From Moniliella sp. 'wahieum' (lineage: Eukaryota): DNA of 27,489 nt. Made by a program: the position numbers and the translations under genes. Below, one piece after another: positions 1-27,489 of the stretch. Under the pieces are notes generated by a model, which was not told the DNA's origin, did not search any database, and saw only the letters and a program-made list of their open reading frames with translations. The stretch's first letter is position 1; every line of letters begins with the position of its first letter. Location of the stretch: assembly GCA_003971905.1 (NCBI GenBank), contig RSEE01000046.1, forward strand, positions 496,001-523,489, in the 5' to 3' direction.

Positions 1-54
1 ACTTCTCTCGAAAAGAACGGCATTGCGGTCACGCGGGGTAAGCGTCTACTAGTG

Positions 55-1960
55 AGCCCCATCGTTTGCTGGTCCCGAAGTCGGATGGAACAATTTTCCT
101 GTCGGTTCAGCGCTGCCATGCCGGCTTTGGGTGTAGTGGTGAACGTTGACCCCATCAAGTATGCCAGACTGGCAATCCAGGCGTTCCAGTTGACCCTTAG
201 AAGCTCGCACTGAGAGCCACGGCTATTTGCTTAGCTCTGTCAATGCTGTTTTCAATGCTGTTTTTTTTGTCTTTTCGTTTTCCATCCCTCAGTTGCCACC
301 AACACGTTCTTTGCTCTCCATATTACAAGCAGAAGAGACTAGGAATTTTTGGACGCCTTCAGTCCAAGCCACGCCCTCGTCTTATAAGCACAGAAACGAT
401 AGCAAAAATCGTTTGGGATGCCATAGCGAGAACCATGCGCATTCGGTTCCGTCGTTAACAAGTTTTGATTATATCTCTTACCGACCTCGACCCGGTTTGG
501 TATCCTCGTCCTCGTCCAATCCCCTTTCGCTACCAGTTCATCTCTCCAGAATGCACCTATATGCCGTTGGTCTGAAGGGATGCACGAACTATAGACGCTC
601 CCTCCCTGTTATCAGGTTTCGGATTTGGATTCTGCTATCTACTTTCAGAGGTGGGTTCAAGGCAAAGGAAAGCAACGTTTTCGGCTGAGTGGACATTGTG
701 CTGGTGGGAGTGGCATTCGAGAAGCTTGGTCCGCCACCCACATGTGCCGCAAACGCAAGTCTAGTTCTAGCTTCAATTTCCCATTGACGAGGCGCTCTCA
801 CTTTTCTTTCTTTCCCCGCGAGAGTTCCTCGCCTCTTTGGCCCTAGCCATGGGATTCATATATTGCACTTTGGCTGCCCGCTGGGACTGGAGGTCGGGAG
901 ACACTCGACGGGCAAATCCAAGTGCTCTCTGCCTCCCAATTGGGTGCCGGGCCCACTCCCATTTCGAACTACCCTCGATCAGGCGGTAACATATGGTAGT
1001 TAGCGGCCCAAATGGCCTTTGCTCGTATTCTGACCCAGTTGGCCCTCATGCATCTTTTCCCCGGGTTCCGAACATACTGAATGAGAAGACGCCATGGGTA
1101 CTCCATGTCACCTCCGTTCCCATCGCCTGGTTGCCACTGGGCGCCTAGTTGCCACTGACCACGCTCGCCCACTGCGGATTCGGGTCGCCCTATCGCCTCT
1201 TTGAGCCGGAGCAAGGTGTCCCTCTGTTCCCACACGACAAGCACGGCCCACCCATGAAAGACGCAAGCTTGGTTCGTATCGACGCTCCGCCTCGTGGCAC
1301 AAACGATGGCGTGTAGGCTACAGTGAGTTGCAACTGCAACCAGCGCTGTCCTAGCCAGTGCGCACGGATGGGCGAGGCGCGATTGGCCCTTTTGGCGTTG
1401 TGCCACCTCACTTGGACCTGCGCGACCTGACCGGGCCTGCCACTGACACTGACCGGAGCGGGTGCGAGGTGGTGATTGCAACGGAGGGTGTGGTGGTAGC
1501 CTATATCGCAACCCCATCGTCGCCACCGCGGGGTTTGCTGCGGGTCAAACTCTGTCAGACTGTCCAGCGCAGTGGCGTTGCTCTGCAGAGGACACCAGGA
1601 TGGTCGGTTGTTGCGTGGAGGGTGGATGATCTGATGGCTGACGCGGGGGAAGACGGGAATGGGAGGGCGGGTGTGAGCATGCTAGGGTTGGCATGCAGCG
1701 ACAGGCGTTGGGACGGAGCGCCCAGCTGCGCCTCAGCGCTGGGGCCATCGGCCCACTAGGAGGGTTGCAATGTGATGCGCGCAGAGGGCCCGCACACGCA
1801 GCCCTGGTCGAGCCAGAGTCGATAGGTGCCACCCGTTGGGGAGTGGCAAAACAGGGCTTGACATGTGGGGTTCCCAAGCGTTCCCACCAGATACTCAGAT
1901 CCATGCCCAGCACCAACGTCCCCCCACGCTGATCCAATCGATCCAATCGTTAATCGGGAG
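55..1960 (+). mobile_element. Possible highly decayed Ty3/gypsy pol relic (RT-RNaseH-integrase order)
   Basis: Short frameshift-broken peptides occur in gypsy order: SPIV/VPKSDGT (~55-91), FAT...MP-GLKG (~527-579), PWVLHV and GRPIASLSR (~1090-1210), VKLCQT.QR (~1545-1570), GVPK (~1868). No intact YxDD and no LTR seen. Could be over-reading. Confidence 0.25.
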
Positions 1961-2447
1961 ACGAGCGGATCCAGATTCAACCGTGTCGGCCTATGTTCGC
2001 AGCCCATCGACCATCCTGCCTCCTGCCTCCCTCCATCTCCCGGCGTGATGGTCACGCGTTGCAACTGCACGTGGCCCCACGGGGTACTGCTTGCTCCCGC
2101 ACCCCCACGGTGCGTCAAAGTGGGCCGGCGGGGAGGGCGGGGACGCGCCTGGCCAGGCCTAGCCGAGCACCGGTTCCTTCTGTCGAACGCTGGCTCAACG
2201 TTCAACCTGAGCGATAATCAATCAGTCCTGCCCACTCAGTACGTACTCAGTGCCAGTGGCACATGCAACCCTAGCCTTGGCGTCCAGCGCACGGCCCCCC
2301 CGTGGCTCGGCTGGGGTGCTCGGCGGTGATCTGGGGCGATAGTGGATGGACCACCCATCGATCCATCCTGCCCGCCCAAACAGACGCACACACGCCACCC
2401 ATCCTCTCTCTGCCCGCGCCCGCCTGGCTCTGCTCTGCGTGTCCACC

Positions 2448-4702
2448 ATGTCTGCTGTGCTGCTGCTGCCTCGCTGCCGCCGCCGCGCCCGCCGCCCCGG
2501 ACTACGCGGCGGCCACCGACGGCACGCGCCTCATCGCACAAGACCCGTGGCTGGAGCCCTACGCGCCCGTCTTGCGCAAGCGCCATGCCCGCTACGCCGA
2601 CAAGCAGCGCATTGCCGCCGCCGCGAGGGCAGCCTGGCCGACTTCTCCTGGGCTATCAGCGCTATGGCCTCCACCCCGACCCCGCCACCGGCGCCATCGT
2701 CTACCGCGAGTGGGCGCCCGGGCAGAGACCGCCTCGCTCATCGGCGACTTCAACAGCTGGGACCCCCACGCCAACCCCATGACCCGCGACCAGTTTGGCG
2801 TCTGGTCCGTCACCGTCCCCCCCGTGGATGGCAAGCCGGCCACCCCCACCAGTCCAAGATCAAGATCAGCATGACCACCGCTGGCGAGCGCATCGACCGC
2901 CTGCCCGCCTGGATCAACGCGTGACCCAAGACCTTAGTGTGTCGCCGGCGTACGATGCGGTGTTTTGGAACCCCCGCCCGAGGAGCGGTACGTGCTCCAG
3001 CATCCGCGGCCCAAGGCTCCCGTCGACATCAAGATCTATGAATCGCACGTGGGCATCGCCACCCCCCACGAGGCGCGTAGGCACGTACAAGGAGTTTACC
3101 CGCGACGTTCTGCCTATGATCAAGGACCTGGGGTACAACACGATTCAGCTCATGGCTGTGCAGGAACACGCGTACTACGCAAGCTTTGGTTACCAAGTCA
3201 CCTCCTTCTTTGCCCCCAGCAGCCGCTATGGCACCCCGAGGACCTCAAGCAACTCGTCGACACGGCTCACCAGTTGGGCCTCACAGTGCTCCTCGACATT
3301 GTGCATAGTCACTCGTCCAAAAATGTTCTCGACGGGCTCAACATGTTTGACGGAACGGACCACCTCTACTTCCATGAGGGCGCCAAGGGCCGCCATGACC
3401 TTTGGGACTCTCGTACATTTAACTATGGCAACTGGGAGGTGCTCCGCTTCCTTTTGTCCAATTGCCGATACTGGGTGGACGAATACGGCTTTGATGGTTT
3501 CCGCTTCGATGGTGTGACAAGCATGTTGTACACGTACGTTTCTTCTCTCCCCTCCCGCTCCTTTCTTCATACGAACTTGATTGCTGACTCTGAGCCCCCG
3601 GCCTCTCTTTTCACATGCAGACATCACGGGATTGGAACGGGCTTCAGCGGTGGATACCACGAGTACTTTGGCCCAGACGTGACGAGGAAAGCGTGTGTTA
3701 CCTGCAGTTGGCCAAACGATATGCTCCACTGTCTTCACCAAGGCTCCATGACGACCATTGCGGAGGACGTGTCGGGCATGCCGGGCTTGTGCCGCCCTGT
3801 CGCAGAGGGTGGGGGGATTCGACTACCGACTCAGCATGGCTGTGCCTGACATGTGGATCAAACTGATTAAGGAGCAATCCGACGAAGACTGGGATTTGGG
3901 CAACATTGTGTGGACGTTGACCAATCGCCGTCATGGGGAAAAGTCGATTGCGTATGCTGAGAGCCATGATCAAGCGTTGGTTGGAGATAAGGTACGTTCT
4001 CTCTTGCTTCTTCGCTTCTCCCTTGCCTTGAACTGCCTTGCAAGACTTGCTCACACACCCTCCTTTTCCCTTAGACACTTGCCTTTTGGCTCATGGACGC
4101 TGAAATGTACACCAACATGTCGGACTTGACCGAGCGGACACGGTTATTGACCGTGGCCTATCGTTGCACAAGATGATCCGCCTCCTCACTTCGGCCTTGG
4201 GCGGCGAAGGCTACCTCAACTTTATTGGAAATGAGTTTGGTCATCCCGAATGGCTCGACTTTCCTCGCGAAGGCAACGGGAACAGCTTCCTTCATGCGCG
4301 CCGGCAGTTCAACTTGGTCAAAGACGGATTGCTGCGGTACAAGTATTTATGGCTGTGGACAAGAGCATGAACGACCTCGAGACGACCTACAAATGGCTCG
4401 CTGCACCGCAGGCGTATGTGTCGCTAAAGCATGAAGCAGACCGGGTGCTGGTGTTGAGCGGGCCAACTTGCTGTTTGTGTTTAACTTTGATGCGACGCGG
4501 TCCTACACGACTATCGGGTGGGCACGGCCTGGCCGGGCAAGTACAAGGTGGTGCTCGACTCGGATGCCAAGAGGTAGGCGGGCATGGCCGCGTGGATCAC
4601 TCGACCGAATACTTCTCCACCAACTTGCCCTGGAACGGACGCGACCATTTCCTCCAACTCTACATCCCTACCCGTACCGTCCTTGTTTTGGCCCACGACT
4701 GA
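2448..4702 (+). CDS. GLC3: 1,4-alpha-glucan (glycogen) branching enzyme, GH13_8
   Basis: Peptides across frames: [94 protein letters not shown], ending LAHD-TGA. Introns 3534-3620 and 3992-4074 (GTACGT...AG) restore YTHHG and [11 protein letters not shown]. Many 1-nt frameshifts. Confidence 0.97.
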
Positions 4703-5160
4703 AGAAAAGAGCAAACCCGGTGTTCAACCTGCCTTGGCACCAACAAACTTAGCCCTGTTCCTATTGTCTCGTGCACCTGCCTGTCCTGATCCATCTTGTC
4801 TATCCAAAGTACATTGCTCCTATGCACACGGCACCTCACTTTTCTAGCCACACTTAAGAACAAATTCGATGAGAAAGTGCACATGTGCATGATGCCAACC
4901 AGGAATGCAGTTGTTCGTAGCACACGCGGCTGGAGGGAGGACCGAAACAACCCAAGAAAGTCATCCTGGGGGAGAGTCAATGATCGCCTGCATGGCCAAC
5001 ACCACCTCCCCCTCATTGCCGTTCAGGCTGTCCTGCTGGCTGACAATTTGAAAAGACGCGGTGCAGTGCGTCGTGCCTGCTTGGTTCCAAGCGGATAAGG
5101 ACCCCATTGTCAAGGATGGATTGCTCTCCTGATCTCCATACGGCAGCCCCTCCCCGCGCA

Positions 5161-6021
5161 TCAGCTCAATGGGACGAGCGGTTGTGGGATCATAAGCTTG
5201 GGCAGACGCGTCGATTGGGCGCGGAAAGTCTGGTCCCAAGCCTGGATCATCGCCGGCCCAGGTCCCGCTGAGACTTCGTCCAAATTCGCCTGCCATCCTT
5301 GCGCCAGTTCGGACATGAACTGATCCACCGTCAGCGCCGTGTGCTTGTTGTCGCCGGGGTCGCGACGGTCGCGATGCAGATGGGGTGTGTACGCCGGCGG
5401 GATAATCTCGACGACCTTGATGTTGGTGTCCTTGGAGCAGAAGCGCCATGGTGTGTAGAAGTGCAAATACGCCTTGGTGCCATTATATGATCAGTGCGCA
5501 CCATCGTGCCGGCTTGGTCGTCTACCCGCCGCCGCACCATTGCACCAGAGGGACGTACCCGGGATTGATAATGCTAAAGGGAACAATGCCAAGGATGGAA
5601 GAAGAAACGTTCATAATCGTCGCGCCCGGCAGGCTTTTAAAGTGGGGTAGAAACGATCGATCAAATGGGCTGGGGCGCGGATGTTGATGTCAATCTCCTG
5701 GTCCAAGGTGGCGAGGTTCATGTGCTCGACATAGAGTTCGCGCTGGACACCGGCATTGTTGATGAGGCAGTCCGTGTCAGCGTGGTCCGCGAGGATGCGC
5801 GCAGCAAGCTCCGCCAGGCCTGCCGTCTGCGCCACATCGTACACATAGTACGCCGCCCCGAGCTCCTGCGCCGCCTGGGCCAGAGTAGCCTCCGTGCGAC
5901 CGACCAGCACCACGCTCTTGCCCTGCTGCACGAGCCAGGCGGCCATGGCCTTGCCCAGGCCACCCGCCGCGCCGGTGATGACGGCCTTGTGGAAGTCGAG
6001 CGTGGCGAAGGAGGGCGACAT
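5161..6021 (-). CDS. Short-chain dehydrogenase/reductase (DltE-like)
   Basis: ATG at 6021, MSPSFATLDFHKAVITGAAGGLG (TGxxxGxG), LINNAG, catalytic YNGTK (~5473-5487), TNIKVVEIIPP. Probable intron with donor GTACGT at 5558 and damaged acceptor near 5490. 3' end uncertain because of frameshifts. Confidence 0.85.
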
Positions 6022-6204
6022 GGTGGAGCAGCGCTGCGGCACCAAGGCGCGGCGAGCGGCTGTTCCATGCAGGCCTCTTGTTTGCTGCTGACCGCCCACG
6101 CCTCCCGCCGGGCGCACGGCCAATGACGCCGCCTATGTCCGTTGCGGCCGAGCGGAGCACATGTTATTAGTGACGCAGATGCAGGTGCTCCGTGCCTGCC
6201 ATTC

Positions 6205-6260
6205 GTCACGTGCGCCGTCACCCCATCATGCACCACAGGTCACACGTGGGTCACATGACC
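6205..6260. promoter_or_regulatory. Cluster of E-box-like motifs upstream of SDR1
   Basis: GTCACGTG (6205), CACGTG (6243) and GGTCACATGACC (6249) lie about 185-240 bp upstream of the SDR ATG. Confidence 0.4.
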
Positions 6261-6932
6261 ATGATCGTTGCAATTTGAAATTGCCTGTCTGATTCAGTGC
6301 ATACCCCAGCCACCCAGGGGATGCAACGCGCCGGTTCCCCGACCCCATGACCACCGTCCCTTGCCCCCGTCGTTGAAACGACGAGGTGGAGACGGCCAGG
6401 CGGCCAGCTATCGCTCTACTCTGTCACGTACTGGCCCAGTACCGAAAACAAAAGGCCAAGAACGGGAACGAGGACCAACCAAGAAACGAGGATCGTTGAA
6501 GAACCGCAAGAGAGAAAAATAGGGCGGTGGGAAGTGGAGCTTGCAAGTCGAGACCAGGAGCGTGGAACATTCTTGCGTGAGGTCCGGCAAAAAGCCGGAC
6601 GGAGTAAGGGATGTGAGAGATGATGGGAGAACGGGATGGAATGTAATGCGGTGACCGGTGACCGAGGACATGGGGGTGGGAGGGGAAGCGGTCGGACACT
6701 TGAAGAAAATGTACAAGTCCAGGCTTTTCATTGGCTCAAGCCACCAAGGATTAGAGACAGCGGGTAAGGAACCCAGGCTAGGTTATGGGCTTACGATTTG
6801 CGGGGGGCGTTACGTTGGTAAATCCCGTCCACACGCCGACCAGAGGAAGGAATACAATCAATGCAAGTGTCACGATCGAGTCCCTGTGCCACCACTTGAC
6901 AACCTCAAGGCGGTGCGCCAAGAACGTCTAAT

Positions 6933-7680
6933 TCAGGGTTGAGGGGGAGGGAAGCTAATAGGCACAATCCGTTGGGGGTCAGTACATGCCCTTTACCGGC
7001 TGCTTCTCACACAAGAGTCCTGTCCAACGTACCCGGGTTGCGCAGCATACCCGGCCTGCGAGGACGGGTAGGCTCCTTGAGCACCAAATCCAGGCTGGGC
7101 AGGCGATCCAAATGCACCCTGCGGCGCAAACGATGTCTGCGGCGCGCCGTACCCGGCTGCCAGCGGGCACCAACCCCTTGAGGCGGGGCAAACGTTCCAG
7201 TAGTGGGGTAGCCGGGCATACCCACAGCGGCCGCTGCCGCCGCAGGGTCAGAGAAAGCCGCTTGGCCCGTTGGTACGGCGCAGACAGGCCCGGGGCAAAG
7301 CCCTGACCAGGCGGAAGGCCAAACGACGCTGGCGCGGCCGCGAAACCCGAAGCGCCGTACCCAGCACCAGCACCAAAGCTAGGGAAGCCCCCAGTGGCAT
7401 ACCCCACGTTGTACCCGCCTTGCGACCGCATCGGCCGGGAGTTGGCCATGTTGACACGGATCGTACGACCATCGAGCACTTGCTCGTTCATGTTCTGGAT
7501 CGCAGCGTCGGCTTCTTCTTGGGTAGCGTACGTCACGAACCCAAACCCGCGCGAACGGCCGGTCTCGCGGTCACGCATCACCACATAGTCCGTCAAAGCG
7601 CCCCACGTGGCAAATGCGTGCGCCAGACCGTCATCCGTCGTGTTCCAGCTGAGGTTGCCCACGTAAACTTTGGCGACCAT
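6933..7680 (-). CDS. Glycine-rich RNA-binding protein (single N-terminal RRM, G/P/Y/Q-rich tail)
   Basis: MVAKVYVGNL (RNP2) and RGFGFVTY (RNP1). The ATG directly follows a CTAAC...CAG acceptor (5'-UTR intron). Intron 7032-6955 (GTACGT..TACTGAC..TAG) gives final QPGFPPPQP-TGA. Confidence 0.9.
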
Positions 7681-8366
7681 CTGGAGGGGCTCGGGGTTAG
7701 CAGAAGGACAGGACGAGGTCGCGGGTGGGGAGGGGAACGCACAGTGAAAAGGGGGTAAGTGGGAGGAGTAGGGAGAGGCTGGGAACCGTGAAGATGGTGC
7801 AAAAATGAACGAGGCAGACACGCCGGGGCCAATAGGAAGGTGGAGGAAGGGAGGGGAAGAGAAGCACAGGCGCGGAAAGGGACGCGAAGCCAGGAACGAA
7901 CGGAGCTGGTTCGAGCCAAAACGGAAACGGCAGATGGAGGCAAGGTGCTGCAACCTGCATGACCCAACCGAAAACGCCGCAGGCCAACCCTAGCAGGACC
8001 TCGCAGCCTTGTTAGTACTGACTGGGCGCCCCCTGGACAACACCCCAGCGGCGAATACACACTGGCGCCCTGCCGTCCCGCGCGAGGCCACCGGAATGCA
8101 ATGATCAATGATGCATGATGCATGCATGATGGCCCAGAGGTTCCTGGGAGCCTCTCACACACCGGTGCAACACGTGTAGCCTGAAATCTGCCACACAAAG
8201 TTGACGTAACTGTACGCGACAGGGGCGGATCACATGACCACACGCTCCGCAGCGATCGCGCTTCTAGTAGAGCCTCTCGACCGCACTTGGGCTTCACTCC
8301 ATCTGGTGGTTCTGCAACCACCTCCTGCACGCGGCGAGCAACATCCTCTCCCGCAGCGTTTCCGCT

Positions 8367-9298
8367 ATGTTTCCTTCTCGACGCCGTGGTGCCAATCCGC
8401 GGGGCCTGAGCTCTCGCGGCGCCGGCGCCCCGGATGCGCCCCCGCCCAAGTGCCAGCGCTGCCTCCAGCTCGGCCATGCCACTTACCAGTGCACCCGACC
8501 CCGCGTCTACGTCAGTCGCCCTACCCGCTCTCAGGCATTGGTCGATAGCCGCGCCTCCAAAAAATTGAAGGTCAAGGGCGGAGACCAGCACACTATGCCG
8601 GCCGACGACATTCACCTCCCCAAGAACGCGTACGTGTCAGCCTTCCTGCTAGCTTACTCTCCAGGCTTCTCAGACTCAACTGCATTTTTTGCTTGGGCGA
8701 AGTCTATTGTTGGAATCCCGACTCACATCTTTCCTCCTGCACTGCTTTTTTCCAGATCGGGCACGGCCAGCGCTGTTCTTGCTGCCCGCAAGGACGACCG
8801 CGCCAGTTCCCGCTCCAAGCGGCGCCGTCCCAGCTCGAGTTCGGATCGCAGTAGGAGTTCAAGCCGCAGTTCAAGCCGCAGTTCAAGCCGCAGCTCAAGC
8901 CGGAGCTCGAGCCGGAGCTCACGCTCCGATTCCCGCAGTTCCCGGTCAAGGAGCATCAGCAGCTCATACTATAGTGCTTCCTCTCGCTCTCGTTCCTTCT
9001 CGTCATCCTACGACTCGCGCTCGCATCACCCTCCGACTCTCGCTCTCCCGCTCTCCACGCCGTACTCTCAGCCCATCTCCCTCCCGCTCCCGCTCCCGCT
9101 CCCGCTCCAAATCCCCCTCTAACTCCCGCTCCAGCTCCGCTCCCGCTCTCCTTCGTCCAACGTTCTCCTGATCACAAACGCGCACGCCGCGATCGCGATC
9201 GCACCTCACCCAGCCCTGCCCCACCTCCTCGGGCGCCCCTAACGTGCAGAACCACCAGCAACGAGGACAAACAGGATCCGAAGGACAAGCAAAACTAG
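8367..9298 (+). CDS. ZCCHC10-like zinc-knuckle protein with Ser/Arg-rich tail
   Basis: KCQRCLQLGHATYQC (CX2CX4HX4C) followed by YVSRPTRSQAL. Intron 8630-8755. 12-bp SRSS coding repeats at ~8856-8918. After frameshifts the RS tail plausibly ends DKQN-TAG at 9298. Confidence 0.8.
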
Positions 9299-9731
9299 CC
9301 TCCACCCCGATCTGTCCTCCTTCACCGTCGTCTGGCCCGTTTCCTCTACATCACCCTCGCCTTCGTCGCGGCCGCGAGCACCTTCGCTGTCTCCTCCCGC
9401 TTGACTAGAGCGCTACGTACGTGTCCTGCGCTCCAGGCGCGCAACGTACCTCCCCACCTGCCATCCGAGGACCCTAAGCCCTCACTGAAATGGAGGGGCG
9501 TATGCAGGTCTGGTGTAATCTTACTTGCAGCAGCAATACGGCTCCATTGTGCAAGGAACAGATCCAATCACAGGAGAGGGGGGGTAGCCCTCTACTGGAT
9601 GTAGAGGGATAGAGAGGGAAGGCAGCGTAGCGAGAGGGCAAGTGAAAATGCGGAGGGACGAGAATTCGGCATCTGCTTGGCGCGGAATGCTCCGTTTGAT
9701 AAATACGTGTATTCCCGCATGTCAAAGACAA

Positions 9732-9824
9732 GGCGAGATAGCGAGTGGTTAACGCGCTGTGTTTAGGTTCCTTGGCCTACAACCGCAGTCCTCCGGGGCG
9801 TGGGTTCGAACCCCACTCTCGTCA
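9732..9824 (+). tRNA. tRNA-Leu(UAG) with 15-nt intron
   Basis: Acceptor GGCGAGA/TCTCGTC-A, D arm with AGTGGTTAA, anticodon stem CTGTG/CGCAG, anticodon TAG 9764-9766, intron 9768-9782 after position 37, long variable arm, T arm GTGGG-TTCGAAC-CCCAC. Confidence 0.93.
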
Positions 9825-9825
9825 A

Positions 9826-9832
9826 TTTTTTT
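9826..9832 (+). terminator. Pol III oligo-T terminator
   Basis: T7 run immediately after the tRNA 3' end. Confidence 0.85.
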
Positions 9833-12271
9833 CACCTGTTTGAATTGGATGATAGCGACTAAGGGCACATGTGACAGCCTCATGTGAGCCAGTAAGCAAG
9901 GACCAACATGAACCCAGCGACGCAGATTACGAGTGCTGGCTGGCACATGATGGGGGACTGGTTACAGACATAAACATCTCACAGGGTGTAGTAGCGGTAG
10001 CGTAGCCAGTGGTACAGATAGATGGTGAGGCCCGGAGCTCTGATGCATGATGGTCCTCGGCGGCGATGCAATCGCACTAGTGGGTGGTGGTGGTCTTAGG
10101 CCAGCCAACGCACGCTACAGAGGAACATCAAGCAGGTCGTCGCCACCAAGGACTGCTAGGTTGCGAAGCAAGGAAAACAGAAGCGAGAAAACAACGGAAC
10201 TTCTATAGGCCTGATGGGCCTGATGGGCCTGAGGTCTGATGAGGGGTTGAAGGGACCTTGACTCAAACACGCGCCCTGCCCGTGGTTGCTCAACAAAACA
10301 GGCGCGAGCAGAGTGACAAGGGGATGGGGGGGGGGCACTGGGAAGCTTGGGCGGGGGACTCTAGCGCTCAACGCTACGCTGAGATCCCCTGCTTACCCCT
10401 GGGGGAGGCGAGCAGGCAGGGGAACAAGTGTTGTGGGGATGCAATCAGGCGAAGGCAACCCGGAGGCGCCAGAGGAGGGCGGGGTCAGGGGGGGGGAGCG
10501 GGGCAGCCTCAAGGGCTGATCTTGGCCGACGGAGATGGACGTCCACGCAGGATTGATGTTGTCGATGATCATCGATCACAGAAGGCTGCACCGTCGACTT
10601 ACACCCAACCTCAGAAGGCCCAAGAAGTTCTATCAGGATATCACAGTGCACCCAGTTCTTCGGCTTAAAACGTGTTGACCAATGTGGAGCTGGGCCGGCT
10701 GTACTCCGATGCAGTCGGACTTCGGGCGTGACATGTGACATGTTGGCGTGGTAAGCGCTCCCATGTAAGACTGGCATGCTGCCGGAGGTGCTGCCTTGGG
10801 AGATAGATATGCTGACCGAGTGGCGTGCTGTCATCTGCTGTCACCTTCATCACATGTCCATGTCACATGTCATATGTTTTGATCTGCTGGTGAGCTGCTG
10901 GATCGCTGGAATCGGACGTCTGCGTCGCTGCCTGCCGCTATGCTCCCGGCGATCGCTTCCCGTTTGCCCGGGCGTCGGTCCACGTTCCTGTTCGAGGCAC
11001 ACTAGCGCACACCGCCGCTGAACGATCTGAACGCCTGAACCTCAACGTCTCAACGTACAGCGTAAACCAGAAACGATCTAGTGATGGTTGATTTTCATGT
11101 CAGGCATCTGCTCACTGTCGTGGCGACGATCGCGATGAGCGCTGTCGATGAGTCGATGAGGCTGGCTTGAATTGGATGCCTGGAAAGGCAACACGGAAGC
11201 GAGCCAGGGTTTTCGCTTGACGGCGACCGGTGACAGTGACCGATGAGTACTCGACGGAGTACGTACTTACGTTTGTGCCGACAAAGGGACCCAGAGTTAG
11301 CGCATGACGCGTGAGTACGTGAGTACCTGTGAGTATGCCAGCGTGTAATGGTCACCCTAAAAAGATTCTGGGCTTTTGATGGCTCTTCAGCCTGGTGCTC
11401 CAGCAGTTCAGCCCGCTCCGCCAGCGCCGTTTGCTGAGTGCTGAGTTACTTTTTAGGCGGGTACGTTACCCCCGCCACTGGCACAGGACCCGAAAACCAT
11501 CGGCTTCCGGCAGCCAGGGCAGGTAGTAGATAGTAAGACCGGTAATATAACGGCACCCGGCAACATGCAACAGGTGGCCGTGGCCATGGCAGGCCAGGGC
11601 GGCCCACTGGGCTCACCGGCACTGGTCACTGGTCACTTGTAGTCACATGCACACTGGTCCAGTTCCCCACTACGTATCCGCCCAGAATGGATCCCACGGC
11701 AGGCCGTTTCGAATCACCTCAGCCGTCCGTCGCTGTCTCCCTCTCTGTCGGATCATCGGTCAGATCGGCAGAAACCTCCATCGCTCCACACTTCCTCCCC
11801 GCCCTCCCCACCCACGGAAGCTGCAAAATCCACCTGCCTCTCCGGCAAGTCACACACCGCAGGCCTTAGGGCGGTGAGCTCAGTCGCTCAGCTGCTCATT
11901 CGCCTTGTGCCCCTCAGCCTCAGACAGCACTGCGCCACTTGAGCGCTTGAGCTTAGCACAGTCTTCACGTATTTGCCTGGCAACTCGTCAAGCGTTCCTG
12001 CGCTGTACCATGGCACCTGCAAATCCCGATAACACGCGGCCTGAGCTTTTCGTCTTTCTTTTATCCCCTGCCCCTCCACCCCCCCCCCAAGTTCCTTTCC
12101 CCCCCTCTCCTCTTTGCCCTCTTCTAGCGCCGCTTCTATTCTTCTTCCATTCCGGTTCCTTCTTCGCCCTACCGGCCACGCCGCTTCCCCACCTGTTGTC
12201 TTTTCACAGGCACACACACACCGATTATGCCTGCTGCCGCTGCCGCCACATAGCCCCACCCCATCCCCAAC

Positions 12272-14244
12272 ATGCCCTCTTTTGAAACCACCATGGCCAC
12301 GTCCGAGTCCACCGACAGCTCTCCCGGGATTGGGCGAAACCGCCACTCTCTCTCGTTCGTCCCGAGTCCAGTGCAACCATTTACGGGCGATCCAATACGC
12401 CAGCCAGCAAGCTGTCCAAGGACGAGCTCCGTCCTTCCTCTCGCCCTGCAAGCGCCGGACTGATCCGAGCCACCGTCAGCGCAAACGTCATTGCCGAGTC
12501 CGAGTCCGAGTGGGTGCCGACGCACCCACGCAAGCCTTATGCCCACAACGATTCCGAGTCATGGGCTGGCACTTCCACCCCATCGACTCCGGGGAAGAAC
12601 CGGTCTCCTTTTTCGTCGGGTTTTGGGGTGCAAAGACCTCGCGGTCGTACGTTCTAGAGGTATGTGTCTGCTGTACCATTTGAGGAGCAGATGAACCTAA
12701 CCATCCTCTTTTTCTGTGCCCTTCGTTTCGTTAGACTGCGACGCTAGAAAAATTAGGCGAAGGTCAAGCAGGCGGAGAACAACCAGGCGGAGCAGAGGCC
12801 GCTGTAGGAGGCGAACCTACGTTGGCACGCAAGTCATGGGTCAAGCGCCATCCCTGGTGGCTCGCTTTCCTGCTTCTTTTGCTGGTCGCCTTGGGGGCCG
12901 GGTTAGGCGCTGGATTGGGCGTAGGCTTGTCGCACAAGAACGCCTCCTCCAATGGTGCGGGCGTAGGCAGTACTCCGTCTCACTCTCATCCCGTGCCTAC
13001 CTCTTCTTCATCTTCCCCCCCGCAGCGTCGAGCACCGCGGGTCCCCCGCTCGACTCCAGCGGCAACGATCCAACCAAGATCACGCCCCTGGCACAATGGA
13101 AATGGACCAACCCCACCTCCAAGGCAATGGGGGTGAGTCTGGGTAATTGGCTTGTTCACGAGCGCTGGATCGACGAGGATTGGTGGACAAGCTATGCTCC
13201 CGATGCCGTGGACGAGTGGACTTTGCACCAGACGCTGGGAGCCAAAACCACCCAGGTGTTGGATGAGTATATGTCCACATTCATCAATGAGAGTGACGTC
13301 GAATTCCTGTGGCAAGTCGGAATCAACATGGTTCGCATTCCGTGCGCTTACTGGTTTTGGGTTCCGACCCAAGGCAACGAGCCCTACATTAACGGAACTC
13401 ACCTGAACCATCTGACTCAAATGATGGGGTGGCTGTGGAAACGCGGGATGCGCGCCGTGATTGATTTGCATCAGATGATGGGGTCCCAATCAGGTGACCA
13501 GGCCAGTGGGCAAAATACAACCTCTCCCACTTGGTGGAACTCTACTAACCAGAAGCGATCTGATGAACTGATGCAAGCGCTGGTCCAATGGCTTGAGCCG
13601 CACCCCTATCGCTCGTCCGTTGTGGCTGCCATTACGCCCGTCAATGAGCCCAACGGCCCTCTCGGCGCGACACCCAGTCATCTTCAAACGACGATGGGCT
13701 TCTACAACCGAACCTATCCCGTTCTCTCCGAAGCGAATATAACCATGTTTTTCCACCATGCCTTTGCCCCCAATCCGACTCAATACTGGCAGGGATTCGC
13801 CCAGGACAAGAATCCCGACCTGCTCGTCTTGAACGATAACCCCTATCCAGGCTTTTACCCAGCCAAGAACGACACATCCCAATCATCCAGGCAGTCTGCA
13901 GCAACGCCCACTCTTACTCTTCCTTCCCCGTCCCTACCGTCAAACTGAATGGAGCCTGATCAACGGCATTGTTGCCAACGCCACATGGAACGCGCAATAC
14001 TACTCTACTCAGGCTACCGCCTACGGTTGGTCGGGCGGTAGCTTCTTCTGGAGTTACAAGGTGATGAACTCATCCCACCGTTTTCGCTGCCTCGCCCATC
14101 TGGCAAGCACAATGGAGCTTCCTTACCCAGGTCCAGGCCGGCGCCATCCCCCGCGTCCAACAGGGCCAAAACGCTCAGCAGTTCTTAGCTTCCCTGCCTG
14201 ATCAGCCTTGCGGTGCAGGGCCGGACATGCCATGGTCTCAATAA
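12272..14244 (+). CDS. GH5 glycoside hydrolase (exo-beta-1,3-glucanase-like) with internal transmembrane anchor
   Basis: GVSLGNWLVHERWI, GINMVRIP, VIDLH, acid/base VNEP, nucleophile TEWSL (~13945), GSFFWSYK, stop after PDMPWSQ at 14244. TM segment RHPWWLAFLLLLLVALGAGLGAGLGVGL (~12847-12930). Intron with donor at 12647 or 12660 and acceptor 12734. Start codon is tentative. Confidence 0.88.
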
Positions 14245-15027
14245 CGTCTCCACCAGCCCATGCACATCTTCCCCCTCCCATGGCCTTTTTACAGACAGTA
14301 TCAATTCTCTGCGCATGTTTCGCCCATCACCGATCATCGCCGTCGTTCCCTGCCACCCCACACTGTATACTTCACATCGCTCTTACTGTTGCCCATTGTT
14401 TTGGTTCTGCTGTTTCTCAATCTCATGCTGTCAATTAGTATGACCCCGCCGAGTGCCCCCATGATCTGGCTGCGAAGTGTCAGGAGGTCGCCATGATTGC
14501 ATGACCTGGGCCTCCCTCATAGTGCATATTAGCTAGTGAAATTTGCTGTCGGGACGTTGATTTTGAAAGGAGGAATACGTATGCTGCATCATGATGATGT
14601 GCATGATGGGCGTGGAGATAATAGATAGAGTAGGAGTAAGCAGTGAACTGGTGCTTCGTGACGGAAAGCAATGAAGGACGGGGTGAGGATGCAGTCAGGG
14701 GATGGCAGACCTGACTAAGGCAACAAATGGGTGGATCAGGCCGAAGGTGATGACACTGTAACTGCTTGAGTGCTGCGTTTGTGGCGCTGGTATTGAACAG
14801 CAACTGTGCCACCTGAGGCTTGGGATGGGACGCGGGCGATGGCAATATAGAAGAGCAGGAGGATAGGCGCAAGAGGATCGACGCAGATTGGTGTGGCCTA
14901 TAGCAATTCTCAAGACAATACTATCCACAATTCATCGAAAAGAAAACAACAGTATCATATGTTCGTCAAAGAAAGCCGAACGAGACGAAGAGGTCATTTT
15001 CGAGGAACGTGGGGAAGAGAGGCACTG

Positions 15028-15826
15028 TTAGGCAATGCTATGCCCCGAATCAGAGACAATGAGTTGGCCAATCGTGACTGGACTCTTCAAGAGACCAAGG
15101 TAAGTCTGGGCAACTTCCGCAGGCGTCGCGAGGGCTTTGGTCAATGTGCCTTGGGCGAAACCCTCCTGAACTTCGGCGGGGTAAGGGTCGAGTAGCGGGG
15201 TCGCCACTGGTCCTGGGGCCACCACGTTCACGCGCACGTTCAACCCGATAGCAGCATAGTCAAGCGAGATGGATTTGGCAAGGTTGTGCAGACCACCAAT
15301 GAGGGAAATTACGCTTGCCCCAGCGTTTGGTCGCACAAGGATGGATCCTGTGGTATAGACCAGCGCCCCACCGCGGGCAAAAAAGTCGGTTGCGACATGA
15401 GCCAATTGCAGCACCAGGCCCACCCGCGTCTCAAACGTCAACACGGCCTTTGCATAGTCAAGCCTGTCCACCGTGTCAAACGGGGGAAGCCCACCCGGGC
15501 GGCGGTGAGGACGATGTTGTCTACCTTGCCCCCCCACTCGGTAGGAAGCTGAGAGAAGAAGCGGCGTAGTTCTTCCTCGTTGCCGCGCCCCGGTTCAGGT
15601 CGAGGGTGCGCCCCCAGGTGCGGCTGGCATCGGCGTTGTACTGTTCCGCTGGGTTGGTCAGGTGCGCCACTGCGTCGTCCACCTTCGCTTGGCTCGACGA
15701 TGCCACCACCACTTGCGCGCCTTCCTCCACCAGCCCCGAGGCAACCCCAAAGCCGATTCCCGAAGTGCCGCCGATCACGACGGTCCGTTTGCCACGCAAG
15801 ACTCCAACAACTTTAGGTGCGGCCAT
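15028..15826 (-). CDS. Short-chain dehydrogenase/reductase (atypical active site)
   Basis: MAAPKVVGVLRGKRTVVIGGTSGIG, RVNVVAPGPVATPL, C-terminal TIGQLIVSDSG. Frameshifts around 15500-15580. Confidence 0.87.
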
Positions 15827-15899
15827 CTTGTGAAAAACAGCGAAGTATAGTCGGTGGTGTTGGAGAGAGAAAAACGGGGCGAGGGGATCGATAACGAGG

Positions 15900-15907
15900 T
15901 ATAAATA
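15900..15907 (-). promoter_or_regulatory. Putative TATA element of SDR2
   Basis: TATTTATA on the minus strand (TATAAATA on plus), about 75 bp upstream of the ATG in GC-rich context. Confidence 0.4.
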
Positions 15908-16183
15908 GTGCCATTATGCATTATGCATCACGCTATGACAGAGAGCGACTCCGAAGAACCGCTGCCCCGGATCCTGGCTATTTGTGTCCACAACAGCCAC
16001 AACCCGCTTGGAGTTGAACGTGAGGCTCACACCCGTTGGGGGGCTGACGCCATGTCCTGGAACTTGAAGCTTGAAGCTTGATGGTGGAGCTAGAGTATCG
16101 ATGATTGATGATCCATGACAAACGCACGAACCCCTGCGCCAGACCGCGGAAATGCTTTCCCCCACTTACCGGCGTTACCAGCC

Positions 16184-16216
16184 TCACGTGACGTGTCACA
16201 TGATCCATGTCACATG
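16184..16216. promoter_or_regulatory. Cluster of E-box-like motifs upstream of SDR2
   Basis: TCACGTGA (16184), GTCACATGA (16195) and GTCACATG (16209) within 33 bp. Confidence 0.4.
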
Positions 16217-16309
16217 TGGAGTCGCTCCTCTGCTGCCCGCCTGACCAGCTTCACCCGATACACCCGACTGAGGGCTTCCGCGGACAGGCTCCGCGGCAGG
16301 CTCACGCGA

Positions 16310-16930
16310 CAAGAACGTCCGGTCGTCCCAGGGGTCCTGGAGCTCGTCCTCGCCCTGCCTCTCTCCGCTGGTTCAGGAGCGTCCCAATAACGCCGCCTGC
16401 ACCACCCAACACCAACTTGGTGTACTTCCCATAAACTCCAAGAGAGAAAGGAACCCGAATCCGGGGAATAGTCATTCACCGCTTGCACCACCGTCCCCCG
16501 GTCGAATCGAGTTGAACACGTTCTTAACATCAAAACCCCGTAGTTGAACTTGCTCCAAGCCGGTCTCTTCCTCACAGACCAAACGACCAACAGCCGCACA
16601 ATCGGCTCCATACCGCCTTTTTTGCACCTGACGCCCAACTGAGTGCTACAGACGAGTAACCACATCGACATGTAGAAGAAGCACCTTGTCCATAACGCAG
16701 TAAAACAGCTCACCGCAAGCAATCAAGTCTCTCTCCACCATCTGGCCTTTTTGCAAGAGCCGTCAACCTGGTGGCGCGCAACAGCCGACCACCCGGGCAC
16801 GTCCCATGAAACATGGCTCATGCCCTGACCTTGAGAGCTGCTCTAAAGTCATCGTGCTTCAGAGCCAACTGGAGAAGAGGGATCGACATTCCGCCCACGC
16901 GTCCCCACCCCACGGGAGAAGCTGCTTGTC
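16310..16930 (-). mobile_element. Decayed non-LTR retrotransposon RT fragment, CRE clade (Cnl1/MoTeR-like)
   Basis: Colinear peptides across frameshifts: LQLALKHDDF, GTCPGGRLLRATRLTALAKRPDGG, IACGELFY, QLGVRCKKGGMEPIVRLL, FDVKNVFNSI, DRGTVVQAVNDYSP, FLSWS/YGKYTKL, SGERQG. These match CRE-type RT motifs RLxxLxKxDGGxRPIAVGE, QxGVxxxGGxE, DxxNAFN, WxYG and GVRQGD. It has stops and is truncated around YxDD. Confidence 0.8.
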
Positions 16931-17054
16931 GCGCCATAGATGCCCTTATGGCCAAGGATGTGAGCGGTAGAGTGGGAGGATATGGGGGCATGCATTGGTC
17001 TGTGGGGGGGCTGCGGGGAGATCATTGAAGGATCGGTAAGTGGACATGGCATAG

Positions 17055-17679
17055 TTAGAGAGAGACCGAACGAAGGTCCAATGGCTCCCCCTCCTTTTGA
17101 GGCGACACCTTCCCGCGTTGCTCAATAGGACGAGAACCAATGTCAGCTTCCCACGCTTTAATCCCCCCAGCCAGGACAGCCACCTGCTCGGGCACATGAG
17201 CAGCGGCTGACTCGTTGCCATGGGCTAAATAGTATTCTTCCAGAGCATCGGCGAACCAGCCTGCCGCACGAGGACCCCGCCCTTGGGACGAGTTGCAGTG
17301 GAAGGCGATGAGGGGCACCGGAGCGAGGAGGGGGCAGAGCGAATTGCGAGTTGCGTACATCGAGTGGGCTGGAAGGTTGATCGCGCCGGGGATGACGCTC
17401 TGGGGGAAGAGAAAGCAGGTCAGAACGCTCAGAGGGATCCCGGGGACCCAGGATCGGACTTGCAGCCGACGTGGGAAGAGAAACGGACCTCGCAGTCGGT
17501 ACGACGCACATCCACCACTACCACATCCACCCCGGGCTGGGCCCCGGAGCGGAGGAGGGCAGCCAGTTCGTCCACGCTAACGCGACGCAGGGGGCGCTCG
17601 CGCGCTCCGGGGCAGGATAGGCGGCATGCCAGTTGCCGGCTTGGATGGGGTGCTGAACAGCAGGGAGGGAGGCCGACAT
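17055..17679 (-). CDS. Cdc25-like/rhodanese-fold phosphatase or arsenate reductase (Ibp1/Ych1/Acr2 family)
   Basis: VVVDVRRTD, intron 17488-17400 (GTCCGT..CTGAC..CAG), VIPGAINLPAHS, active site HCNSSQGR (HCX5R), LAGGIKAW. At least one frameshift in exon 1. Confidence 0.88.
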
Positions 17680-18181
17680 GGCGGTGGGGGAGCCCGTGCG
17701 GTGCGCGGAGACTCGAGGTGGAGGGTCGCGGTGCGCTCTGGTCAGCCGGGTGCTCGGCACGCCAACGCCGAAGCGGGGCAGGGCGCGGCAGGCTTAGGTC
17801 ATCTGGCCGCCGAACACGCGATGGCGTACGTAACGGGTAACACGTAAGCGTAACCCCCCTCGTGCCGGCGGCGGGGCACAGTCAGCTGGATAAGGTCCAA
17901 GGCGCAAGGGGTTCGCCCAGCCCTACCTCTGGGGCGCCAAGCCTTGGAGCCGGCGCAGCGTCCGCCCCCCGCCACATCCGCCCACGTCAGCCAGCCAGCC
18001 CAGCAACCACGCCCCCGCCATGGCTCATCCGCGCCGCTGCTGCGGCGACCTTGGCGCGCCATTAGCCAGAGCAGGCGAAGAACACAGATCGATCGATGCG
18101 TAATGGTCCTTTTTTTCGTCTCGCCCCGCAGTCCCAGCACCAATCCCCCCTCAATCCCCTCCTCCACCCCCCCCCACTGCC

Positions 18182-18387
18182 ACGCCCAAGGCTATTGGCA
18201 TCGATCTCGGCACTGCATTCTCGTGCGTTGCTGTCTGGGAGAACGACTGGGCGACAGTCGTTTCAACAATTGGAGCAAATCCATCACCCCCTCCTGTGTG
18301 GCCTTCGACCAGAGACGGCAACTCATTGGAAATGATGTCACTCACCTCATGTTCGGGACCAATCTGGACAACACGGCGATTGACGCC
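18182..18387 (+). pseudogene. Truncated Hsp70 N-terminal fragment
   Basis: (ACG)PKAIGIDLGTAFSCVAVWEND..., frameshift, NNWSKSITPSCVAFDQRRQLIGND...NTAIDA. This matches Hsp70 AIGIDLGTTYSCV...NRTTPSYVAF...LIGD...NTVFDA. The start appears as ACG and similarity stops after about 68 codons. Confidence 0.85.
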
Positions 18388-19050
18388 TCGGTTACCCCCC
18401 TAGACGTATGTTCAAAGATTCAATAGTCCCCTGGCGCATCAAACTCGAGGCAGAGGTCATCGCCACCGGGCTAGCCCGTATGCGATACCTCAATAGTCCT
18501 GAGGCCTATGACCTATGACGTAGTCACGGCCGGGCCCGCCGGCCAGCCCGGTGACCGCCCAACGGTGACCGCCGCCTGCGAGATGTTGGCCGACGGCCTA
18601 GACATATTCCCAACTCCCGAGGGATGTCACGGGACTGGCTGGATGTCACGAGATCCTGTGATACATCTAGATGACTGGAGGGATCCCACCTGATGTATTC
18701 CAGGGTATTTTTGGCCCGGGCCGGGGGACTTCCGGGGGTGTCCTTAATTGCCCCCCCCGTTTAATTAGCACCCGCCTGCCAGCACGCTGCATCACATGCC
18801 GCGCCGCCCATGTGCAACGCCATCACCGCCACCGCCACCGCACCCCACCACCGCGCGCCACCGCCACCCCGCAGCTGCCGCTTGCCCACAGCCACCGCCA
18901 CCACCCCGGTACTGCCGCTTGCACCCCCACCACCCCACCCCCACCCCCACCACCTCTGCCACCACCCCCACCTTTCTCACCTTGCATCGTTTTCATAGCG
19001 CGCATCGTCCATACCTGCAATGGCATATAGTCCCGCCCCGTCGCTAGCCC

Positions 19051-19106
19051 CATGCCAAATTTCAGCCCAATCGGCCTGCAGACGGCCGAGATATCGCGAT
19101 TTTGGT
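19051..19106 (+). repeat. 56-bp motif, copy 1
   Basis: CATGCCAAAT...GACGGCCGAGATATCGCGATTTTGGT, 44/56 identical without gaps to 22074-22129. Confidence 0.85.
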
Positions 19107-19866
19107 ACGCGCACGCCCTCGCGTCGCGCGCGTACATGCGCCGCGTCCCGCGCAACGCCACCGCCGTCGATGGACACGCTTGCACTGCGCCTGTGTAATA
19201 AAATGTCCCGCGACCGCGACGCGCCGCATCCACGCTTTTATTTTCATCCATTTCTCAATTCTTCCCACGCGCTCGCGTCTGCTACCGCGCCATCACCCTC
19301 TCCCAACATGGCCGCCCCTCCCGACACGCCCGCTCCTACAGCTGGCTCTGGCCACGCCACTTGCCACCATCCCCCCGGGTACATCGCTCTGCAACCCCCG
19401 GCGGCCCTTCCCACCGTCCATTGCCCCCTCGGCCGCACCCTCAACCACGCGGCCAAACGCAACCACCCCTCTCCCACGTCGCCTGCGCCGCCCACCGCCT
19501 CCATCCTCATCCTCCCAATCTCCCCTCACTTCCATCCCCGGCTTGTCTCCTGCACATCTCCCCGCTCGCGGATCAAGCGGCAGCCCGACACCGCCTCGCT
19601 CCCTTCGCCCACCCGCCACCAGCCGCGACGGCGCCTGTCCTGCAGCAACGGGCCGACGGCACACTCACAGCACCCCTTCAGCCACATCCCCTGCCCCCGG
19701 CCCCGGCCCACCTCGCCTCCTGCGCCGTCCCCCAGGCCGCTCGGCCTCAGCAGCAACCGGGCACCGTCACCACCAAAATCCTCCTCTCTCCCGGCATAGA
19801 GAAGCACACTGTGCGCATTCAAGGCACCGCCCATGGTAAGCCGACCCCATCCTCCCTTCCAACCAG

Positions 19867-19916
19867 TGCTGACCACATGTCGGACCAGGCTTGCTGACCA
19901 CATGTCGGACCAGGCT
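19867..19916 (+). repeat. Perfect 25-bp tandem duplication
   Basis: TGCTGACCACATGTCGGACCAGGCT x2. Confidence 0.95.
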
Positions 19917-20049
19917 ACCAATGCTCCGCCTGCCCTACCTCTTCGCTTACGCCCGGAGCGGCTCGCAAACACGCAAGTTCATGCCTTCAACTCAAGGGCC
20001 GAATTGCCGCTTCAGTCTTCAATGACCCTTACCACCTCGTCCGTCGTTC

Positions 20050-21100
20050 GCTGCAGCCGCTCGGCTTGGATTACGACCCGACTGTGCGCCTTCTGTATTG
20101 CTCCGGCTGCAAATATTTTGTCACCGACTCGCACCTTACTTGGAATCGGATCGACTCCTTTCGCGACGCAGGCAGTCATCCGCTGCTCAACGTTGACAAC
20201 GCCAAACTTGCTCGCAAGGCCTTGCGCACCTTGCCCCACACATGTACCCCGGCAGGGATTTGAAAGACAAATTCGGCCACTTTCTTCACGAACCAGTCGA
20301 CCACATCCCCATCTCGGCTCCCAAGCAGGTGTGCAGCACATGCTTCAAGAATAAACAACCACATCCCTCTTAATGAGCACTCCCACAAGACCGGCCACGC
20401 CCCTCAATCGGTCTGGCTGACCCCAACGCGTCATGTACGGGGTAACACTTGCCATTGTCGGGCCCGGCCAACAGCCGCGATCGATGCTGCGAGGCGCCTT
20501 GATGCAGCAGCAGCTGTCCAGTCGCCCCCTCCAACCAGCCCGGTCCGCAACCGAGGAACGGATGACGATACAACGAGCAACAGATCCCGAGAGAGCGACG
20601 GATACTAGCGACACCGAGTGGAGAGACGTGGATGAGGCCAGCGACGCCGAACCGGAATGGGACGAGCCACCAGCGCGCATCCGGCCACCCACACGCACCC
20701 AGCAAGCATCCCCTTCCGTCGGCCGAAGATTGAGGGCCATCGCCGGCGACCCTATCAGTTCCGCAAGCGAGGAGAGTGAGGCAGAGTCGAGCGAGGCAGA
20801 GGCGAGCGAGGCAGAGTCGAGCGAGGCAGGCCGGCCGACGCAGTCTCCCTCGCCCTCGCCTGCCCCGCGGCGGCCGCGCAACCACCCTCCCCCAACCGCG
20901 GCGCCGCCCGATCGTCCTCATCCCCGTCCCCTGCGCGACGCCTCTCCGCCACGGCGGCCTCTGCTGACATACACCGACCTTACGCGGAGGAGGGCTCGCC
21001 CAGCTTGATGCCTCACATACCCGGGGAGGATCCGCTGACCGTTGCGGATGGCGAGCATTTCATGGGCTCCTTCCTCGCATGTGGCATGTGTCCGAGTTGA
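20050..21100 (+). pseudogene. Decayed zinc-finger gene, DUF3505 (OrsD)-like
   Basis: LGLDYDPTVRLLYCSGCKYFVTDSHL...H (20060-20180), an acidic/Ser-rich linker, then PHIPGEDPLTVADG...CGMCP (21010-21095). In-frame stops are present. Family assignment is from motif resemblance only. Confidence 0.4.
20778..20829 (+). repeat. 15-bp minisatellite (3.5 copies)
   Basis: GAGGCAGAGKCGAGC repeats encoding EAESS/EAEAS. Confidence 0.9.
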
Positions 21101-21447
21101 TGGCCGGGGTACCGCTGATGCGCTTGCCGAGATGCGGTATCTGCCAAACATGAACCTAGTCTTATATTGGCGTGTGATGAGTCCTGTCAAAACGCGGCTC
21201 AATTAGTACTGAGACAGGTATTTTAGCACAAACTGGGACACCCCACGAAAAGTCAGCCACCACAGTGTGATGGGGACCAACATGTGGTGCCTGACGTTTG
21301 GTGCTCTCACATTTCGGGTGGGGGCTGAGTCCTGGAATGCGGTATTCACGCTGTCACGCCTGGAATGTGACATGTGAGCGGGGAAAATGCGGGGTTAGAC
21401 ATGTTGTGAGGTCTGACATTTTTTGATGGCGTTCCTTGCGGAAACGT

Positions 21448-21769
21448 AGCGGGCCCTGCCACGCTGCTTGCGCCGTGCCCGGTCCCGACTCTGGCCTGTG
21501 TGTAGCCAGGGCCACGCTCCGTGGATAATCGGCAACGACGATAGGGCCATTCGCGACCAAGGTAATTGGTTGTTTTCTGGTCGAGGGCAGGTGACGGGGC
21601 GTGCCGGCCCGGACCGTGGCTAGGTGCGCTTGGTGATCGGTCCTGCATATGACCAACGAGCCGCTTGTCATAGTGGTCAGGCCTGTCTTTACCTTGCGTT
21701 CTGGGTCAATCCGCCAAGCGGGCCCTGCCACGCTGCTTGCGCCGTGCCCGGTCCCGACTCTGGCCTGTG
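21448..21769 (+). repeat. Identical 53-bp direct repeats (21448-21500 and 21717-21769)
   Basis: AGCGGGCCCTGCCACGCTGCTTGCGCCGTGCCCGGTCCCGACTCTGGCCTGTG twice, 269 bp apart. Confidence 0.95.
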
Positions 21770-22073
21770 GCCATCCGACCGCTGTCCACCGCTGTGCGCG
21801 CTGCCGGCGCAGCGCATCTGATGTTGGTGTGCGCAAACCATGAATCCAGCGCCGCCACCGCCACCACCACCGCCGCAACCCCAGCCACATCCACCACCAC
21901 ACCACTTTCACCCCCACCACCACCATGTCACCATGCTGGCCGTCTCGTGGTGAGCATCGTCCATATCCGTGCTTCATTTGGCGCTAGCACACCTCTATGC
22001 GCGTTGCCCCTGATCGTGAGGCAGATGGAGGATCTGATGCATGCTTCCAACAGTGCTTGCTCACCGTTGGTAG

Positions 22074-22129
22074 CATGCCAAATGTGAGCCAGAACGGATG
22101 AGAGACGGCTGAGATATCGCCATTTTGGT
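22074..22129 (+). repeat. 56-bp motif, copy 2
   Basis: CATGCCAAAT...GACGGCTGAGATATCGCCATTTTGGT, direct repeat of 19051-19106. Confidence 0.85.
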
Positions 22130-22299
22130 CCCGCCGGCATACGCCACCATCTCATCCCAGCATGCATCGATCCCAGCCGCTCCCGCTCAGGTGCACGCCC
22201 CATCCAAGCCTCCCGCTGCAGCGTACTCCCTCGCCTTCCACCAGGGCAGGCCTACATCGACTAACATCTGCATCTGTCCACCAGCTGAAGCGATGGTGC

Positions 22300-22930
22300 A
22301 CAGCAGGTCCAAACACGGGCAGGTGGGTGTTGATGGCGCCGCCGCTCCACCAGTTGTCGTCGGATGTCAGAGATGGTCGCGCCCCATCGTGCACTACAAG
22401 CAGGGCTTCCAGGGGAGGTAAGGCGCCCCAGGATTGGTCCAGCATTGAGGTCAGAACACGCCCCAACATCTGATGTTAGCTTGATTCGGATGAAGGTCTA
22501 TGTTGACGGTGCCGGCACAGCACCAATCTTCATCAAACAATACATTGCATACATCACAGCATGCACAGGAAGCGGCTTTCAGGAGCAGCAATGCGCTTCA
22601 GGATTGGACCAGGATTTGGGGTCACACCACATGTGAACATCAGAGGTTAGGTCCAAACAGCGGATGGTCGATGTTGATGCTGCCGGCGCTTTCAACCAAT
22701 TCTGGACGAATCAGAGATCTGTCAACGGTGTAGCGTAGCCCAGAATCAAGGCTTTCAAGATGATGATGCGCTTTTGGATTGTCCAGGATTGAGGTCACCC
22801 ACATCCAATCAGCTCAGGTGCGGTCCGACGGCGCACTGCTCGAACAAACAGCGTCGGTGACCACCAACTCGGGCGAGTCAGAGCATGAGTGGTGGCGTAG
22901 CGTGCCCCTGGTAGTCCTCTTTCAGACGCG
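22300..22930. repeat. Degenerate ~170-bp tandem repeat, 3-4 units
   Basis: Anchor GGATTG(G)WCCAGSATT...GGTCA at 22431, 22601 and 22776. Anchor ACCA...TCAGAG at ~22349, 22696 and 22863. Confidence 0.7.
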
Positions 22931-23403
22931 CACATGGTGGAGGGCAGGCGGTTGCACCACGGTGGAGAACGGGCGTGTGGCGAGGCGAGTTGGTGGGGCG
23001 GGGGCTTGTTCTAATTGGTGGCGACCGAGCTGATCTGACCGCGCAGGCTGCGCGTGCATCGGTGCAATTGCAAATGTTAATATTTTCAGCCAGCGGCGGG
23101 AATGCACTGGCCAGGCGACGGATCTGGTTGGTTTCTTACCACGCCCCCCCCCAACCCGGGGCTTTGCCCGCCCCCAAGGTCTGTTGCCTCGTTTCCCCTC
23201 GTTTTGAGCCTCCAATCTCACTTCACGCTTCCCGCGCCTCATCTGCCACCCCCAGGCCTCCGCTGACCACAGCTTCTGTCGTCTGCCCAGCTTCTGTGTT
23301 CTGCAGCCACCTCCCACCCGTCCCGGGCGGCTTTCTCACGTCCCCCTGCCTCCCCACCGCCCCAGCGCCCGCTCACCTCCCACGCACGCCCAGGCCATCC
23401 CAC

Positions 23404-23464
23404 CACTGACTCGGCCATCCCCACCATTGACTCGGCCACCATCACTATTCATTCGGCCATCCAC
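23404..23464 (+). repeat. Degenerate ~21-bp minisatellite (3 copies)
   Basis: CA(C/T)TGACTCGGCCA-type unit repeated three times. Confidence 0.7.
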
Positions 23465-24002
23465 CGTCGGGCCGGCCAAGCGGAAGCAGGGAATGGTGCA
23501 GGGGATGGTGCTGGCGTTGTGCATGCTTCTGGCCTCGGTCTGGCGTCCTGGCGTCCAAGGTCACCGTCTCGGCTGCTGCCACCGCTGCCGCGCTTGAGTG
23601 GGCCGTCTGGACGCTTGGCTTGGCCATCTGGAAGCTCGTCTGCCCATGTACCACTTGCCTCGCACCCGTCCCAGCAGACCGTGCAGCTTGCCATGCCGTC
23701 CCCGTCCGACGCTCTGCCGGCCCGTGTGCACTCGCTTGGCTGCCTGCTGTCACCTGCTTGGGATGCTCATCCGAACGCCGTCTGGGCCATGTGCAACGTC
23801 GTTCAGCAGAACGGACGCATGCCATCCCATCCATCTCCTTCCATCCCATGCCACCCTGCCTCATTCTGACCGCTCTTGCACCAGTGTTCTGCCCTATCAT
23901 CTTCCACTCCTCCCTCGTCATGCCCCCATCCCAACGCTCGCCGGGGCCATGCTCAGCTCGAGTAGCCCATGTGCAAGTACATCGTCGTGCTCTGTTGTTG
24001 CG

Positions 24003-24230
24003 TCCAAGCTTGCGCTCGCCATCAATCTTGTGCTCATCATGTCCAAGCCGCTCTTGCGCTCTCTCCCAAGCGTGTGCTCGCCACCAAGCCTGTGCTCATC
24101 ATCTCCAAGCCTGCACTCCCCATCAAGCCTGTGCTCGTCATCCCCAAGCTTGTACTCGCCACCAACCTCTGCCCATCATCTCCAAGCTGCGCCCTCCACC
24201 CACGCTCTCCATCCCCAAGCCTGCTCCCAT
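24003..24230 (+). repeat. 39-bp (18+21) dimeric minisatellite
   Basis: CAAGC-type anchors at 24005, 24023, 24044, 24067, 24085, 24106, 24124, 24145, 24163 and 24183, mostly alternating 18/21 spacing. Confidence 0.8.
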
Positions 24231-24992
24231 CTCCACGCCTCTGCTCCCTGTCTTCAACACCAAGCATGTATAGGAACATAGCAATGCATACCATCATTCA
24301 CTACCTCTCCATGCACTCTAGTACATGCACTACAGAAGCATCCGAGCACCTGTCATAGGATGTGAAGCGTACAATGACGACGACGTCGTGGGTCTTTGAG
24401 GCCACCTAACAACGACTGTCCCAGTTTGTCAAGCGCATCATGGCATGCACTTGGATAGATGATCAACAGGCGTACCAGGGCAAGTATCAACGGTGTTCCA
24501 ACGAAACAACAGCATGACTTTGGGACGGTATCAATGCCACCTTTAAGCAATGTGCTGATGCTGTTTGAGGAGCAAATGTACATTGTTCGGACAGGCGAAC
24601 TGGGTGTATACCAGCCACTTCTGCTCATGTTACAAGCACCGTAGGACCAACGATGGAGATGTTTGAACTGCCACCCACTTGGGTTTTGACGACTGATCTG
24701 AGTACGTTTGAGACGCAAATATACATTGTTGAGGATGCGAGCTAGGAGTATACTAGCACGCATACATGTTCGATCCACGTTCAACGAACATGAGAGGTGT
24801 TTGCACAGGCAATTATATGACGGTAAACAGCTCTTCTCCAATGGTGTAACAGCGAATATACGAAGTTTGCAGGCAATGTATCCGGATGTTCAAGCAAGTA
24901 TCGTTACCCACTTGGCATCTCATCCGTGGAGGAACAGCAACGACAGTCAGGATGTTTGAGCGCCGCATCAGGGCAACCGTCGAGGCATCGGA

Positions 24993-25040
24993 GGGTGGGT
25001 GGGTGGGTGCGGGGTGGGTAGGGTTAGGGATGGGGGGGTG
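24993..25040 (+). repeat. G-rich tract with (GGGT)n and GGGTAGGGTTAGGG; G-quadruplex-prone, telomere-like
   Basis: Ten runs of three or more G within 48 bp, including one TTAGGG at 25024-25029. Confidence 0.7.
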
Positions 25041-25106
25041 TAACTTTTGAAGGGTGGTCCAATCGAAAAAGGAGGCATATGCTGCAACGAGAGGACGATT
25101 TCGTCA

Positions 25107-27489
25107 GCGAGATATAGCCCTCGGCGAGCTAAAACTCTCTCCCTTCGGGTAGCGAGCTATAGCCTCGGCATAATCTCTCCCCTTGGGTAGCGAGCTATCG
25201 CCTCGGCATAACCTCTATCCTTCGGGGGGTAGCGAGCTATCGCCTCGGCATAACTCTCTCCCCTTCGGGTAGCGAGCTATGCCTCGGCATAACTCTCTCC
25301 CTTCGGGTAGCGATATCGCCTCGGCATAACTCTCTCCCCTTCGGGTAGCGAGCTATCGCCTCGGCATAACTCTCCCCTTCGGGTAGCGAGCTATCGCCTC
25401 GGCATAACTCTCCCCTTCGGGTAGCGAGCTATCGCCTCGGCATAACTCTCCCTGGTTGGTAGCGAGCTATCGCCTCGGCATAACTCTCCCTTCGGGTAGC
25501 GAGCTATCGCCTCGGCATAATCTCTCCCTTCGGGTAGCGAGCTATCGCCTCGGCATAACTCTCTCCCCTTCGGGGCGAGCTATCGCCTCGGGCATAACTC
25601 TCCCTTCGGGTAGCGAGCTATCGCCTCGGCATCGGCATAACTTCTCCCTTCGGGTAGCGAGCTATCGCCTCGGCATAACTCTCTCCCCTTCGGGTAGCGA
25701 GCTATCGCCTCGGCATAATCTCTCCCTTCGGGTAGCGAGCTATCGCCTCGGCATAACTCTCTCCCCTTCGGGTAGCGAGCTATCGCCTCGGCATAACTCT
25801 CTCCCCTTCTCTTCGGGTACGAGCTATCGCCTCGGCATAACTCTCTCCCCTTCGGGTAGCGAGCTATCGCGCCTCGGCATAACTCTCTCCCCTTCGGGTA
25901 GCGAGCTATCGCCTCGGCATAACTCTCTCCCCTTCGGGTACGAGCTATCGCCTCGGCATAACTCTCTCCCCTTCGGGTAGCGAGCTATCGCCTCGGCATA
26001 ACTCTCTCCCCTTCGGGTAGCGAGCTATCGCCTCGGCATAACTCACTCTCTCCCCTTCGGGTAGCGAGCTATCGCCTCGGCATAACTCTCTCCCCTTCCC
26101 CCTTCGGGTATCGAGCTATCGTCGAGCCTCGGCATAACTCCTCCCCCTTCGGTTAGCGACTATCGCCTCGGCATAACTCTCTCCCCTCGGGTAGCGAGCT
26201 ATCGCCTCGGCATAACTCTCTCCCCTTCGGGTAGCGAGCTATCGCCTCGGCATAACTCTCTCCCCTTTCGGGTAGCGAGCTATCGCCTCGGCATAACTCT
26301 CTCCCCTTCGGGTAGCGAGCTATCGCCTCGGCATAACTCTCTCCCCTTCGGTAGCGAGCTATCGCCGGCATAACTCTCTCCCTTTCGGGTAGCGAGCTAT
26401 CGCCTCGGCAATAACTCTCTCCCCTTCGGGTAGCGCTATCGCGCCTCGGCATAACTCTCTCCCCTTCGGGTAGCGAGCTATCGCCTCGGCATAACTCTCC
26501 CTCCCCTTCGGGTAGCGAGCTATCGCCTCGCATAACTCTCTCCCCCCCTTCGGTAGCGAGCTATCGCCTCGGCATAACTCTCTCCCCTTCGGGTAGCGAG
26601 CTATCGCCTCGGCATAACACTCTCCTCCTCCTTCGGGTAGCGAGCTATCGCCTCGGCATAACTCTCTCCCCTTCGGGTAGCGAGCTATCGCCTCGGCATA
26701 ACTCTCTCTCTCCTTCGGGTAGCTATCGCCTCGGCATAAACTCTCTCCCTCTCTCCCCTTCGGGTAGCGAGCTATCGCCTCGGCATAACCTCTCTCCCCT
26801 TCGGGTAGCGAGCTATCGCCTCGGCATACTCTCCCCTTCGGGTAGCGAGCTATCGCCTCGGCATAACCTCTCCCCTTCGGGTTAGCGAGCTATCGCCTCG
26901 GCATAACTCTCTCCCCTTCGGGTAGCGAGCTATCGCCTCGGCATAACTCTCTCCCCTTCGGGTAGCGAGCTATCGCCTCGGCATAACTCTCTCCCCTTCG
27001 GGTAGCGAGCTATCGCCTCGGCATAACTCTCTCCCCTTCGGGTAGCGAGCTATCGCCTCGGCATAACTCTCCCCTTCGGGTAGCGAGCTATCGCCTCGGC
27101 ATAACTCTCTCCCCTTCGGGTAGAGAGCTATCGCCTCGGCTAACTCTCTCCCCTTCGGGTAGCGAGCTATCGCCTCGGCATAACTCTCTCCCCTTCGGGT
27201 AGCGAGCTATCGCCTCGGCATAACTCTCTCCCCTTCGGGTAGCGAGCTATCGCCTCGGCATAACTCTTCCCTTCGGGTAGCGAGCTATCGCCTCGGCATA
27301 ACTCTCTCCCCTTCGGGTAGCGAGCTATCGCCTCGGCATAACTCTCTCCCCTTCGGTAGCGAGCTATCGCCTCGGCATAACTCTCTCCCCTTCGGGTAGC
27401 GAGCTATCGCCTCGGCATAACTCTCTCCCCTTCGGGTAGCGAGCTATCGCCTCGGCATAACTCTCTCCCCTTCGGGTAGCGAGCTATCG
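25107..27489 (+). repeat. Tandem array of a 40-bp unit (about 59 copies), runs off the window end
   Basis: Consensus CGGGTAGCGAGCTATCGCCTCGGCATAACTCTCTCCCCTT. An exact 40-nt period is visible at 26900-27060. Variation is mostly indels in the CT/C tract. No unique spacers. Confidence 0.98.

What the first reader, a model, noticed from the sequence alone, without database searches (positions are those of the whole stretch)
25107..27489. Terminal 40-bp array: candidate non-canonical chromosome-end system
Seen: about 59 near-identical 40-bp units extend to the window end after 7 kb of gene-free relic DNA, with no TTAGGG array visible. The unit contains GGGTAG (GGGTTAG in the copy near 26880). Proximal units are more variable than distal ones. 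Against a simple telomerase product: 40 nt exceeds the yeast telomere units I know (up to roughly 25-30 nt) and the + strand is C-rich (15 C vs 9 G). Inference: an exceptionally long telomere repeat, a recombination- or retroelement-maintained cap, or a subtelomeric satellite in front of an unassembled TTAGGG tract.
Basis: partly seen in the sequence, partly recalled or inferred. Interest (0 to 1): 0.8.

Follow-up and report, generated by a model that had tools for sequence, protein, structure and literature searches.

The report
Forty-base repeat array beside decayed telomere
A fungal DNA piece ends in about 59 copies of a 40-base repeat that starts just outside a short, decayed stretch of ordinary telomere sequence; it is most likely repeat DNA near a chromosome end where an error-rich assembly stopped, not a proven new kind of chromosome cap.

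Summary
The array is real. It has 58.8 copies of a 40-bp unit at 25107/25133-27489, all in one orientation, and the unit occurs nowhere else in the window.

- A 46-nt degenerate telomere-like G tract (…GGGTAGGGTTAGGG…) lies 68 bp before the array, in the polarity of a right-end telomere.
- The assembly is full of indel errors: 16 frame breaks in the 2.2-kb glycogen-branching-enzyme gene. The unit variation is about 90% indels, so "proximal units more variable" is unsafe.
- A June 2026 paper (PMC13234504) describes telomerase-free Microstromatales yeasts whose chromosome ends are end-specific 41-178-bp arrays.

This window does not fit that family on three counts.
- Its host groups with Tilletiaria, outside Microstromatales.
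- Its outward strand is C-rich, not G-rich.
- Its unit is not among the published motifs.

No genome and no reads were available, so whether the array is terminal stays untested.

Best reading (0.55): a telomere-associated array added outside an old telomere, possibly the 3'-side repeat block of a telomere-targeted retrotransposon, with the assembly breaking off inside it. A true telomerase-free cap remains possible (about 0.15).

Other agents of this scan noted a retrotransposon stack and a candidate telomerase RNA elsewhere in this genome, on other DNA.

The parts
18400..24992 (.). Flank without a recognisable protein domain. It holds small internal duplications and minisatellites and reads as subtelomere-like, gene-poor DNA.
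   Evidence: No credible Pfam hit in the frames that overlap this stretch: all hits were below the curated cut-offs, best E 0.018. Codon-phase GC signal is weak. Duplications about 3 kb apart and a 39-bp minisatellite at 24066-24187 are present. Frameshift errors in the assembly limit this test.
24993..25038 (+). Degenerate telomere-like G tract: GGGT x4, GC, GGGGT, GGGTA, GGGTTA, GGGAT, G7. It is G-rich on the strand that runs 5'->3' toward the window end, the polarity of a right-end telomere. I read it as a relic of a former telomere.
   Evidence: It is the largest G-run cluster in the window, with 9 runs; the other clusters have 4-5 and are not T/A-spaced. The sequence is shown. TRF lists a period-15 repeat at 24997-25040.
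25039..25106 (.). 68-bp unique spacer between the telomere-like tract and the array. On the minus strand it would be the 3' tail of an element that ends against the C-strand telomere tract.
   Evidence: It has no similarity to the unit on either strand: local score 12 on each strand against shuffle means of 10.9 and 11.9, and 104 (+) and 165 (-) of 300 shuffles score as high.
25107..27489 (+). Tandem array of a 40-bp unit (consensus as at 26905-26944), 60% G+C. It has a degenerate first unit, then 58 complete units and a truncated last one that runs into the window end.

Best explanation
The array is a real 40-bp minisatellite in a chromosome-end region of an Exobasidiomycete fungus related to Tilletiaria. 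It lies 68 bp outside a short decayed telomere tract. The DNA from 25039 outward was therefore most likely added onto a former chromosome end (inference).

The simplest source is a telomere-targeted non-LTR retrotransposon of the MoTeR/FoTeR/Cnl1 kind lying on the minus strand. Its 3' tail would abut the C-strand telomere tract, a repeat block would sit near its 3' end, and its 5' end would point to the chromosome tip. Failing that, the array is a plain telomere-associated satellite spread by recombination.

The error-rich long-read assembly stops inside the array. The real tip, whether more elements or ordinary TTAGGG repeats, lies beyond the window (inference). Most of the unit-to-unit variation is sequencing or consensus error rather than age.

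Within this reading I give the retrotransposon version about 0.25 and a plain satellite about 0.3.
For: Shown here:
- The array and its sharp start at 25107.
- The telomere-like tract at 24993-25038, in right-end polarity.
- No recognisable domain in the last 6.7 kb before the tract.
- Small duplications and minisatellites in that flank.

Assembly quality:
- 16 frame breaks (13 one-base deletions, 2 insertions, 1 two-base deletion) plus 2 introns in the 2.2-kb branching-enzyme gene. That gene otherwise reads 76% identical to Tilletiaria over 666 columns.
- The GH5 gene changes frame without an intron-sized gap.
- In the array, indel bases outnumber substitutions 114 to 12, and 72 of the 114 lie in the CT-rich first third of the unit.

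Host: the branching enzyme is sister to Tilletiaria anomala with 99/99 support. The paper lists Tilletiaria among Exobasidiomycetes with canonical repeats, Est2 and Tpp1 (PMC13234504 section 20).

Retrotransposon layout, from PMC12857005 (passages and section 19):
- FoTeR and MoTeR1 sit with the 5' end toward the chromosome terminus.
- Their 3' ends are followed by 3-7 C-strand telomere repeats.
- They carry variable tandem repeats, the largest array in MoTeR1 lying near its 3' end.

Unchecked earlier notes of this scan: a stack of MoTeR/Cnl1-type elements at another contig end of this genome (e1-7648826), a candidate telomerase RNA (e1-7641912), and another contig ending in a satellite (e1-7649786).
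Against: - Nothing beyond the array is seen, so 'not terminal' is inferred, not shown.
- No reverse transcriptase or endonuclease relic was found anywhere in the window, although for the proposed orientation the ORF would lie beyond the window end.
- The by-sequence look-ups of earlier findings found no look-alike of the unit or of 21500-25132. The retrotransposon stack noted elsewhere in this genome therefore does not visibly share this tail or unit, if that stretch is indexed.
- Only 2.4 kb of array is assembled. Long reads should cross an array that short, which fits a truly terminal array as well as it fits a very long or multi-copy one.
- Units are cleaner distally (10 of 20 perfect) than proximally (3 of 19). 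A consensus that thins out toward a broken contig end would show the opposite.
- The G tract could be low-complexity DNA rather than a telomere relic.
Confidence: 0.55

Rival explanations
1. The array is the true chromosome cap: a telomerase-independent, recombination-maintained (ALT-like) terminal array of the kind published for Microstromatales. It would have arisen independently in a Tilletiaria-related lineage, and the decayed TTAGGG-like tract would be a fossil of the lost canonical telomere.
For: - PMC13234504 shows that such ends exist in the same fungal class (sections 18-20 and 22). The motifs are 41-178 bp, the arrays 1.6-21.6 kb, mostly end-specific and BAL-31 sensitive, and Est2 and Tpp1 are absent.
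- The window's 40-bp unit and its array of at least 2.4 kb fall at the edge of those ranges.
- The unit was found nowhere else: not in the window, nor in the earlier-findings index.
- The unit carries a GGGTAG core in G-strand polarity.
- A short assembled array at a contig end is what a truly terminal array gives.
Against: - The host is outside Microstromatales. It is sister to Tilletiaria at 99/99 support. Forcing it to join Microstromatales costs 27 log-likelihood units, AU p 0.014, but this is one gene and the group was named after the tree was seen.
- The paper reports canonical repeats, Est2 and Tpp1 for Tilletiaria and the four other non-Microstromatales Exobasidiomycetes it examined.
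- The outward strand is C-rich (15 C, 9 G). The published motifs are written outward, start with GGG, and the paper calls that strand G-rich.
- The unit is not among the published motifs: 4 short search terms gave 0 hits.
Confidence: 0.15
2. The array is an internal satellite unrelated to a chromosome end. The contig simply breaks at a tandem repeat, and the G tract is chance low-complexity DNA or an interstitial telomere-like sequence.
For: - The assembly is fragmented (at least 69 pieces carry notes) and of low consensus quality.
- Another contig of the same genome is reported to end in a 676-bp satellite (unchecked note e1-7649786).
- No canonical telomere array is seen in the window.
Against: - The G tract has T/TA/TTA spacers, contains GGGTTAGGG, and points outward.
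- The flank has lacked recognisable domains for 6.7 kb and carries a truncated HSP70 start. This fits a subtelomere.
Confidence: 0.15
3. The array is made by telomerase from an RNA with a 40-nt template, an exceptionally long telomere repeat.
For: The unit contains TTCGGGTAG, a one-base variant of a telomere repeat, in G-strand polarity. The array is uniform in orientation.
Against: - The outward strand is C-rich.
- Unit length varies from 37 to 52 nt, although part of that is error.
- From my own recall, not checked here, the longest known templated units are about 25 nt, in budding yeasts.
- All basidiomycete telomeres discussed in PMC13234504 are TTAGGG-like or telomerase-free.
- No 1-1.5-unit lone copy exists in this window.
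Confidence: 0.02
4. The array is a sequencing or assembly artefact, for example a concatemer or chimeric read at a contig tip.
For: The contig tip has a poor consensus, with about 4.8 indel bases per 100 nt against about 0.7 frame breaks per 100 nt in the branching-enzyme gene.
Against: - The array starts with a degenerate unit that merges into unique DNA.
- From recall, the unit matches no adapter that I know.
- Several variant units recur.
Confidence: 0.03

Closest known systems
[quoted passage not shown]
   Same: Same fungal class (Exobasidiomycetes). A kb-long homogeneous tandem array of a unit tens of bp long sits at a sequence end, with no TTAGGG array in view. The unit has no match elsewhere.
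   Different: The host is outside Microstromatales. The outward strand is C-rich rather than G-rich. The unit is 40 bp, just under the published 41-178 bp. A telomere-like relic survives next to the array, whereas the paper reports complete erasure. Terminal position, BAL-31 sensitivity and loss of TERT and Tpp1 are all untested here.
Telomere-targeted non-LTR retrotransposons MoTeR1/2 (Pyricularia oryzae), FoTeR (Fusarium oxysporum) and Cnl1 (Cryptococcus); PMC12857005, PMC7367193
   Same: The layout fits on the minus strand: a repeat block near the 3' end, a short unique tail, then a few C-strand telomere repeats, with the 5' side pointing to the chromosome tip. An element of this kind is reported at another contig end of this genome (unchecked note e1-7648826).
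   Different: No reverse transcriptase or REL-endonuclease sequence is seen. About 59 copies (2.4 kb or more) is far more than the repeat blocks listed for FoTeR elements (a few hundred bp). No second copy is available for comparison.
Ordinary subtelomeric or telomere-associated tandem repeats, e.g. the helicase-associated repeats of Pyricularia oryzae chromosome ends (PMC1635262)
   Same: Short tandem repeat blocks next to telomere sequence in gene-poor terminal DNA.
   Different: Those blocks lie proximal to a live TTAGGG tract and are shared by many ends. Here the array lies distal to a decayed tract, and sharing among ends is untested.
Type I survivors of telomerase-null Mycosarcoma (Ustilago) maydis, which amplify UTASa, and similar ALT-type amplification of subterminal repeats (as discussed in PMC13234504)
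   Same: Amplified subterminal repeats take over the chromosome end.
   Different: Those are laboratory mutants and use kb-scale elements. Nothing here shows loss of telomerase.

Membership tests
Microstromatales-type noncanonical telomeric arrays (PMC13234504) | The array forms the physical chromosome terminus (BAL-31 sensitive; long reads end in it). | not testable with these tools
Microstromatales-type noncanonical telomeric arrays (PMC13234504) | The genome lacks TERT (Est2), Tpp1 and TTAGGG-like arrays. | not testable with these tools
   Only the window can be read. It has no tandem TTAGGG but does hold a degenerate telomere-like tract. An unchecked note reports a candidate telomerase RNA.
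Microstromatales-type noncanonical telomeric arrays (PMC13234504) | The host belongs to the order Microstromatales. | tested here: not met
   In the branching-enzyme ML tree of 29 rows the window is sister to Tilletiaria anomala at 99/99, and the 6 Microstromatales rows form a 100/100 clade without it. The AU test of the joint clade gives p 0.014. This is a single gene read through 16 frame breaks.
Microstromatales-type noncanonical telomeric arrays (PMC13234504) | Unit of tens to about 180 bp in a homogeneous array of 1.6-21.6 kb. | tested here: met
   The unit is 40 bp and at least 2.38 kb is assembled. The published ranges are 41-178 bp and 1.6-21.6 kb.
Microstromatales-type noncanonical telomeric arrays (PMC13234504) | The strand running 5'->3' out of the chromosome is G-rich. 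| tested here: not met
   The outward (+) strand of the unit has 15 C and 9 G (counted by hand). The published motifs are written outward, start with GGG, and the paper calls that strand G-rich.
Telomerase-synthesised telomere repeat | The unit is copied from a template in the telomerase RNA (a lone 1-1.5-unit copy inside an RNA gene). | not testable with these tools
   No copy lies outside the array in this window, and the rest of the genome is not available.
Telomerase-synthesised telomere repeat | The G-rich strand carries the 3' end. | tested here: not met
   The outward strand is C-rich (15 C, 9 G).
Telomere-targeted non-LTR retrotransposon (MoTeR/FoTeR/Cnl1 kind) | An ORF with reverse transcriptase and a restriction-enzyme-like endonuclease. 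| tested here: inconclusive
   No RT or endonuclease hit appeared in 148 frames scanned against Pfam (97 of 70 aa or more covering 13.8-25.2 kb; 51 of 40-69 aa covering 18.2-25.2 kb). In the proposed orientation the ORF would lie beyond the window end.
Telomere-targeted non-LTR retrotransposon (MoTeR/FoTeR/Cnl1 kind) | The 3' end is followed by a few C-strand telomere repeats and the 5' end faces the chromosome tip. | tested here: met
   The minus strand reads array, 68-nt tail, then about 9 degenerate CCC(T)(A)(A) repeats. This matches the FoTeR junction description. It is a match of layout only.
Telomere-targeted non-LTR retrotransposon (MoTeR/FoTeR/Cnl1 kind) | Several copies, found only at chromosome ends. 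| not testable with these tools
   No genome is held. The earlier-findings index showed no look-alike of the unit or the flank.
Subtelomeric / telomere-associated tandem repeats | A tandem array directly beside telomere repeats in gene-poor terminal DNA. | tested here: inconclusive
   The array is beside a decayed telomere-like tract in the right polarity and a domain-free flank. No live terminal telomere is seen.
Subtelomeric / telomere-associated tandem repeats | The same repeat is shared by several chromosome ends. | not testable with these tools
   No genome is held.

The most novel reading that the evidence does not exclude
A second, independent lineage of Exobasidiomycetes (Tilletiaria-related, outside Microstromatales) caps at least this chromosome end with a telomerase-independent 40-bp array. 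Unlike the published cases, the outward strand is C-rich. The array sits right next to a surviving fossil of the ancestral TTAGGG telomere, which would catch the switch from canonical to noncanonical ends in the act.
Probability: 0.15. Interest if true: 0.75.

Novelty: new member of a known kind. Interest (0 to 1): 0.35.

Why it matters
If the array is only subtelomeric repeat DNA or a retrotransposon's repeat block, it is an ordinary feature of fungal chromosome ends. Its main value is then as a warning that this assembly is indel-rich and breaks at tandem repeats.

If it proves terminal, it would show that the telomerase-free, end-specific repeat caps just described in Microstromatales arose more than once in smut relatives. 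It would also provide a chromosome end where the old telomere relic and the new array lie side by side, which would help in working out how such caps start.

Tried and rejected
- **Whole genome:** none is held for this window, so copy number, polarity at other ends, TERT and the telomerase RNA could not be checked.
- **Sequencing runs:** none was listed for 21000-27489, and no RNA holder was listed, so read laying could not be used.
- **Exact scans for the unit:** 0 hits in metagenome contigs with a 32-nt pattern, 0 in genome contigs with a 24-nt pattern, and 0 papers for an 18-nt term in the full text of the paper library.
- **Earlier-findings index by sequence:** 0 look-alikes for the array and for 21500-25132.
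- **Published motif tables of PMC13234504:** 0 hits for a 15-nt and a 12-nt piece of the unit on either strand. By eye, one 130-bp P. phylloscopi motif shares a 9-nt stretch around GGGTAGCG. I estimate about 0.8 such matches by chance, so I give it no weight.
- **RNA families:** only a tRNA at 9732-9824 reaches threshold. The array gives only sub-threshold snoRNA and SRP noise, with E 0.8 or worse. There is no rRNA, so an rDNA-spacer origin has no support.
- **Folding of three units as DNA:** the + strand gives z -0.25 and the - strand z -3.3. This shows no convincing structure, and I did not pursue it.
- **Local origin of the unit:** the spacer and the 24300-24992 flank show no similarity to it.
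- **Six-frame Pfam scan across stops:** I scanned the shorter open frames instead.
- **CCCGAA:** the reverse strand of the unit contains this hexamer, which I recall as a MoTeR 5' variant repeat. I did not check this, and a hexamer in 40 nt is weak evidence.

Full report
**1. Observation**

Tandem Repeats Finder reports one dominant array at 25133-27489: period 40, 58.8 copies, 90% matches, 8% indels, score 3723. My own segmentation gives 58 complete units and a last unit cut at 31 nt by the window end. 21 of the 58 equal the consensus.

A 23-nt half of the unit occurs 48 times at up to 3 mismatches, 42 times exactly. All copies are on the + strand and inside the array, against 0 expected in 100 shuffles. 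The unit has 15 C and 9 G and contains GGGTAG. One copy, starting at 26865, reads GGGTTAG. No tandem TTAGGG or CCCTAA of two or more units exists in the window.

**2.

(a) At 24993-25038, 68 bp before the array, lies the largest G-run cluster of the window. It has nine G runs spaced by T, TA, TTA or AT, including GGGTAGGGTTAGGG. It is G-rich on the strand that runs toward the window end, as a right-end telomere would be. I read it as a decayed telomere tract. That is an inference; it could be low-complexity DNA.

(b) The spacer at 25039-25106 and the flank at 24300-24992 show no similarity to the unit. The array therefore has a sharp proximal edge and was not visibly amplified from neighbouring DNA.

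(c) The assembly is rich in indel errors.
- A frameshift-aware alignment of the window's glycogen-branching-enzyme gene (2515-4696) to two relatives needs 16 frame breaks and two introns. The breaks are 13 one-base deletions, 2 one-base insertions and 1 two-base deletion. The protein otherwise reads 76% identical to Tilletiaria over 666 columns.
- The GH5 gene also changes frame without an intron-sized gap.
- Earlier notes on other windows of this genome say the same (e1-7726984, e1-7642143).

In the array, differences from the consensus are 12 substitutions against 54 deleted and 60 inserted bases. 72 of those 114 indel bases lie in the CT-rich first third of the unit. Perfect units rise from 3 of 19 (proximal) to 8 of 20 and 10 of 20 (distal). 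With this error profile I would not read that gradient as age.

**3. Surroundings**

Recognisable genes, most of them in broken frames, run up to about 18.3 kb:
- branching enzyme
- an RRM protein
- a zinc-knuckle protein
- GH5 glucanase
- a short-chain dehydrogenase
- a rhodanese domain
- a 26-residue HSP70 start

From 18.4 to 25.1 kb none of the frames scanned gave a credible Pfam hit. I scanned 97 frames of 70 aa or more and 51 frames of 40-69 aa, and the best E was 0.018, below the cut-offs. Codon-phase signal is weak there. The stretch holds small duplications about 3 kb apart and minisatellites. "Gene-poor" is fair. "Gene-free relic" is not proven, because frameshift errors blunt the test. 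Rfam finds only a tRNA in the window and no rRNA.

**4. Who is the host?**

No genome is held. The nearest named relatives of the GH5 protein are Tilletia species at 45-49% identity. I built a maximum-likelihood tree of the branching enzyme from 29 rows. The window's protein was read through its frame breaks with X.
- The window is sister to Tilletiaria anomala at 99/99 support.
- The six Microstromatales rows form their own 100/100 clade.
- Forcing the window to join that clade costs 27 log-likelihood units, AU p 0.014.

Caveats: this is one gene, the reading was guided by the Tilletiaria protein, and the group was named after the tree was seen. A second reading guided by a Parajaminaea protein differs only near the breaks and at the ends.

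**5. What is known**

A literature search brought up Brejova et al., NAR 2026 (PMC13234504). I read the abstract, sections 13, 18, 19, 20 and 22, and parts 1 and 4 of the supplement. Its findings:
- Four Microstromatales yeasts lack TTAGGG repeats, Est2 and Tpp1.
- Their chromosomes end in mostly end-specific tandem arrays of 41-178-bp motifs, 1.6-21.6 kb long.
- For J. angkorensis, the arrays are BAL-31 sensitive and come with telomeric circles and TERRA-like RNA.
- Tilletiaria and four other non-Microstromatales Exobasidiomycetes are listed as having canonical repeats, Est2 and Tpp1.
- Motifs are written 5'->3' out of the chromosome. Those I saw start with GGG, and the paper calls that strand G-rich.

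The window's unit fits in size (40 bp) and in array length (at least 2.4 kb). It fails in three respects: the host, the strand bias (C-rich outward), and identity with any listed motif (0 hits for 4 short terms).

A second body of work concerns telomere-targeted retrotransposons. I read passages and section 19 of PMC12857005. FoTeR and MoTeR1 sit with the 5' end toward the chromosome tip. Their 3' ends are followed by 3-7 C-strand telomere repeats. They also carry variable tandem repeats, the largest array in MoTeR1 lying near its 3' end.

Read on the minus strand, the window shows that same order: array, 68-nt tail, then about nine degenerate C-strand telomere repeats.

Against this reading:
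- No reverse transcriptase is seen, although it would lie beyond the window.
- The earlier-findings index shows no look-alike of the tail or the unit.
- 59 copies is far more than the repeat blocks listed for FoTeR.

**6. Verdict**

The array is real and sits in what looks like a chromosome-end region. I could not test whether it is the end. No genome and no reads were available, and the unit is absent from the two contig collections scanned and from the paper library.

| Reading | Weight |
|---|---|
| Telomere-associated array added outside an old telomere, where the assembly stops | 0.55 |
| of that, retrotransposon repeat block | about 0.25 |
| True telomerase-free cap of the Microstromatales kind in a second lineage | 0.15 |
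| Internal satellite at an assembly break | 0.15 |
| Telomerase-templated 40-nt unit | 0.02 |
| Artefact | 0.03 |

Its "long telomerase repeat" has no support. The decisive data are the raw long reads, and a whole-genome search for the unit, TTAGGG arrays, TERT and Tpp1.

Noticed in passing
window 2515-4696 (+): The glycogen-branching-enzyme gene (GH13) needs 16 frame breaks (13 one-base deletions, 2 insertions, 1 two-base deletion) and two introns to be read. The protein is otherwise well conserved, so this looks like uncorrected long-read indel error at about 0.7 breaks per 100 nt.
   Followed up: yes
window 13019-14241 (+): The GH5 glucan beta-glucosidase gene changes frame twice within 400 nt without intron-sized gaps. 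The nearest relative is an unnamed Logan protein at 80% identity; named relatives are Tilletia species at 45-49%.
   Followed up: partly
window 9732-9824 (+): A 93-nt tRNA hit (Rfam, 39.8 bits). ARAGORN gives it an odd four-base anticodon, 'tagg', probably because of an intron or an indel error.
   Followed up: no
window about 18190-18270 (+): A lone 26-residue match to the very start of HSP70 (…AIGIDLGTAFSCVAVWEND…) with nothing of the rest of the gene after it. It is a truncated gene fragment at the inner edge of the domain-free flank.
   Followed up: no
window 18806-19106 and 21847-22129; 21448-21500 and 21717-21769; 19867-19916: Diverged duplicated segments lie about 3 kb apart. There is also a perfect 53-nt repeat 269 nt apart and a perfect 25-nt tandem duplication in the flank.
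   Followed up: no
window 24066-24187 (+): A 39-bp minisatellite with 3.2 copies at 80% matches, built of 18-21-nt CCAAGCCTGTGCTC-like subunits, lies 0.9 kb before the telomere-like tract.
   Followed up: no
window 8859-9148 (+): A zinc-knuckle (zf-CCHC_3) protein frame carries a long Ser/Arg-rich tail encoded by 12-nt and 6-nt repeats.
   Followed up: no
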